Positions 1-64,000 of a stretch of 64,000 nt of DNA are shown here, one piece after another. Origin of the DNA: Candidatus Poribacteria bacterium (GTDB lineage Bacteria > Poribacteria > WGA-4E > WGA-3G); assembly GCA_963665235.2 (NCBI GenBank), contig CAXXLX010000002.1:416001-480000 (forward strand), read 5' to 3'. A program made the translations under genes and the position numbers. Each line of letters starts with the position of its first letter. The stretch's first letter is position 1. The notes beneath the pieces are model-generated. The model was not told the origin of the DNA, ran no database searches, and was given only the letters and a program-made list of their open reading frames with translations.

Positions 1-148
1 CAACAAAACTCTGATTTTTAATCAATATCTCATGGAAGAATACTACCAAAATACAGGATAGCGCAAAGATTGTGAACGTAATCATCGCGTTCTCAGCATT
101 CCGGACTGTGAATATTGATGACCGTTTGGCGCTGTTTTCCGCTTCCAT
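1..148 (-). CDS. Membrane protein, N-terminal part (runs off window)
   Basis: ATG at 148 opens MEAENSAKRSSIFTVRNAENAMITFTIFALSCILVVFFHEILIKNQSFV with no stop before the window edge; one hydrophobic segment. Confidence 0.5.
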   Translation of the reverse strand, partial: MEAENSAKRSSIFTVRNAENAMITFTIFALSCILVVFFHEILIKNQSFV

Positions 149-511
149 AGAGATCCCTTTGAGTGTCATTTTATAGTAGTGCCCATAATTATTCGCACAC
201 AGTATTCAGCACCGCCGCTCCTATCGGGAACCGCACGGACTTGGGGACCTAGGGGAAATACCCCCACGAGCGTGTTGTGTGGGAACCCTATCACAGCGTG
301 CAGACATATTTTCAGAATTTAATATGCCATTATGAGTATTATACCTATATTATGGCGGTATGTCAATATGTTTTATCTGACCCGTCAGGGTTATTTAATT
401 CTCCATATTTTGCGTTGTTTTTTCAACACCCCTCTTCTGAAGAAAACTCTGAAGCGCGTCAGAGACCTGTTTAGCTTCAAGAACGCTTGCCAATCGCTAA
501 TCGCCGACGAG

Positions 512-1288
512 CTATTGAACAAGATAGCGGTCTACCTGTTCATAGTGCGGTGAAATTCTGCGTGTAAATTCGGAGACAGCGTGCCGACTCAGTTCTCTCA
601 AAGTTGCCTCTTGCGGTGCCATCTGTGAAAAGACAAACGAGCCAAGGCTATGCGCCTCAGCTGTACTCCGTTGATACGTCTCATCCCAAATAACCTCTTC
701 CGTATCTACATCTACAATCAACACGCGAAGTGAAAGCAGATAGGTTTTCTGTAGATAATCCTGATAATCCATGATATAACGTTGATGTTGAACCGAGTAA
801 CGTTCCCCATAATACCGTCTAGGGCGGCTATCCGTGTAAAACCTATAGCTTCCGACAATAACGCCTTTAACTTCAAAATAGCGTCCGAGTTCGCTCAGCC
901 GTTCGGTATCCTCAAGCCATGCTTCCGTCACCTCTTCACCGGTCATCAAACGTTTGGTCTCCTGCTTATCAACGACATCAAAATGTTTTTGACGTGCTAA
1001 GCTGCCACGCAGGAGCTCAGCAATTTCGGTGCCCATTTCCACAGGCAATTCGCTAGTCCTTGAATCACGTTTATCGTGGACAAACGGTAAAACAGCGAAG
1101 TTTGAATAGTTGCTGATGTCAATTTCGGATTGCACCTTAATCGGAATAGAGACGCGCGTTGCCCGACTGCCGCAAGCACAAAGCGTTAAAGCTACCGTCA
1201 CCACCAAGCTTATCAGTTTATATTGTTTTCGCAGTTGACTCCAGCGAAAGGACACCCGCGTGATGAGAGATTTTAATTTCTTTCGCAT
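512..1288 (-). CDS. Putative lipoprotein (CsgG/LpoB/DUF799-like fold)
   Basis: Lipobox-like LTLCACG, then FAVLPF and RVLIVDVDTEEVIW segments typical of this superfamily; start moved to the ATG just after the TPR gene. Confidence 0.6.
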   Translation of the reverse strand: MRKKLKSLITRVSFRWSQLRKQYKLISLVVTVALTLCACGSRATRVSIPIKVQSEIDISNYSNFAVLPFVHDKRDSRTSELPVEMGTEIAELLRGSLARQKHFDVVDKQETKRLMTGEEVTEAWLEDTERLSELGRYFEVKGVIVGSYRFYTDSRPRRYYGERYSVQHQRYIMDYQDYLQKTYLLSLRVLIVDVDTEEVIWDETYQRSTAEAHSLGSFVFSQMAPQEATLRELSRHAVSEFTRRISPHYEQVDRYLVQ

Positions 1289-1292
1289 AAAA

Positions 1293-1691
1293 TTAATCCC
1301 TCTCGCCTTCGGAGGATATAGGCGACGTTTCTTCAGGCTCCGCACCACTTCGACGGAGGTGTAAACGACACCGCCGGTAATTGAAACGGTAATATTTATT
1401 ATCCGGATTAAGTGTCGTAGCCTGTTCATAAGCCGTTATAGCCTCTGTTATTCTGCCGAGGGCTTCATAAGCAACCCCCAGATTATTGTGGGCAGCGGCA
1501 TGCTCAGGCGCGACCGATACAACCTGTTTCCAGCGAAAAATCGCCTCATTCCAGAGCTCGGCGCGCGCAGCTTTTATGCCAAAGCTATTGTAAGCCTCTA
1601 GCCGCGCAGCATCACGAGAAGCGCACCCCAACACCGTTAGGAGCACAAAAATAGAAACATAGTAGATGCTATTATGATATATTCTTTGCAT
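1293..1691 (-). CDS. TPR-repeat lipoprotein
   Basis: LGC lipobox; TPR signature AHNNLGVAYEALGRITEAITAYEQATTLNP. Confidence 0.8.
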   Translation of the reverse strand: MQRIYHNSIYYVSIFVLLTVLGCASRDAARLEAYNSFGIKAARAELWNEAIFRWKQVVSVAPEHAAAHNNLGVAYEALGRITEAITAYEQATTLNPDNKYYRFNYRRCRLHLRRSGAEPEETSPISSEGERD

Positions 1692-2332
1692 GCTAATCCC
1701 ATTATCTTTTTAATCTCTATTCTATTTTACTATAAATTTAACTTTTATGTCAAGTTTTTAAATTTCCGGAGGGTATGTAAAGTTTTTTCGTTCAGTGAAG
1801 TTCACGGTACACAGGACTTACGCAAATTTATCAGGAGCCTCGTAGGGGCGGGGGGCCCCGCCCGCTAGGACTCCCTCTAAATCCCATTAGCAGAAGGATT
1901 TATCAACGCGCTACACCGAACGGACCGAGTATAACATTACTTTTGATAAAACTGTTGACCTGAGAGGGTGGCGGTTTAACTTAGAGGTGAGACCCGGACC
2001 GAACACGTTGCGAAACACAACGTGGGGGTTTCATCTTTGAAGGGGTTCATATTGACCTCAAACAAACGCTGTTAATCGTAACGCAGCGAGGCTCCGACTC
2101 TGGGCATTTCCCAGAGCATAAAGTTTACGATGTGTTCAGTGCAGCACACAGACATGCCCGGTGTGAGTGAACTACTTGACTTAAACTGATATTTGTTAAG
2201 TAGTGCCGGGTTTAGTCTGATGCTGTCCAAAGTTCGCTCTACAAAACCGAGAACTAAACAACCCCGCACCCTTCCCCCTATCCCTTTAACAAAAACTGGA
2301 CACCCCTAAAATTGTCCAAAGTTTAGTTTCCA

Positions 2333-3325
2333 TTAAGGCACCTCAATTTTTGAAAATACCTGCGTAATGATGCTCTCAACGTCGCGTCCCTCCGCTTCCG
2401 CTTCATAACTGAGGATAACCCGGTGTCTTAGCACGTCCATGCCGACTTCGTGGATATCTTCAGGGGTGACATAACCGCGTTGGGCGAGAAATGCCCGCGC
2501 TCTTGCCGCAAGTGCAAGGAAAATGGTCGCACGCGGCGACGCGCCGTACTCAATCAGGGAACTCAATTCGTCCAATTGATACGCCTCTGGCGCGCGTGTA
2601 GCACACACAAGGTCAACGATGTAGGTTTCCAACTGTTCTGCCATGTAGATGCTGCGCGCTATCTCGCGGAATCTATTGATATCCTCTAAGGAGATAACCT
2701 TCTCAATTGCTGGTATTTCTTCGGTTGTCATCCGCCGGAGAATTTGCAACTCCTCTGAGTGTGAGGGGTAGTTTACCTTAAGCTTCAGCATAAATCTATC
2801 TACCTGCGCTTCAGGGAGCGGATAGGTGCCCTCATGCTCAATCGGATTCTGGGTTGCCAAAACGAGAAATGGGTCATCAAGCGGGTAAGTGGTCCCGCCA
2901 ATAGTGACCTGTCGTTCCTGCATCGCCTCAAGTAGGGCACTTTGGACCTTTGCTGGGGCGCGATTTATTTCATCTGCAAGGATAATGTTGGCGAAGATAG
3001 GTCCCTTTTTTGTGTAAAATTCACCCTTCTGCTGGTCATAAATAAGTGTGCCGACTAGGTCGGCAGGTAGCAGGTCGGGTGTGAATTGGAGGCGTCTGAA
3101 CAGCGCGTCAATCGTTTTGGCAAGGGCAGAGATAGCTGTAGTCTTCGCAAGCCCGGGGACACCCTCAAGTAGAATGTGGCCGTTACAGAGCAGTCCAATG
3201 ACTAATCCCTCCAGCAGGGCGCGTTGCCCAACGATAATTTTTCCTGCCTCGGTTAAAATCTGCTGTATCAAGCCGCTATCGGCTTCAATACGGGCATTCA
3301 TTTCTTCTAAATCGTATTTTTGCAT
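2333..3325 (-). CDS. moxR: MoxR-family AAA+ ATPase
   Basis: GHILLEGVPGLAKT, RLQFTPDLLPADLVG, ILADEINRAPAKVQSALLEAMQE, ATQNPIEHEGTYPLPEAQVDRF. Confidence 0.95.
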   Translation of the reverse strand: MQKYDLEEMNARIEADSGLIQQILTEAGKIIVGQRALLEGLVIGLLCNGHILLEGVPGLAKTTAISALAKTIDALFRRLQFTPDLLPADLVGTLIYDQQKGEFYTKKGPIFANIILADEINRAPAKVQSALLEAMQERQVTIGGTTYPLDDPFLVLATQNPIEHEGTYPLPEAQVDRFMLKLKVNYPSHSEELQILRRMTTEEIPAIEKVISLEDINRFREIARSIYMAEQLETYIVDLVCATRAPEAYQLDELSSLIEYGASPRATIFLALAARARAFLAQRGYVTPEDIHEVGMDVLRHRVILSYEAEAEGRDVESIITQVFSKIEVP

Positions 3326-3461
3326 AGGTCTGAAGATTGGCTGTTGGCTGTTGGCTGTTGGTTTTTAGCAAGAGCAAGAGGTTTTTGACGCGCGTCATAA
3401 ACCTGCTTAGAATCACAACGTCTTGCTAATTGCTAATCGCTAATTGCCAATTGCTACTGAG

Positions 3462-4832
3462 CTAAAAAAAGGGTTGTGTCTCTCCTTCCTGAAAAGACTG
3501 CTCAAGCCAGGGGTCTTTGGTCTTCTGTCGGAATTCAATGACCTTTCGGCGCATTTCATTAACCGTGTCCTGTAATTCCGGGGCATCAATAAGGTTTCGC
3601 GATTCTGCGGGGTCATTCTGCATATCAAATAGTGCTTCGCGGGACTGTTGTAGGAAATCTTCCCGGTGTCGTTCTCCAAGTTGTTGCACATTGTCGTTCC
3701 GCACGGCTGTCCATGAGATAGAACGGAACAGGTCGCTCGGAAGGGGTGTCTCCAATTGATATGCCAGATTGCGGACATACTTGTATCGCCGTCCCCGCAA
3801 CACCCGATATGGATAGTAGTTGGTCACCTCGTGGAAGCAGTGTGAGAAATAGGTTTCCTCCCAGTGGCCATCGCCGGGGTGCGGACTATCGTCTTCAAGG
3901 ATAGGCAGCATTGACCTGCCGGGGAGTGCGTCTGCGCCATCAGGATGCGGAACGCCACACCACGCTAGCATAGTCGGGCAAAAATCGACCCAATTGACGA
4001 GTGCCTGATTTCGGAGCCCACGCCGTTTTTGCGTCGGGCTGGCAATAAGCAGGGGACAGTGATGTCCACTGTCAAAACTAGAAGCCTTCGCCCCAGGAAA
4101 CGGCATAGCATGGTCGGTGGTCACAAAGACGAGCGTTTCGTTTGCACGACCCGACGCGTCAAGAGCTTCCAAGACTGCACCGACAACTGCATCCCACCGT
4201 GACACGCTCTCGTAATAATCCGCAAGGTCTTCACGCACCGCCGGTATATCTGGCAGGAAATTAGGGACAATTATCTCGTCAGGCGTGTAACCGCCCGGTT
4301 CAATACCTGCATGTGTTCGGTCATTTCCGAATCCCTTGCCTGCGCGATGTGGGTACGCGCTGCCGATATGGAGATAGAAGGGTGTATCCGTATTCTGTGT
4401 GAGAAATTGCTTAACCTTTTCTGCCATGTCCACAGGACTGCGGTTGTCAACCCTCGGCTCAAAATCGAAAGGATAAACGCTCTTGGGTTCGACGTGCTTT
4501 TTTCCGATGCATGCGGTAGCAAATCCGTGTGCTTTGAGAATTTTCGGGACCGACTGCATGTGTTCGTGTGTACGGAATCCGTGAATTCCGTGGCAGTGTC
4601 CATATTGTCCATGCGTATGGCTATGTTGTCCCGTGAGAATACATGCACGACTTACGGCGCATGAGGGGCTCGTGCAAAATCCGTAGTCAAATACGACTCC
4701 GCGTTCTGCAAAGGCATCAATGTTGGGTGTTCTGATAACGTCATTTCCGTAGCACTTTGCGATGCGGCTCCAATCGTCCGCGATGACGAACATAACGTTT
4801 CTGTGGGAATTGGTCATGGTTTTCCTATTCAC
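3462..4832 (-). CDS. Sulfatase (N-sulfoglucosamine sulfohydrolase-like)
   Basis: FVIADD, TPNID, CAVSRACILTG formylglycine region, GKKH, TTDHA, HEVTNYYP. Confidence 0.9.
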   Translation of the reverse strand: MNRKTMTNSHRNVMFVIADDWSRIAKCYGNDVIRTPNIDAFAERGVVFDYGFCTSPSCAVSRACILTGQHSHTHGQYGHCHGIHGFRTHEHMQSVPKILKAHGFATACIGKKHVEPKSVYPFDFEPRVDNRSPVDMAEKVKQFLTQNTDTPFYLHIGSAYPHRAGKGFGNDRTHAGIEPGGYTPDEIIVPNFLPDIPAVREDLADYYESVSRWDAVVGAVLEALDASGRANETLVFVTTDHAMPFPGAKASSFDSGHHCPLLIASPTQKRRGLRNQALVNWVDFCPTMLAWCGVPHPDGADALPGRSMLPILEDDSPHPGDGHWEETYFSHCFHEVTNYYPYRVLRGRRYKYVRNLAYQLETPLPSDLFRSISWTAVRNDNVQQLGERHREDFLQQSREALFDMQNDPAESRNLIDAPELQDTVNEMRRKVIEFRQKTKDPWLEQSFQEGETQPFF

Positions 4833-5014
4833 TCCTTACCGGCAAATACCATTTGTCTACAAATCTGTCTCAGAGCTGGTGCCTCTGCATAGAACTTCTA
4901 ACTTAAAGACTATTGTAACATCTAAGGTTAGGTTTGTCAAGGAGAAAACTGTGAGGGGGATAGGTATTTTGTTAAAAGGTCGGGTGGAAAGTTCAGCAGC
5001 AGGCAAGAAAACAA

Positions 5015-5048
5015 AAGCGGGGACAGGTTTATGTACCTGTCCCCGCTT
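5015..5048 (-). terminator. Intrinsic terminator, originally directly behind glnB
   Basis: 14-bp perfect stem AAGCGGGGACAGGT/ACCTGTCCCCGCTT with a T-rich tail on the minus strand. Confidence 0.8.
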
Positions 5049-5054
5049 AATATA

Positions 5055-5665
5055 GTGACGTACTCCCACAGCTAAAGCAGTGGGCTTCTAAAAGAAGGTC
5101 CGCTCCCAAACAGCATACGGACAGCATTTTACCGCTCATCGGCGGCTCCAAAGGTATAAGCTCCTCTAAGGTAACTTGCTCACCTTTGTTACGACCCCGA
5201 AGGGTTTTACCATTGAATGCACAATCGCGGGACACGCCACTTATCCTACTACAGGGCCCCGAATAGTTTTGGGTAGAGCCCTGATACGCAACCGATACCA
5301 ATTATCGCATTGCTTACTTTTTACGTAACGCTTTGGCTATAACCTCACTTAATTTGTGGTAATAGAGAATCAAAGTTCTTTTTTTTACAACCCACAACTC
5401 AAGCCCATTATGCTATTAGGGCGGGTCGCCACTAACAAAGGGGTTGTTAGATAGCATTGACGACCCCAAGTTGTATGTTATAATTATACCACAGTTTCGA
5501 CCGAAAGTCAAAGTTCTTCTTTTTACCGACACGCGGGCTGGACCCAAAGCGGAAAAGATAGCTTGGGATTGTTAAGTGATTCCCTTCAACGCATTTTGTA
5601 GGAAACCCGGCAAGGTTGGCGTGCCTGGCGTAGCTTATTATCTAACACATAGCAGTGCGCTTACG
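5055..5665 (-). mobile_element. Non-autonomous, non-coding IS200/IS605-type element (611 bp)
   Basis: Right end GAAGCCCACTGCTTTAGCTGTGGGAGTACGTCAC resembles the tnpB element right end at 18849-18881; left boundary follows TTAT (5669-5666) and starts CGTAAGCGCACTGCT; removing it puts the terminator next to the glnB stop. Confidence 0.7.
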
Positions 5666-5673
5666 ATAATGGC

Positions 5674-6030
<357 letters not shown>

Positions 6031-6297
6031 CTACGCAATTAGATAGGGTTACAGGCGGATATAAAATCCACCCTTACATATAGGTTGAGGCACCGGTGCA
6101 GTGCATTTTCGAGGCAGTTTTTAACAGAGGTTTTGCACGCCACTTCGCGCTCGCCTTCAAATCAACGCCTCACGTTTATCATTGCATCAGCCAGCCACGG
6201 GTGCCTCGCACGTTGTGTAACAAACATTAGAAGCTCATCCTATAATTGGACCCTAGCGCGCTTCGTCCGCACTTCAGGAGACAATTATGGAAACGTT

Positions 6298-7719
6298 CTA
6301 TATGTCGTGATAGAGGAAGAATTCGTATGGATGCGGTCGCATATTAACGGCATCTACCTCATTTTCGCGTTTGTAATCAATCCACATGTCAAGCACATCT
6401 TCTGTGAACACATCGCCCTTGAGGAGATATTCGTGGTCGTCCTCTAGCGCGTCAAGTGCATCACCGAGGGAAACAGGTGTGGACTCAATCGTATCAAGTT
6501 CCTCTGGTTCGAGGTCATAAAGATCTCTGTCAAAGGGGTCGCCTGGGTGGATTCGGTTCTGTATTCCATCGAGCCCAGCCATCAGCAACGCGCTGAATGC
6601 AAGGTATGGGTTACACGATGGGTCAGGCGTTCGGAATTCAATCCGCTTCGCGTTTTCACTCTTGGAATAGACCGGAATCCGGACGCATGCACTCCGGTTT
6701 CTCTGTGAGTAGGCGATGTTAACCGGGGCCTCGTACCCTGGGACCAACCGTTTGTAAGAATTTGTTGTTGGTGCTATGATTGCGCAAAGTGACCGCGCAT
6801 GCTTGAGCAAGCCGCCGATGTAATAGAGTGCATCTTCACTCAGCAAGGAATAGCCCTGTGGGTCGTAAAAAATGTTCTTGCCATCTTTCCAGAGACTTTG
6901 GTGTACATGCATGCCAGAGCCGTTGTCTTGGAAGAGCGGTTTCGGCATAAAAGTGGCTACGAGCTTATGGGCGCGGGCGATATTTTTGATGACGTATTTA
7001 TATAACGCGATTTTATCGCCTGAACTCGTCAGTGTATCATACCGGAGATCGATTTCGCCTTGTCCAGCGGTTCCGACTTCGTGGTGATGAACTTCGACAT
7101 CAATACCACATTCAATCAACTTGAGACACATCTCCGAGCGAATGTCTTGGAGCGTATCTGATGGCGGTACAGGGAAGTATCCCTCTTTATAGCGGGGTTT
7201 GTAACCGAGATTCGGGTTTTCCTCACGCCCAGAATTCCAGCTGCCTTCAACAGAATCGACAACATAGAACCCTGAATTTTGGGTCTGTGCATACCGGATG
7301 TCGTCGAATAGATAGAACTCCGCCTCAGGTCCCCAGTAGCTGATATCAGCAATTCCTGTGGAATTAAGGTATGCTTCTGCTTTCTGGGCGATATACCGGA
7401 CATCCCGCGTGTAATTTTCCAACGTAATTGGGTCTTTGATGTTACACGTGATGCTCAACGTCGGCACCTTACAGACAGGATCAACGAGGGCAGTCGTCGG
7501 GTCGGGAAAAAGCAACATATCACTCTCGTTAATCGCCTGAAAACCGCGAATACTTGACCCGTCGAAACCGATGCCTTCTTCGAATAGACTTTCGTCGAAC
7601 TCACCGACCATAATGGAGAAGTGTTGCCACATCCCAGGTAGATCCATAAACTTGAGGTCAACTATCTTTATATCATTCTCTTTTGCAAGTGCAACCACCT
7701 CACTTGGTGTCATTTCCAT
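6298..7719 (-). CDS. glnA: Glutamine synthetase type I
   Basis: [65 protein letters not shown]. Confidence 0.98.
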
Positions 7720-7813
7720 TTCCTCCTAGTAGAATTTAATAATAAAACCCATCATGGGTTTGTTAATTGAAAGCGCAATTCTTGACTGATGACAGGAATC
7801 CCATGAAACACTG

Positions 7814-7830
7814 TGCAAAGTTTATGCCAA
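7814..7830 (-). promoter_or_regulatory. Sigma54 -24/-12 promoter of glnA
   Basis: Minus strand TTGGCATAAACTTTGCA matches TGGCAC-N5-TTGCW. Confidence 0.8.
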
Positions 7831-7984
7831 TTCTGTCTATAGATGCGCTCTGATTATGCAGGTTGAATATGTTAATGGCAAAAACAGCGTTGAATTGTGT
7901 GTAGAACGCCTATTTTTCGGAACAATTCCGCTGTTTGTTAGCGGACAGAGCACCGCTGTCTTAACCCATATCTCTCAAGGACAT

Positions 7985-8024
7985 TGCTAAATTATCAGGC
8001 ATAAAATTGCCCAAATTTTCAGCA
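7985..8024. promoter_or_regulatory. Two NtrC-like enhancer sites
   Basis: TGCTAAATTATCAGGCA (7985) and TGCCCAAATTTTCAGCA (8008), both TGC-N11-GCA, about 155-195 bp upstream of the sigma54 promoter. Confidence 0.55.
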
Positions 8025-8027
8025 AAA

Positions 8028-8612
8028 TCACAGTTTTTTCAGTTCAAATTCCTCAGAAAATCGGCTGGTTTCCGGGCCATCTTGGCCTGCATATTTATTT
8101 GCAGGTTTGAGCTGGTACGGGACCTTTGCTGGAGATGAGAGCTGCTCAAAGGTAAAGGCACAAATCCGCATGCCTGGATAGAGTTTAACGGGCATACGGC
8201 CGAGATTTCCCAACTCCAAAGTAGCCGTTCCGACCCACCCCGGATCGAAAAGTCCGGCGGTGCTATGAACAATGATACCGAGTCTTCCGAGGCTGCTTCT
8301 TCCTTCAAGCCGTGCCATCACGTCATTCGCCAATTCCAATTTTTCCTGAGTCGCCGCAAGCACAAACTCCCCGGGTTGCATCGTAAAAGCATCCCCGTCC
8401 GGTACATCTACGCGGCGCATCAAATCGTCGGCATCAATCCGGGTCCGCAAATCGATGTAAGGGTACTTGCTGTGCTCAAACACACGAAAGGTATTGCTCA
8501 ACCTGAAATCTATTGAACAACTGCCAAGTTGTGTTTCTAAATCAGGCTCCGGTGTAATTTTGATTTTTCCATCGCGTATATATTGAAGAATATCGGTATC
8601 TGATAAAACCAT
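8028..8612 (-). CDS. dcd: dCTP deaminase
   Basis: SIDFRL, ARLEGRSSLGRLG, HSTAGLFDPGW, KYAGQ. Confidence 0.95.
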   Translation of the reverse strand: MVLSDTDILQYIRDGKIKITPEPDLETQLGSCSIDFRLSNTFRVFEHSKYPYIDLRTRIDADDLMRRVDVPDGDAFTMQPGEFVLAATQEKLELANDVMARLEGRSSLGRLGIIVHSTAGLFDPGWVGTATLELGNLGRMPVKLYPGMRICAFTFEQLSSPAKVPYQLKPANKYAGQDGPETSRFSEEFELKKL

Positions 8613-8621
8613 AATTTCCTG

Positions 8622-9950
8622 TTAGCCCTCCCCAGCTTCTGGTACAATGCCCCGGTAGGCACAATCCAAAAGATTGATAGGGTGCATCACTCTCATCGGT
8701 AACCCATGTTTTTGAATACCGAATTGAATCTGTAGGAGGCATCCTGGGTTTCCCGTTGCAACAATATCTGCCTCCGTTTCAGCGATGTATGCTATTTTCC
8801 GTTCCAAAATTTCCTGTGAAAGTTCAGGTTGGGTAATATTATAAATACCAGCACTTCCACAGCACCATTCGGCTTCAGTTAGCTCAATCAATTCAATCCC
8901 CGGTATTGCATTCAGTATGTGCCGGGGTTGAAGTTTGACGTTTTGTCCATGTAGCAGATGACACGGTTCATCGTAGGTAACGCGCTGTCGGATTTCTCCT
9001 GTGGGCGGTATCATCTCAATTTCAGCTAGAAATTCGCTGATATCTTGCATTTTGTGGCTAAATTCAGCGGCTTTGTCCGCGTAAGCGGCATCGCCTTCTA
9101 GGAGCACCCCGTATTCCTTGAGTGCTGCGCCACACCCGGCAGAGTTAATGACAATTGCGTCCAACGTCTCATATCCAAAAGCGTCAATGTTCTGTTTCGC
9201 AAGAGACGTAGCAAAATCCCGGAGCCCGTTATGAAGGTGTAACGCCCCGCAGCAGGTTTGTGCCCGGGGTGTGACGACCTCGCAGCCGTTCTCTGCTAGA
9301 ACGCGAATAGTCGCCAAATTCGTCTCGGTGAAAACCTGATTCATAATGCACCCCGGTATGAAACCGACACGATAGCGGGTTGCCCCTTTGGCAGGTGTTA
9401 TATCCTGTATTGTGTACTTGAGCCGTGGCTGCGGAATTTCCGGCAGGAGCGATTCCATCTTTCCAAGTTGCCCCAATAATTTCAGAATCCCTGTCTTTTG
9501 GACAAGCCAGCGGATACCGAGTCGCTGATAGAGCCACATCAGTTCAAAAATAAGGTCCAACCGTTCTTTGTTCGGTAGAATTTCCTTGAAAACTAGATTG
9601 CTCCAGAATCGATAACTTGTTGAACGTTTCGCGTTTAATTCATAGATGGCGCGTGCCTGTTCAAGAAGTTCGCCAAAGTGAACGCCTGATGGGCAAGCCG
9701 TCTCGCATGCCCGACAGTCCAAGCACCGATAAATGTATTCTGCCCACTCCTCGCTAAGCGGCGTGGCATCCTCCGTTTTAAAAGCACTTCCCATGAGATA
9801 TAACCTGCCCCGCGGTGAATCGGTTTCCAACCCCAATTCTCGATAGGTCGGACAGGTCGGCAGGCAGAGCCCGCAATGTGTGCAAGCATCCCACTTTTGC
9901 CAATTGAAGGTGTTTACGCCGATGAGCGGTTGTGTTTGTTGATTGGGCAT
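8622..9950 (-). CDS. glcF: Glycolate oxidase-type iron-sulfur subunit
   Basis: CTHCGLCLPTCP and CLDCRACETACP 4Fe-4S motifs; two CCG domains; TGNPGC. Confidence 0.85.
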   Translation of the reverse strand: MPNQQTQPLIGVNTFNWQKWDACTHCGLCLPTCPTYRELGLETDSPRGRLYLMGSAFKTEDATPLSEEWAEYIYRCLDCRACETACPSGVHFGELLEQARAIYELNAKRSTSYRFWSNLVFKEILPNKERLDLIFELMWLYQRLGIRWLVQKTGILKLLGQLGKMESLLPEIPQPRLKYTIQDITPAKGATRYRVGFIPGCIMNQVFTETNLATIRVLAENGCEVVTPRAQTCCGALHLHNGLRDFATSLAKQNIDAFGYETLDAIVINSAGCGAALKEYGVLLEGDAAYADKAAEFSHKMQDISEFLAEIEMIPPTGEIRQRVTYDEPCHLLHGQNVKLQPRHILNAIPGIELIELTEAEWCCGSAGIYNITQPELSQEILERKIAYIAETEADIVATGNPGCLLQIQFGIQKHGLPMRVMHPINLLDCAYRGIVPEAGEG

Positions 9951-9974
9951 AGTAATGTTTTTGTTCCGTGTTTC

Positions 9975-10340
9975 TTAATACTTGCGAAATTCCATTTTTA
10001 TTGCAAGAATAACAAAAAAGATAGTGATCAGAATCAGGACAATCGTACTGATTATAAATCCCATATTTCCTTTTGCAGCAAAACCCTTCTTGCGATTTTC
10101 CTGTTTGGATTCCTGAATTTTTTCAGCCAAAACCCGCTTTTCGTGTTGCGTAAATCCACTTTTTTTCGGTGTCGGTTCACCTGAAGGGGTAGGTAGACTA
10201 CGCCGCGCCTTCCACCGAGGCCAGACGAGCCGAAATAGCAGAAGACATCCCAATAAAGGTAATATTAATAACAATCCAACGATACAGAGAAAAGTTAACC
10301 ATCCAAGGACAGCTATCAAAATATCAGAAATCGCTTCCAC
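9975..10340 (-). CDS. Small two-TM membrane protein, paralog of 10637-10975
   Basis: Hydrophobic N- and C-termini; shared TQxEKxxLAEKIQ...ENxKKxFA block. Confidence 0.6.
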   Translation of the reverse strand: MEAISDILIAVLGWLTFLCIVGLLLILPLLGCLLLFRLVWPRWKARRSLPTPSGEPTPKKSGFTQHEKRVLAEKIQESKQENRKKGFAAKGNMGFIISTIVLILITIFFVILAIKMEFRKY

Positions 10341-10384
10341 TTTGCGGGTCTCCTCGGCAATTCTACTGTACGGTCACGGTTATT

Positions 10385-10621
10385 ATCGCGTGCACAGCAC
10401 GCTCCTACATAAGAGTCGCAAGCACAGCCATAAGACATCGCGTGCACAGCACGCTCCTACATAAGAATCGCAAGCACAGCCATAAGACATCGCGTGCACA
10501 GCACGCTCCTACATAAGAGTCGCAAGCACAGCCATAAGACATCGCGTGCACAGCACGCTCCTACATAAGAGTCGCAAGCACAGCCATAAGACATCGCGTG
10601 CACAGCACGCTCCTACATAAG
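10385..10621 (-). repeat. Tandem GTAG-type REP array, 52-bp period, about 4.6 copies
   Basis: Unit ATCGCGTGCACAGCACGCTCCTACATAAGAGTCGCAAGCACAGCCATAAGAC at 10385, 10437, 10489, 10541, 10593; minus strand reads GTAGGAGCGTGCTGTGCACGCGAT. Confidence 0.9.
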
Positions 10622-10636
10622 CGGTATTGCGTCGCG

Positions 10637-10975
10637 CTAAAATCTACTACGAAATCCCATTTTTATCGCGATAATAATAAAAAACACCGTGAGTGCGATT
10701 AAGCCGATTGTGACGAAAATCTTGTACTTAGTGGTATCTTTTCCAGCGAAACTTTTCTTGAGGTTTTCTGTTCGGGTGCTCTGAATCTTTTCGGCGAGAA
10801 GCTGCTTCTCGTTTTGTGTTAACCCCTTCTTTACAACGGGCTGCTCTGTTGAAATCAGTGGAGGCCTCCGGCTTCTTCTCCGCTTCGGCAAAATGAGGGC
10901 AAAAAGCAGGATACACCCGATAAGCGTCATGATGTGGACCGGATATGCCATGAGCAGCTCCAGAACACCTTGCAC
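10637..10975 (-). CDS. Small two-TM membrane protein, paralog of 9975-10340
   Basis: Same conserved block and C-terminal AIKMxFR. Confidence 0.6.
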   Translation of the reverse strand: MQGVLELLMAYPVHIMTLIGCILLFALILPKRRRSRRPPLISTEQPVVKKGLTQNEKQLLAEKIQSTRTENLKKSFAGKDTTKYKIFVTIGLIALTVFFIIIAIKMGFRSRF

Positions 10976-10979
10976 CTCT

Positions 10980-11825
10980 CTATCCCCCTTTGATGATTTT
11001 GGTTATGCCTTCGTTGAGACTTCCGGAGCGATACCCTTGTAGGTCAAGCGTGACATAGAGATATCCGAGTGTTTTAAAGTGGACATTGATTTCATGGCGT
11101 ACGGTTTTTGAGAGTACGCGTGAAATTTCTTCCGCTTCAAGCTCAATGCGGGCGAGGTCACCGTGGTGCCGGACCCGGAATTGACGAATCCCTAAATCGT
11201 AGAGAAATTGCTCGGCAGCGTCTACCTGCCGCAGCAATTCACGGGTGATACGCATGCCGTAGGGAAACCTTGAGGAGAGACAGGCAAAAGCGGGTTTATC
11301 CCAGGTCGGCAGTCCCCACGCTTTTGAAATCTCGCGAATTTCCGCTTTCGTCAAGTTGACATCAATCAAGGGGGCTTGGATTCCCATCTGTTTTGCCGCA
11401 TCCATTCCAGGACGATGGTCACCGATATCGTCCGGAATCGCGCCGTAGACAATTGTCCCCATCTCGTATTTTTCAGCGATGGGACGCAATTTATTAAACA
11501 GCTCTGTTTTACAAAAGTAGCACCGATTGGTAGGGTTGCTCGCGTACCCCTCTAGTTCCAATTCTTCCGTGTGAACTGTTTCAAAGCGGATACCGAGCTG
11601 CTCGGCGATATCTTGCGCAGCTTGCATCTCTCGAATAGGATAGGAATCGGAAATAGCAGTGACAGCAAGGGCGTTATCCCCTAGCGCACGCTGCGCAGCA
11701 TCTGCCAGAAACGTGCTATCAACACCACCGGAAAACGCAACAATTACCTTGCTATAATCGCGTAAACATGCATAGAGCCGGTCCACTTTTGTTTGTAACT
11801 CGAGCGATTCTAAAGGTTTTAACAT
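10980..11825 (-). CDS. larE: ATP-dependent sacrificial sulfur transferase LarE
   Basis: PP-loop AFSGGVDST, NRCYFCK, DHRPG, ACLSSRFPYG, YRSGSLN. Confidence 0.93.
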   Translation of the reverse strand: MLKPLESLELQTKVDRLYACLRDYSKVIVAFSGGVDSTFLADAAQRALGDNALAVTAISDSYPIREMQAAQDIAEQLGIRFETVHTEELELEGYASNPTNRCYFCKTELFNKLRPIAEKYEMGTIVYGAIPDDIGDHRPGMDAAKQMGIQAPLIDVNLTKAEIREISKAWGLPTWDKPAFACLSSRFPYGMRITRELLRQVDAAEQFLYDLGIRQFRVRHHGDLARIELEAEEISRVLSKTVRHEINVHFKTLGYLYVTLDLQGYRSGSLNEGITKIIKGG

Positions 11826-11843
11826 CTGTTCCTGTCCTTAAAG

Positions 11844-12446
11844 TTAATACAACGGGCGCTCGGCTTGTCGTAATTGGTTCAATTCATTACTGAGGAGTTG
11901 TCGTTTTATGCCACTAATCCGATCGATGAAAAGGATGCCGTTGAGATGGTCTATTTCGTGTTGCAGCACACGTGAAAGCAAGCCATCTGCTTCTATGTCA
12001 GCCTGTTCACCGTTGATGTTAAGGGCTCTAACAACAATCTTCTCTGGACGTTTGACAAGTGCTTGTAGGTTCGGTAGACTCAAACATCCCTCTTCCGCTA
12101 CATCCTCTCCTTCAACGCTTAGAATTTCAGGATTGAACAGCATCAACGGTTCATATTCTCTCTCTTCATCGGGCATTAAGGCGATAATGATAAATCGCTT
12201 TAAAACGCCAACCTGTGTTGCTGCAAGTCCGATACCGTTCCCTATAGTGTAGAGGGTCAATAACATGTCATTGGCAAGTTTAATTTCTACGTCAGTGATT
12301 TCCTGAACCGGTTCAGCCTTTTTGCGAAGGACTGGGTCACCGTAATAACGAAGTTGCAACGGGGTAGTCTTCGGTAGGGATAGCTTCTCGTCTACACCTA
12401 CATCCGATACTGACTGATTTTTATGTCTTTTTTTAGGTCTTGACAT
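11844..12446 (-). CDS. def: Peptide deformylase
   Basis: GIGLAATQVG, EGCLS, QHEIDHLNG. Confidence 0.97.
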   Translation of the reverse strand: MSRPKKRHKNQSVSDVGVDEKLSLPKTTPLQLRYYGDPVLRKKAEPVQEITDVEIKLANDMLLTLYTIGNGIGLAATQVGVLKRFIIIALMPDEEREYEPLMLFNPEILSVEGEDVAEEGCLSLPNLQALVKRPEKIVVRALNINGEQADIEADGLLSRVLQHEIDHLNGILFIDRISGIKRQLLSNELNQLRQAERPLY

Positions 12447-12540
12447 GCGTCAAACAGTTCTCCATCTTTTTTTGAAAAATAAAACAGTTTTTAATATCGT
12501 AACATTTTTGACGAATTTTGTCAAGGAAAAAAATATTGTG

Positions 12541-13035
12541 GGGTGCGTAAAGTTTTTGTACAAAACAGGTGTAAATGTTACACTTTTGACACAAAGTGTA
12601 ACATTCAGTTTTGGGTTCTGAACTCCCTTGAACGCAAGCCCTGTCTATGTTTCAAGCGGTTTCGACCCATTTTTTCCCAGCACAAAAAAAACGTGTTGTG
12701 TCATTTCGACTGCCGGTTTTCGGGTATCTGTCCTGCCTACTTTTCTTACCGTTCTGCCCGAAAAATGTTTTGGTTTTCTGTTATATTATACCATTTTTAT
12801 TAATTATTCTATCATTACCGGTTGTTAGAAATGAAACGGAGAACGGAAGACCCAAACTAAAAGTTTATGCTACAAGAAAGCACACAAACTGGAAGTTTAT
12901 GCTACAAAAAACAACACAAACTGGAAGTTTATGCTACAAGAAAGAGACATTTTCAATTAGAAATGGTATTAGTTGCGAACTGTTTGATTTTTCTTCATAA
13001 AAAATATCGCAGCCGTACAAAAACTTTACACACCC
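12541..13035. mobile_element. MITE family D (9-bp TSD, possibly IS256-like), containing a family A MITE
   Basis: TIRs GGGTGCGTAAAGTTTTTGTAC / GTACAAAAACTTTACACACCC; TSD AATATTGTG at 12532-12540 and 13036-13044. Confidence 0.8.
12789..12968. mobile_element. MITE family A, 180 bp, 3 internal 32-bp REP units
   Basis: TIR TACCATTTYTA; TTA TSD; homologous to 37547-37662 and 49254-49657. Confidence 0.85.
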
Positions 13036-13057
13036 AATATTGTGAAGGGGGGCAGAG

Positions 13058-14254
13058 CTAAACCCATCCTGCAGAGATGAGATGGCGAAGTTCAAGGAGC
13101 AAGCTAGGTTGATGCCTTAGCACCGTTTGGAAAATCTTTCCTAACGTTATCTCTTCGCTGGGGAGTTTAGAGAGGACTTCTGCGTATCCATCAAGCGTTT
13201 CGTCTGAAATAAATTTGAAAATACCATCTCGGATGCGACAGATATGCTTAAAATGTCTACCAATTTCACGGTCCCAACGTTTTGGGTATGCGCTGAGAAC
13301 TTTTTCGGAGACATCCCCGTTACGAATACCAGCCAGTGCAGCTTCAGCAGCGAACTTTCCCGAGTACATCGCGTTAGGAATACCGCCGCCAGATACCGGG
13401 TCGCTGTGATGTGCCGCGTCCCCAACGAGCAGAATGCCGTCTCGGACAATCCGCGGCAAACCCTCTCCAACTGGCACTGCACCGCCCACTAATCCTAAAA
13501 TTCTACCTTCAGGAAACTTCCGTTTGACGAACGCGTTCAGGTAATCTATGGCGAGTTTACCCCCTTTGCCCGAAATATTCGCACGAATGCCAACCCCAAC
13601 GTTAGCAATGTCATCCCCTTTTGGAAACACCCAAACGTACCCAAGCGGGGCAACGTCGCGTCCGAAGTAAAAATCACAACACTCCGGTATAATATCAATG
13701 TTTGACATGAGATATTGAGCACAGGGGCCGATATCGCGTAGTTGGTGGGTTGTATCGATACCTGCCCATCGTCCCACCTGGGATTCAACGCCATCCGCCG
13801 CAATAACCACCTTCGTTTTGCTAGTGTACTCGCGGCCTGAATAACGGAACACGACACCGTTCACAGCTCCGTCATCAGCGGTTGTGACATTTGTGACACG
13901 TGCTTTCACCATTAACTCAGCCCCAGCATCTGCTGCCATCTCCGCAAGCCGGCGGTCGAACACTTTCCGCTCTAGCACATAGCCTGCGTCTGGACAATCA
14001 ATTGTGACAGCAGTCTCGTTGGGTGAGATGATACGTGCGCTGCTTATGCCACAGGATATCCAGGCTGCTTCGGGCTCAATAAATTCGCGCAGAGCCTCTG
14101 CGCTAATACCCTCCGCTCAGCGGAGCGGCACACCTATTTCTTGGCGTTTCTCTAGCAGCAGCACCCGCAATCCGTTTTCAGCGGCAACCTTTGCAGCGAT
14201 GGAGCCTCCTGGGCCCGCGCCAACAACAATGACATCGTATTCCGCATGTAGCAT
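13058..14254 (-). CDS. Geranylgeranyl reductase (DGGR-like FAD oxidoreductase), probable selenoprotein with Sec46, 398 aa
   Basis: [18 protein letters not shown] Rossmann start is in frame with ORF 13058-13978; single in-frame TGA (14117-14119) in GVPLR*AEGIS; YVWVFPK, VGDAA and PVSGGGI motifs. Confidence 0.85.
14087..14103 (-). promoter_or_regulatory. Bacterial SECIS-like hairpin
   Basis: GCGCAGA-GGC-TCTGCGC; G-starting apical loop 20 nt after the in-frame UGA. Confidence 0.7.
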
Positions 14255-14299
14255 TTATCACTTCTCCACAAGTTAATATTAGGGGACGCAGCAGGGTCT

Positions 14300-14518
14300 T
14301 CAGAAAAGGCCTCGGTCCGGATAATCGGGATAGTAAATCTTGCCTTTGCGTTCCATGGAGAGCACACCGATTGGACATCCCTTGACACATTTCATACAAT
14401 CGGTGCACTTCGGTTGGTCAATTTTCAGATGCGTGTCTATCAGGTCAATGATATTTTCGGGGCAGACAGCGACGCATGCGCCGCAATAGACACAGAGCTC
14501 TTCGTTAATATGAATCAT
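14300..14518 (-). CDS. 2x[4Fe-4S] ferredoxin
   Basis: CVYCGACVAVCP and CTDCMKCVKGCP. Confidence 0.93.
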   Translation of the reverse strand: MIHINEELCVYCGACVAVCPENIIDLIDTHLKIDQPKCTDCMKCVKGCPIGVLSMERKGKIYYPDYPDRGLF

Positions 14519-14631
14519 AGTCGGTTTCTCGTTGTTTCATAAGGATATTTTATTAAAAATCAGATATAAACGTTGGACTTGTATAAATAATACCGTATCT
14601 TACAAAAAAAGTCAAGGAAAAATAGCACAGA

Positions 14632-16254
14632 TTAAGGAGCCTTCAGGAGATAGAGGTGGAAACCTTCATCCCCAATCGTTGAACCTGTAAACTGTGCTAA
14701 CAGTGTGAGACCATATTGCTCAAGCAGCTGGGAGTCTAAAGCACGATTCAAAATAATTAGCACGTCTTCGCCGTTTTGTCCGCTTAGGGTTTCAGCTTCT
14801 TGGATAATACCTTCGTTGGAAACGCCGTGTGTTCTCGCTCTGTCCCATCTGACAAATGACCCGAATCGGCTGCCTTTCGGATAATAAATCTGCTTCTTCT
14901 CTAGATATCCGACAACAGTGCTAACAGCAAAATCTGTGTCGCCGACCATCAGCATGTCTTGCCTGCCTTGTGCCCGAATATATTCAGCGGTCCGTTTTCC
15001 ATTAGAGAAAATCTCGAGGATATCCATACTGATAGCGTTGACGCTGCCGAAAAAATGAAAAAGGAGAATGACAGCAAAAATCGGGCTAAAGAGCCGTTGT
15101 GCGAATTCACTGAGTCGGTTGAAGGGTAGGTTTATTTCGGGGCAGTCATAGTAAATCCAACTCGCCGCCACAAATGTGATAAACAGGAAACCGTGATGCC
15201 GTATGCTGCCTCCATACTTGACGTAGAAGAAGGCGAGAAGTCCAATTGTGGCTATCAGATAGGTAAAAAGCGCAGTCGGACGTTTCAAAAATCGGAGGAC
15301 ACACCACACTATAATGAGACAACAGAGCGGAAACCGAATTAATTGAAAGAGGGCAATACTATTAAGCCAATTGCTACCCCAAAACCCTCTCACTGTATGC
15401 GGCACAGGGAAGAAAGGATTGGACATCAGACGGATAATCTGTTTCACACGTTGTCCGTCGAACCTAAAGTTCCAGCCGACAGCAAACCCGGTATCCGCAG
15501 GGGGATTGAGTTGCAAGACGGCTGTTACGATGCCGATGCCGATGAGTATAAATCCGAGCCAGATGCGTCTTCTCCCCTCGGTAAGCAGCTCATGTGCATC
15601 CCCCGCCTTGCAGCAGTAGAAATAGAGGTATTCTACCATGAGAGCAACCCCGATAGCGATGGTCACGATAAGGGCATGTACGCTTGTGTGGGCAAGTAGA
15701 ATTAAGACAATCCCTATCCATACAAATCGTTTATACCGTTCCCTGAAGAGGACGCAGAAAATAGTTATGAGAAGTAAACCGAGGGCATAATTTCGGGCGA
15801 CAATCGCATATTCATAGAGTGCAAAATAACCGAAACAGAAGAGAAGTTTGTGTAACCAATGAAACGGTGCGAAACGTGTAAATAGGAAAACTGTTGCAGC
15901 AGCAATTAGCAGGTGAAACGCCTGCATCATGACAGGTGAGGCACTGATACGGCTGAGTGGCATCAAACAGATATGCCATAAGGCGGGATGCCCTTCATAT
16001 TTCATATTTGCCAGAAGCTCAGAGAGAGACGCGCTATCTCTCGCGAGGAGCCACGCCTGAATTTCGTCTCGCCACATCTCATGGTGTGCCGCTGCGTACC
16101 CGCCGACAAGCAGAAAAAGAGCGGTCATCCCGATGGCGTAGTAGAAATCCTTTTTTGCGGACAGGTTTGACTGTACAGATTGTAGCAATTGAGAAAAATT
16201 TTGGAGGGTCATTGAGTGTTCTATTGCGTCCCTAAACTGGAAATGGGTATCCAT
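14632..16254 (-). CDS. Polytopic membrane protein, GT-C glycosyltransferase-like
   Basis: About 12 TM segments; HHEMWRDEIQAW, YEGHPALW and ARNYAL motifs. Confidence 0.6.
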   Translation of the reverse strand: MDTHFQFRDAIEHSMTLQNFSQLLQSVQSNLSAKKDFYYAIGMTALFLLVGGYAAAHHEMWRDEIQAWLLARDSASLSELLANMKYEGHPALWHICLMPLSRISASPVMMQAFHLLIAAATVFLFTRFAPFHWLHKLLFCFGYFALYEYAIVARNYALGLLLITIFCVLFRERYKRFVWIGIVLILLAHTSVHALIVTIAIGVALMVEYLYFYCCKAGDAHELLTEGRRRIWLGFILIGIGIVTAVLQLNPPADTGFAVGWNFRFDGQRVKQIIRLMSNPFFPVPHTVRGFWGSNWLNSIALFQLIRFPLCCLIIVWCVLRFLKRPTALFTYLIATIGLLAFFYVKYGGSIRHHGFLFITFVAASWIYYDCPEINLPFNRLSEFAQRLFSPIFAVILLFHFFGSVNAISMDILEIFSNGKRTAEYIRAQGRQDMLMVGDTDFAVSTVVGYLEKKQIYYPKGSRFGSFVRWDRARTHGVSNEGIIQEAETLSGQNGEDVLIILNRALDSQLLEQYGLTLLAQFTGSTIGDEGFHLYLLKAP

Positions 16255-17297
16255 AATCCGCCGGTGCTGCGTGCGATAAATTTTTGGAACGGTTCATTAC
16301 GGCCGATAACATCCACCTGGATTTTGGCATCTTTTATTTTATTGTACACGTCGTTTGCAGCGTAAGACCCGCTGACATATTCGTCGGTGACTAAGATGAA
16401 ATGGAGTTTTGCATTTTGCCGTGGGGTGATTTCGTCAGCAGCTCGGACGAGGGCATCCATGGTTTTTTCGCCGCCGCGGCATTTCACTCTTGCAAGACTC
16501 CGTTTGATTTTTGCGACAGAACGGGTTTGCGGAATAACCTCAAAATCCCAACCCAGCATAGCGAACGCGGTACTATCCCGAAAAATCACGACACCGAGTG
16601 TAAAATCAAGCTCGGCTTCCTCAAATAGGTCGGTCATTTTATTCAGATAATCGCGGATTGCGTTAATATTATCTTTCATACTACCGCTGGCATCAATAAC
16701 GAAAACGATATCGGCGACCCCGGTGGTGTTGTTGGCTAAAATACGTTCTCCGATTCGCACCAATGCTATATCAGGCAGCATAAGTTCGCCTATATCTGGA
16801 AGGATATCCTCGACAGGGGGTTTAACCATCTGAAGTGTAACGCTAGGCCGATAAATCTTTTTTGGCACAAATTCACCTGTGCCTGATTCGCCACCGGCAG
16901 ACTCACTGGTTATGCTGGCCCCAGTACTTACCCCGGGTTTGCCAATCTCTGATACGCGCGGCGCGGGGAGCGTGAATCTTTGCTGTGGAAGCTCCGGATT
17001 TTCATGTGTGAAAGGGACGGTCGCTGGTGGGAGCGGAACCGGCTGAGCCACTGCTACCTGCCGCTGCCCGCGTTTCATTTTTACCGGCACTACTTCCGGC
17101 AGCGGACGCGGGTTATGCTTCGGAGTGAGTTTGGTGCGACGCTTCGGATAAATCTTTGTGATGTCAACGTGTGTCGTCCCTTCTTCCGGGCCAGGGTTCT
17201 TTTGCTGACTAGCCACCAATACAAACATCAGAACGATATGAAGAATAAACGAGAGCATAAGTGCAATTCGGGTGGATTTTCCAAATCTGTGTTTCAT
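16221..17297 (-). CDS. Membrane-anchored VWA domain protein with Pro-rich linker
   Basis: N-terminal TM (SFILH); MIDAS DIVFVIDASGSM; ILVTDE. Confidence 0.85.
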   Translation of the reverse strand: MKHRFGKSTRIALMLSFILHIVLMFVLVASQQKNPGPEEGTTHVDITKIYPKRRTKLTPKHNPRPLPEVVPVKMKRGQRQVAVAQPVPLPPATVPFTHENPELPQQRFTLPAPRVSEIGKPGVSTGASITSESAGGESGTGEFVPKKIYRPSVTLQMVKPPVEDILPDIGELMLPDIALVRIGERILANNTTGVADIVFVIDASGSMKDNINAIRDYLNKMTDLFEEAELDFTLGVVIFRDSTAFAMLGWDFEVIPQTRSVAKIKRSLARVKCRGGEKTMDALVRAADEITPRQNAKLHFILVTDEYVSGSYAANDVYNKIKDAKIQVDVIGRNEPFQKFIARSTGGLWIPISSLGTQ

Positions 17298-17438
17298 GGT
17301 TATGCATCCCCCTTAATAGATATGATTTACGCAATTCCTTTTATCCGAGTCTTTTGGAGAAAATCTAAAAACGTGTCTTTTTACCATTATAGCATAATTG
17401 ACAGCAAAAAGCAAAAAAGGGCAGAAATCAGCTTTAGA

Positions 17439-17477
17439 AAAAAAAGTGTTGACAAAAAAACTTAAGTTTGGTATTAT
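17439..17477 (+). repeat. 39-bp direct repeat, copy 1 (sigma70 promoter)
   Basis: AAAAAAAGTGTTGACAAAAAAACTTAAGTTTGGTATTAT; one mismatch to 20404-20442; TTGACA-17-TATTAT. Confidence 0.85.
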
Positions 17478-18881
17478 CAACGTTCCGCTACAAAACCCAA
17501 TCCTTCAGGTTTGGGATGTAGTAGCGGTGCATGAGTTGAAGTTTTAATTTGACTTTCTGACAAAAATGTGGTATAATAGGGACAGCCCCTAACACAAAAT
17601 ATGTCCAAGGAAACAAAGGTGTGTAGTGCGAAACACAAAACACAAACTCTTTCATGATAAGACCTTAAAGCGTCTGCATGACGAGCTTAATATCTGTGGT
17701 GTTGTTCGAAATCACTTCATCGCCTTGTCTATGCGATATTACCGTCGGTATGGTAAAGGTTTGTCGTATTCTAAAATGTCTGCTCATTTAACGAAGCTGA
17801 AGCAACTGAAGAAGTATGCCCATTGGAATATTCCGTATTCCTGGTCGTTACAAAATGTAGTTAAACGCCTTGCTCAATCGTTTAGAGAGATGCGGACGCA
17901 CAAACGCGGGCACCCCCAATTTAAGAAATGCCAAAAGCACAAAGGCATGACGTTTCGCGGTGAGCAAGTTCGTATAGAGAAGTTGCTTGACCAACAAAAG
18001 TATCACAGAAACCACCCAACCTATAGCATTCGCCTAAATGGGGGTTGGTATCGTTTTGCTTTGCATCGCGAGATACAAGGTGAAATCAAAGAAGTTCACG
18101 TCACACGTGACGCACTCGGAGCCATCTATATCACAGTCACTGAAGACTATAACGAAGTCATACCCGAACCTAAGACGGGTAAAGCCGAAGGGTTTGATTT
18201 TGGTATCAAAGACTTCTTGACTAGCAGTGACGCGAAACGATATAGTTCTCCGATGTTCTACCAACAGAATGCTAAAGACCTTGTGTTCGCCCAACGTGAT
18301 TTGTCTCGTAAGGTTACAGGTTCTAACAACCAAGAGCGTGCTAAAAAACGAGTTGCACGTATACACAAGAAAACAAAGACTCAGAGAACAGACCACCATT
18401 GGAAACTTGCTATTGACCTCTGTCGGCAGTTTGATATTCTGTTCTTTGAAGACCTAAATCTTAATGGTATGAAACAGATTTTAGGGAAACAAGTATCGGA
18501 CCTTGCTTTTGGTGAGTTCCTGCAAAAACTTAAACACCAAGCTAAAAAGCGGATCCGCTTTGTGCTAAAGATTGGACGCTTTTTCCCTACAACAAAGGTC
18601 TGTTCTGTTTGCGGACATAAAAACGAAACAATCACATTAGCAGATAGAAAATGGACTTGTCCAAGTTGTTTGACGCACCTTGACCGAGACCATAACGCTG
18701 CTATCAACATTCTAAAGGAAGGGGTAGCTTCCTTTGGCTTAGGAGTCGTCAGACCTATAGTTTTGTCTAACAAGATTGTGGGCTGCTCCGTTGAAGCTTC
18801 TAGTCGGCTTCTGAAATCCACAAATGCTTTCGTCTAAAAATTGTGACGGAAGCCCCCATGCTTTAGCTGGGGGTCTATCAC
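17478..18881 (+). mobile_element. tnpB-only IS200/IS605-family element (IS1341-like)
   Basis: Starts after TTAT; left-end hairpin CCCAATCCTTCAGGTTTGGG; internal TTGACT-17-TATAAT promoter; right end GAAGCCCCCATGCTTTAGCTGGGGGTCTATCAC. Confidence 0.85.
17626..18837 (+). CDS. tnpB: RNA-guided endonuclease TnpB
   Basis: RuvC motifs GFDFGIK, FFEDLN, DRDHNAAINI; zinc finger CSVC...CPSC. Confidence 0.95.
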   Translation: MRNTKHKLFHDKTLKRLHDELNICGVVRNHFIALSMRYYRRYGKGLSYSKMSAHLTKLKQLKKYAHWNIPYSWSLQNVVKRLAQSFREMRTHKRGHPQFKKCQKHKGMTFRGEQVRIEKLLDQQKYHRNHPTYSIRLNGGWYRFALHREIQGEIKEVHVTRDALGAIYITVTEDYNEVIPEPKTGKAEGFDFGIKDFLTSSDAKRYSSPMFYQQNAKDLVFAQRDLSRKVTGSNNQERAKKRVARIHKKTKTQRTDHHWKLAIDLCRQFDILFFEDLNLNGMKQILGKQVSDLAFGEFLQKLKHQAKKRIRFVLKIGRFFPTTKVCSVCGHKNETITLADRKWTCPSCLTHLDRDHNAAINILKEGVASFGLGVVRPIVLSNKIVGCSVEASSRLLKSTNAFV

Positions 18882-19092
18882 CAGGCTGGACATTAACGAG
18901 CCATATCTTGCCCGAAAATCTTGTTTTCCAACTTGTGATTGGAGCAATTAACCTTATCTGTAGGTGTCTGATGCTATTAATGTTTACTACCACGGCAGGC
19001 CGGATTTTCTGAATCTCTGTACCAATAGTCGGATCGAAGTCTACATCCCAAACTTCTCCCCGACGCGGATTAGGGAATATCGTACTCGACAA
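18882..19092 (-). pseudogene. mazF: PemK/MazF toxin truncated by the IS right end
   Basis: RRGEVWDVDFDPTIGTEIQKIRPAVVV...IAPITSW; similarity stops at VNVQP exactly at the TCAC junction. Confidence 0.85.
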
Positions 19093-20272
19093 TGGGACCT
19101 CCTTCCCACTCCTGCCACTCCGTATCGTGCTCGTAGAAATCTGCCATTTCCTTCGCTTGTTCGCTCAGGATACGGTCTCTCTCTTTCTTTGGCAACGCTA
19201 AGAATTGACCACGTTCACTCAATGATGGGTTAGTAGGTAGTTCTATCGCGTTATTAAGGAGTTGTTTGGCTTCTGTTTCGCTTATGAACTCCTCTGAAAG
19301 TGCTCGGAGCACCTGCTGGTGAAATCGCTCTGGTTTTTCAGGGAGTATCTCAATCGGTTCATGCTCTTTCCAACCGAATTTATTGATTTGAATGTCCCAC
19401 TTCTTATGGTAAGCGTCAGTAATAATTTCCAAATCTCTCAGCCGAAACAGTATTGCCTGAATGCTCATACCATAACGTTTTTTGAGATAGAAAAGTTCAT
19501 TTTTTTCAATGCGGCTCCGCTTTTCACCAACGTCGCGATACAGCTGTTCCGCGGGCGCAAGAAAAGCACCACCGAACCGAAAAGCAGCTTTTTCTGGATC
19601 AACGTCGTTGTGTAAATCTAAAACGAGATGTCCAAGCTCATGAGTGATATTGAGTCGCTGCCGGTCCCCCGGGACACCGTGGCGCGTTGCAATTGCTGCC
19701 GCAAGTAGATTGCCGTTGGCATCCCGTGCTACGGCAGAAATGCCATCAAACGTTTTACTTGCTTCCACCTCAATGATGTGAATGTAATGTGCTTCAAGTA
19801 CACCGGTAAGGTTTGCAATTGGATCGATACCTAAATTCAACGTATTGCGCAGCGCGAGGGCAGCGTTCTCGGCATCATTCAAATTGCGTACAGCAGCACT
19901 GAGTAGCGGAAACTCAGGGATGTCTCCTTCACAAATGTGCTCCTGCAACTGAACCCGTTTCTCAAATTCTTCTGCTACAAAACCCTGTATCCGTTTTTGC
20001 TCTCTTTTACCCAAACGAGCATGCTTCCGGAAGGCAATCCACTCAACGTGACATGGCGGCTCACCCCACAATTGGGCGGACTTAATTCCAAGGGCGGAAG
20101 CAATTCGATTGAGGACTCTCGCTGTCGGTTGAAGCTGCCCATGCTCATATTTTGACAGGGTTTGTGTGCTCATCGGTCCCTCAATCGCAGCCGCCAGAGC
20201 ATTCAGTGACATACCCCGAGCAAGTCTAAATCTTCTCAGACGTTCTCCTAACACGATTATAACCCCCCTCAT
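19070..20272 (-). CDS. XRE HTH plus ImmA/IrrE metallopeptidase with C-terminal extension
   Basis: GERLRRFR...TLSKYEHG HTH; THELGH zinc motif; overlaps the mazF start. Confidence 0.88.
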   Translation of the reverse strand: MRGVIIVLGERLRRFRLARGMSLNALAAAIEGPMSTQTLSKYEHGQLQPTARVLNRIASALGIKSAQLWGEPPCHVEWIAFRKHARLGKREQKRIQGFVAEEFEKRVQLQEHICEGDIPEFPLLSAAVRNLNDAENAALALRNTLNLGIDPIANLTGVLEAHYIHIIEVEASKTFDGISAVARDANGNLLAAAIATRHGVPGDRQRLNITHELGHLVLDLHNDVDPEKAAFRFGGAFLAPAEQLYRDVGEKRSRIEKNELFYLKKRYGMSIQAILFRLRDLEIITDAYHKKWDIQINKFGWKEHEPIEILPEKPERFHQQVLRALSEEFISETEAKQLLNNAIELPTNPSLSERGQFLALPKKERDRILSEQAKEMADFYEHDTEWQEWEGGPIVEYDIP

Positions 20273-20403
20273 CCATTTTTGAGAAAACTTGTTAAAACCG
20301 TGAATTCGGTCTCACATTCCATAATAAATTCTATCATGCTTTTGATTATATCATTTTATGTCAGGTAACTCAAGTTATTTTTCGAGATATAGACCAATTT
20401 TTT

Positions 20404-20442
20404 AAAAAAAGTGTTGACAAAAAAATTTAAGTTTGGTATTAT
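20404..20442 (+). promoter_or_regulatory. Sigma70 promoter of the NUDIX operon (direct repeat copy 2)
   Basis: TTGACA-17-TATTAT, 10 nt upstream of ATG 20453. Confidence 0.75.
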
Positions 20443-20452
20443 AGATTGTACA

Positions 20453-20881
20453 ATGTATTGTTACGATTATCCTCGCCCTTCGGTTACTGTTGATATTGTA
20501 CTCTTGACAGATGCGTTTCCGCGTCCTGAGATACTGTTAATTCAGCGTAAGAACGCACCGTTCAAAGGATTTTGGGCATTGCCGGGGGGATTCATAGAGA
20601 TGGATGAAACGCTTGAAGCCACCGCCCTTCGCGAGTTACATGAGGAAACAGGACTATCAGATGTCCACCTACGCCAGGTGGCGACCTTCGGAAATCCGGA
20701 CCGAGACCCCCGGGGCCGTGTGATTACCGTCGCTTACGTTGGCACTGTTAAAAAGATGGAACAGAGGGCTATAGCTGGGTCTGATGCCGCAGAGGTTGCC
20801 TGGTTTTCAACCGACAATTTACCACCCCTGGCATTTGACCACGGCGAGATAATCCAAAAAACGTTGGAGGGATTAGCATGA
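20453..20881 (+). CDS. NUDIX hydrolase
   Basis: Nudix box GGFIEMDETLEATALRELHEETGL; RDPRGR; LAFDH. Confidence 0.93.
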   Translation: MYCYDYPRPSVTVDIVLLTDAFPRPEILLIQRKNAPFKGFWALPGGFIEMDETLEATALRELHEETGLSDVHLRQVATFGNPDRDPRGRVITVAYVGTVKKMEQRAIAGSDAAEVAWFSTDNLPPLAFDHGEIIQKTLEGLA

Positions 20882-21210
20882 AACACTTCGGCTTAACGTT
20901 GAACCTCAAAAACGACGCGGCACTTATAGAAGAGTATAAAGCATATCATCGCGAGGCATGGCCGGAGGTATTGGATGCCCTAAAAGCGGTCGGCATAACG
21001 AAAATGAATATTTACCTGCTCGGGTGTCGTTTGTTTATGGCGATGGAGACGGTTGATACGTTTAATATGGAAACCGATTTTCCGCGTTATCTCCGAGAAC
21101 ATCCGAAGTGCAAGGCTTGGGATGAATTGATGCGAACGTTTCAAGAACCGGTGGCGGAAGCGCAGGAAGGCGAATGGTGGGCTCTGATGGAACCGGTCTT
21201 TGAGCTGTAA
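20878..21210 (+). CDS. L-rhamnose mutarotase-family protein
   Basis: EEYKAYH...WPEV...GITKMNIY...WDELM. Confidence 0.8.
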   Translation: MKHFGLTLNLKNDAALIEEYKAYHREAWPEVLDALKAVGITKMNIYLLGCRLFMAMETVDTFNMETDFPRYLREHPKCKAWDELMRTFQEPVAEAQEGEWWALMEPVFEL

Positions 21211-21236
21211 CACACAAAAAAGGACGCGCCTCTTCA

Positions 21237-22073
21237 ATGCCCATAACTTTTCTATCTATCGGTCATTTTTGTTATGATGTTTCGCCAGAAGGCTACCTGC
21301 TCGGTGGTTCTGCAGCCTATGCTACACTGACTGCACGGAACCTCGGACATTCTGCCCGGGCGGTTACAGCTGTTGGCCCGAACTTCCAGCGGGAAAATTG
21401 TCTGTTGGATGGCATTGAAATCGTCTATCAGGAATCACCTGAAACAACGGTCTTTGATAACCGCTATGATGAAATAGGGCATAGACAGCAATTTATCTTA
21501 GGCACAGCGCGGAAACTACACGGAACAGATGTCCCCGCTAAATGGCGGACTACCGATATAGCCTACTTATGTCCAATTGCAGATGAGGTTTCCGCAGAAA
21601 TTGTCCACTGTTTTAGCAAGAACACCTTAATAGGCGCGACACCGCAAGGATGGATGCGCCGCTGGGACACTAACGGTAAGGTTCAAGTTGCACGATGGCA
21701 GACCGCCGAAGATATTTTGCCTTACATTGAGGTATTAATTCTAAGTGACGAAGATTTGCGCGGCTATCCAGAGGAATTGGATAAATACATCCGATTAACC
21801 CCGATTGTCGTACTAACAGAAGGTGCAAAGGGCGCGACGCTTTTTCAAAACGGGACACAAGTAGAATCAACAGCCTATCCTGCTACAGAGGTTGACCCGA
21901 CAGGCGCGGGCGATGTGTTCGCAACCGCTTTCCTACTCGACTATTATCAAACCCGTTCTGCACGGAAGGCACTCAATTTCGCACACTGTGTAGCTTCGTT
22001 TTCGGTCGAAGGGGTAGGAGCAACCCGGCTCCCGAAACTTACACAGGTGATGGCGCGCTTGAAACAGGTTTGA
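21237..22073 (+). CDS. PfkB-family carbohydrate kinase
   Basis: LGGSAAY; VDPTGAGDVF. Confidence 0.9.
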   Translation: MPITFLSIGHFCYDVSPEGYLLGGSAAYATLTARNLGHSARAVTAVGPNFQRENCLLDGIEIVYQESPETTVFDNRYDEIGHRQQFILGTARKLHGTDVPAKWRTTDIAYLCPIADEVSAEIVHCFSKNTLIGATPQGWMRRWDTNGKVQVARWQTAEDILPYIEVLILSDEDLRGYPEELDKYIRLTPIVVLTEGAKGATLFQNGTQVESTAYPATEVDPTGAGDVFATAFLLDYYQTRSARKALNFAHCVASFSVEGVGATRLPKLTQVMARLKQV

Positions 22074-22195
22074 AGGGAATCGACTTATAGGTGTATAGAC
22101 TAATAACTTTTGTAGGCCGGGTTGACTGAAGAGAAACCCGACACTGACTACGAACATGGACAGGACAAATAGCAATTCTTAATAAGGTAAAAATA

Positions 22196-23083
22196 ATGAC
22201 GACAATTAGTTATGACTTCATCGCATTCAGCAGCAGAACTTCAGCAACCGGTTGGAACCTCGGAATGAGGGCAATCCAAGGCGAAGTACCATTGGACGTT
22301 GTCATACCGAGCTTGAATGTATCACGAAATGTCGATAATAAGGAAATAGTCGGTGTCCTAACAACTGAGGGAACAGCACGAGAGAGTGACGATGCCCTCG
22401 AGCTTTACCGATATCTTCGGCGATTGAACCCGAAAACGAGTGACGCATTCGGATACAATGAGGTAGTCATTCGTAATATCCATAACCGACTCGGGGCATT
22501 GAACGTCGGGCAGGAACTCCAGGTCCAAATTACTTACATCGAGCGGAAAGGACCGTACACACAAATCTCATATAACCTCAAGTTGTTAGGGGTCTTCGAT
22601 ATTGGCACACCCGAAGAAACCGAGCCCGACGAAATGCCGGAAACACAGACTGCCGATACGGAACCACAGGCAAGCATACCCGCAATGAGCGCGGACCCCC
22701 CTGTTTATAAAACAACGAATACGTTAGAGAAATTAATCGTCTTTACGCAAAACCTGCAGCAGGAACTAACCGAGCTACAGGGAAAAGTTTCGGTGATGTC
22801 AGAGAAAATCCGGCAGTTAGAATCTGACAGACAACACTACATGGAACTGCAAAATCTGCTTCAAGACATTGTGGAACGGCTCAACTATCTGGAAACCTTC
22901 GACCAACGTATTGCCACCCTTGAAAACAACCGGGACCACATCGACAAACTAGAAAAAACCTTAACAACGTTTTTCAGAACCTCCCATCGGCAAACGGAGG
23001 CACTACTTAAAGAGGTCGGAGAACAGATGGATGACACCAATAACGCAACTTCTTATGCAGACGACGAGGAGGCCCCCGCATGA
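22196..23083 (+). CDS. Hypothetical protein with C-terminal coiled coil
   Basis: 295-aa ORF coupled to the next gene (ATGA overlap); heptad-rich C-terminal half. Confidence 0.6.
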   Translation: MTTISYDFIAFSSRTSATGWNLGMRAIQGEVPLDVVIPSLNVSRNVDNKEIVGVLTTEGTARESDDALELYRYLRRLNPKTSDAFGYNEVVIRNIHNRLGALNVGQELQVQITYIERKGPYTQISYNLKLLGVFDIGTPEETEPDEMPETQTADTEPQASIPAMSADPPVYKTTNTLEKLIVFTQNLQQELTELQGKVSVMSEKIRQLESDRQHYMELQNLLQDIVERLNYLETFDQRIATLENNRDHIDKLEKTLTTFFRTSHRQTEALLKEVGEQMDDTNNATSYADDEEAPA

Positions 23084-23880
23084 TGAAAATTGGTACCATG
23101 TCTTTAAATGTCAAAGGCACCACAGCAACCGATTTCGCCCAAATCGTATACGACCTCGGCTTTGACGTGATTGAACTCCACTCAAGTGCATTTGAATCTA
23201 CCGATGCCGCATACTTACGTGACCTGAAACTTAACCTCATGCGGAAGGGTTTACCGCTCGGATACATCGGTATCAGCAACAACTTCGGTAAACCTATCGC
23301 TGAACACCCCGAACAGATTGCCCTGATAAAAAAATGGATTGATGTCGCTGCTTTTATGAGCTGCCCCCTCGTTCGCGTATTCGCCGCTTATGTCCCCGCA
23401 GATTGTGAAGATGAGGAAACTTTGTGGCCCCCGATGATTGACGGTTTCAAGGAAGCCGCCGAATACGGATATGAATCCGGTATCCTCGTCGGACTGCAAA
23501 ATCACAATCACAACAACGTCACGCGAGATGGCGATGCCGTTTTACGCGCATTAACCGAAACCGACCACCCCTATTTCACACATATCTTGGATACTGGACA
23601 ATACGCGGGCTCCCCAGGCGCAAGTGGACATCGCGGCTCACCGCACCCAGATTACGACTGCTATGCCAGTATCGAACAGACAGCCCCGCACGCTGTTTAT
23701 GTCCGCACCAAGTTTTATGAAATTGATAGCGGCGTAGAGGAATGGCTGGACTATCCCCGGGTTTTGGACATCTTGCGAGCGGTCGGCTATAACGGCTGTC
23801 TTTCCGTTGTCTATGAAGGACAATCCGACCCGATTGAATCCATGCGGAAGGCGAGAAGTTATCTGGAGTCCTTGCTATGA
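23080..23880 (+). CDS. Sugar phosphate isomerase/epimerase (TIM barrel)
   Basis: GFDVIEL, LQNH, ILDTG, GYNGCLSVVYEG. Confidence 0.8.
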   Translation: MMKIGTMSLNVKGTTATDFAQIVYDLGFDVIELHSSAFESTDAAYLRDLKLNLMRKGLPLGYIGISNNFGKPIAEHPEQIALIKKWIDVAAFMSCPLVRVFAAYVPADCEDEETLWPPMIDGFKEAAEYGYESGILVGLQNHNHNNVTRDGDAVLRALTETDHPYFTHILDTGQYAGSPGASGHRGSPHPDYDCYASIEQTAPHAVYVRTKFYEIDSGVEEWLDYPRVLDILRAVGYNGCLSVVYEGQSDPIESMRKARSYLESLL

Positions 23881-24980
23881 AAACGCGTACCGCTGTTATG
23901 TATCAACATAATCAACCTGTCGTCGTTGAGGAATTGGAATTGGAGGAGCCCAAAGCAAACGAAGTGCTCGTCCGAACCGCTGCAAGCGGTGTCTGCCACT
24001 CCGATCTCTCCGTTGTCACGGGGGCTATCTATTACGATGCCGCCGTCGCACTCGGGCACGAAGGGGCTGGCGTTATTGAACGTGTAGGCGCGGATGTGAC
24101 AGGTTTTCACCCAGGCGACCATGTTATCCTCTCCTTCGTCAGTTATTGCGGCGATTGTCCGATGTGTCATATAGAAAAGGTGTGCCTCTGCGAAAGCTAC
24201 GATGTACCGCGCGGTTTTCAATTAGATGGCACCTATCGACTCTATAACAGCGCAGGTGACGGTATCCTTCAGATGGCGCGTATTGCAACCATGTCGGAAT
24301 ACATGGTGGTACCACAACAAAACCTTGTCAAAATTGACCCGCAGTATGCATTAGAAAAAGCGGCACTTGTCGGATGTGGTGTAACAACAGGCGTTGGTGC
24401 TGTTCTGAACACGGCAAAGGTAGAGCCCGGCAGTGCTGTAGCGGTTATCGGCACGGGCGGAGTCGGTTTAAACGTTATTCAAGGGGCAGGGCTTGCACAA
24501 GCAGGTCCGATTATCGCTGTTGATATTTCGGAGAAGAAGCTTAACTTCGCGAAAAATTTCGGTGCTACGGACACTGTCAACGCTGCCGAGGTTGACCCTG
24601 TTGACGCTGTTCGTGAATTGACAGATGGACGCGGTGTAGATTACGCGTTTGAGGTCATCGGAAACCCAGAAACGATTGTTCAGGCTTACCGCATGGTGCG
24701 TGCAGCAGGCACCGCGGTGATTGTCGGCATGGCACACCATCAAAAGGAATTCAGCATCCCCGCACAACACTTTGTCTCAACGGAAAGACAGCTCATCGGG
24801 TCGTTCTACGGGTCGTGTCACCCCCGAGTCGATATGCCGAAACTTCTCAATCTTTATACAGAGGGAAAATTGAAGTTGGATGAGCTAATTACACGTCACT
24901 ATCGGCTCGAACAGATTAATGAGGCGTTCGCAGACATGGAGGCCGGTGAAAACGCCCGCGGGGTTATTGTTTTCAACTAA
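23877..24980 (+). CDS. Zn-dependent alcohol dehydrogenase
   Basis: GVCHSD, GHEGAG, CGDCPMC...C, GCGVTTG, GTGGVG. Confidence 0.95.
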   Translation: MKTRTAVMYQHNQPVVVEELELEEPKANEVLVRTAASGVCHSDLSVVTGAIYYDAAVALGHEGAGVIERVGADVTGFHPGDHVILSFVSYCGDCPMCHIEKVCLCESYDVPRGFQLDGTYRLYNSAGDGILQMARIATMSEYMVVPQQNLVKIDPQYALEKAALVGCGVTTGVGAVLNTAKVEPGSAVAVIGTGGVGLNVIQGAGLAQAGPIIAVDISEKKLNFAKNFGATDTVNAAEVDPVDAVRELTDGRGVDYAFEVIGNPETIVQAYRMVRAAGTAVIVGMAHHQKEFSIPAQHFVSTERQLIGSFYGSCHPRVDMPKLLNLYTEGKLKLDELITRHYRLEQINEAFADMEAGENARGVIVFN

Positions 24981-24987
24981 ACACAAA

Positions 24988-25767
24988 ATGGCAAATTCTA
25001 TACATGCATCAGTCCGAAAACAGTTCAGTCAGCATGCCGACTATTATGCACAGAGCAGCGTGCATGCCGAAGGTGATACCCTTGAGGTTATCCTCAATTT
25101 TGCGGACCCGAAGGGTACAGAAAAGACGTTGGATATAGCCACCGGCACAGGCTTTACCGCCTTCGCGCTTGCACCCAAAGTGGAGCATGTCGTCGCCACG
25201 GACCTCACCCCGGAGATGGTAGGGAAAGCCGCCGATTTGGCACAGGAACAGGCAATACGAAACGTTACGTTCTCTGTCGCTGCTGCGGAGGCTTTACCCT
25301 TTGCAACCGCTTCGTTAGATTTAGTCACCTGTCGACTTGCACCCCATCATTTTCAGGATGTGCCCGCATTTTTGCGCGAAGTTTATCGCGTCCTACGGAA
25401 AGATGGACTGTTCTGTATGGTCGATTCCGTTTCGCCTGAGTCGGAGAGATTGATAACGTGGCAAAACCGCGTGGAGACGTTACGCGACGAATCCCATGTG
25501 TATGGATACCCCCCATCGCAGTGGGATGCGATGATTACGGAGGCGGGATTTGAAATTGAGGAGACTGCACACACACGAAATGCGTTGATGTCCTTTTTGT
25601 GGTGGGTGCGTCCGCAGAAAAATCCGCCGGAGCTGGTCCGGAAAATCCGTGAGGCGTTCGCTGAACTTTCGCCTGATGATGCAAAAACCTATTATACAGT
25701 TGAACCCGCAGGGGATGATTTCTACTTTTCGTGGCCGATGTATGCGGTTAAGGCGCGGCATCTGTAA
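24988..25767 (+). CDS. Class I SAM-dependent methyltransferase
   Basis: LDIATGTG, AEALPF, CRLAPHHF. Confidence 0.9.
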   Translation: MANSIHASVRKQFSQHADYYAQSSVHAEGDTLEVILNFADPKGTEKTLDIATGTGFTAFALAPKVEHVVATDLTPEMVGKAADLAQEQAIRNVTFSVAAAEALPFATASLDLVTCRLAPHHFQDVPAFLREVYRVLRKDGLFCMVDSVSPESERLITWQNRVETLRDESHVYGYPPSQWDAMITEAGFEIEETAHTRNALMSFLWWVRPQKNPPELVRKIREAFAELSPDDAKTYYTVEPAGDDFYFSWPMYAVKARHL

Positions 25768-25791
25768 TTGAGATTCGCCTGGCAAAAGCTA

Positions 25792-27312
25792 TCATCTGTC
25801 CGCTTGCCTTGATTCCAAACCCACCAAGGTGTTCCTTCCTTTATTCGTTAAACGGTACTTTTGTAGACGACTTGTAGGTTTATCCGGCAGCGTATATTCA
25901 ATCATCGTATCCTTTAGCAGTGCCTGAACAACTTTATTGAGCTGACCGGAGATTTCTTTCTGTCCTAAACGTTTGGACATTTCAGATTTTTGCAGTGGCC
26001 CCTTAGCGAGCAGGACCAACACTTTTGATTTAAGCCCCTTATGCTGCGACTCTGGCTGCGACTCTGGCTGCGACTCTGGCTGCCCCGAAATCTGATTCGC
26101 CTGTGTAGCACGCCAAATCGTCGTTGTGAACCCGTGGCTTGTAGTGAACTCGGGCTCTGGCAAATCAGCGTCTATACACCGACGAATCATGTCCACCGTT
26201 CCCGTTCCTAACCGCTCAATGTATTCGGTGAGGTACAACGCTTCTGCAAGCAGCGGATTATGTGGTATTGATGGATGGGCTACACGTAACTGGGCCAATG
26301 TTAGCGGCGGTGGAAGTCTACCAGGGTTCCAGACCTCCAACCGATCTGTGAAGAGCATGACTTGGACGCTGCCATTACTGGTATAATCCCGATGTGCTAC
26401 GGCGTTGACAATGGCTTCAGTTACAACTTCCTTCGGAATTTCATAAGCGACAGGTGCTTGTACGCTTTCTGCGCGTGTCCCGACCCACAAATTGATCTTG
26501 CTAAGTACAAAATCCACCGTCTGATCTACAAGTTGGAACGCAGTCCCTTTGTAGACTTGGTAAGATGGAATCGGTTTAGCGACCTCTGTTCCGTGGAAGT
26601 GTGCACACCTGACCTCGGAGGAGATAAGAAATCGTTGTGGTGATTTTCCGAACAGTAGCATCGCCGCATTCGTAGGGTTACCATCATTCAAGAGATTGAG
26701 ATGCACAAGCAATTCCTCGATTGATGCATCTTCAGGCAGCGGGAACGCTCTAGCAAAACGGGCTCTGCGGATAAACCGGCGCATATTCTCTGAGTCAAGG
26801 TCAGCTAACGTTGCCTTCGTACAGGGGGCAGCATCAAAAGGCACGGAACGGACAAGCTCTTTGCTATCCAAGTATTCAACTAGTGCAGCATAGAGGGCCG
26901 TTACTAATTCTTCCGACGTGTTGAACCGCTTCCGAATTAGTCCAGTTTGTGCTTTACGGATGAGTGTCTGCATCTTTGGATGCCGCTCATCATCGTTTGT
27001 ACCTTTTACGAAAATCAGACGATGAACACCAGAAGCAGTCGCCTGATCGAACTCCCGTTCTGTCGGTGATATGCCATCCGCATCCTCTGACCCGTAGTCG
27101 TTCCCGAATAGTCCAACATAAATATCAGACTGCTCAACCTTGTCCAGATAGAGGTTATCCGGACGGCGATCTAATGCCGGAACATCTTCAAACAGAAAGA
27201 CATCAAAGAACCGTCGCATCAACGGGTCGGCGCGTAGGTAGTCGCGTAGTGCTGCGCGTTCTTGTGCGAATTCTCTTTGTACACTGCTGATGAAAATATG
27301 TATGGTGTTCAT
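25792..27312 (-). CDS. DUF4062 + HATPase_c_4 (RecG-C-like) + wHTH protein
   Basis: IFISSVQREFAQER, SPTEREFD; EAIVNAVAHRDY, NPG, GTG; QPES x3 linker; SRLQKYRLT. Confidence 0.8.
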   Translation of the reverse strand: MNTIHIFISSVQREFAQERAALRDYLRADPLMRRFFDVFLFEDVPALDRRPDNLYLDKVEQSDIYVGLFGNDYGSEDADGISPTEREFDQATASGVHRLIFVKGTNDDERHPKMQTLIRKAQTGLIRKRFNTSEELVTALYAALVEYLDSKELVRSVPFDAAPCTKATLADLDSENMRRFIRRARFARAFPLPEDASIEELLVHLNLLNDGNPTNAAMLLFGKSPQRFLISSEVRCAHFHGTEVAKPIPSYQVYKGTAFQLVDQTVDFVLSKINLWVGTRAESVQAPVAYEIPKEVVTEAIVNAVAHRDYTSNGSVQVMLFTDRLEVWNPGRLPPPLTLAQLRVAHPSIPHNPLLAEALYLTEYIERLGTGTVDMIRRCIDADLPEPEFTTSHGFTTTIWRATQANQISGQPESQPESQPESQHKGLKSKVLVLLAKGPLQKSEMSKRLGQKEISGQLNKVVQALLKDTMIEYTLPDKPTSRLQKYRLTNKGRNTLVGLESRQADR

Positions 27313-27337
27313 AATGATTTAGTGTTGAGTCCTATGA

Positions 27338-28888
27338 CTACTCCCGCCACTGTTTTAAAATTCTCTGTAGCTCATTCGCAAGGTACCGGATGTCACTCTC
27401 TCTTTGATCTGCCTCTAAACGTGCAACGATCCGGCAGATTTCCGATGCCTCTCTACGTAAGTTCTCGGAGAGGCTCCGAAATTTGTTTTTTGCAATCTCT
27501 GATGGCGAATCGGATGCCAAACTGTATATTGCATCCAACTGGTTCATTAAGTTAGACAAACCTGCTCGTGTGTTTCCGAGTCGTTCGATTTCTGCGTCAG
27601 GAATGTATTTTAACCGCTCCCAGACCCAACTTTCGGGGGCTCCACTACCGGGGAGAAATAGTATGGACACAGTAATTTTTGCAGCGTCTTGTATTTTAAA
27701 CGCGATTTCACCATTTCTCTGGTCACCATCGAGAACGAAAACAGTATTTTGAATCTGACCGAATTTTCTTAGCGTCTCAGCGTGTATCGGAAATTGGCTT
27801 GCCGCTGTATCTCGTCCAATGCGGATTGATTCTCTGTTCATTCCCTCTTGTGGGAGTAAAAAGTCAAATATACCTTCCAAGATACCTTCAGCAATTTCAT
27901 CTTCACAGAGCAGCTTGAGCATCTCGCTGGAGCGTCCGTAGAGCGTGTTCTGAATTAAGTCACGATATGCCGGGCGCACCACAACCTCGCCTGACGCGTC
28001 GTCTCGGTCAAGAAAAATCCGGCCGTTGGGTGGTACCGAGTCGAGAACGGCCGGACTGTGTGAGGTTACGATGATTTGAAGATCATTGCGGAGTGCCAGT
28101 TGCTGTAGATGCAACATGAGTAGTTGCTGTACCCAAGGATGCAAGCCTGCTTCGACGTCGTCAATCAGGACAAGCGCACCTTTGAGTTCTGTGATGTCTC
28201 GCGACAGTCGCAGGAGTGCGCGTTCCCCCGCCGCCATGTGTAGTTCAGAGTATGCCGCGCCACCTTTTTGGGCAGCAAAGAGCAGATTTTTGTTGCCACT
28301 AGCCAAACTCACCACCTCCGAATATCTGAAAGGGAGCATCTGATGTGCAAACTCGATCTGTGCTGATGTCAGTGGCGTTTCTTCTGGTTCGGATTTCAGA
28401 CGTGACATACTGAGAACACCGCTCACCTCCGAGGGGTTCCTTAGATTGCTAAGGATTCTGAGATAGACCGGCCGCATCGGTTGACTGGCATTTTTACGAC
28501 CGAAAAAGCTACGGCTCCACCCCTTGGCACGTCGCCATCGCATGGAGGTATCGCCTTCAGGAGTCTGGTAAGAGAACTCCATTGTAACCGTTTGCTGCAT
28601 ATCTTGATGTCTTCCGAGTTTAGGACGATAATCGGGGAAGAGCGTGGACGGGACAAATTCCTTAACGCCCGCACCTGACACCTTATACGCACACGCTGTG
28701 GCAAAAAGGACCGTTGACTTGCCAGTCGTATTTCCACCAGCAATTACACTTACTGGGTAATCAAATGGGACTCTTAAGTTATTGAATCCACGGATACCAT
28801 CCAAGCGGATTGCCGACAGAAAATGCGGTAAATGCGGTTTCTTGCCTTGCAAATTTCTCCCGAGTTCTTCTAAGCGTCTCTCAATCAT
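27338..28888 (-). CDS. OLD-like ABC ATPase with C-terminal Toprim-like domain
   Basis: Walker A GGNTTGKST, signature MAAGE, Walker B LIDDVEAGLHP, TSHS, CEDE, VLDGD. Confidence 0.8.
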   Translation of the reverse strand: MIERRLEELGRNLQGKKPHLPHFLSAIRLDGIRGFNNLRVPFDYPVSVIAGGNTTGKSTVLFATACAYKVSGAGVKEFVPSTLFPDYRPKLGRHQDMQQTVTMEFSYQTPEGDTSMRWRRAKGWSRSFFGRKNASQPMRPVYLRILSNLRNPSEVSGVLSMSRLKSEPEETPLTSAQIEFAHQMLPFRYSEVVSLASGNKNLLFAAQKGGAAYSELHMAAGERALLRLSRDITELKGALVLIDDVEAGLHPWVQQLLMLHLQQLALRNDLQIIVTSHSPAVLDSVPPNGRIFLDRDDASGEVVVRPAYRDLIQNTLYGRSSEMLKLLCEDEIAEGILEGIFDFLLPQEGMNRESIRIGRDTAASQFPIHAETLRKFGQIQNTVFVLDGDQRNGEIAFKIQDAAKITVSILFLPGSGAPESWVWERLKYIPDAEIERLGNTRAGLSNLMNQLDAIYSLASDSPSEIAKNKFRSLSENLRREASEICRIVARLEADQRESDIRYLANELQRILKQWRE

Positions 28889-29124
28889 GAATTAGTATTC
28901 CTTCCGATACCTTTTGATGTCTCTTTCGTTTGTATCGGTTCACCGACGTGTCGAGTTAGATACTCAAGAACCTCCTCTTGCATTTTTTCTATTTCTGCCC
29001 TGTACCCACTCGAAACGAGTGAGAATTCTTCAGCGGAGGCTTTAGCACGCAATTGCAAAAGTAAGTCTTGAAAATAGGCGATACGTTGTTGACTGGTTTT
29101 GAGTTCCTTATCATTTTGAATCAT
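28885..29124 (-). CDS. Small helical protein coupled to the MNT-like gene
   Basis: 79 aa; ATGA overlaps at both ends. Confidence 0.7.
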   Translation of the reverse strand: MIQNDKELKTSQQRIAYFQDLLLQLRAKASAEEFSLVSSGYRAEIEKMQEEVLEYLTRHVGEPIQTKETSKGIGRNTNS

Positions 29125-29561
29125 TCTCTCACCTCTATAATGCCACGAAGGGTCCCATCGCGTTTGACTTGCCAGCTTGCTATAAACTCATCAATGGTTT
29201 CTAAAAACAGCAATGATGGACGTATCCAGAAGATACTGGCACCAAATTCGTTTTCTGTTTGTTGATGGTTCAAGAGTTTTTTGACATCATCACTACAAGC
29301 TGCTATGTCAAAATCGTCATCAAAGATAATGACGACATCTATATCGTTCGGTTTCGGTTTTGCCGTAATATAACTCCCGAAAATAAGTAATTGCTGAAGG
29401 TGCCCCGTTTCCTTAGCAAGTTGGTAGATGCGTTGCAAACGCTGAGTCACAATTATGCGTCGTTCTGTTCCGCTACCAAATTGAGCGATGACTTCCTCAA
29501 TCGTTGCTGGGTGTACTCCTTCTGGCAATTCACCCTCAGGATTCAGATTAGGTAATGGCAT
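29121..29561 (-). CDS. Nucleotidyltransferase-like protein (DUF6932-type)
   Basis: GELPEGVH; IFGSYITAKPKPNDID (GS...DxD motif). Confidence 0.8.
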   Translation of the reverse strand: MPLPNLNPEGELPEGVHPATIEEVIAQFGSGTERRIIVTQRLQRIYQLAKETGHLQQLLIFGSYITAKPKPNDIDVVIIFDDDFDIAACSDDVKKLLNHQQTENEFGASIFWIRPSLLFLETIDEFIASWQVKRDGTLRGIIEVRE

Positions 29562-29634
29562 TCAATACCTCAACGTTGGTACACACAATTTGTACGGGTT
29601 CTTGTTGAAATCACACTATATTGCATATGTTACG

Positions 29635-30149
29635 TAACGTGAATTTGATAATAGATGTCCGTCTGCACTAACCTCTATAAACATATCGTCCCTACGGGAC
29701 TAAGGCAGGGGGGAGGGCACCTATTTCTATAAACATATCGTCCCTACGGGACTAAGAGGCGGTGGGGAAACGTCTGATTCTATAAATATATCGTCCCTAC
29801 GGGACTAAGTGGTCTGCTCGCTAAGATTATATCGTAAAATAGACACGCCATAATCACAGGCACAGTGCGATGTCCCGGCTATTATCTGGAAATTCAAATA
29901 ACATAAGAATTTACCGAGTGAACCACTAAGTGGTCTGCTCGCTAAGATTATATCGTAAAATAGACACGCCATAATCACAGGCACAGTGCGATGTCCCGGC
30001 TATTATCTGGAAATTCAAATAACATAAGAATTTACCGAGTGAACCACTAAGAGGTGGGGCGGAAACGCCTGATTCTATAAACCTGTCGTCCCTAAGAAGC
30101 GGGTTTTTCACCCGAATACTAGCGGAAAACTTTTTCCAAACTCACGTTA
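29635..30149. mobile_element. MITE family B carrying REP units and a family C dimer
   Basis: TIRs TAACGTGAATTTG / CAAACTCACGTTA; internal CTATAAAYATATCGTCCCTACGGGACTA units; ends shared with 37348 and 59696-59848. Confidence 0.7.
29810..30046. mobile_element. Tandem dimer of a 116-bp MITE (family C)
   Basis: Identical 29810-29925 and 29931-30046; imperfect TIR TGGTCTGCTCGCTAA / TTACCGAGTGAACCA; CTAAG before, between and after. Confidence 0.85.
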
Positions 30150-30155
30150 ACCTTA

Positions 30156-30944
30156 CTATTGCACAGGCACTCTCTCGATGTTCGCGCTCAGATAATCTAT
30201 AATCTCTTGTCGGTTTACTTCTAAACTCGGAAAATATACCTTGCACACATCATCGAAACGGGCGACTACCTGATGACCAGCAGCTTCCCGATTCTGGAAA
30301 ATACCCAGAGGACGAAACGGAATGTCCCACTGCTTAATATGTTGTAATTTGATTGTGGCATCACGGATTCTATCATTGTTGGCAAGGGCATATACAAAAA
30401 GCGGTTCAGGCATTCCATTGATGCGACAATCGACTGTATATTTTTTCGCCGCATCGTGTTTTGGATCGTGCCAGCCGAAAGCCCTGTCCGCTTCTGGAAC
30501 AACTTCATGGAACAGATCTTTGAAATCTGCCATAAATGTGGATTGTGGCCGTTCTTTCGACAAACACAACACGTCCCCCATCTTCACAAGTGCTTGGGCA
30601 AAAGCGTATAACGCATCACCAAAGCGCGCGTCTTTGACCTCAAGAATTAATTCTCCACAACGGTCTTCAACTTTAAACGTAGACCGAGCATTTGAAATAA
30701 TTCTCTCGCGTGTACCGCTGAATAATTTCCTCTCATCAATATCGTAGGTAAGGTGCATATAGGTATGCCCTCCGTCTGAGAGTAACCAACGTCCCTGTTC
30801 TTTTTTTAGAATAATGGCTAAGTGGTCACCGTCGTCAAACCGGAAAGGGGTAAACACGCGAAAACGGTCTTTGCCATCGGGTAAAACCCGAACCTTTGCC
30901 GAGACTTTATCAATAAAGTCTTGCTCTATAGATTTTATCGACAT
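30156..30944 (-). CDS. DUF1828 domain protein
   Basis: RVFTPFRFDDGDHLAI...LLSDGGHTYMHL. Confidence 0.8.
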   Translation of the reverse strand: MSIKSIEQDFIDKVSAKVRVLPDGKDRFRVFTPFRFDDGDHLAIILKKEQGRWLLSDGGHTYMHLTYDIDERKLFSGTRERIISNARSTFKVEDRCGELILEVKDARFGDALYAFAQALVKMGDVLCLSKERPQSTFMADFKDLFHEVVPEADRAFGWHDPKHDAAKKYTVDCRINGMPEPLFVYALANNDRIRDATIKLQHIKQWDIPFRPLGIFQNREAAGHQVVARFDDVCKVYFPSLEVNRQEIIDYLSANIERVPVQ

Positions 30945-30947
30945 TGC

Positions 30948-31429
30948 TTAGCCCTCCTCAAATAAGGTGTCTTGTAACGCATTAGGGTCTTCAAAATTTG
31001 CATCCGCAAAAAGACATTTCAAAGCACCGTTGACATCAGCATAACGTTGTGTTGGTTCGGCGTAAGCTTCTTCTTTTGGCCCGTTCACCTGATATCGCTC
31101 TGTCGCGGTGTGAATGTGAAAACCCGTGAATACTTCATTTTCAATTGGGTTGGTGTGTTCATGGTTACCGCCATTGTAGCGTCTAAGTAGAAAAATTTCT
31201 TCGGCGGTGGAACTATAACGCTTAAGATAACTGAAAAGTTCAATTCGTCGGAAACGCTCGTTCTGACAATAACTCGAAATTCGTTCCCCTCTTCTCCTGT
31301 TATATTCAGGATATATTCATTGCTTCCGCGATTGATTCTTTTTTTAAACTTGCTACCCCAATTGTCTGGTAACACTTTGCGCTCTTGTATAAACGCTTTG
31401 ATTTCTTGATCTGTAAATATTATACCCAT
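30948..31429 (-). pseudogene. Frameshifted partner gene upstream of DUF1828
   Basis: After PPPKKF the -1 frame reads LLRRYNGGNHEHTNPIENEVFTGFHIHTATERYQ...LFEEG, stopping at 30948, 3 nt before the DUF1828 ATG. Confidence 0.7.
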
Positions 31430-31612
31430 AATTTATTCAGATTTCAACCAAATTCTGATTCAGCCAGGAGCCGCGCGAAACACCAAGTGTCCCTAATCCG
31501 CGAAATCCGTGTAATCCGCGATAATCCGCGATTCTGACAACCGCACCCATCCTATTGAGGAGCTGCCGCACCACTTCCTGTTGATGGTCCACGTGCTCTT
31601 GTATAGCAGCAT

Positions 31613-31795
31613 TTATTCGCAGTTGGTTCCACGATTTCTAACTTCTTTCGGTGTTGAATTTATTGCCTCTTGAGCGCGCCTCTTTTGAATAGCCTTATCT
31701 ACTGCGCGTTCAATTTGGCGGATTGTGAGCTTCCCACGTTTGGGTGGGAATTTGATAGTTCTTTGTCTTGCCATGGGTATTCTCCCGCGACTCAA
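31613..31795 (-). CDS. Small basic hypothetical protein
   Basis: GGGAG RBS before MARQRTIKFPPKRGKLT. Confidence 0.4.
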   Translation of the reverse strand: MSRGRIPMARQRTIKFPPKRGKLTIRQIERAVDKAIQKRRAQEAINSTPKEVRNRGTNCE

Positions 31796-31917
31796 GGCAC
31801 GCGATACCTATAAACTGGCACCCTACTATTATTCGGAGCGAGCCCTATAAAATTGCCTAAACGTTGTTAAAAAGTTTACCATATTTTTGAAAAGAAATCA
31901 AATCAACGGAAAAGGAG

Positions 31918-32142
31918 GGGTGCGTAAAGTTTTTGTACAAAACCGGTGTAAATGTTACACTTTTGACACAAACGCTATCGATGGCTGGTCAGGTGGATTG
32001 CAAACGCACCGCTTTCCTCCGAAAAATGTTTTGGTTTTCTGTTATGTTAGTTGCCAATGGTTTGATTTTTCTTCAGAAAAAATATCGCAAGGACAAAAAC
32101 TTTACACGCCCGAATCGCAAGGACAAAAACTTTACACGTCCC
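31918..32142. mobile_element. MITE family D with duplicated right end
   Basis: Same TIRs as 12541; TSD GAAAAGGAG at 31909-31917 and 32143-32151; no family A insert. Confidence 0.8.
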
Positions 32143-32318
32143 GAAAAGGAGTGTGTAAAGTTTCTGTACAAGTTAATTTATTGATGCTTAGTATTTGGAA
32201 AACCAACGGTTCCCCACTCCTACAGCAAAACGCATTGTGCATCACACGCGTGTTCGTAGTAGGGCAATTTATTGCCCTACTACAAACAGTGCTCTGGACA
32301 CAAAAACCACGTAACCTT

Positions 32319-33461
32319 TCAATTCTCTTTAGGCTCCTCACTAGGCTTCACCAACCGCACGCGCCCCGTGAGCAGTTGCTGCATCATGCCCTGCTTGATG
32401 GCGCGGGTTTTGTCGCGACGCTGCTCCAACGCGGTAATCTCGGCATCCATGTCTGAGAGGACAGAGGCGATGGCTTGTTGTTCTTCGTAATCAGGAGCAT
32501 ATAATTTAAGATTTTGGTACTCGGATATGTAGTACCGTTTGTGGTTACCCAATGGAAAATCAATCAATTGCATCCGCTCAAACACATATTTGAGACTAAC
32601 ACGCTCATGTTTGGGATACAAAAGTTTGATTGCCGAAGACTTAACTTTGAAAGGAAATGTCGCGTACTTACTGTCTGTGGTAAAATCATCAAAAACGATA
32701 ACAGGAAAATTATGACAGATTCCAGAAACTTCGTCGGTATAACCAAGAATAAAAGCCTTATTCGCTGTCAAAACTGGAACATCCCCATTTTCCAAGTACT
32801 CAGTGGATTTAACGATGTAAGCATCTGGTCGTCTGTAGCTAAGTAAATTGCTAATCTCTGTTTTTTCCCACGCCCCGCTGAATCCGGGCAGGCGCGTTTT
32901 ACCGGTCAGCAGTTGCTGCATGGTAGCTTGCTTAATCGCCTGCTTCTTAGCGATGAGTGCCTCCAAGGCGTTGAGCAACCCATCCACATCTGATAACGCT
33001 TCGGCGATAGCGCGTTGTTCATCAATTTCTTGAGGCAAGTTTACCTCAATCTTGTTCATCTCAAACCTATTAAGCTTTGCACGCGTTCCACCAGACAAAT
33101 AAGGGAGTATATCCTTATGGACTAGTGAATAATACAAAAAGCCTTGGTCGTAATCAATTTTGGCTTTGAGAACGTGGGCGTGATTGTTGACCCAAATCTT
33201 TCCTTTCATCCGATAAGCGATTGGACGGTAGGAATATTCATCAAAATGTCCACCATCTTCAGCCATCAGAATTACGTCATCATCTATAACAAAATCATTC
33301 ACATAGTCAAGCACGCCATTTGCTCCACAATACGGGTAGGGTCCCGGCATGCCAGAGCGTTGTGCCTCATTCAATGGAATGCGGACGTTATCCAAACAAT
33401 CTGCAATCTGGTACAATTGTTTTGTTTCCCACTCACCGCTAAACCTTTGCTGATTACTCAT
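32319..33461 (-). CDS. hsdS: Type I restriction-modification specificity subunit
   Basis: Two TRDs separated by EQRAIAEALSDVD...KQATMQQLLTG conserved helices. Confidence 0.93.
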   Translation of the reverse strand: MSNQQRFSGEWETKQLYQIADCLDNVRIPLNEAQRSGMPGPYPYCGANGVLDYVNDFVIDDDVILMAEDGGHFDEYSYRPIAYRMKGKIWVNNHAHVLKAKIDYDQGFLYYSLVHKDILPYLSGGTRAKLNRFEMNKIEVNLPQEIDEQRAIAEALSDVDGLLNALEALIAKKQAIKQATMQQLLTGKTRLPGFSGAWEKTEISNLLSYRRPDAYIVKSTEYLENGDVPVLTANKAFILGYTDEVSGICHNFPVIVFDDFTTDSKYATFPFKVKSSAIKLLYPKHERVSLKYVFERMQLIDFPLGNHKRYYISEYQNLKLYAPDYEEQQAIASVLSDMDAEITALEQRRDKTRAIKQGMMQQLLTGRVRLVKPSEEPKEN

Positions 33462-35916
33462 CCCACGCCACCCCCATATTTAACAAATGTGCCTCTACCT
33501 TCGCACTAAACGTTTCCACATCACGCTCCAGATCCGGCAACGGCTGTGCATAACGTTCCTCCAGTTCCTGCACGCGTCCTGTCAAAGTTTGGATCACTCG
33601 CTGGATTTCACCTTCAATCGCTGATTGGATATTGGCGAACCATTTATCGTCAATTACGAGCTCCTTGATTTCCGTTTCGGTGAGAGTTGCGTACCGTGCT
33701 AACACCTGCTCATCCAGCGCGAGTTGAGCGGCTTTTACTGCCTTGTCCGCTTTAGATTTCGCCTCAATTAGCGATAAGCAGTGTTCCAGGGCATCGCGTT
33801 CTTCATCGCCGCCTTGGGTCCCGTTGTGTATCATCAGATTGGGTGTAAGTTCTTTGAGTCTTGCGCTTACAGTGGCCTTTGTGACGTTTCCACTGTCGTT
33901 AGTGGCATCGGTGAGCAACCCCTCCTCACCGGTGTGTTCCTCAATGTATTCCTCTAACGCACTCGCAGCAGTCACCTGTTTTGCCTGCAACATCTCAATA
34001 GCGTTTTGCTTATCGACAAAGTAGCGGGTGATTATCAACGATGGCGGAATCAGGTCCATCTTATATTTCTTGCTTTTGATAGTTAGGTCCGGGGTTTCCT
34101 TAACCTTTTTGTCCTGAATGAGGGGGCGCGGTTTCGCCGCTTCCATCCATCCGTTTGTCGCAATAAGATAGAGGTCGTCCTGCATCACCTCATCCCAATA
34201 GTCCATTAGCTTTTGATACACATCGTAGGCATCCAGCAGCGGGAGGTCACCAAATTGTTGTAGTAGGTCTTCCGATAAGGGACGAATGACCTCTCTAGGC
34301 TTGGTGCCGACATCAATCCCGTCCAGCATCGACTCATGCGTTTTCCGCCATGTTTCAAAGACATCCGTAACGCGCTGTTGGTAAACATTGAACTCACCAT
34401 GGGAGAGGATAGTCGTTTTTACCTGTTGTGTTTCCACTTTTGGGTCGCTGTACCCCGGTCTACCGTTGCCTTTAAACAGAGCATTGCGTAACGTAGGAAA
34501 AACGTTCCAATAGTCAGCAAGTGCGTCAATATCGGTGTCAGGAATTCCGCCGTTGAGGTGTGCGTTGAGGTCGTGCAGGTCTTCCGGTTCGCTGGTATCA
34601 ATATAGCGTGGTATGTTGAGGTTATAGTCGTTAGAAGGATCAGCAATTTCGGTCACTGGCACCATACGGGAGTAGCGTGGCAGTTCAGTCTGTTCATTGA
34701 ACACCGACACGATTTTATGTATGTCCTGTGCGCGAAGGCGGTTTTTGTTGCCATCCTTGAGAAAACCGTTGCTCGCGTCTATCATGAAGATACCTTTGCG
34801 GACATTGGCGTTCTCTTTGTCGATAACGAGAATACAGGCGGGGATGCCGGTCCCGTAGAAAAGATTAGCAGGTAAACCGATAATCCCCTTGATAAAACCG
34901 CGTTGGATGAGGTTTCTGCGGATGTCTGCCTCTCTGTTTCCGCGAAACAACACGCCGTGGGGCAAGATAATCGCGCCTTTTCCCTTACTCCGAAGCGATG
35001 CGATGAAGTGTAGCAGGAACGCGTAATCCCCGTTTCTTGCAGGTGGAACCCCGTACTCAAAACGGTTATAAATATCGTTATTTGGGTTGAGCCCGTTCGT
35101 CCACGCTTTGTCAGAAAAGGGTGGATTGGCAACAGCGAAGTCGAAGGTTCTGAGGGTGTTGTCTGTCCCTTTGAAGTAAGGTTCAGCGAGCGTATTGCCG
35201 TGCCATAGTTCAGCAGTGACGTTATCGTGGAGGATCATGTTCATCCGCGCGAGTGCGTGGGTTGCATTGTCTTTTTCTTGTCCATAGATGGTAAGTCCGC
35301 GGGGTGCCTCGTCGTCCGCCCTGAGTAGCAAGGAGCCGGAGCCGCAAGTGGGGTCATAAATAGTCTTGTCTTGGGAGGTGTTGGGTCCGATGCCGATTAC
35401 CTTCGCCATAATGCGTGAGACTTCAGCGGGTGTATAGAATTGCCCCTTGCTTTTGCCGGATTCGGTGGCGAAGTGCCGCATGAGATATTCGTAGGCATCG
35501 CCCAACAGATCATCCCCTTCAGCCCGGTTTGCGCTTAAGTCGAGGTCGTTAAAGATAGCAACCAGTTTGGAGAGTCTATCCTGCATCTCTTGTCCTCTGC
35601 CGAGTTTGCTATCATCGTTGAAATCCGCCTGATCGATAACACCTTTCAGTTCGTTTTCTTCCGCGAATTTACCGATAATTTTATTGATTTTGTCGCCGAT
35701 TTCCTTGTCCCCTATTAGTTGCACCATATCCGAGAAACTTCCGCCTTCAGGTGCCGTGATGAGTGCGTGGGGGTCGTTTTCGGTTTTGTCGGAGACGTAT
35801 TTCATGAACAGGAGCGTGAGGATGTAGTCTTTGTATTGTGAGGCATCCATACCCCCACGCAGCTCGTCGCAGCTTTGCCAGAGGGATGCGTAAAGTTGCG
35901 ATTTTTTTATTGCCAT
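33454..35916 (-). CDS. hsdM: Type I restriction-modification methyltransferase subunit
   Basis: GQFYTP, YDPTCGSGSLL, VANPPF, PHGVLFRG, YNLNIPRY. Confidence 0.96.
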   Translation of the reverse strand: MAIKKSQLYASLWQSCDELRGGMDASQYKDYILTLLFMKYVSDKTENDPHALITAPEGGSFSDMVQLIGDKEIGDKINKIIGKFAEENELKGVIDQADFNDDSKLGRGQEMQDRLSKLVAIFNDLDLSANRAEGDDLLGDAYEYLMRHFATESGKSKGQFYTPAEVSRIMAKVIGIGPNTSQDKTIYDPTCGSGSLLLRADDEAPRGLTIYGQEKDNATHALARMNMILHDNVTAELWHGNTLAEPYFKGTDNTLRTFDFAVANPPFSDKAWTNGLNPNNDIYNRFEYGVPPARNGDYAFLLHFIASLRSKGKGAIILPHGVLFRGNREADIRRNLIQRGFIKGIIGLPANLFYGTGIPACILVIDKENANVRKGIFMIDASNGFLKDGNKNRLRAQDIHKIVSVFNEQTELPRYSRMVPVTEIADPSNDYNLNIPRYIDTSEPEDLHDLNAHLNGGIPDTDIDALADYWNVFPTLRNALFKGNGRPGYSDPKVETQQVKTTILSHGEFNVYQQRVTDVFETWRKTHESMLDGIDVGTKPREVIRPLSEDLLQQFGDLPLLDAYDVYQKLMDYWDEVMQDDLYLIATNGWMEAAKPRPLIQDKKVKETPDLTIKSKKYKMDLIPPSLIITRYFVDKQNAIEMLQAKQVTAASALEEYIEEHTGEEGLLTDATNDSGNVTKATVSARLKELTPNLMIHNGTQGGDEERDALEHCLSLIEAKSKADKAVKAAQLALDEQVLARYATLTETEIKELVIDDKWFANIQSAIEGEIQRVIQTLTGRVQELEERYAQPLPDLERDVETFSAKVEAHLLNMGVAWDE

Positions 35917-36019
35917 CCGTGAATTCCTTTCTAATGAGACATAGCGAACTTTTCAAATTTTTATGTTCAAAAGTCTACTACAAATTAACACTTATGTCAA
36001 CACCTTTATTGACAGCGGG

Positions 36020-37241
36020 CAGGGCCATTTAGTTTTAAGAATTTTCATGTGATGAGGTTAACTGCGAGTTTAGGTTTTGAGGCGAAAGATCGTATTGTCT
36101 CGGTGATTTTCGTATAACCGGCAAATCGTAAGACTGCCAGTGCGGTGTCGTAAAGCTGCCATGACTTGGGGGATGCTGCCTGTTCTTGCTTTTGAGGCAT
36201 CCTCTCCTAAAACCACGTCTCGAACCCAGTGGGATTTGTTTTCTCGGTGTAGTTTTAGCAAGTCTTCCGCTGTTGCCTCTTCGGGCGACAAGTTATGATA
36301 CCATACTGGATAGAAGTTTCACATTCACCTGTTTTGGTATTGACGCGCTGCACTTTGTATTGATAGACTTGTGCAAGAAGACACGCTTGTGCTAGCTGTT
36401 AGGATGCGTGTGATGATAAATCCGCGTGTTTCTTCAACATCGGTGTGCGTTTGTAGGTGTGCCCCTGCTTGCGTGTGTGCGTTTTGAAGTCTGCGTGCTT
36501 GCACCTCGGGGGGGTCCGTCTCTACAAGGGGGGCAAAGACCCACACAATATCGATATACATCTGTTTCTGATTCTTTTTGACACGCAGCACATAATAGGC
36601 TTTCTGTTTGATAAGTTCTTTACAAAAAGCACGTTGGGTCAATAGAGCATCCGTTGTCACCACTTTTCCTTTGACATCAAACTTTTCCAGCAGTTCCCGG
36701 GAAATAGGTATTCATTGGTCTTGTGACTGACGGCACATTGTGCAAGGGTAACCCCTAACTCATGACAGACAGCGGAGAGTAAATGGGTTCGGCGGCCGGT
36801 GTCTATGTCTATGGAACCGCAGAGTTCTTTACCATCTATAGCAATGCCTTTCAAACCCGATCAAGAGCCGCAAGTTGTAAAGACACCCATTCGGTTAGGG
36901 CGGTTTCTAAACTTTCTAATCAAGATGCTTAAACATCGTGGCAGGACACGGGGCGGAAACCTAACGCTTCAACAGGTTCATTGCGGGCCCAGGTCGCTAT
37001 AGACGTATAACCTGTATGACCGCACAGAAAACCGATAATTAAGAGCACCAAAGGATGCGTTTGCCTTTTGCCTTGCGTGGATCTACAATTTGTGATAATA
37101 TACTGAGTAACATACTTCAACCTTCCTAAAAAAAAGGATTATTTTATTTACAGTGAAGTATAGCAGATGCAGCGAAAAAAGTCACGCTGCATCTGTCCAA
37201 ATCAAAATAATAACAGATATTCCTAAAACTAAATGGCCCTG
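36020..37241 (-). mobile_element. ISAs1-family IS with a transposase broken by several frameshifts
   Basis: TIR CAGGGCCATTTAGTTTTA; 10-bp TSD TGACAGCGGG; fragments IAIDGK, HLLSAV, VTTDALLTQ, VKKNQK, ENKSHWVRDVVLGED. Confidence 0.9.
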
Positions 37242-37248
37242 TGACAGC

Positions 37249-37849
37249 GGGTGTGTAGAGTTTTCGTACACCCATTTGTAGTAGGGCGATTCATCGCCCG
37301 TCGGGTTGTATAGGGCTCTGACGAACAATGAAGCGCACTACTAAAAATAACGTGAGCTTGATAATAAATGTCTGTTGGTTTCCCTAACCTCTATAAATAT
37401 ATCGTCCCTACGGGACTATGCGGGGACCTGAACCGCTGCTTCTATAAATATATCGTCCCTACGGGACTACACGGGGACCTGAACCGCTGCTTCTATAAAC
37501 ATATCGTCCTTGAGGAGCGGGCTGCTTACCCGAATACTGGGACTAATACCATTTTTATTAATTATTCTACCATTACCAGTTGTTAGAAATGAAACGGAGA
37601 ACGGAAGACCCAAACTGGAAGTTTATGCTACAAGAAAGAGACATTTTCAATTAGAAATGGTATAAGAATTAGACCGTGAACGTCTTTTTCTCTGTACTAA
37701 TCCGCGATTCAAATGACACAGACACGCTCATCATAATCACAAACCCGTGATGCCCATATCTCTTAAAATCCGTGAAATCCGTGTAATCCGCGATAATCCG
37801 CGATTCAGACAAAAAAGATGGGACATAAGTACAAAAACTTTACGCACTC
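37249..37849. mobile_element. Composite family D element containing REP units, a family B left part and a family A MITE
   Basis: Ends GGGTGTGTAGAGTTTTCGTAC / GTACAAAAACTTTACGCACTC; flanks ATTGACAGC (36008, before the ISAs1) and ATTGACACC (37850). Confidence 0.65.
37547..37662. mobile_element. MITE family A, 116 bp, 1 internal REP unit
   Basis: TAA TSD; TACC...GGTA ends. Confidence 0.85.
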
Positions 37850-37947
37850 ATTGACACCAGAAAATTTTCGTGCTATCATGCATTTTGTAGATAGCAATAT
37901 ATGTTTTAAAAGGCGACGGCATTTCCGCCCAAGCCGGGGAAAATTTC

Positions 37948-39129
37948 ATGAAGATAGCTGAAATTCAAAATGTATTAGGAACGTTAGGTCTAGATGCCTG
38001 GCTACTATACGATTTCCGGGGCATCAATCCCATTGCGCAGAACGTCGCAGGCTTAACAGGGAAAAACATTACACGCCGATGGTTTTGCCTTATTCCCGCT
38101 GAAGGTGAACCGCGCTGGTTAATCCATCGAATTGAAACATCAAATTTCGCCGATGTACCCGGGCACATCGCACACTACGCAGCGTGGCAGGAGCTTAACG
38201 AACAGATTGAAGTGCTACTCGCCGGGGTCAAATCGGTTGCGATGGAATATTCACCGAATGCCGAAATCCCCTATATCTCACGAGTAGATGCAGGCACCTT
38301 AGAGTGGATTCGCGGGTTTGCAGTGGAAATTCATTCCTCTGCAGCCCTAGCACAACACATCGAAGCACGCCTGAGTGAAGAGCAGTACATCGGACATCAA
38401 GAGGCTGCGCACTCCGTTTTGCAAGCGAAGGACTACGTGTTCAAATGGATTGGGGACAAACTGCGAGCAGGGACACCTATTACCGAATATGATGCACAAC
38501 AGATAATCCTCCAGCAATTTGGTGAGATGGAGCTGATAACGGAACACCCACCTATTGTTGCCGTCAATGCAAACAGCGGCGACCCGCATTATGCACCTAC
38601 GGCAACGCGCACCGACCCGATTAAAGCGGGGGATTTCATACTCATTGATTTGTGGGCGAAACAGAAAACCCCCGATGCTATCTTCGCTGATACCACATGG
38701 GTCGCTTATGCAGGAGCAACTGTCCCGGATAGATACGTTCAAATTTTTGAAATTGTCAGAGAGGCACGCGATAGGGCAGTAACGTTTATCCGTGAAAAAT
38801 GGGCAGCAGACGAACCGATACCCGGCTACGCTGTCGACGATTGTGTGCGTGGGTATATCACCGAAAAGGGGTACGGAGAATTTTTTATACACCGCACCGG
38901 GCACAATATCGGCACCGCTATTCACGGAAACGGGGTGAATTTGGATAACCTAGAGACACGGGACGCACGGGTGCTCATCCCCGGAATCTGTTTTTCAATT
39001 GAGCCGGGTATCTATCTTACCGCCTTCGGCGTGCGGACTGAGATTGATGTCTTCTTAACTGGTCCAGGGCGAGACGGCGTAAAGTTGACAACCTCCCCCG
39101 TTCAAAATCAGGTATTGCCTCTGCTGTAA
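37948..39129 (+). CDS. M24-family aminopeptidase (Xaa-Pro peptidase-like)
   Basis: PHY, LIDLWA, ADTT, HRTGH, FSIEPGIY, GVRTE. Confidence 0.9.
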   Translation: MKIAEIQNVLGTLGLDAWLLYDFRGINPIAQNVAGLTGKNITRRWFCLIPAEGEPRWLIHRIETSNFADVPGHIAHYAAWQELNEQIEVLLAGVKSVAMEYSPNAEIPYISRVDAGTLEWIRGFAVEIHSSAALAQHIEARLSEEQYIGHQEAAHSVLQAKDYVFKWIGDKLRAGTPITEYDAQQIILQQFGEMELITEHPPIVAVNANSGDPHYAPTATRTDPIKAGDFILIDLWAKQKTPDAIFADTTWVAYAGATVPDRYVQIFEIVREARDRAVTFIREKWAADEPIPGYAVDDCVRGYITEKGYGEFFIHRTGHNIGTAIHGNGVNLDNLETRDARVLIPGICFSIEPGIYLTAFGVRTEIDVFLTGPGRDGVKLTTSPVQNQVLPLL

Positions 39130-39868
39130 TCTTATAGTTCCGTTTTTTCAGATCCGCGAGAATATGGGCGAGGTATATCCGAGAATTCAGAATCCACTGA
39201 TCGGCGTAAGTTGTCGCAAGGATACGAAGGGCAGGAGCCAGCCGAGGGCCCTCAAGTAACCACTGCTCCGCATACTCGGCGTAGTCCTTATCCACCAGTC
39301 CCGCACTGCCGAGTGAATAGGTAACATACCTTTTGTCTGCACGTTGTTCATCTCGCACATCAAGGGCAGTTGTGAGACTTAAACGGCGCGCGCCATTAAT
39401 TTCAAAAACCCAAAAAAAGTAATCTTCATTGTGCCCGAGGTATCCGACCTCTACATCGAGGCGGTGGTTCACGTCAGTGGGAACGGCGTTCATCCCCATA
39501 TCCCGTTTTATCAAAATCGGATACACCGCTGAAAAGAGCATCTGTTCATATCCAAGCGGTTGATGGGCCCGATTGAGGATATCCAGCAGCATTTTCTGTT
39601 CTTCCGGTTTCTTGAGTTCTAGACAACTTTTTGAAAAGACCTCCTCCCGCAAAGTTTGCATTTCAGCGGTGGCATTTTCATGAAGCGGGTTGAGTTCACG
39701 GGCCAATTTTACAATACGGCGGCGTTTCGGTAAAGTACGCCAAAGTATCCAGTGTGCAAACGCCTGCCACGTCTCTCTTTGACGCAATTGTCCCAAAAAC
39801 GCCTCCGCCCCAATAAAAAAACGTTTAATCAGATTATCCGTTGCAAGGTCTCGTTGTTGATTTGCCAT
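39017..39868 (-). CDS. Hypothetical protein
   Basis: 283-aa ORF divergent from the tRNA; 3' end overlaps the M24 gene. Confidence 0.55.
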   Translation of the reverse strand: MANQQRDLATDNLIKRFFIGAEAFLGQLRQRETWQAFAHWILWRTLPKRRRIVKLARELNPLHENATAEMQTLREEVFSKSCLELKKPEEQKMLLDILNRAHQPLGYEQMLFSAVYPILIKRDMGMNAVPTDVNHRLDVEVGYLGHNEDYFFWVFEINGARRLSLTTALDVRDEQRADKRYVTYSLGSAGLVDKDYAEYAEQWLLEGPRLAPALRILATTYADQWILNSRIYLAHILADLKKRNYKITAEAIPDFERGRLSTLRRLALDQLRRHQSQSARRRR

Positions 39869-39942
39869 AATTTTTTGACTTTTCTCCCAAAATGTGTTAA
39901 TATATTACGTGTTTATTTTGAAATGATTTCAGAAAGACGCGC

Positions 39943-40027
39943 GCCGGAGTGGTGAAATCGGTAGACGCACTGGACTCAAAATCCAGCGGGCCCTAGGTCC
40001 ATGTCGGTTCGAGTCCGACCTCCGGCA
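39943..40027 (+). tRNA. tRNA-Leu(CAA)
   Basis: Acceptor GCCGGAG/CTCCGGC; anticodon arm CTGGA-CTCAAAA-TCCAG; long variable arm; GTTCGAGTCC; CCA not encoded. Confidence 0.95.
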
Positions 40028-40072
40028 TCGGGCGATGGTTTATATTTTGACCATCGCCTTCCGCTTTTGCGA

Positions 40073-40864
40073 CTACATCGCCACAATTTTCCGCATCCGT
40101 TCCGCAAGGTCAATCTGTGCTGCCCTGTCACCGCCAACCTCGTGAATCAGGTACCCGTCGTACCCTACCTCCCGAAACGCTGCCATGACCGCTGGCCAAT
40201 CTGTATCACCATCTAATAGGTTAACAAACCGATGCGACCCGCGTGAAAAATCCTTGAAGTGCACCCGCTTGATACGATGTCCCAGCTCGCGTATCCAGTG
40301 TTCAGGATACCCATAAGCCATCATATTCGCAGTATCCAGATAGGTGCCAACCCAGTCGCTTCCAACCTCGTCCACGATTTCGCGCATCTCTTTCGGACTA
40401 AGCAGGAATTTGTTCCATACGTTCTCCAGACCGATAGCAACCTTATGCGCCTCGGCTGATGGAGCAAGCTCTTTCAGAATACCGACGAGGTTATCCCATA
40501 CCACTTGATATGTCCCCTCAACTGTCAATTGACCGGGGTGCAATAAAATGCCCCCGACTCCGAGTGCACCAGCAACCTCCAACCCGCGCGATAATGAAAT
40601 CGCACCATTTTTTCGCTGCTCCGCATCGAGACTGAGCAGATTCCCACGGTTTGAATACCCCGCAGTGATACTACCGATTTCAACACCAGCAGCCTTGCAC
40701 TTCGCAGCAATTCCGTGCAGCTCCGAATCGCTCATATTAATGTCTGTATCCTTCCCCTCACCGAAGGTGAGTTCAACCGCCTCATAGCCAGCGTCCTGAC
40801 AAAGTGCCAACGTATCGTCTAAGGACATATTTCCAAGGATAATTTGCGTAACGCCTATCTTCAT
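40073..40864 (-). CDS. Sugar phosphate isomerase/epimerase
   Basis: LENVWNKFLLSP, YLDTAN, VHFKDF, YLIHE. Confidence 0.88.
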   Translation of the reverse strand: MKIGVTQIILGNMSLDDTLALCQDAGYEAVELTFGEGKDTDINMSDSELHGIAAKCKAAGVEIGSITAGYSNRGNLLSLDAEQRKNGAISLSRGLEVAGALGVGGILLHPGQLTVEGTYQVVWDNLVGILKELAPSAEAHKVAIGLENVWNKFLLSPKEMREIVDEVGSDWVGTYLDTANMMAYGYPEHWIRELGHRIKRVHFKDFSRGSHRFVNLLDGDTDWPAVMAAFREVGYDGYLIHEVGGDRAAQIDLAERMRKIVAM

Positions 40865-41106
40865 TATTTCTCCTTTTCAGTATAAAACTGTGTCGATGTC
40901 AACGCCTCTATGCAGAGGTAGCGGCATTCAAGACATTGTGGGCACCGCAGCTCGACATAGTAGGCATCGTTAAACACACCGTCAATCCAGTTTGAAGGAA
41001 CACTTCGGGGTGTTCCCAAAAATTGGTCAAGTACTTCATATTCGCGGTTACAATCCGGACATATTTGCAAGTCGTGTCCGATATCAATTTGATTTAGCCA
41101 CCCCAT
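40864..41106 (-). CDS. Small Cys-rich zinc-ribbon-like protein
   Basis: CPDC...CPQC; lies in operon between hflX and the epimerase. Confidence 0.55.
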   Translation of the reverse strand: MGWLNQIDIGHDLQICPDCNREYEVLDQFLGTPRSVPSNWIDGVFNDAYYVELRCPQCLECRYLCIEALTSTQFYTEKEK

Positions 41107-41138
41107 CGTTCGGAATCCTATTTTATCTTTGCTGTATG

Positions 41139-42434
41139 CTAATTTTCGTCATCGACCGAAAATTTCTGAACCGCCTTAAGGTATCGACTCGGCACCCTTG
41201 CCTTAACGTAAGCAGCTTCGTCAGTGTATTCTGTATCAAGCACAGTCCCGTGTTTGTATAGTAAATCCAAAACCTTTCCCTCCGTATAAGGAATACTGAG
41301 AGAGAGCGTTGGCCCGTGGGTGATAAAACGTTGTGCCAGAGCTTCTACTAAAGCGGGAATGCCATCTCCACGTTGTGCAGAAATAGCAAGTGCTTCGGGA
41401 TAGCGACTTCGGAGAACTTGCAGGTCATCCGTTGTTTCAATCCGATCGAGTTTATTGAAGACCATAACGGTTGGAATATCGGCGGCATCCAATTCCGCGA
41501 GTACGGTATCCACGGCGGCAATCTGTGCCGCTGCCTCCGGGTGACTTACATCGACGACATGAAGTAGCAAATCGGCTTCCGCGACCTCCTCCAAAGTCGC
41601 CTTGAACGCGGCGACCAATTGGTGTGGCAGTTTTTTGATAAAGCCGACAGTATCACTCAACAAAATATGCTGATTCTCTGTCAATTTAACCCGCCGCGTC
41701 GTTGAATCCAAAGTCGCAAACAGTTTATCTTCAGCCAGAACGTTTTCACCTGTCAACGCGTTGAAGAGCGTAGATTTCCCCGCGTTTGTATAACCGACCA
41801 AAGAGATTTTTATCTTCTCATTGCGATTTTGCCGCTGTACCTGCCGCCGCTTTTCAACTGCACTTAACGCCTTTTTCACTTGGGCGATATGTCTCCGAAT
41901 CCATCGCCGGTCCATTTCAAGCTGCGTCTCCCCGGGACCGCGTAGATAGCCGCCACCCCCGCCGCTAGTCGCAAGACGTGAAAGGTGTGTCCACATCCGC
42001 GTTAGCCGAGGCAGCGCATATTCCAATTGGGCCAGGGCAACTTGCAATCGGGCTTCGTTCGTCAAAGCGCGTTGGGCAAAAACCTTAAGAATAAGGCCTG
42101 TCCTATCAACCGTTGCGGTATCAAGCCTGTTTTCTATATTTCGTGTTTGTGCTGGCGATAACTCTTCGTCAAATATAATTGCATCCGCTTTGAGTTCCGC
42201 TACTATCCCCCGCAGCTCTTCGACCTTACCCTCCCCGATGAAATACGTAGGAGTTGGTGCATTGCGCGATTGGATTGTTTCACAAACGACTTCAATGCCC
42301 GCCGTTTCCGTAAGCTGTCGCAGTTCTTGGAGCGATTCCTCCGTTTCGTGCATCGGGGTAGCTTGAAGGTTTACGCCAACAAGAATCGCGCGCGAGGGCG
42401 GATTCGGTGAACGTGTATCGTAAAGTTGCTGCAT
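41139..42434 (-). CDS. hflX: GTPase HflX
   Basis: GPGETQLEMDRR, GYTNAGKST, LFATLD, DTVGFI, NKLD. Confidence 0.97.
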   Translation of the reverse strand: MQQLYDTRSPNPPSRAILVGVNLQATPMHETEESLQELRQLTETAGIEVVCETIQSRNAPTPTYFIGEGKVEELRGIVAELKADAIIFDEELSPAQTRNIENRLDTATVDRTGLILKVFAQRALTNEARLQVALAQLEYALPRLTRMWTHLSRLATSGGGGGYLRGPGETQLEMDRRWIRRHIAQVKKALSAVEKRRQVQRQNRNEKIKISLVGYTNAGKSTLFNALTGENVLAEDKLFATLDSTTRRVKLTENQHILLSDTVGFIKKLPHQLVAAFKATLEEVAEADLLLHVVDVSHPEAAAQIAAVDTVLAELDAADIPTVMVFNKLDRIETTDDLQVLRSRYPEALAISAQRGDGIPALVEALAQRFITHGPTLSLSIPYTEGKVLDLLYKHGTVLDTEYTDEAAYVKARVPSRYLKAVQKFSVDDEN

Positions 42435-42536
42435 AACCGTCTCCTCTCCGGATTATAGAATTAAAAAGCATATATAATAGTGTATCAGAATTCAGGTGTG
42501 ATTTTCAACTAAAATTGGCTAAAATTTTACGTGCTT

Positions 42537-42565
42537 TTGACAATCTGTCAATTTTGTGATATACT
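42537..42565 (+). promoter_or_regulatory. Sigma70 promoter upstream of smpB
   Basis: TTGACA-17-TATACT. Confidence 0.6.
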
Positions 42566-42663
42566 TTAATTCACCAACATATATAATGCATGAGAAATCT
42601 AGCATTTTTCCTTGCATGTACATTAATTTTATGCTATAATTTTTTAATATTAAAACGGACCTC

Positions 42664-43125
42664 ATGAAAAATAACGAAAATTCTACGCAAAACCGTGTGA
42701 TTACCGTAAATAGAAAAGCACGGTATGACTATCACCTGCGCGACCGATACGAAGCAGGTATCGTTTTGCAAGGAACAGAAGTCAAAGCAATTCGGGGCGG
42801 TCACTTCAACCTGACCGACAGCTATGCCCAAATAACGGATGGGGAGGTATTCCTCATCGATGCATACATCGGTGTGTATGAACAAGGCAACCTTGCGAAT
42901 CACGAACCGAAACGTACACGGAAGCTGTTACTGCACCGTAGCGAAATAAACAAGCTGACACGCGCAGTCCGCTCCAAGGGGATGACGCTCATCCCAACCC
43001 GTGCCTATTTCAGCAACGGACGGGTGAAGTTAGAACTAGCCATAGCACAAGGAAAGCGGCTTTACGATAAACGCGATAAAATTGAGAACGAACGGACCGA
43101 ACGTGAAATACGAACATATTCATAA
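42664..43125 (+). CDS. smpB: SsrA-binding protein
   Basis: NRKARYDY, EAGIVLQGTEVKAIR, RKLLLH, GKRLYDKR. Confidence 0.97.
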   Translation: MKNNENSTQNRVITVNRKARYDYHLRDRYEAGIVLQGTEVKAIRGGHFNLTDSYAQITDGEVFLIDAYIGVYEQGNLANHEPKRTRKLLLHRSEINKLTRAVRSKGMTLIPTRAYFSNGRVKLELAIAQGKRLYDKRDKIENERTEREIRTYS

Positions 43126-43130
43126 ATTGT

Positions 43131-43485
43131 GGGGGTGAATTAGGTTTCGACGGAGGTAGTTGCGATATAGGTTGCATGTCGAGGTCTCCGCAGGCCTCGT
43201 TAAATAGGCGGAACAACTATAATTGCTGATCAAGAATTAGCACTAGCTGCTTAATGCAGCTACGCTTGGCTGACCTGTTGCCTGTCAGGGATGCTAAAGC
43301 GCCGCAATACAGGCTAGCGATTTGCGTGTTCTCAAGGGGCAGCTCGCGAAACCAAACTTGAGATAGCTCTTCATGAATCCTGCACAGGGGAGGCTGAACA
43401 GCGAAAATTCAAGCCTGTGATAAGCATGTAGTAGCCTCTATTAATATGCCTTCGGACGCGGGTTCAATTCCCGCCACCTCCATCA
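43131..43485 (+). ncRNA. ssrA: tmRNA, tag (A)ADQELALAA
   Basis: GGGGGTGAA...TTCGAC 5' end; GGTTCAATTCCCGCCACCTCCA 3' end; tag ORF 43225-43254; follows smpB. Confidence 0.95.
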
Positions 43486-43534
43486 CCCATTGCACCAAAA
43501 ACGGATGCAGCCGAGCGGGGTGGGACACTATCTA

Positions 43535-43915
43535 ATGGTTGATTTTGAAAATCTACCCATTCGCATTCAACAGGTCGCTAAAGCGGAACTTCTGCCTGAT
43601 GAGCGTATCTGCTTGTGTGCCCTCGGTCGTTCCTCGCTCCTGCGTCCCGATTTTGTCCTGATTACCACATTGCGTGTGCTTGTCCTAGATGAGAAGCATA
43701 TTGGAAGTCTTGCTATCTCTTACGCGAACGTTCGGTGCAATATCCGTTTTAGTGAGATAAGCGCCGTAAAAATTCAACGCTACTTCAAGCATCGGTTATT
43801 TGGGCAAGCACGGCTTGAAATCGATGTCAAACGTAATACGTATTGGATTGATAACATGAGTTTCCGTGAGGCGCAGCGCGCCCATCAACGCATTGCCGAA
43901 AAAATACGGAGGTAA
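43535..43915 (+). CDS. Bacterial PH-domain-like protein
   Basis: ELLPDERI...VLITTLRVLVL pattern; first gene of the flotillin operon. Confidence 0.6.
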   Translation: MVDFENLPIRIQQVAKAELLPDERICLCALGRSSLLRPDFVLITTLRVLVLDEKHIGSLAISYANVRCNIRFSEISAVKIQRYFKHRLFGQARLEIDVKRNTYWIDNMSFREAQRAHQRIAEKIRR

Positions 43916-43918
43916 AAG

Positions 43919-44662
43919 ATGCGTGCTTTTTGGGAATATCTGACTTTTACGCATAATGTGTGGTTTACTGCACCCCTTGCTATCGTATTTCTATTCGCAA
44001 TCTTCCGACTTATCCTTGGCGGTCTAGACTTTGGCGATGCCGAAATTGACGCGGATGTTGATGTGGATGCTGACCTCGACCTAGACGTTGATATCGATGC
44101 CGACATCGACCTGGATGTAGATGCTGACCTGGACGTTGACGCGGACATGGATGTGGATACGGACATGGACGCGGATACAGGCAGCGGTAGTGCTTTGGCA
44201 GACGCATTCGGATTTCTGAATGTCGGAAGAGTCCCCTTTATGATTGTGATGATGACACTCTTTACAACATGGGGATTTTCCGGACTCATCGTAAACGAGC
44301 TCCTAACCGTTACAGCTGCGATGAGCCTATCTTTTGGGATTTCTTGCTCGATTGCCCTCGTCTGTAGTGTTTTGGGCACGCGATACCTATCACTTACACT
44401 CGCAAAAATTTTTCCTGAAAGTGACCCCGCTACCAAAGACCTCCACCTACTCGGAATGCAGGGGAGAGTAATTAGCGGCCAAATTACAACCACTTTCGGC
44501 ACCGCACGTGTTGAGGCACCGGATGGCCATACCTTAACAGTGAGATGTCGAGTTAAACCCGATGACCCGAATCCTGTAAAGGGAGATATTGTTGTCCTCG
44601 TAAGCTATGATTCCGACAAGCGAATCTTTGATGTAAAACCGATGGCAATAGAATCACACTAA
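43919..44662 (+). CDS. YqiJ/NfeD-like membrane protein with OB fold
   Basis: TM segments, GRVPFMI, LLGMQGRV...FGTARV; directly upstream of flotillin. Confidence 0.8.
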   Translation: MRAFWEYLTFTHNVWFTAPLAIVFLFAIFRLILGGLDFGDAEIDADVDVDADLDLDVDIDADIDLDVDADLDVDADMDVDTDMDADTGSGSALADAFGFLNVGRVPFMIVMMTLFTTWGFSGLIVNELLTVTAAMSLSFGISCSIALVCSVLGTRYLSLTLAKIFPESDPATKDLHLLGMQGRVISGQITTTFGTARVEAPDGHTLTVRCRVKPDDPNPVKGDIVVLVSYDSDKRIFDVKPMAIESH

Positions 44663-44716
44663 ACACACGCGATTCTGTTAATAACTTAAATACTTTCAGA
44701 TAAGGAGATTTGAAAT

Positions 44717-46564
44717 ATGCCCGGCGGAGAACTCTTTTTAGTTATCATAGGTAGTCTCGTTTCGTTGTTCATTATTTTCGTGCTGATTTATAAGTCTTTC
44801 TATAAAAAGGCACCTGCTGATTCAGCCTTAGTCATTTCAGGCGGAAACAAAAAACGTGTTGTCTTTGGTGGAACCCTTGTCAATCCGATTACCAATATGA
44901 CACAGTTAATCTCTTTAAACACCATACAGCTGCCTGTTGAACGGGTTGGCACCGCAGCTCTAATTACAAAGGACAGTTTGCGCGTGGATATAGAAGCGGA
45001 ATTCTACGTCAAAATTGAGCCGAACGAACAAGATGTGCTTAAAGCTGTAGCGAGCCTCGGCGAAAAAACGCTAACCCCTGCTGCGGTCAACTCCTTGCTA
45101 GAAGGTAAACTCGTCGGCGTGCTCCGGAGCGTTGCGGCAACGATGGATTTACAGGAACTTCACGAAAAACGACAGGAATTTTCTGACCAAGTCCAAGAAG
45201 CCTGTCTTGAAGACCTCGAGCAGAACGGTTTTAAACTTGAAACCGTTGCTGTTACCAATCTTGACCAGACACCCCTTGAAGCACTTGATGAAAATAACCG
45301 CTTCGATGTGGTTGCAATTCAGACCATCAAAAAAGAGGTCGAGGAAAAGCAGACTGAAACCGCCAAGATTGAGCATGAAAACAAGGTCAAACGTGAAGAG
45401 GACCGGCTCAAAGCCGAACTTGAGATTAAGGAGAAGGAAGAGGAAACCGAGACCAAGGGGTTAGAGGTTGAAAAGCGGCTTGAGTTGGCACAAGAGGAAC
45501 AGCGCAAGGAAATCGCTACCAATAAAGCGGAGCAGGAACGCCAAGTTGAAGCGCATAAGTTTGAACAGCTGCAAGCCGTTGAAGAAGCACGCATCAAACA
45601 GGAAGAAGCTGTGAAATCCGCTGAAATCGAACAGACGCAAAAAATTGAGATAGCACGGATTGAACAGGAACGCCAAGTTCAAGAAAGTGAAATCTTACAG
45701 AAGCAGACTATCGAAGTCGCCAAGGTTCAACAACAGCAAATCGTTGAAGAGGCAGAAATCGAGCGAAATCTCAGTATCGAAAAAGCCAAAATTGAACAGG
45801 AGGCAACTATCAAAGAGACTGACATCGCTCGCAGAATTGTCCTGCTTGACAAGGAACGCGAAGAGAAGGAAGCCGAAGCCGCAAACGCTATCCTAATTTC
45901 ACTCAAAGAGAAAGAGCTGGAGGCTGCCCTCATAGAACTTCTAGAAGTTTCCGCAGAAAAAGCACGGGCTGAAGCCAGCGTCCAAACGGCTGAAGCACTT
46001 GAAGAAGCGGAACGAGAAAGCAAAATTGCACTCATCCGTGCCGAACAGGAGGCAGACGAGGAAAAAATCGCAAAAGAACGCAACGCGGATGCTGAAGCCT
46101 ACGCCGTTATCGAAGCCGCAAAGGCAGAATTAGAAGCCGCGCAAGTCCAAGCGGAAGCGACACGTATCCTCGCGGAAGCACTCCTTGTAGAAGCCAAAGC
46201 GCAAGCCGATGGACAGGAAGCGTTAATGCTAGCTAAAAATCAGGCGGAACCACAAGTCCTTGTCAGCGATGCTGTACTTGCACTTGTAGAAGCCCTCCCA
46301 CAGGTCACGAGTGAACTCATGAAACCCGCAGAACGGATCGAAAGCATACGAGTACTTGACCTAGGCGGAAATGGAAATTCCGGCGGAATGAACCGCGTAC
46401 TCAGCTCTATTATCAACGCCGGGGCCGCAATGCCACTCCTCAAAGAACTCGTTAACTTTAGCGGACTTGATACGGCAAAAATTGGACAGACAATCCGAGA
46501 TTATACCACAGGTTTAACTGGCAGCCACCCAATTGAGGCCGATACAGAAGCCGATGCCGAATAA
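44717..46564 (+). CDS. Flotillin-family (SPFH) protein
   Basis: N-terminal TM, LITKDSLRVD SPFH domain, long AEA-rich coiled coil, KPAERIESIRV. Confidence 0.92.
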   Translation: MPGGELFLVIIGSLVSLFIIFVLIYKSFYKKAPADSALVISGGNKKRVVFGGTLVNPITNMTQLISLNTIQLPVERVGTAALITKDSLRVDIEAEFYVKIEPNEQDVLKAVASLGEKTLTPAAVNSLLEGKLVGVLRSVAATMDLQELHEKRQEFSDQVQEACLEDLEQNGFKLETVAVTNLDQTPLEALDENNRFDVVAIQTIKKEVEEKQTETAKIEHENKVKREEDRLKAELEIKEKEEETETKGLEVEKRLELAQEEQRKEIATNKAEQERQVEAHKFEQLQAVEEARIKQEEAVKSAEIEQTQKIEIARIEQERQVQESEILQKQTIEVAKVQQQQIVEEAEIERNLSIEKAKIEQEATIKETDIARRIVLLDKEREEKEAEAANAILISLKEKELEAALIELLEVSAEKARAEASVQTAEALEEAERESKIALIRAEQEADEEKIAKERNADAEAYAVIEAAKAELEAAQVQAEATRILAEALLVEAKAQADGQEALMLAKNQAEPQVLVSDAVLALVEALPQVTSELMKPAERIESIRVLDLGGNGNSGGMNRVLSSIINAGAAMPLLKELVNFSGLDTAKIGQTIRDYTTGLTGSHPIEADTEADAE

Positions 46565-46665
46565 ACAGGCAAACCGGCAACGAACCCCTATTGGCTATCA
46601 GACAGTCAGAAACCATAATTGAAATGCTGCGACTGTCGATAGCCGTTCCAAGGAGTAATGTAATA

Positions 46666-47154
46666 ATGGTTGAAGTTAATGTTGCATCTGTAACTATTGA
46701 CAGACACACTGGCGTACCAGTGGTCTTCTTGAGAGAAAAGGAAGGCGACGCTAAGCGGATACTCATAATCTTAATCGGCGACTCCGAAGCCTTCGCAATC
46801 TATAATCACCTCGCCGACGTTCCTGAAAAACGTCCAATGACCCACAGCCTCATTAAAAATGTCATGGATGTACTCTCCGCTGAAGTAAAGGCGATTTGTG
46901 TTAACGCAATGGAGGAAGACACCTTCTATGCATACATCAAATTGGAGCTGCACGGACAAGAATTCGACGTGGACTCGCGCCCCAGCGACGCTATCGCACT
47001 CGCAATCCGATGTAACGCACCAATCTATGTCGCCGAAGAGGTCATTCAGGAACACGGATACGTCGAAGTAGAACCGGAACAGCCACAAGAACGCGATGCC
47101 AAGGATGTCCTAGAAAACTTGGATGATGACACGCTAAAGCAATACACCGTCTAG
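46666..47154 (+). CDS. Bifunctional nuclease family (DUF151)
   Basis: IGDSEA, RPMTHSL, DSRPSDAIALA. Confidence 0.92.
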   Translation: MVEVNVASVTIDRHTGVPVVFLREKEGDAKRILIILIGDSEAFAIYNHLADVPEKRPMTHSLIKNVMDVLSAEVKAICVNAMEEDTFYAYIKLELHGQEFDVDSRPSDAIALAIRCNAPIYVAEEVIQEHGYVEVEPEQPQERDAKDVLENLDDDTLKQYTV

Positions 47155-47247
47155 ACTGGTCGCTAAAGTGTGCATCTACACCAGATACGTATCCCCCAGC
47201 GTTTACCGACTTCGATAGCAGCCGGTTACCTCACTATAGGTCTTTTC

Positions 47248-48165
47248 ATGCAAAATTTAATTGTTAAGAACAGTGTTGTGCTGCACAAAAATTGCACGGC
47301 CGCTTTAGAGACAAAGCATTTTGAACAAAAAATTGATTTGTCCTTTCTCGACCCACCCTTCAATCAAGATAAGGCGTACGATTCATGGGACGATAACCTC
47401 CCACCCGAGAAATATTGGGAGTGGATGCAAGAAGTATGTACCAAAATATATACGTTGACTTCCGATGGCGGTGCCCTCTATTTCATGCAACGCGAAAAGA
47501 ACACCGAATTCGTACTGCAATGCTTACGTGAAGCGGGGTGGACATTCCAAAATTTAATTATCTGGAAAAAGAAAACCTCGGCAGTGCCAGGGAGGAAGCG
47601 TTTCGGCAAGCACTATCAGATTATTGCATTTGTTACGAAAGGCAAAACACCTCGCGTTTTCAACCGGCTCCGCATTAATCCGCCACTTCCAGCAGGTTAC
47701 AAGCACGCACGCGAAAACGGTATGTTCGTCACCGATGTCTGGGATGACATCCGGGAACTGACTTCCGGCTATTTTGCTGGAGATGAAGCCTTGTGAGACG
47801 CGGAAGGGAATCGCTTGCACAAACAACAAACCGCCATTCAGCTTCTCCTACGGATTATCCTCTCTTCCACAAATCCCGGCGATGTCGTCCTCGATGCGTT
47901 CGCTGGTTCAGGGACGACACTCGTTGTGGCTGAGCAGTTAGACCGAAAATCTATAGGCATTGAAATTGACCCGCATAACGTTAAACTCATCCGAAACAGG
48001 CTCTCGGAACGGAGAAAATCGGATGATGTCTCGCGCTTTTACAAAGATTATATTTGTACCTCGGACCTAGAAACAATTTGGGGGAATAGCACATGGTTTC
48101 GCCACAACTGGCCTTCGATTTTAACAGGCCCACCAGCTACACCGTCGAGGTCCCTACCTACGTAG
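47248..48165 (+). pseudogene. N4/N6 DNA methyltransferase interrupted by an in-frame TGA
   Basis: DPPF motif IV and LDAFAGSGTT motif I in one frame, separated by TGA at 47794-47796 (EAL*DAEGNRLHKQQ). Confidence 0.75.
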
Positions 48166-49253
48166 ATGAATTCTGGACAGCGAAACAACGCGCTGGACAT
48201 TCGCTCCATGAGGTTTCGTACCGCGCCTGCTACAAACCGCAATTGCCGGCATATTTTATCCGGAAATTTTGCAAACAGCCATCTGTCGTTTACGACCCAT
48301 TCATGGGACGCGGCACCACCCTAATAGAGGCGCAACTTCACGGACACAAAACCGTTGGCAACGACATAAATCCGTTGTCTAAAGTCCTTACGTCCCCACG
48401 CCTTAACCCGCCTACGCTCGCCGATATTGAAAAGAGATTGTCCGAGATTGACCTATCAACGGATGCCGACATAGATTCAGAGCTCCTTGTCTTTTTCCAT
48501 GAGGACACGCTCAAGGAGATTTATGGGTGGCGAACCTATTTTCAGCAGGAACAACAGCTATCCACGGTTGATGCGTGGTTACAGATGGTAACGTGTAGTC
48601 GTCTCACGGGACATTCCCCCGGTTTTTTCTCTGTCTTTACCCTACCGCCAAATCTTGCAGCCTCGGTTGCTGCCCAACGGAAAATCAATGAGAGGCGGAA
48701 TCAGAGCCCAGAATACCGAAACACAAAGACGTTAGTGCTAAGAAAATCGAAGCAGTTGTTACGCCATAGCCTCCCTGACCATTTTTGGCGGAACGATGCC
48801 GTACTCCTCACCGAGTCGGCTGATAACACCCCGCAAATCGCAGATGAATCGGTTGACCTCGTTGTCACCTCACCGCCTTTTCTGGACACAATTGATTATG
48901 TTCAAGACAATTGGTTACGGATGTGGTTTTGTGGGATAGAAATTGAACCGGGCAAAATTTGGCAACTGAAATCCCTTGAGGATTGGGTTGCCCGAATGAC
49001 AGATGTCTTCGTAGAGCTGCACCGCCTTCTAAAGCCGGGCGGACAGGTCGCATTTGAGGTAGGTGAAGTTCGGAATAGAACTGTCTTTTTAGAGAACGCC
49101 GCCATGAAAGCCGCCCTAGATGCCAGATTTATCCCTGAAAAGTTGATGATAAACGCACAGCGCTTCACAAAGACAGCCAATTGCTGGGGTGTTTCCAATA
49201 ACAGAAAAGGCACAAACAGTAATCGGATTGTTATCTTGAAAAAACGTGTGTAA
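48093..49253 (+). CDS. DNA methyltransferase (probable m4C)
   Basis: YDPFMGRGTT motif I; VVTSPPF motif IV. Confidence 0.88.
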   Translation: MVSPQLAFDFNRPTSYTVEVPTYVDEFWTAKQRAGHSLHEVSYRACYKPQLPAYFIRKFCKQPSVVYDPFMGRGTTLIEAQLHGHKTVGNDINPLSKVLTSPRLNPPTLADIEKRLSEIDLSTDADIDSELLVFFHEDTLKEIYGWRTYFQQEQQLSTVDAWLQMVTCSRLTGHSPGFFSVFTLPPNLAASVAAQRKINERRNQSPEYRNTKTLVLRKSKQLLRHSLPDHFWRNDAVLLTESADNTPQIADESVDLVVTSPPFLDTIDYVQDNWLRMWFCGIEIEPGKIWQLKSLEDWVARMTDVFVELHRLLKPGGQVAFEVGEVRNRTVFLENAAMKAALDARFIPEKLMINAQRFTKTANCWGVSNNRKGTNSNRIVILKKRV

Positions 49254-49657
49254 TACCATTTCTAATTGAAAATATCTCTTTCTTGTAGCATAAACTTCCA
49301 GTTTGTGTTCTTTATCGTAGCATAAACTTCCAGTTTGTGTTCTTTATCGTAGCATAAACTTCCAGTTTGTGTTCTTTATCGTAGCATAAACTTCCAGTTT
49401 GTGTTCTTTATCGTAGCATAAACTTCCAGTTTGTGTTCTTTATCGTAGCATAAACTTCCAGTTTGTGTTCTTTATCGTAGCATAAACTTCCAGTTTGTGT
49501 TCTTTATCGTAGCATAAACTTCCAGTTTGTGTTCTTTATCGTAGCATAAACTTCCAGTTTGTGTTCTTTATCGTAGCATAAACTTCCAGTTTGTGTCTTC
49601 CGTTCTCCGTTTCATTTCCAACAACCGGTAATGATAGAATAATTAATAAAAATGGTA
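49254..49657. mobile_element. MITE family A, 404 bp, 10 tandem 32-bp REP units
   Basis: Inserted at the MTase TAA stop (TAA TSD); unit GTAGCATAAACTTCCAGTTTGTGTTCTTTATC from 49285 to 49596. Confidence 0.9.
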
Positions 49658-49680
49658 TAACATCACAAGGAGGTTGCATT

Positions 49681-51378
49681 TTGCGAAAACTAAAACACCA
49701 CGCCACTTGGTTTCTGTTTCTCTTTATGACAATATCCCAAGTTTTTGTTAGTATTGACACATTCTCCGAAGATATTGCGTTCGACGAGCTCCCCAAAGCC
49801 ATACAGAAAATCGCTTTGCGGGAAATTGGAGACGTGCCAATTTACGATATTGACAGAAATGAAGATGATGGCGAAATCGAATATGATGTAGAAGCGGAAA
49901 ATGAAAGAATTAAGATCGAATTAGAGATAACAGCAGATGGAACGCTTCTACAACGCGATATTACTGAAGAAATCTCTTTCTCTGAACTCCCAATACCTGT
50001 CCAAGATACGGTGCATCGGCATGTTGGAACACTGAAAATTGACGACGTGGAACGGAAAACAGAACTCGGTAAAGCCGTTTTTTACGACGTTGAAGCGGAT
50101 GATATGGGAATAGAGATTGACCTTGAGATTGCAGCCGATGGAACCTTGCTTGACAAGGATATGAGCGACCCGATTGAGCTTAAGGTCAAGCTCATTGCAA
50201 AATCCAGGCTGCCAACGCTTGAGGATATATCCCCCTATCGCGAAGCCCTCGTGTTTTATGAATATAGCCTCCAGAAACGGCTTGATGGCGAATTCAGCGG
50301 GAAAAAACTGCGGGTAGCACATTGGGCAATTTACGACAATAAACCGCAACCCATTGACAACGTCAAAATCGGCGCATCACGGACACTGAAACTCTATCCG
50401 TACCGCCAATTCCGTGAATTGGAAAGCCTCTATACAAGCGACACATTGACGTTAGACCCGGATATACCGCTCTATCACGATATCGGACAGAAGATTCATG
50501 AGGACCGTTCTATTGATGACCGATTCGACTACGACTCTATTCTCTCCGAAAAAATGCCGGTGTTCTGGCAACTCAAAAATCAACTGAAACTTATCGCATT
50601 GGGCGACTCGCGATGTGAATTGGGAATTCGAGCAGAACTGTTTTACCCAGAGGAAAATCGTAAAACCCCAGTGGCATACAACCTCGCAATTTCCGGCGGG
50701 TCATTGGAATTTCAGAAGGTTGTTATTGATGAATATCTTATCAAAATGCCTAACTTGGAATGGGTGGTTTATCAAATGTCACCGCGTGTCGTTAATCGAC
50801 ACTTTGACAAGTCAGATGAAAGAGAATTGATGAAAAGCGATGGCTATAAATTCGATGTGGAGCATGCTGAAGGGCTCTGGCGAAGTGCCGACACGGACAA
50901 CACTAAAAAGACGGTAGCTGATATCGCTTCAATACCCTATGCCGGCGCATATTGGTCCGAACGCCCATGGGGATGGAAGTACAGAGGTGATGTCTGGCAA
51001 AATCCTGAAACAGATGATGATGATTTTAAGGAACGGTGGGAAATCTCCGAAAAACGGTGGAAACGCCTCGTCGAAATGATAACCGCATTGAACGAACGCG
51101 GCGTGCATGTTTTGCTCTATCTACCCCCTTTCCATCCGATTATGCGGGACCAGCCAGTCGTTGATGATGATGGAACAACCCAGAAGGGGTATCGCGAACT
51201 CGCTAAGCGATTGAAACAGCTAGAGACACAGTTTCCACGTTTCGTTTTCGTCGATTTGATGCAGGGCGGTAAGCACGATTTTAGCGCGGAGATGTTCAAA
51301 GACCTGGACCACCTGAACGCGCTCGGTGCGAAAAAGCTAACGCAGCGGCTGGAAGAAATTCGGCAACGCCACAAGTAA
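49681..51378 (+). CDS. Secreted protein: two PepSY-like repeats, beta domain, SGNH-like domain
   Basis: AGGAGG before TTG 49681; repeated ELP...YDVEA...LEIxADGTLL; LGDSR and DLDHLN SGNH motifs. Confidence 0.7.
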   Translation: MRKLKHHATWFLFLFMTISQVFVSIDTFSEDIAFDELPKAIQKIALREIGDVPIYDIDRNEDDGEIEYDVEAENERIKIELEITADGTLLQRDITEEISFSELPIPVQDTVHRHVGTLKIDDVERKTELGKAVFYDVEADDMGIEIDLEIAADGTLLDKDMSDPIELKVKLIAKSRLPTLEDISPYREALVFYEYSLQKRLDGEFSGKKLRVAHWAIYDNKPQPIDNVKIGASRTLKLYPYRQFRELESLYTSDTLTLDPDIPLYHDIGQKIHEDRSIDDRFDYDSILSEKMPVFWQLKNQLKLIALGDSRCELGIRAELFYPEENRKTPVAYNLAISGGSLEFQKVVIDEYLIKMPNLEWVVYQMSPRVVNRHFDKSDERELMKSDGYKFDVEHAEGLWRSADTDNTKKTVADIASIPYAGAYWSERPWGWKYRGDVWQNPETDDDDFKERWEISEKRWKRLVEMITALNERGVHVLLYLPPFHPIMRDQPVVDDDGTTQKGYRELAKRLKQLETQFPRFVFVDLMQGGKHDFSAEMFKDLDHLNALGAKKLTQRLEEIRQRHK

Positions 51379-51405
51379 ACCTTTGCCGCCGACTACCGTA
51401 AAAAA

Positions 51406-52809
51406 ATGGTTTTCAGTTCACATATCTTCGTCTACTATTTTCTGCCGGTTGCATTGCTGTGCTACTACCTGCTCCCTCGGCGCGCCAAACACTTAGGACT
51501 GACCCTTTTAAGCTACCTTTTTTACGGTTGGGCAAACCCCCCGTTCGTCTTGTTGATGTTAACGTCAACGTTAATTGATTATACGTGCGGACGCGTTATC
51601 TCTACGAGCACGCGACCCCGTTCCCGAAAGGTGGCATTGACGGTCTCTATCTGTTCAAACCTATCGCTTTTAGGATTTTTTAAGTATTTCAACTTCGGCA
51701 TCGCAAACATAAACGCCTTTATGGGCTGGCTGGGTTTACCGATTTGGGAGAGTGTGCTTCAGGTTGTGCTACCGCTCGGAATCAGTTTTTACACCTTCCA
51801 GTCGATGAGTTATACGATTGATGTCTATCGTGGCGATGCGAAAGCCATTCGCAATTTTATCGATTTTGCCTGTTATGTGTCAATGTTTCCGCAGCTCGTC
51901 GCGGGACCAATCATTCGGTTTTCAGAAATTGCCACACAGCTGCAGCAACGGACACACACGTTGGCGAAATTCGCGCGCGGCATAACGTTCTTCTCGCTCG
52001 GTATGGTGAAGAAGGTTTTGCTTGCCAATCCGTGCGGCAAATGCGCTGATACAGTATTCGGGGCAGGGGTCGTCGGAACACTTGAGGCGTGGTACGGTGC
52101 AATCGCTTACGCCTTTCAACTCTATTTCGATTTTAGTGGGTATTCCGACATGGCAATCGGATTGGGATTGATGCTAGGGTTTACCTTTCCCAAGAACTTT
52201 GATTCCCCGTACCTCGCTGAATCTATCACAGAGTTCTGGCGGCGGTGGCATATTTCACTCTCCAGCTGGCTTCGCGATTACCTCTACATTCCGCTAGGCG
52301 GAAATCGGCGGGGTGCAACGCGGACGTACATCAACCTCGCCCTTGTCATGGGCCTCGGCGGTTTATGGCACGGTGCAGCGTGGAATTTCGTCTTATGGGG
52401 CAGCATTCACGGCGGCATGCTAGCACTCGAGCGGAAGCGGGAAAAACGCAGCGTTTACCAGACGTTGCCGAAACCCTTCCGCATCGCAGCAACGTTCCTG
52501 CTTGTGCTAATCGCATGGGTTTTCTTCCGAGCAGGTGATTTATCCCATGCAATTATGTACCTTCGATGCATGTTTAGCACAGTGCCCTCGCAACCAGCTA
52601 CCGATTTAATTGCAGGTGTGCTTTATCAACCCTATTACCTATTGACGATGTCTATAGCAGGTATTGTAGTCTGGTGTTTTCCGCAGACCTGGGATTGGAC
52701 ACAACAATTGACACCTGTCCGTGTTGGCATATCTCTAGTGCTGTTCGGGCTCTCTCTCGTCATCTTGTCAACACAGGCGTATAATCCGTTCATCTATTTC
52801 ATTTTTTAG
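51406..52809 (+). CDS. algI: MBOAT O-acyltransferase, AlgI-like
   Basis: LPLGISFYTFQ, FPQLVAGPI, DFSGYSDMA, FWRRWHISLS, GLWHGA. Confidence 0.93.
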   Translation: MVFSSHIFVYYFLPVALLCYYLLPRRAKHLGLTLLSYLFYGWANPPFVLLMLTSTLIDYTCGRVISTSTRPRSRKVALTVSICSNLSLLGFFKYFNFGIANINAFMGWLGLPIWESVLQVVLPLGISFYTFQSMSYTIDVYRGDAKAIRNFIDFACYVSMFPQLVAGPIIRFSEIATQLQQRTHTLAKFARGITFFSLGMVKKVLLANPCGKCADTVFGAGVVGTLEAWYGAIAYAFQLYFDFSGYSDMAIGLGLMLGFTFPKNFDSPYLAESITEFWRRWHISLSSWLRDYLYIPLGGNRRGATRTYINLALVMGLGGLWHGAAWNFVLWGSIHGGMLALERKREKRSVYQTLPKPFRIAATFLLVLIAWVFFRAGDLSHAIMYLRCMFSTVPSQPATDLIAGVLYQPYYLLTMSIAGIVVWCFPQTWDWTQQLTPVRVGISLVLFGLSLVILSTQAYNPFIYFIF

Positions 52810-52811
52810 CC

Positions 52812-54425
52812 ATGCAAAACTTCGCTAAACATCGCAGAGAGACCGCCGAGAAAGAACTCGGCAGCACACGTATCAGACGTAACGTGAGCGTAATCACACT
52901 CATCATTTTCGCACTAACCGTGCTATCTGTACCGTTCTGCCAATTTATCATTGCGCTCCACCGGGGCGAGACACCTCCCGTTTTTCACATTGCCAACCTG
53001 TTGCCTGTCCCGAGCCGTGAAGCAATTCAGACGTACGAGGACACATTAGAAGAGAAATCTGTTCTCACCGATTGGCTTTTGCCGGGTGTCCAGACAGTTT
53101 TGACGCGTCTGCTCCGCATTGGCAACGAACAGGTCTATTTGGGACGAGAAGGTTGGTTGTTCTATCGTGCTGACATAGATTCGCTAAGCGGCAAACGCCA
53201 TCATCAGGAGAACACCCGTTTTCAAGCACGCCAACAGACTGCACACGCAGCACAAGCGGACAATTCACATAATGCTGCCCTGACAGCGATTATCAATTTC
53301 AATCGTCAGTTAGAGATGTACGACATCAAACTCATTGTCCTGCCAACCCCCGTTAAACCGACAATCCATCCTGAGAAATTCTCTGCCCGCTACCGCGATG
53401 CTAAAGCACCGCTACACAGTCCAGCCTGTACAGCTTTTGTTGAAGCCCTTCTGTCCAACGATATTTTAGTATATCAACCATCAACACATCTCTTTGAAGC
53501 GGCACGTTCTGTTGACCAATATCTCAAGACAGACACACATTGGCGGCCGGAGGCGATGGAACGTGTCGCAAAACATTTCGCTGAATTCATTGCCGCGCAC
53601 GTTCAATTCAGCACCGCGCCAACACCGGGCTATACCTATACAGCTATCGAACTCGCCAACATCGGGGATATCGCGAAGATGCTGAAACTGCCAACACACC
53701 AAACCCTTTTCCCCCCGGAACACATTACATGCCGCGTCATCCGAACCGATTCGGGAGAACTGTGGCAACCAACACGTGAAGCAGAAATTCTGTTCCTCGG
53801 AGACAGCTTCAGCAATATCTACTCGCTCGCTGACATGGGATGGGGTGAATCCGCAGGATTTGTTGAACATCTCAGTGCTGCCCTCTCGCGACCGATTGAT
53901 AAAATTGTCATCAATGCAGGCGGCGCGCTTGCAACCCGCCAAGCTCTCATGCAGGAACTCAACCGGGGTGATAATCGACTAGCCGGCAAACGTGTACTTG
54001 TCTATCAGTTCGCAACGCGAGAACTTAGTGACGGCGACTGGAAATTACTACCGCTACCGACCCCAAATCAGAACATCAATGCGGCGACACCCAAAACCCA
54101 GTATGAAGAGATAACCGTCACCGCAACTATCAAGGCGAAGACGATGCCCCCTGCACCGAGAAGTGTACCGTATTCCGAATGCATCATCGCTCTTCATCTC
54201 GAAAATGTCAAAACACCTCAGCTTCCGAACGAGCTCGTTGTGTTCCTATGGGGTATGCGTCAAAACCGATGGACAGCGGCGACCGCATTCAAAGTAGGAC
54301 AACAGGTGAAATTAGACCTGCGCCCTTGGGTGTCGGTCGAATCAGATTACGACAGCTATTACCGCAAGGAGTTGGAAGATGAACAGACGTGGTTGCTAGA
54401 TATATATTGGGGAGAAATACCATGA
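52812..54425 (+). CDS. AlgX/AlgJ-family O-acetyltransferase with C-terminal beta domain
   Basis: GREGWLFY, KTDTHW, LGDSF. Confidence 0.85.
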   Translation: MQNFAKHRRETAEKELGSTRIRRNVSVITLIIFALTVLSVPFCQFIIALHRGETPPVFHIANLLPVPSREAIQTYEDTLEEKSVLTDWLLPGVQTVLTRLLRIGNEQVYLGREGWLFYRADIDSLSGKRHHQENTRFQARQQTAHAAQADNSHNAALTAIINFNRQLEMYDIKLIVLPTPVKPTIHPEKFSARYRDAKAPLHSPACTAFVEALLSNDILVYQPSTHLFEAARSVDQYLKTDTHWRPEAMERVAKHFAEFIAAHVQFSTAPTPGYTYTAIELANIGDIAKMLKLPTHQTLFPPEHITCRVIRTDSGELWQPTREAEILFLGDSFSNIYSLADMGWGESAGFVEHLSAALSRPIDKIVINAGGALATRQALMQELNRGDNRLAGKRVLVYQFATRELSDGDWKLLPLPTPNQNINAATPKTQYEEITVTATIKAKTMPPAPRSVPYSECIIALHLENVKTPQLPNELVVFLWGMRQNRWTAATAFKVGQQVKLDLRPWVSVESDYDSYYRKELEDEQTWLLDIYWGEIP

Positions 54426-55456
54426 TATCCATGAAAAAATTGCTACTACTTATGTGCTTTCTCGTTTGGCACGTCAACCCCGCTTTATCTGAAGTGGACC
54501 TTTTCAGGGAAATGTGTGCTGAAAAAGCGGCCCAAGCAGCAGCACAGAAAACAACTGTTGTCCTCGGACAGGAGGGGTGGCTGTTTTACGCCCCTGAACT
54601 GCGGTCTCTGAGCGTCCGACAATTTTGGGGAGAAGCCGCCAAGAAGGTGAACAGGACACCGAACCCTGAATTTGCCGACCCGCTTCCTGCTATTCTTGAC
54701 TTCAAAGCACAATTGGACAGGGCAGGCATCACACTGATTTTTGTCCCGATACCCGCAAAAGCCACTATCTATCCAGATAAAGTCGGAGACGAACGCCGCA
54801 AGGTTTCCGAAACCGAGCGGACCGATGAATATCATCTAAAATTCTACGACATTTTACGAAAACAGGGGGTGAACGTGCTGGATTTAACGCCTATTTTCCT
54901 CCAAAATCGGTTTACCGATGCTGGGCCCCTATACTGTAAGCAGGATACACATTGGTCCGGGCAGGGGAGTGTTCTCGCAGCGGAAGCTATTGCTAAAACC
55001 ATCGGCATGCCCCCCTGGATGGATGAAATTCCAAAACGCAAGACAACAACTGAGACGCGCACCCTTGAAATCATCGGTGACCTCTGGTTGGAACTACGGG
55101 ATAAGAATTTACAGAAGGAGAAATTACAGCTTGTGTATGTCAAACACAATAACACGGCTCCGTTAGGTGTGTCATGGCGAGCAAGCCCGGTCGTACTCTT
55201 GGGGGATAGTCATAACCTTGTTTTTCACAAGGGCAGTGGTATGCACGCGCAGGGAGCGGGGTTACCGGACCATCTTGCACATCAACTCGGATTTCCTGTA
55301 GATGTAGTGGCGGTTCGTCGCTCCGGGGCAACGTTATCGCGATTGAACCTATTTCGACGTTCCGATAACCTGAACGGAAAACGGGTAGTTGTCTGGTGTC
55401 TGAGCGTACGAGAATTTACCGAGGAAGGGTGGCGAAAAATACCGGTCATTCGATAG
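54422..55456 (+). CDS. AlgX/AlgJ-family O-acetyltransferase
   Basis: GQEGWLFY, KQDTHW, LGDSH; ATGA-coupled to the previous gene. Confidence 0.85.
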   Translation: MISMKKLLLLMCFLVWHVNPALSEVDLFREMCAEKAAQAAAQKTTVVLGQEGWLFYAPELRSLSVRQFWGEAAKKVNRTPNPEFADPLPAILDFKAQLDRAGITLIFVPIPAKATIYPDKVGDERRKVSETERTDEYHLKFYDILRKQGVNVLDLTPIFLQNRFTDAGPLYCKQDTHWSGQGSVLAAEAIAKTIGMPPWMDEIPKRKTTTETRTLEIIGDLWLELRDKNLQKEKLQLVYVKHNNTAPLGVSWRASPVVLLGDSHNLVFHKGSGMHAQGAGLPDHLAHQLGFPVDVVAVRRSGATLSRLNLFRRSDNLNGKRVVVWCLSVREFTEEGWRKIPVIR

Positions 55457-55535
55457 TCAATTAGCAAATAGCGATTAGCAATTGGCGAATGGCAAGAGTC
55501 TTTCTTACCTATAGCCAACAACTAATCGCAATAGC

Positions 55536-56282
55536 TTACTCAATCTCGTAAACTACACTGACATTCACGGTAACAGTAAGTTCGCCAGGTGAAATAGGTG
55601 TAGGCGTGCGTCCAGCATCCGCATCCAAAGCTGCATCCTCAGCGTAAGCGATTGGCGGACCGGAGGTGTATGTCGTTTCTGTAATTGTAATAGGTTTTCC
55701 GAGCCTAACGCCGCCTGCATCTGCTAAGGTTTCTGCTTTCGCTTCGGCATTCTTCATTGCCAAGCTACGCGCCTGTGCTTGTAAAGGTGTGGGGTCTTCA
55801 ATCGAGAATTGAATAGAGTTTATAACAACGCTATCGCCTCCGCCTTCAGCAGCATCGTCAATTATCTTGCTAAGCGTATCCAGGTCTAACACCTTTGCAC
55901 TGACGGTGTTGCTCACATTGTAGCCGCGAAGCACACGTCCGTTTTCCGTGTAGTCGTACTGCGGATAGATGCTGAAGTTCCTCGTTTTAATGTCATCTTC
56001 AGCAACGCCGTTGGTTTTGAGGGACTTTACCACCGCTGTCATCGCGCTGGCCGCATCTTCACGGGCCTCCGCTACAGTCTTTCTCAATACGGATACACCT
56101 AAATTGAGCGTTGCCATATCCGGTTCACCAACGACTGAACCGCTCCCGTTCACATTGATAGTTCTATCTGTTGAATTGCCTAGCGGCCACGTCAGCGTTG
56201 ATGAGAGATTTGTATCACAAGCACTGAGGGTTATAACCAGCAGCGCGCTGAGTATTAATAATGCAAAATTAAATTTCTTCAT
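55536..56282 (-). CDS. SIMPL/DUF541 lipoprotein
   Basis: LSAC lipobox; INVNGSGSV...PDMA, ARSLAMKNAEAKAETLA, ISPGELTV. Confidence 0.9.
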   Translation of the reverse strand: MKKFNFALLILSALLVITLSACDTNLSSTLTWPLGNSTDRTINVNGSGSVVGEPDMATLNLGVSVLRKTVAEAREDAASAMTAVVKSLKTNGVAEDDIKTRNFSIYPQYDYTENGRVLRGYNVSNTVSAKVLDLDTLSKIIDDAAEGGGDSVVINSIQFSIEDPTPLQAQARSLAMKNAEAKAETLADAGGVRLGKPITITETTYTSGPPIAYAEDAALDADAGRTPTPISPGELTVTVNVSVVYEIE

Positions 56283-56296
56283 TACAATTTCCTTTC

Positions 56297-57271
56297 CTAC
56301 TCTACGGGAGTCGGTGTCTCCGTTTCTGGCGGAATTACCTTCTCCGCGAGGGTTTCAGATTTCTTTATTAACCTATCGACATTTGATTTGAATAACATAA
56401 AAACTGTATCTTTATCGCTGCTTTTGACATAAAGTTTGCCACCTTCCTCTTTTCCGATATGCAGCGTTCGGATTGAACCGTCATTGAGACGTGCGGTAAT
56501 GGAGGAGGTGGGGGCATCTAAACCGTATTCGGCAAGCTCGTTCTCCGCTGCGAAATCATCGGCTGTCAATTGACTAAAGGTAGTAAGCAGATTATCAATC
56601 TCGGTTTGGATAACACCGGAAGCAACCGGTTTGAGCAGCTGCCATCTGTTTTCAGCATCTCGGTGCAGCTCCACCGTCTCCTCCGGTGAGGTGATGTTAA
56701 TCTGTGTAACGATATCCTTGTTAAACTTGAAGATAGTCCGCTCTTTCCAGGTTCGCGTGCCTTTGTCAAAAATGCCTTGTAGATAACCCTGTGCTGTATA
56801 GACATCGTTGGAATCGGCGACGCGTACGTAGCTGCTCAAGAAACCGGGGGTATTTTTTCCGACAAAGAGATGTGCCAACATTTTATCGTTTGCATCCATC
56901 AATTTCGCTTCAACCCCGGTGCTATCGACCCCGAATTCGGCTCGGTTTTTCGGGTTATCAGAGACGCGGTTGGCATTGTCAAATTCTGCCACTTTAGTCA
57001 ACAACTCATCAACGCTTTCACTATCTGCGGGGTAGTTGTCCATAGAGGCGACGAGCCACTGCCCGGTCTGCTTTGAGAGGAGTGTGGTTTCCGCTTTAGC
57101 AATAATTTCTATTTTTGTAACCTGCCCCTTATCAAAATCCGGAAAGAGGGAGGTTGCCTCTTCGACCTTCTTTTGATACTCACTTTTCTGAAAAGGGTTC
57201 TCCAAAATCAGGACAAGAAGTAAGAGCACAACAAAAACGCCGCCTAAAATCAGTAGTTGCTTTTTTTTCAT
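56297..57271 (-). CDS. DUF4340 domain protein
   Basis: N-terminal TM; two repeated units (EFGVD / EYGLD); in the Gld-like ABC operon. Confidence 0.8.
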   Translation of the reverse strand: MKKKQLLILGGVFVVLLLLVLILENPFQKSEYQKKVEEATSLFPDFDKGQVTKIEIIAKAETTLLSKQTGQWLVASMDNYPADSESVDELLTKVAEFDNANRVSDNPKNRAEFGVDSTGVEAKLMDANDKMLAHLFVGKNTPGFLSSYVRVADSNDVYTAQGYLQGIFDKGTRTWKERTIFKFNKDIVTQINITSPEETVELHRDAENRWQLLKPVASGVIQTEIDNLLTTFSQLTADDFAAENELAEYGLDAPTSSITARLNDGSIRTLHIGKEEGGKLYVKSSDKDTVFMLFKSNVDRLIKKSETLAEKVIPPETETPTPVE

Positions 57272-57272
57272 C

Positions 57273-58919
57273 TTAAATCCGCGAACCGTAGGTTACTACC
57301 AACCGTTTCACCCTCCTTTTTAACAAGTACCGGATTAACCCGAAGATAACGACTAGCAGTGGAATGCCAGCAGTACAGAAGTATTTGATGAAATTTTTCT
57401 CAAAACCTGAAGCATCTTTTAGCGGTCTGTCGGTGATAGCCCGTGAACGGATACCGATGAGTGTATCGCCGAGGGTTAACCAATCCACACTGTTTGAGAA
57501 AAATTTGACACTGTGGTCGTTAAGTTGTGTGAGGAATTGTGCTGTTCCGACAACGATAATCTGCGTTTCGGCACTTTCAGTTATCGTTGTCCGCTCTGTA
57601 GTATCTTGTGTCGGCTCGGGGTTGTCTTTTTCGGTTTCACTCCCAGCCCCCGTTGTCGAGGCTACCTGTGGAATCTCTTTATTGACATAGAAGCTTTTGA
57701 ACTTGCCTGCTAAAGCCACTGCAACGGTATAAGCTTGCAACTCCGCATTCGGCGGAAAGGGTGTCCCCGGCATTAGGTTGTAAACCCCTTGGGCACTCTG
57801 TCCAAATTCACTCGTTTTTACTAACGGGGTTGCCGTGATACCTTCTACTGTCAGAATTTCTAAAGAACTGGTCCAGGGTAAGGTCAACGTTTCCAATAGA
57901 CTCGTGATAGTGTGTTCTTTGGAGAAATTCTGCTTAGCTATCTTAACAAAATAGGGATAAGGTTGCACAAAGGTCACCCGTCCCTGCTGTAGCCGGACAT
58001 TGTCGTGAAATCTACGGTCGGCAATTAAGTTATTTCCGAGTTTGACCCCGTAATGTTCAAGGAGGTCGTTCAAACCGGTACTAAGCGGGGTCCCCTGAAG
58101 CGTTTGCGATTGCATCGTAATGGAATCCACTAGGAAAATGGTTCTACCACCACGCATGATAAATTGGTCAATTTCATATTTCTCGCGTTCTGTCAACGCC
58201 CGTTTCGGACCGGCGACAACCAACGTTGTCACAGATTCGTCAACCGGCTTACCTGTTTGCAAGTCAACGGTGGTAAGGTTATATTGCCCTTGGGCGTTTT
58301 TATCCAGGAGCCGACGAAGATCTTGATTCCCTGGAGTCTGCGCGTTGATATCGTATTCATCGTGTCCAGTCAAAAATCCGACCGTTTTCGTCTCCTTCGT
58401 CGTCACCTTCAGAATTGCGGAGGTGAGTTGATATTCCAAGTTAGCAGTTGATTGCACAATCGGCAGAACTTCCTCTTTACCGCTGTAACCGACAGAAATC
58501 GCCATATAGACGTTCGCTATCTCCACCTTGTCTTTCCTATAAACATTGATTCGGTTCTCAGAAATCCCTTTAAACCGAAGCTCCTGTTTCTGAGCATCGT
58601 CAAAATCCGCCGGGTCAATAAAATCTATCTGGAGTTTTTGTGAGAACGCTTTATACTCATCCAAAATATCTCTAACATCCCGCTGGATTTTTGCGACCTC
58701 CGCGAGTTCTGTAGAAAAGTAAGCGGTGATAGTCACAATATCGTCAAGTCCCTTAATAAGATTTTTGGTCGATTTTGAGACGGTATAACGTTTATCCTCG
58801 GTGAGGTCAGCCCGTAAAAAACGACGCGTGGAGAGAAAATTTATCAGCACGAGAATACCGAGGATGATTGCTATAAATGCAACGGTATTGGTACCGTACC
58901 TAATCTGTTTACTAGCCAA
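57273..58919 (-). CDS. GldG-like ABC auxiliary protein
   Basis: DLTEDKRYTVS, FLTGHDE, VAGPK, IDQFIMRGG. Confidence 0.85.
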   Translation of the reverse strand: MASKQIRYGTNTVAFIAIILGILVLINFLSTRRFLRADLTEDKRYTVSKSTKNLIKGLDDIVTITAYFSTELAEVAKIQRDVRDILDEYKAFSQKLQIDFIDPADFDDAQKQELRFKGISENRINVYRKDKVEIANVYMAISVGYSGKEEVLPIVQSTANLEYQLTSAILKVTTKETKTVGFLTGHDEYDINAQTPGNQDLRRLLDKNAQGQYNLTTVDLQTGKPVDESVTTLVVAGPKRALTEREKYEIDQFIMRGGRTIFLVDSITMQSQTLQGTPLSTGLNDLLEHYGVKLGNNLIADRRFHDNVRLQQGRVTFVQPYPYFVKIAKQNFSKEHTITSLLETLTLPWTSSLEILTVEGITATPLVKTSEFGQSAQGVYNLMPGTPFPPNAELQAYTVAVALAGKFKSFYVNKEIPQVASTTGAGSETEKDNPEPTQDTTERTTITESAETQIIVVGTAQFLTQLNDHSVKFFSNSVDWLTLGDTLIGIRSRAITDRPLKDASGFEKNFIKYFCTAGIPLLVVIFGLIRYLLKRRVKRLVVTYGSRI

Positions 58920-58938
58920 AACATTTACCCTCCTTATC

Positions 58939-59655
58939 TTAACGCCATTTGCGGCTTTCAACCGACAAAGTGCTTAAATACAGAAAAAACCCGATGATGG
59001 AAAGATAGTAGATAATATCACGAGAATCAATCACACCCCGCAGAATACTGCTATAATGTGCACCGAGACCGAGATAGCTAAAAATTGGAAATAACCAATC
59101 CGGCGTACTGAAAAGCACAATATCTTCACCGATAATCAGCAACCCAAAGCAAGCAGTTATCCCTAAAATAAACGCAACAATCTGGTTTTCTGTCAACGTC
59201 GACGTAAACAACCCTATTGCCAGATATGCCCCACCCATCAATAGCAGACCGATATAACCACATACAAGCGTACCGCCATCTGGGTCGCCCAAGTAGATAA
59301 CCGAAAGGGGCAGGACAAGCGAAAAGAGTGCTGTTATCGCGAGCAGTCCGAAGCTTGCAAGAAATTTTCCTAGCACCACCTCATAATCCCGAATCGGTAG
59401 GGTCATGAGGATTTCTGCTGTTCCGATTTTCTTCTCTTCAGCCCAGAGCTTCATTGTTACGGCGGGAATAAAAAAGAGAAATATCCACGGCATTAGCCCG
59501 AAAAATCCCCGCATTTCCGCTTGGTTGTTGATGAAAAAAGCTCGGAAAAAGAGCCACGAAGATATCGCGAGGAAAAATGTGATGAAAATATATGCAATAG
59601 GGGAATTGAAATAACTTCTTAATTCCTTCTTGAAAATGGCGTTGATGTTTTGCAT
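58939..59655 (-). CDS. GldF-like ABC permease
   Basis: KELRSYFNSPIAY, AEEKKIGT, LGKFLA, TENQIVA. Confidence 0.9.
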   Translation of the reverse strand: MQNINAIFKKELRSYFNSPIAYIFITFFLAISSWLFFRAFFINNQAEMRGFFGLMPWIFLFFIPAVTMKLWAEEKKIGTAEILMTLPIRDYEVVLGKFLASFGLLAITALFSLVLPLSVIYLGDPDGGTLVCGYIGLLLMGGAYLAIGLFTSTLTENQIVAFILGITACFGLLIIGEDIVLFSTPDWLFPIFSYLGLGAHYSSILRGVIDSRDIIYYLSIIGFFLYLSTLSVESRKWR

Positions 59656-59695
59656 AATCTCTATGTTTGTATACGCGACACGCGGTTATAGAAAA

Positions 59696-59848
59696 ACGCG
59701 AGTTTGAAAAAAGTTTTGACCTAGAGCGTTCTCTGGTAGTTTTAGCAAAAAACTGCACAAACTAGGAAGTATGTGCTACAATGATGCTGCTTTTTTCTCG
59801 GTGAAAAAGGTTTAGAGCAAACGGATATTTATTATCAAGCTCACGTTA
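59696..59848. mobile_element. Short MITE family B copy (inverted)
   Basis: TATTATCAAGCTCACGTTA is the reverse complement of 37348; ACGCGAGTTTGAAAAAAGTTTT matches the 30125-30147 end. Confidence 0.6.
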
Positions 59849-59862
59849 GAAAAGCGAAAATG

Positions 59863-60876
59863 TTACGCTGAGGAGTCATTTGTAGAATCCTCTGTAGCGG
59901 CTGTTTCACTTACTGGTTCCGGTGTAGGCGCAGTTTCCCTAACCTGACCGGCAGTAAAGTGGAGGAATACCTGCTCCAAATCTACAGATTCTTGGCGGAG
60001 TTCAGTTAAACGCCACCCATTTTGTACAACACTATCGAAAAGCGTTTCCGCAGCATTTTCACTTCCGTGTGCTGCTGTGATTTCATAGCTAACTACGTTA
60101 TCGTCTGTTTCGACATGCGTCCAACTAGCAATGTCCGTTAACGTATCTAGTTTTGCTGTAATTGCCTCTTCCGGCCCCTGTATAGCAACGTGCAGCTTCC
60201 CTTCACTCCGTACCTGGCTGACGAGTTCCGTTAACGTCCCGTTTGCAACCAGCTCCCCGTGGTTGATAATAAGGATGCGACTACAGGTAGCCGCCACCTC
60301 CGGCAGGATATGTGTACTGAAAAGCACCAGCTTCTCTTGCCCAATATCCTTAATCAGGTTACGAATCTCAATCGTTTGACTCGGGTCTAGTCCGGAGGTA
60401 GGTTCATCTAGAATCAGAATAGGCGGGTCGTGAATGAGACTTTGCGCCAAGCCGACGCGTTGGCGATACCCTTTAGAAAGTTCACCGATGTCCTTCTGAA
60501 TAACACCCTCAAGGCCACAGATTTCAACGACAGCCTTTAATCGCTCACGCCGTTGGCTTTTTGGAATATCTCTAATCTCTGTCATAAACTTGAGGTATTC
60601 AACAACGCCCATATCTGCATAGAGCGGCGCACTCTCAGGGAGGTACCCGACGTTCTTTCGGACATCAATTGAATGTTCAAGCACATCGTAACCGGCAACG
60701 GTCGCGCTTCCCGCATCAGCAATAAGGTAACACGTCAGGATACGCATCGTCGTCGTCTTTCCTGCCCCGTTAGGTCCGATGAATCCTATGACTTCTCCAG
60801 CCTGTGCTTCAAAAGAGACCTGATTGACGGCAAGAGTTGGGCCGTAAGATTTTGTAAGTTCTTTAACTTCAATCAT
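59863..60876 (-). CDS. GldA-like ABC ATP-binding protein
   Basis: GPNGAGKTT, LSKGYRQR, ILDEPTSGLD, STH. Confidence 0.93.
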   Translation of the reverse strand: MIEVKELTKSYGPTLAVNQVSFEAQAGEVIGFIGPNGAGKTTTMRILTCYLIADAGSATVAGYDVLEHSIDVRKNVGYLPESAPLYADMGVVEYLKFMTEIRDIPKSQRRERLKAVVEICGLEGVIQKDIGELSKGYRQRVGLAQSLIHDPPILILDEPTSGLDPSQTIEIRNLIKDIGQEKLVLFSTHILPEVAATCSRILIINHGELVANGTLTELVSQVRSEGKLHVAIQGPEEAITAKLDTLTDIASWTHVETDDNVVSYEITAAHGSENAAETLFDSVVQNGWRLTELRQESVDLEQVFLHFTAGQVRETAPTPEPVSETAATEDSTNDSSA

Positions 60877-60991
60877 TATTTTTTCAGTGAGCGAGAGGTG
60901 TGCCTCCCGAAGTTCGTTTTGTTTTTTTAAGGTGTAAAAAACCTTAAAAAATAATGATAACATAAAATTTAAAAAATGTCAAGAAAAAAAA

Positions 60992-62209
60992 TTATGCCAT
61001 TTCGTTTGGGGAAAATTTTGCTGCAAAAATTGTCAACCGTAATTCTTCGTCAAACATTTCATAGACAGGCATTTTGCCGCTGAGTGCTTCACTTTCGTTC
61101 AAGATGATACCAACACCTTCGCCGCGCCGTTCCAAAAAATGACGGCGGATAACCTGCTTTTCCACATCATCGTCTAAGCTAATTTCCGAAAGCAATCGCG
61201 CAAGCAGCTCATTACGTGTGGCTTGGCTATACCGTAAATTATCTACCGTCAATGTATTTGCTAATGCCCCTGGGGAATAGAGCTCAAGCCTGTCAGCGAA
61301 TAGAAATAGACGAATTTTCGAGCCTGTTTTTGAATAATCTCTATGCACCACCGCGTTGACGATAGCCTCAAAAACGGCGCGCATACTGTATTGCGGCAGG
61401 TCTATTCTACCAATTTCCTTACGTGCCGAAACTGCGTTATACCTTTCAACGAATTTCAACGTGTGCAAAATCTGCCAATCCAGCGGCCCTCTGAAATCCT
61501 TAGCATCAAGTTGGTAATTGGCATCCATTTCTGTGCCGTTGTAAAAGACCGCGTGAATATAACTGTTGTAGAGATAAGCCTCCGGTCTGTCATGACACAT
61601 CAAAATACCGGCAACAGATGCCCGGTTTTCCTGCCCCTCCTTGACGAGCAAACGTCTTTTCAGCAGTAGATTTTCTATGTCATCCTCACTCGCCGCTTCT
61701 GTGATAAATCGCTGATAGAGGTCTCTCCGCAATGTCTCTTTATCGGTATTCGGCACGAATTGTTCATCGAAAGCGATGATACGGGCCTGTGAACGTTGCT
61801 GAAATAACCTCGCTAACTGTTCAGGAGGCATCTCTCTTTTGCTACTCCCCTGACGAATAAAATAACCGTTTGCTGTTTTGTGAACAAATAGACTTTTCGG
61901 CACCCCTATTTTCAACAGGTTTTTATTGTCGAACCGTAGTTTTTCAGTGTGGATAAGCACCAGGGGCTCAATGCTGTCTTGACATATTTCAACGACTCTC
62001 TTTTCAACGGCATCTAATTCTTGCCGGGCAATACCGACAATTTCACCAGAGTCGTCGACCCCGATGAGGATAACGCCACCGCTTGTGTTGGCAAAAGCTG
62101 CGATTTCGTCAGCGAGACTCTGTCTGTGCGGTATTTCCCTTTTCAATTCAAGCCTTGTGTCTTCACCGAGCGATATTTTTTCTATGAGTTCGGTCAAACT
62201 GTCGGACAT
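60992..62209 (-). CDS. Schlafen/AlbA_2 + HATPase_c_4 protein
   Basis: EDTRLELK, AAFANTSGGVILIGVDD, EAIVNAVVHRDY, SPG. Confidence 0.88.
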   Translation of the reverse strand: MSDSLTELIEKISLGEDTRLELKREIPHRQSLADEIAAFANTSGGVILIGVDDSGEIVGIARQELDAVEKRVVEICQDSIEPLVLIHTEKLRFDNKNLLKIGVPKSLFVHKTANGYFIRQGSSKREMPPEQLARLFQQRSQARIIAFDEQFVPNTDKETLRRDLYQRFITEAASEDDIENLLLKRRLLVKEGQENRASVAGILMCHDRPEAYLYNSYIHAVFYNGTEMDANYQLDAKDFRGPLDWQILHTLKFVERYNAVSARKEIGRIDLPQYSMRAVFEAIVNAVVHRDYSKTGSKIRLFLFADRLELYSPGALANTLTVDNLRYSQATRNELLARLLSEISLDDDVEKQVIRRHFLERRGEGVGIILNESEALSGKMPVYEMFDEELRLTIFAAKFSPNEMA

Positions 62210-62231
62210 CGCATCTTTTCTCTCTCAGTTG

Positions 62232-64000
62232 CTATACCAGTCCTGCCCGTTTTCGGAAGAACCACTCAAACCCTAATAGCAGAAGAATTAATCCGAAAAT
62301 CAGGGGTACATCCCAAATATCAACATCGGTTATCTGAGACGTGGCACTCTCTACAAGTGAAATTTGGTTCACCAATTGGTCAGCCTCTTCAATCGGGTAG
62401 TATTTACCCCCGCTCATATTTGCAAGCGTTGTGAGGAGCGGCACATTGAGCGCTGCATCACTGAACTCTACATAAGAGGGTTTAACCTCAAAAAGTGCTT
62501 GCTGTTCCTGCAACGTTTCTCCGTTAAGCGTGCCTAATGCAGTGACAGTGTATTCGCCGTAGCGGTTCGGAATAAACCGTGCTGTATAGAGCCCATCTTG
62601 ACCTAGCACCTGCTCAAGTGTAAGTTCTTTCCGTTTACCTGTGTCGTCCACGATAACAGTGCGTAATTTCGCAGCGTTGGTCAACGCAAAGTTTTTATCC
62701 GTTGCCGTAACCTCAATCACGACGGGTTCTTTTAGCGTATAGGCGGTTTTAGCGAGGTTAAGTTTAATTGTATCCTTCGGTGCAGTTGTAAGCCACTTCG
62801 CGACCTGTCGCCAGAAGCGTCCATGGCTGTCATCTTCATGGGGGAGCCCACGCTGCCACCGCCATGAGCTGACTGGCGTAAATACCATAACCCGTCCTGC
62901 GTTGTAATTATGCGTTGCGACGAGAATGCGATTGCCAAATTGGTTGCTTTCAGTAGGGTGTTCAGCGAGAATTGTCGCTCCTGCCTTGGCACGCTTAACT
63001 TTACTATAAACGCCATTGAAAGTGGGCAGTTTAGCCCAGCGCTGCAAATTCTCGGTCGGTGTCTCTGCTAACGCCATCAATGTCTCTGTTTTGCCTTCTG
63101 CTGTTAATTTTAATTTGTACCCTTCATTTCGCGGTATCTGTGAAGGGAAGAGATGAGTCGGTGCCACGGGAGGGGGCGCGCCTAATTCCAATTCAACCGG
63201 GAGCACTTCAGCGAGCGGGGTATTGAGATATGCCCCGGATACATCAGGATTCCCTAGAGAAAATTGTCCACCTAACATCAAAAATCCGCCGCCGCGCGTC
63301 CGGACGAACTCAGCTGTGTCTTCAAGCTGCGTGCTTGTAAAATCGGTAGCCGGAAGATTGCCGAAAATAATCGCGTCAAAATCGAAAAGCACCTCTCTTG
63401 ACTCCGGATAGAAGTTGAATTCCTGCCCTATGCTGCTTGTTGTGCCACCGTAGCTGCTTATACTCTTTTTATATCGGACAGTTAATATGATATTCGGGTC
63501 GTCTTCTAGGGCACGTCTGATGTCTTTGAATTCCTTGCCCGGATTTCCAATATATAGGATTTTTGAACGATTTGCCGGGGCGACTTTTAAAATAAACGTT
63601 TGTGTATTGTTTTGTGGAATCGCTTCGTCCGGTTCAGGCAGCACGCGCACCTCATATTTCCGTGTGCCCGGCTGCCGCGGCGTAAATTTAAGCGGAACCC
63701 GCGCAGTGTCCATATTAAGTGATACAGTCGTTGTTTTCAGGATTCGACCGTTCTCTATTAATTGGAGTGTGAGCTCCTTTCCCTTGTAGCCAGTGCGCTT
63801 CACCGTGGCGGATATGTCGACAGGAAAATCCTCTTCAGCGGTACGCGGTACATCAAGTTTGATCAGTTCCAGGTCCGGGTTACCCTCTTCCGCGCCGATG
63901 CCAACGGTATGTATAGGCAACTTCCGTTCCCGCACCCGCATCCCCAATTTTGCGATGTCTGTTCCACTCTTATCCGCGCCATCTGTTAAAATAACGGCAC
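62232..64000 (-). CDS. VWA + Ig-like + glutamine amidotransferase-like membrane protein (5' partial)
   Basis: Frame open to the window edge (ILTDG VWA motif); GGGFLMLGG, LAEVLPV, WRW, C-terminal EWFFRKRAGL. Confidence 0.8.
   Translation of the reverse strand, partial: AVILTDGADKSGTDIAKLGMRVRERKLPIHTVGIGAEEGNPDLELIKLDVPRTAEEDFPVDISATVKRTGYKGKELTLQLIENGRILKTTTVSLNMDTARVPLKFTPRQPGTRKYEVRVLPEPDEAIPQNNTQTFILKVAPANRSKILYIGNPGKEFKDIRRALEDDPNIILTVRYKKSISSYGGTTSSIGQEFNFYPESREVLFDFDAIIFGNLPATDFTSTQLEDTAEFVRTRGGGFLMLGGQFSLGNPDVSGAYLNTPLAEVLPVELELGAPPPVAPTHLFPSQIPRNEGYKLKLTAEGKTETLMALAETPTENLQRWAKLPTFNGVYSKVKRAKAGATILAEHPTESNQFGNRILVATHNYNAGRVMVFTPVSSWRWQRGLPHEDDSHGRFWRQVAKWLTTAPKDTIKLNLAKTAYTLKEPVVIEVTATDKNFALTNAAKLRTVIVDDTGKRKELTLEQVLGQDGLYTARFIPNRYGEYTVTALGTLNGETLQEQQALFEVKPSYVEFSDAALNVPLLTTLANMSGGKYYPIEEADQLVNQISLVESATSQITDVDIWDVPLIFGLILLLLGFEWFFRKRAGLV

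Follow-up and report, generated by a model that had tools for sequence, protein, structure and literature searches.

The closest described relatives of the gene reported here are the digeranylgeranylglycerophospholipid reductase from Thermoplasma acidophilum (TaGGR; PDB entry 3oz2) and the geranylgeranyl reductase (GGR) from Sulfolobus acidocaldarius (SaGGR; PDB entries 3atq and 4opc). The active-site cysteine of these enzymes, numbered Cys45 in TaGGR and Cys47 in SaGGR (PMC6309074), is described as essential and as lying behind the isoalloxazine (PMC6309074, PMC10821996), and accounts of its role remain speculative (PMC10821996, PMC6309074, PMC12004948). A review (PMC10821996) gives the electron donor as 'NADP' for the Thermoplasma enzyme and as dithionite in vitro for the Sulfolobus enzyme; for the GGR of Methanosarcina acetivorans it names the neighbouring ferredoxin as the specific reducer in vivo.

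The window analysed here, a stretch of 64,000 nucleotides, comes from the MAG of a sponge-associated bacterium, Candidatus Poribacteria (92.6% complete). It carries a gene with homology to the 3oz2 and 3atq enzymes over its full length, with the FAD-binding, catalytic and C-terminal regions, the motifs and the active-site cysteine column in common. It differs from the Thermoplasma and Sulfolobus enzymes in a predicted selenocysteine (Sec) in place of this cysteine, in its bacterial host, in equivalog scores below the cut-offs and in its donor, which is probably a ferredoxin. In having a ferredoxin gene of its own close by, it recalls M. acetivorans GGR as described in the review (PMC10821996), but that protein is an archaeal cysteine enzyme.

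Two further groups invite comparison. Known Sec-containing flavoenzymes of bacteria (PMC13188914, Table 1) likewise have Sec at the place of a redox-relevant cysteine. These enzymes act on thiols, disulfides or sulfide, however, whereas the Poribacteria GGR would act on a prenyl C=C bond, and there is no family-level homology, their models being absent among the best 25 of 95 NCBIfam matches. Bsr, a sterol C-24 reductase of the GGR family from Myxococcota (PMC12004948), is also bacterial and retains the YxWxFP motif and the active-site cysteine. Bsr lies beside sterol genes and is placed with the MenJ-type reductases; the gene from Poribacteria, in contrast, belongs to a cluster with geranylgeranylglyceryl phosphate (GGGP) synthase (GGGPS) and ferredoxin genes, and a quick tree puts it with enzymes of archaeal type and of Chloroflexota.

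Gene structure and reading frame

The reductase gene occupies positions 13058-14254 (-), with 398 codons followed by a TAG stop at 13058-13060. Two open reading frames had been called within it, one of 306 residues (13058-13978, (-)) and one of 45 residues (14117-14254, (-)), the latter stopping at the in-frame TGA at 14117-14119 (-). The original prediction held that the 306-residue frame lacks the FAD-binding N-terminus, that the remainder lies upstream in the same frame and that the only interruption is a TGA at codon 46. This is borne out by translation of 13061-14254 (-) with TGA read as Sec (U), which yields 398 residues with a single non-standard step, U46, in GVPLR-U-AEGIS. The hairpin predicted with its loop 20 nt past the UGA was also found, as GCGCAGA-GGC-UCUGCGC at 14103-14087 (-). 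In our view, comparison with homologous genes makes it highly probable that the product is a 398-residue FAD-dependent GGR-family enzyme with Sec in place of the conserved cysteine that lies next to the flavin in the active site. The intergenic stretch 3' of the gene (12447-13057) has a GC content of 0.355, compared with 0.471 for the window.

Family assignment and active-site residues

Profile searches place the translated protein in the GGR family, with matches to TIGR02032 (241.5 bits; cut-off 158.8) and to the Pfam family PF22578, GGR_cat (88.1 bits; cut-off 27). It matches PDB entry 3oz2 over residues 5-393 (E = 3.2e-76) and entry 3atq with an E value of 1.9e-26. The cut-offs of the archaeal DGGGPL reductase equivalogs are missed (NF041160, 287.6 versus 780; NF041080, 161.4 versus 580; NF041385, 88.7 versus 700), and we therefore class the product as a GGR-family protein rather than as an archaeal equivalog.

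The FAD-binding GxGxxG motif corresponds to Gly12, Gly14 and Gly17. The FAD-contact motifs, named RxxxD and LxGD in PMC10821996, are found at Arg96-Asp100 and Gly278-Asp279, and the catalytic YxWxFP and GGG motifs, as defined in PMC6309074, at Y206-V-W208-V-F210-P211 and 289-291, respectively. All of these are invariant in the protein alignment (A2). As had been predicted from the conserved cysteine that the archaeal enzymes have near residues 45-47, the U46 column is that of the active-site cysteine of 3oz2 and 3atq, codon 46 being aligned with Cys45 of TaGGR and with the corresponding cysteine of SaGGR.

Distribution of the TGA and cysteine forms

A GGR gene was found in 55 of 176 Poribacteria genomes. 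In 39 of them, all belonging to families f1-f4 of one order, the gene contains exactly one TGA, and the TGA column is identical in all 39 orthologues of the order that reach it. Among the matches from families f5-f11, 13 span this position; they contain no stop and encode cysteine there. The remaining three of the 55 matches are partial. Cysteine is likewise found at this position in 55 of 55 loci from outside Poribacteria and in all 12 full-length database homologues that were aligned (48-65% identity). Close relatives thus have TGA at this column, with no TGC or TGT among them, and cysteine appears only in more distant ones. The TGA-form proteins are 68-82% identical across the four families, and natural Sec/Cys orthologue pairs occur at 59-65% identity, the cysteine form of genome G057 being 65% identical.

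In a quick IQ-TREE search the 34 Sec rows lie on one side of a branch with SH-aLRT support of 98 and are nested among the Poribacteria cysteine forms, which suggests a single origin of the putative Sec form. The reductase gene is dispensable: only 15 of the 111 other genomes of the host's own family carry a match.

The hairpin downstream of the UGA

The SECIS-type hairpin (14087-14103, (-)) has a 7 bp stem, GCGCAGA/UCUGCGC, and a GGC triloop. The stem starts 13 nt after the UGA, which places the loop at a distance of 20 nt. Published constraints on bacterial SECIS elements comprise a loop of 3-9 nt, an upper stem of 4-16 bp and a UGA distance of 16-37 nt, together with a G within the first two loop positions and a minimum free energy (MFE) of -7.5 kcal/mol or lower (PMC13188914, Fig. 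2). The hairpin agrees with this model (3 nt GGC loop, 7 bp, 20 nt), its core having an energy of -9.9 kcal/mol when folded alone. The MFE threshold is reached by the isolated core in only 20 of the 32 orthologues.

Taken singly, the surrounding 66 nt stretch folds like its shuffled versions (z = -0.11; 94 of 200 shuffles equal or better). In the alignment of 32 distinct sequences, pairing is kept in 96.9% of the cells and three stem pairs are changed on both sides in a compensatory manner. The covariation score is 0.370; shuffles give 0.214, none of 500 attaining the observed value, and slid controls give at most 0.145. All 32 triloops have the form G[G/U]N, namely GGC (12), GUC (12) and GGA (8), and the pairing is kept while the encoded peptide varies (SAEALR, STVELC, GTASLC, GAPALH). 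The variants of the f4 type (L039, L040 and L055) have a C.C mismatch. We consider the hairpin to stand above chance because the TGA column is conserved in 39 of 39 orthologues and compensatory substitutions preserve the stem across the 32 sequences.

A scan of 65 cysteine homologues detected no hairpin at a conserved position. Rfam gave no match in the whole window at the gathering threshold, nor in 13950-14260 at E values of up to 10. We note that the closest cysteine forms (L140 and L141, from genomes G047 and G048) have GGGAAC/GUUCUC, a 6 bp stem whose offset is almost identical; in these two sequences a SECIS relic or precursor cannot be told from chance. A second candidate hairpin, CUCCGC-UGA-GCGGAG, with the UGA in its loop (columns 7-12 and 16-21 of alignment A1), was rejected: its covariation (0.096) equals that of shuffles (0.096), 500 of 500 of which reach its score, and its pairing follows from the invariant Arg, Ala and Glu codons.

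Selenocysteine machinery of the host

Genes for selA, selB, selC (tRNA-Sec) and selD are all present in the host genome and score above the cut-offs. The selA gene shares a contig with the window, the tRNA-Sec gene (78.1 bits) comes after selB, and selD itself contains a TGA. Among the 39 genomes with the TGA form, selA was detected in 38. At least seven other genes of the host encode apparent selenoproteins of known families (AhpD/CMD-like, two AhpC/TSA, two HMA, SelD and MoeB); their hairpins have stems of 6-8 bp, with loops (GGU, GGA, GUU, GGG, CGUGAC and CGUGCU) lying 17-24 nt past the UGA. ARAGORN identified a tRNA-SeC and no other tRNA with the anticodon UCA, and TGA terminates 504 of 2282 long frames in the genome, so genome-wide recoding is absent.

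Gene integrity and selection

Of 37 distinct coding sequences, 34 are intact; these are 397-398 codons long and contain a single TGA, at codon 46. The other three are broken by a frameshift (G028/L041), a 1 nt deletion (L062) and an additional TAG (L066/G141), lesions which could be assembly errors or decay. Over 666 sequence pairs, pN/pS has a median of 0.098 in the 45 codons 5' of the TGA and of 0.202 in the region 3' of it, with pS at about 0.75-0.80, close to saturation of the synonymous sites. Purifying selection acts on each side of the TGA; the 3' side is constrained and not relaxed. In a strain contig of about 98% identity, 20 of the 21 differing gene sites listed are at third codon positions, as are all five of the differences 5' of the TGA. 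Contigs from four of four public runs (two studies) bridge 14117-14119 with the TGA unchanged. A contig of 1,492 nt from a metatranscriptome library includes everything between the start of the ferredoxin gene and the stop of the reductase gene, a coverage which is not proof of transcription or translation.

Alternative interpretations

The original prediction that the UGA is read as Sec is supported by the TGA/Cys column, the covarying hairpin, the Sec machinery and purifying selection, and the alternatives to it all appear improbable. That the gene is a pseudogene, in which the TGC or TGT codon of a cysteine-type reductase recently mutated to TGA and the hairpin is a coincidence, might be suggested by the additional lesions in three orthologous copies, the absence of the gene from most genomes of the same family and the nonsignificant single-sequence fold. 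This reading is effectively refuted by pN/pS values of 0.10 and 0.20 on the two sides of a TGA that is shared among 39 genomes of four families, with synonymous sites near saturation. The covariation of the hairpin and the presence of the Sec machinery also speak against it. We give equally little credence to the UGA as a true stop, with a shorter protein begun downstream (the 306-residue frame or the forms of 283-346 residues found in databases) as the product, perhaps together with a 45-residue peptide. Gene callers do yield such short proteins, and the 56 database clusters listed at 67% identity or above are all 283-346 residues in length. The called starts vary between genomes, however, and the short forms drop the GxGxxG fold and residues 47 to about 92, a conserved stretch on which purifying selection acts in this frame; residues 1-45 are more constrained still. 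A GGR stripped of its Rossmann beta-alpha-beta unit would be incapable of binding FAD.

Bacteria have other routes of read-through, and the present case for Sec is one of sequence comparison; insertion of Cys, Trp or Gly at UGA-46 by near-cognate decoding, a suppressor or an alternative code is thus conceivable, if very unlikely. Against it, the only tRNA with a UCA anticodon is tRNA-SeC, TGA serves the genome as a normal stop codon and ends the neighbouring ferredoxin gene itself, cysteine at the column in all homologues is the signature of a Sec/Cys pair, and the hairpin has a geometry like that in the other selenoprotein genes of the genome. The least probable alternative, to which we attach almost no weight, is that the hairpin serves as an intrinsic terminator or an attenuator within the gene. 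A consensus scan flags 14103-14087 (-) as terminator-like, since GAAUUUAUUG comes after the stem. The region has 3 such sites compared with 2.6 +/- 1.6 in shuffles, however, the U-rich tail codes for the conserved residues E-F-I and the RNA-library contig crosses the hairpin unbroken. The constant spacing to a conserved UGA and the lack of such a hairpin in the cysteine forms fit a SECIS element instead.

Gene neighbourhood and proposed function

A gene for a 72-residue 2x[4Fe-4S] ferredoxin (14300-14518, (-); Pfam matches to Fer4_7, Fer4 and related families) lies 45 nt upstream of the reductase gene. Further upstream is a weak promoter-like sequence, TTGACT-17-TATTAT (14587-14615, (-); 10 of 12 consensus matches); a consensus scan gave seven promoter-like sites in the region compared with 3.4 +/- 2.1 in shuffles. 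Of 73 related loci, 61 have a ferredoxin frame directly in front of the reductase, in many cases overlapping its start. In two distant relatives (L144 and L145) the two are fused in frame, and database proteins of 465-480 residues are also ferredoxin-reductase fusions. Given this arrangement and what is described for archaeal enzymes, the ferredoxin is probably the electron donor of the reductase.

A GGGPS gene lies directly downstream of the reductase in 33 of the 55 genomes, as determined by coordinate comparison, and genes for GGGPS and a DGGGPS-like UbiA prenyltransferase cluster with the reductase in most Poribacteria. Most of family f1 carries GGGPS and no reductase gene. One locus (L050) has the order UbiA(DGGGPS-like)...fdx-GGR-GGGPS-hrcA-grpE. 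In the host genome GGGPS is not adjacent to the reductase, and tblastn at E values of up to 10 found no GGGPS remnant in 12447-13057. No CarS-like PF01864 protein was found in this 92.6% complete genome, and the G1P dehydrogenase model PF13685 gave generic Fe-ADH matches only. For these reasons we grade the substrate assignment as indirect. Judged from gene context and the archaeal enzymes, the reductase is likely to saturate isoprenoid glycerol-ether lipids with electrons from ferredoxin.

If decoding follows the usual course in bacteria, SelB together with Sec-tRNA(Sec) would bind the hairpin 13 nt past UGA-46 and place Sec at this codon, so that the ribosome would continue rather than terminate. 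The presumably co-transcribed ferredoxin would then pass electrons to FAD, and the reduced enzyme would saturate C=C bonds in geranylgeranyl chains, most likely those on glycerol-ether lipids produced by GGGPS and the DGGGPS-like UbiA prenyltransferase. Sec may assume the role of the essential cysteine as a redox modulator, an electron relay or a proton relay at the isoalloxazine.

Implications

The original prediction placed this family outside the classic bacterial selenoproteins, and in agreement GGR is not among the 119 prokaryotic selenoprotein families of a May 2026 inventory (PMC13188914, Table 1; the supplementary tables of deep-Sep and BSepDB could differ). In the openly accessible literature on selenoproteins, GGRs and Poribacteria ether lipids we found no Sec-containing GGR. 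If our reading is correct, the bacterial selenoproteome would gain a class of C=C-reducing prenyl-lipid flavoenzyme that is absent from the sources checked. The reading would also point to a systematic annotation error, the close database relatives listed all being shortened to 283-346 residues. GGRs serve as biocatalysts for reduced isoprenoids (PMC6309074), and a Sec variant may therefore have practical interest.

Should the enzyme be a selenium-dependent lipid reductase, the single switch from Cys to Sec would amount to natural mutagenesis of an essential cysteine that is still unexplained. It would suggest that this residue is chemically active, as a nucleophile, a flavin redox relay or a proton relay, beyond being a structural modulator, and the natural Sec/Cys orthologue pairs open the question to kinetic and redox comparison.

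The fdx-GGR-GGGPS cluster and the nearby DGGGPS-like gene represent much of the archaeal ether-lipid toolkit in a bacterial phylum and bear on the 'lipid divide'. That a selenium-dependent reductase enables this order of Poribacteria to produce isoprenoid glycerol-ether lipids that are saturated and of archaeal type is a possibility that we rate slightly below even. If it is so, the enzyme would be the first Sec-containing GGR flavoenzyme and the first selenoenzyme known from the biosynthesis of membrane lipids or isoprenoids, and the saturation of the membrane lipids of these sponge symbionts would be linked to the supply of selenium.

The reductase reading frame and its product

The reductase gene lies at 13058–14254 on the reverse strand. 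A 45-codon ORF (14117–14254, −) stops at a TGA and shares its frame with a 306-residue ORF (13058–13978, −). When the TGA is read as selenocysteine (Sec, U), positions 13061–14254 (−) give 398 residues, in which the sole non-standard step is U46 in GVPLR-U-AEGIS. The two ORFs, the single in-frame TGA and the hairpin that follows it are all present as the original prediction described them. The read-through product is, by its sequence, a predicted flavoenzyme of the geranylgeranyl reductase (GGR) family. In a profile search it scores 241.5 bits against TIGR02032 (cut-off 158.8), Pfam finds FAD-binding and GGR_cat domains, and the full set of family motifs (GxGxxG, RxxxD, YxWxFP, LxGD and GGG) is present. 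Its top equivalog-type matches are archaeal digeranylgeranylglycerophospholipid reductases, far under their cut-offs (287.6 versus 780, and others).

The solved enzyme from Thermoplasma acidophilum (TaGGR; PDB entry 3oz2) aligns with residues 5–393 (E = 3.2e-76) and that from Sulfolobus acidocaldarius (SaGGR; 3atq) aligns with E = 1.9e-26. Position 46 occupies the active-site cysteine column in both alignments, in agreement with the placement originally proposed for U46. According to the relevant passages of PMC6309074, this cysteine (Cys45 in TaGGR, Cys47 in SaGGR) lies directly behind the isoalloxazine; those of PMC10821996 describe it as common to all archaeal GGRs and essential in the Sulfolobus enzyme, with a speculative role. 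Database gene calls of close relatives are all truncated: among the matches listed, the 56 clusters of at least 67% identity are 283–346 residues long, their starts differ and are arbitrary, and none carries a selenoprotein name.

The SECIS-type hairpin

The hairpin GCGCAGA-GGC-UCUGCGC (14103–14087, −) begins 13 nt after the UGA and its loop begins 20 nt after it. As a single sequence it is unremarkable, and its meaning rests on comparison: in the window sequence alone a 66-nt stretch folds no better than shuffles (z = −0.11), with a hairpin core of −9.9 kcal/mol. In an ungapped alignment of 32 distinct hairpin-region sequences, pairing holds in 96.9% of cells across the seven stem positions, and three pairs vary on both sides (30:44, CG/UA/UG; 31:43, AU/GC; 35:39, CG/AU/UA). 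The covariation score is 0.370 compared with 0.214 in shuffles, a value reached by 0 of 500, and structures slid by 1–3 columns give at most 0.145. The loops are GGC (12 sequences), GUC (12) and GGA (8), with G followed by G or U throughout. Since the peptide encoded by the stem varies (SAEALR, STVELC, GTASLC, GAPALH) while the pairs persist, it is the RNA pairing and not the protein sequence that is conserved.

The window's hairpin falls within every bacterial SECIS constraint given in the legend to Fig. 2 of PMC13188914 (loop of 3–9 nt, stem of 4–16 bp, G in the first two loop positions, 16–37 nt from the UGA, minimum free energy of −7.5 kcal/mol or lower), which together with the covariation upholds its proposed identity as a SECIS element. 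Among the orthologues, 20 of the 32 cores reach −7.5 kcal/mol when folded alone, and variants from family f4 contain a C·C mismatch. A hairpin conserved at this place was not found in the 65 Cys homologues scanned, and no Rfam family matches it.

Conservation and origin of the UGA codon

The reductase was matched at E values up to 1e-60 in 55 of 176 Poribacteria genomes. One TGA is present in 39 of these matches, all from families f1–f4 of one order and 68–82% identical to the query; one has a TAG as well and one runs off its contig. Thirteen matches that cover the column, from families f5–f11 (48–65% identical), have no stop and carry Cys, and three matches are partial (genomes G094, G028 and G068). 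The TGA column is identical in every TGA form read, and a separate contig scan found TGA in 24 of 25 Poribacteria loci, the 25th being cut at residue 44. At 55 of 55 loci from other phyla, including Ignavibacteriota, Chloroflexota, LCP-89, ANME-1/Methanosarcinales, Methanobacteria, Methanomassiliicoccales and Hadarchaeota, the codon is TGC or TGT. Relatives thus display the TGA/Cys pairs that the original prediction had looked to.

Ninety-eight distinct proteins, with X in place of the Sec residue, were placed in a quick maximum-likelihood tree whose midpoint root serves for drawing only. In it the 34 Sec rows are set apart from the rest by a branch with an SH-aLRT of 98. This branch is nested within the Poribacteria Cys forms, with the form from genome G057 as its sister, Chloroflexota next and archaea on the other side. 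The simplest reading of these sequences would be that Cys gave way to Sec once, at the base of this order. In the two closest Cys-type orthologues (L140 and L141, from G047 and G048), GGGAAC and GUUCUC can pair as a 6-bp stem around a 4-nt loop, at an offset of 11–16 after the Cys codon. This is almost the same place as the SECIS of the Sec forms, and the stem may be a relic, a precursor or a coincidence.

Selection, read-through and alternative explanations

A pseudogene, a truncated product, read-through with a residue other than Sec and a terminator are the alternatives to a genuine Sec codon. On the first two, 34 of 37 distinct TGA-form coding sequences are intact, with 397–398 codons and codon 46 as the only in-frame stop, and three are broken elsewhere. 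The median pN/pS over 666 pairs is 0.098 upstream of the TGA (45 codons) and 0.202 downstream, so that the relaxed selection named at the outset as a sign of a recent nonsense mutation is absent there. With pS of about 0.75–0.80, synonymous sites are nearly saturated and the protein is held on both sides of the TGA in one frame. We infer that the gene is translated through codon 46. Lesions were observed in three Sec-type orthologues: a frameshift near codon 114 (L041, in G028), a 1-nt deletion near codon 89 (L062) and a change of TGG to TAG at codon 65 (L066, the same as L123, in G141). They reflect either errors in assembly or the continuing loss of a gene that is dispensable. The terminator reading draws on a terminator scan that flagged the same hairpin, but such sites are no commoner in the region than in shuffles.

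As to the identity of the inserted residue, TGA is an ordinary stop in this genome, because the adjacent ferredoxin gene and 504 of 2282 long open frames end with it, and because the only UCA anticodon among 48 tRNAs found by aragorn is that of tRNA-Sec. In our view, UGA-46 is very probably a genuine Sec codon on this comparative evidence, as was originally proposed for a 398-residue GGR, and the four alternatives jointly share the small probability that is left.

The TGA at 14117–14119 is bridged unchanged by contigs of four of four runs from two studies. Constraint on the protein in this frame is evident between strains too: a 1,492-nt metatranscriptome-library contig spans 13051–14518 with 32 differences and no gaps; by hand count, 20 of the 21 listed in-gene differences are at third codon positions (5/5 upstream of the TGA), and none is at the TGA or the hairpin. 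As presence in an RNA library is no proof of transcription, this is a hint only that the locus is expressed.

Selenocysteine machinery and other selenoprotein genes

The assembly (four contigs, 5.31 Mb, 92.6% complete) contains the genes to which the original prediction pointed: selA on the window's contig (601 bits), selB (357 bits) with tRNA-Sec (78.1 bits) immediately after it, and selD (359 bits), which itself has one TGA. Of the 176 Poribacteria genomes, 163 have selA. These include 38 of the 39 TGA-form genomes; in the other, G066, a 730-contig assembly, it was not found.

A genome scan that required an in-frame TGA, flanked on both sides by coding signal and accompanied by a SECIS-like hairpin, recovered the reductase gene and seven more selenoprotein genes of known families: an AhpD/CMD-like protein (CxxU), two AhpC/TSA peroxiredoxins (UxxC), two HMA-domain proteins (GMTUGGC; one fused to WD40 repeats), SelD and a MoeB-rhodanese. 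They lie on contig C1 at 1765795, 3284553, 2941446, 2847371, 2949019, 2894848 and 3841045. Their hairpins have stems of 6–8 bp and loops GGU, GGA, GUU, GGG, CGUGAC and CGUGCU, 17–24 nt after the UGA, a range that includes the reductase hairpin (7 bp, GGC, 20 nt). The genome is rich in selenoproteins, with TGA at redox Cys positions in all seven. Three tandem paralogues at C1:1204663–1209383 (L157, L158 and a third copy at C1:1207803–1209383; 384, 649 and 527 codons) share an unusual layout: in each, a single TGA interrupts the frame within a conserved PL(A/F)DE(S/A)C-U-G(S/T)G(K/R) motif, and 23 nt downstream is a 6-bp hairpin whose loop is AGGU. The two scanned, L157 and L158, have no Pfam or NCBIfam match, and the three copies may represent an undescribed selenoprotein family.

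Gene context and function

A gene for a 72-residue 2×[4Fe–4S] ferredoxin (Pfam) ends 45 nt upstream of the reductase. In 61 of 73 related loci this place is occupied by a ferredoxin ORF, which frequently overlaps the start of the reductase. The two are joined into one in-frame fusion in L144 and L145, the most distant Poribacteria forms, and in many database proteins of 465–480 residues. The Methanosarcina GGR requires a ferredoxin encoded at its own locus, as a passage of the review PMC10821996 reports.

In 143 of 176 genomes a GGGP synthase (GGGPS) exceeds the TIGR01769 cut-off, and coordinates compared by hand place its gene immediately downstream of the reductase in 33 of 55. It adjoins 26 of the 39 TGA forms; the other 13 all come from genera g1, g3 and g6 of the family to which the window belongs. 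In an f2 relative the gene order is UbiA prenyltransferase, RlmB-like gene, ferredoxin, Sec-GGR, GGGPS, hrcA, grpE; this UbiA protein, cut by the locus end, best matches DGGGP-synthase models, under cut-off. In the window's genome GGGPS has remained beside grpE–dnaJ on contig C1, with the ferredoxin–reductase pair elsewhere; a DGGGPS-like UbiA gene is present (202.8 bits, cut-off 296), and CarS was not found in this 92.6% complete assembly. A search for G1P dehydrogenase with PF13685 matched generic Fe-ADH proteins only. Given the ferredoxin, GGGPS and UbiA context, we somewhat favour ferredoxin-dependent saturation of the geranylgeranyl chains of glycerol-ether lipids as the likeliest function. 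Other prenyl substrates are possible, as the GGR family shows promiscuity and includes a sterol C-24 reductase (PMC12004948).

Downstream of the reductase, where other families have GGGPS, is a 611-nt AT-rich gap without an ORF (12447–13057; GC 0.355 versus 0.471 for the window). No GGGPS remnant was found in it, and a 15-bp terminator-like inverted repeat lies at 12607–12572 (−). Directly upstream of the ferredoxin gene, 14632–16254 (−) encodes a 540-residue protein with no Pfam match, whose hydrophobic-looking sequence is consistent with a multi-pass membrane protein. Mobile-element nucleases occur near both halves of the split lipid cluster: a TnpB-like gene (OrfB_IS605 and Cas12f1-like TNB domain) at 17626–18837 (+), and a weak IscB-like match adjoining GGGPS on contig C1 (L171:9871–10974, −). 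The window also contains a gene without an in-frame stop for a 442-residue GlpC/HdrD-like Fe–S oxidoreductase with two CCG domains and a 4Fe–4S dicluster domain (8622–9950, −), a tRNA-Leu(CAA) gene (39943–40027, +) and a tmRNA gene (43131–43485, +; tag peptide ADQELALAA).

Novelty and implications

Table 1 of the May 2026 review PMC13188914 has 119 prokaryotic selenoprotein families or subfamilies. No GGR, TIGR02032 or PF01494-type enzyme is among these entries, in keeping with the earlier suggestion of a family outside the classic bacterial selenoproteins; the only flavoenzymes are a CoA-disulfide-reductase-like protein and a type III sulfide:quinone reductase. The word 'geranylgeranyl' is absent from the main text of this review and of deep-Sep and BSepDB, and a search of the openly accessible full-text literature found no report of a Sec-containing GGR. 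No selenoprotein-specific model is among the 25 of 95 NCBIfam matches listed, and Sec-GGR is apparently unannotated. Within the sources covered, it is a new selenoprotein family, in an underlying type of system that is well known. It gives a direct way into an unsettled mechanistic question about GGR enzymes, and into the archaeal-type lipid genes that bacteria carry.
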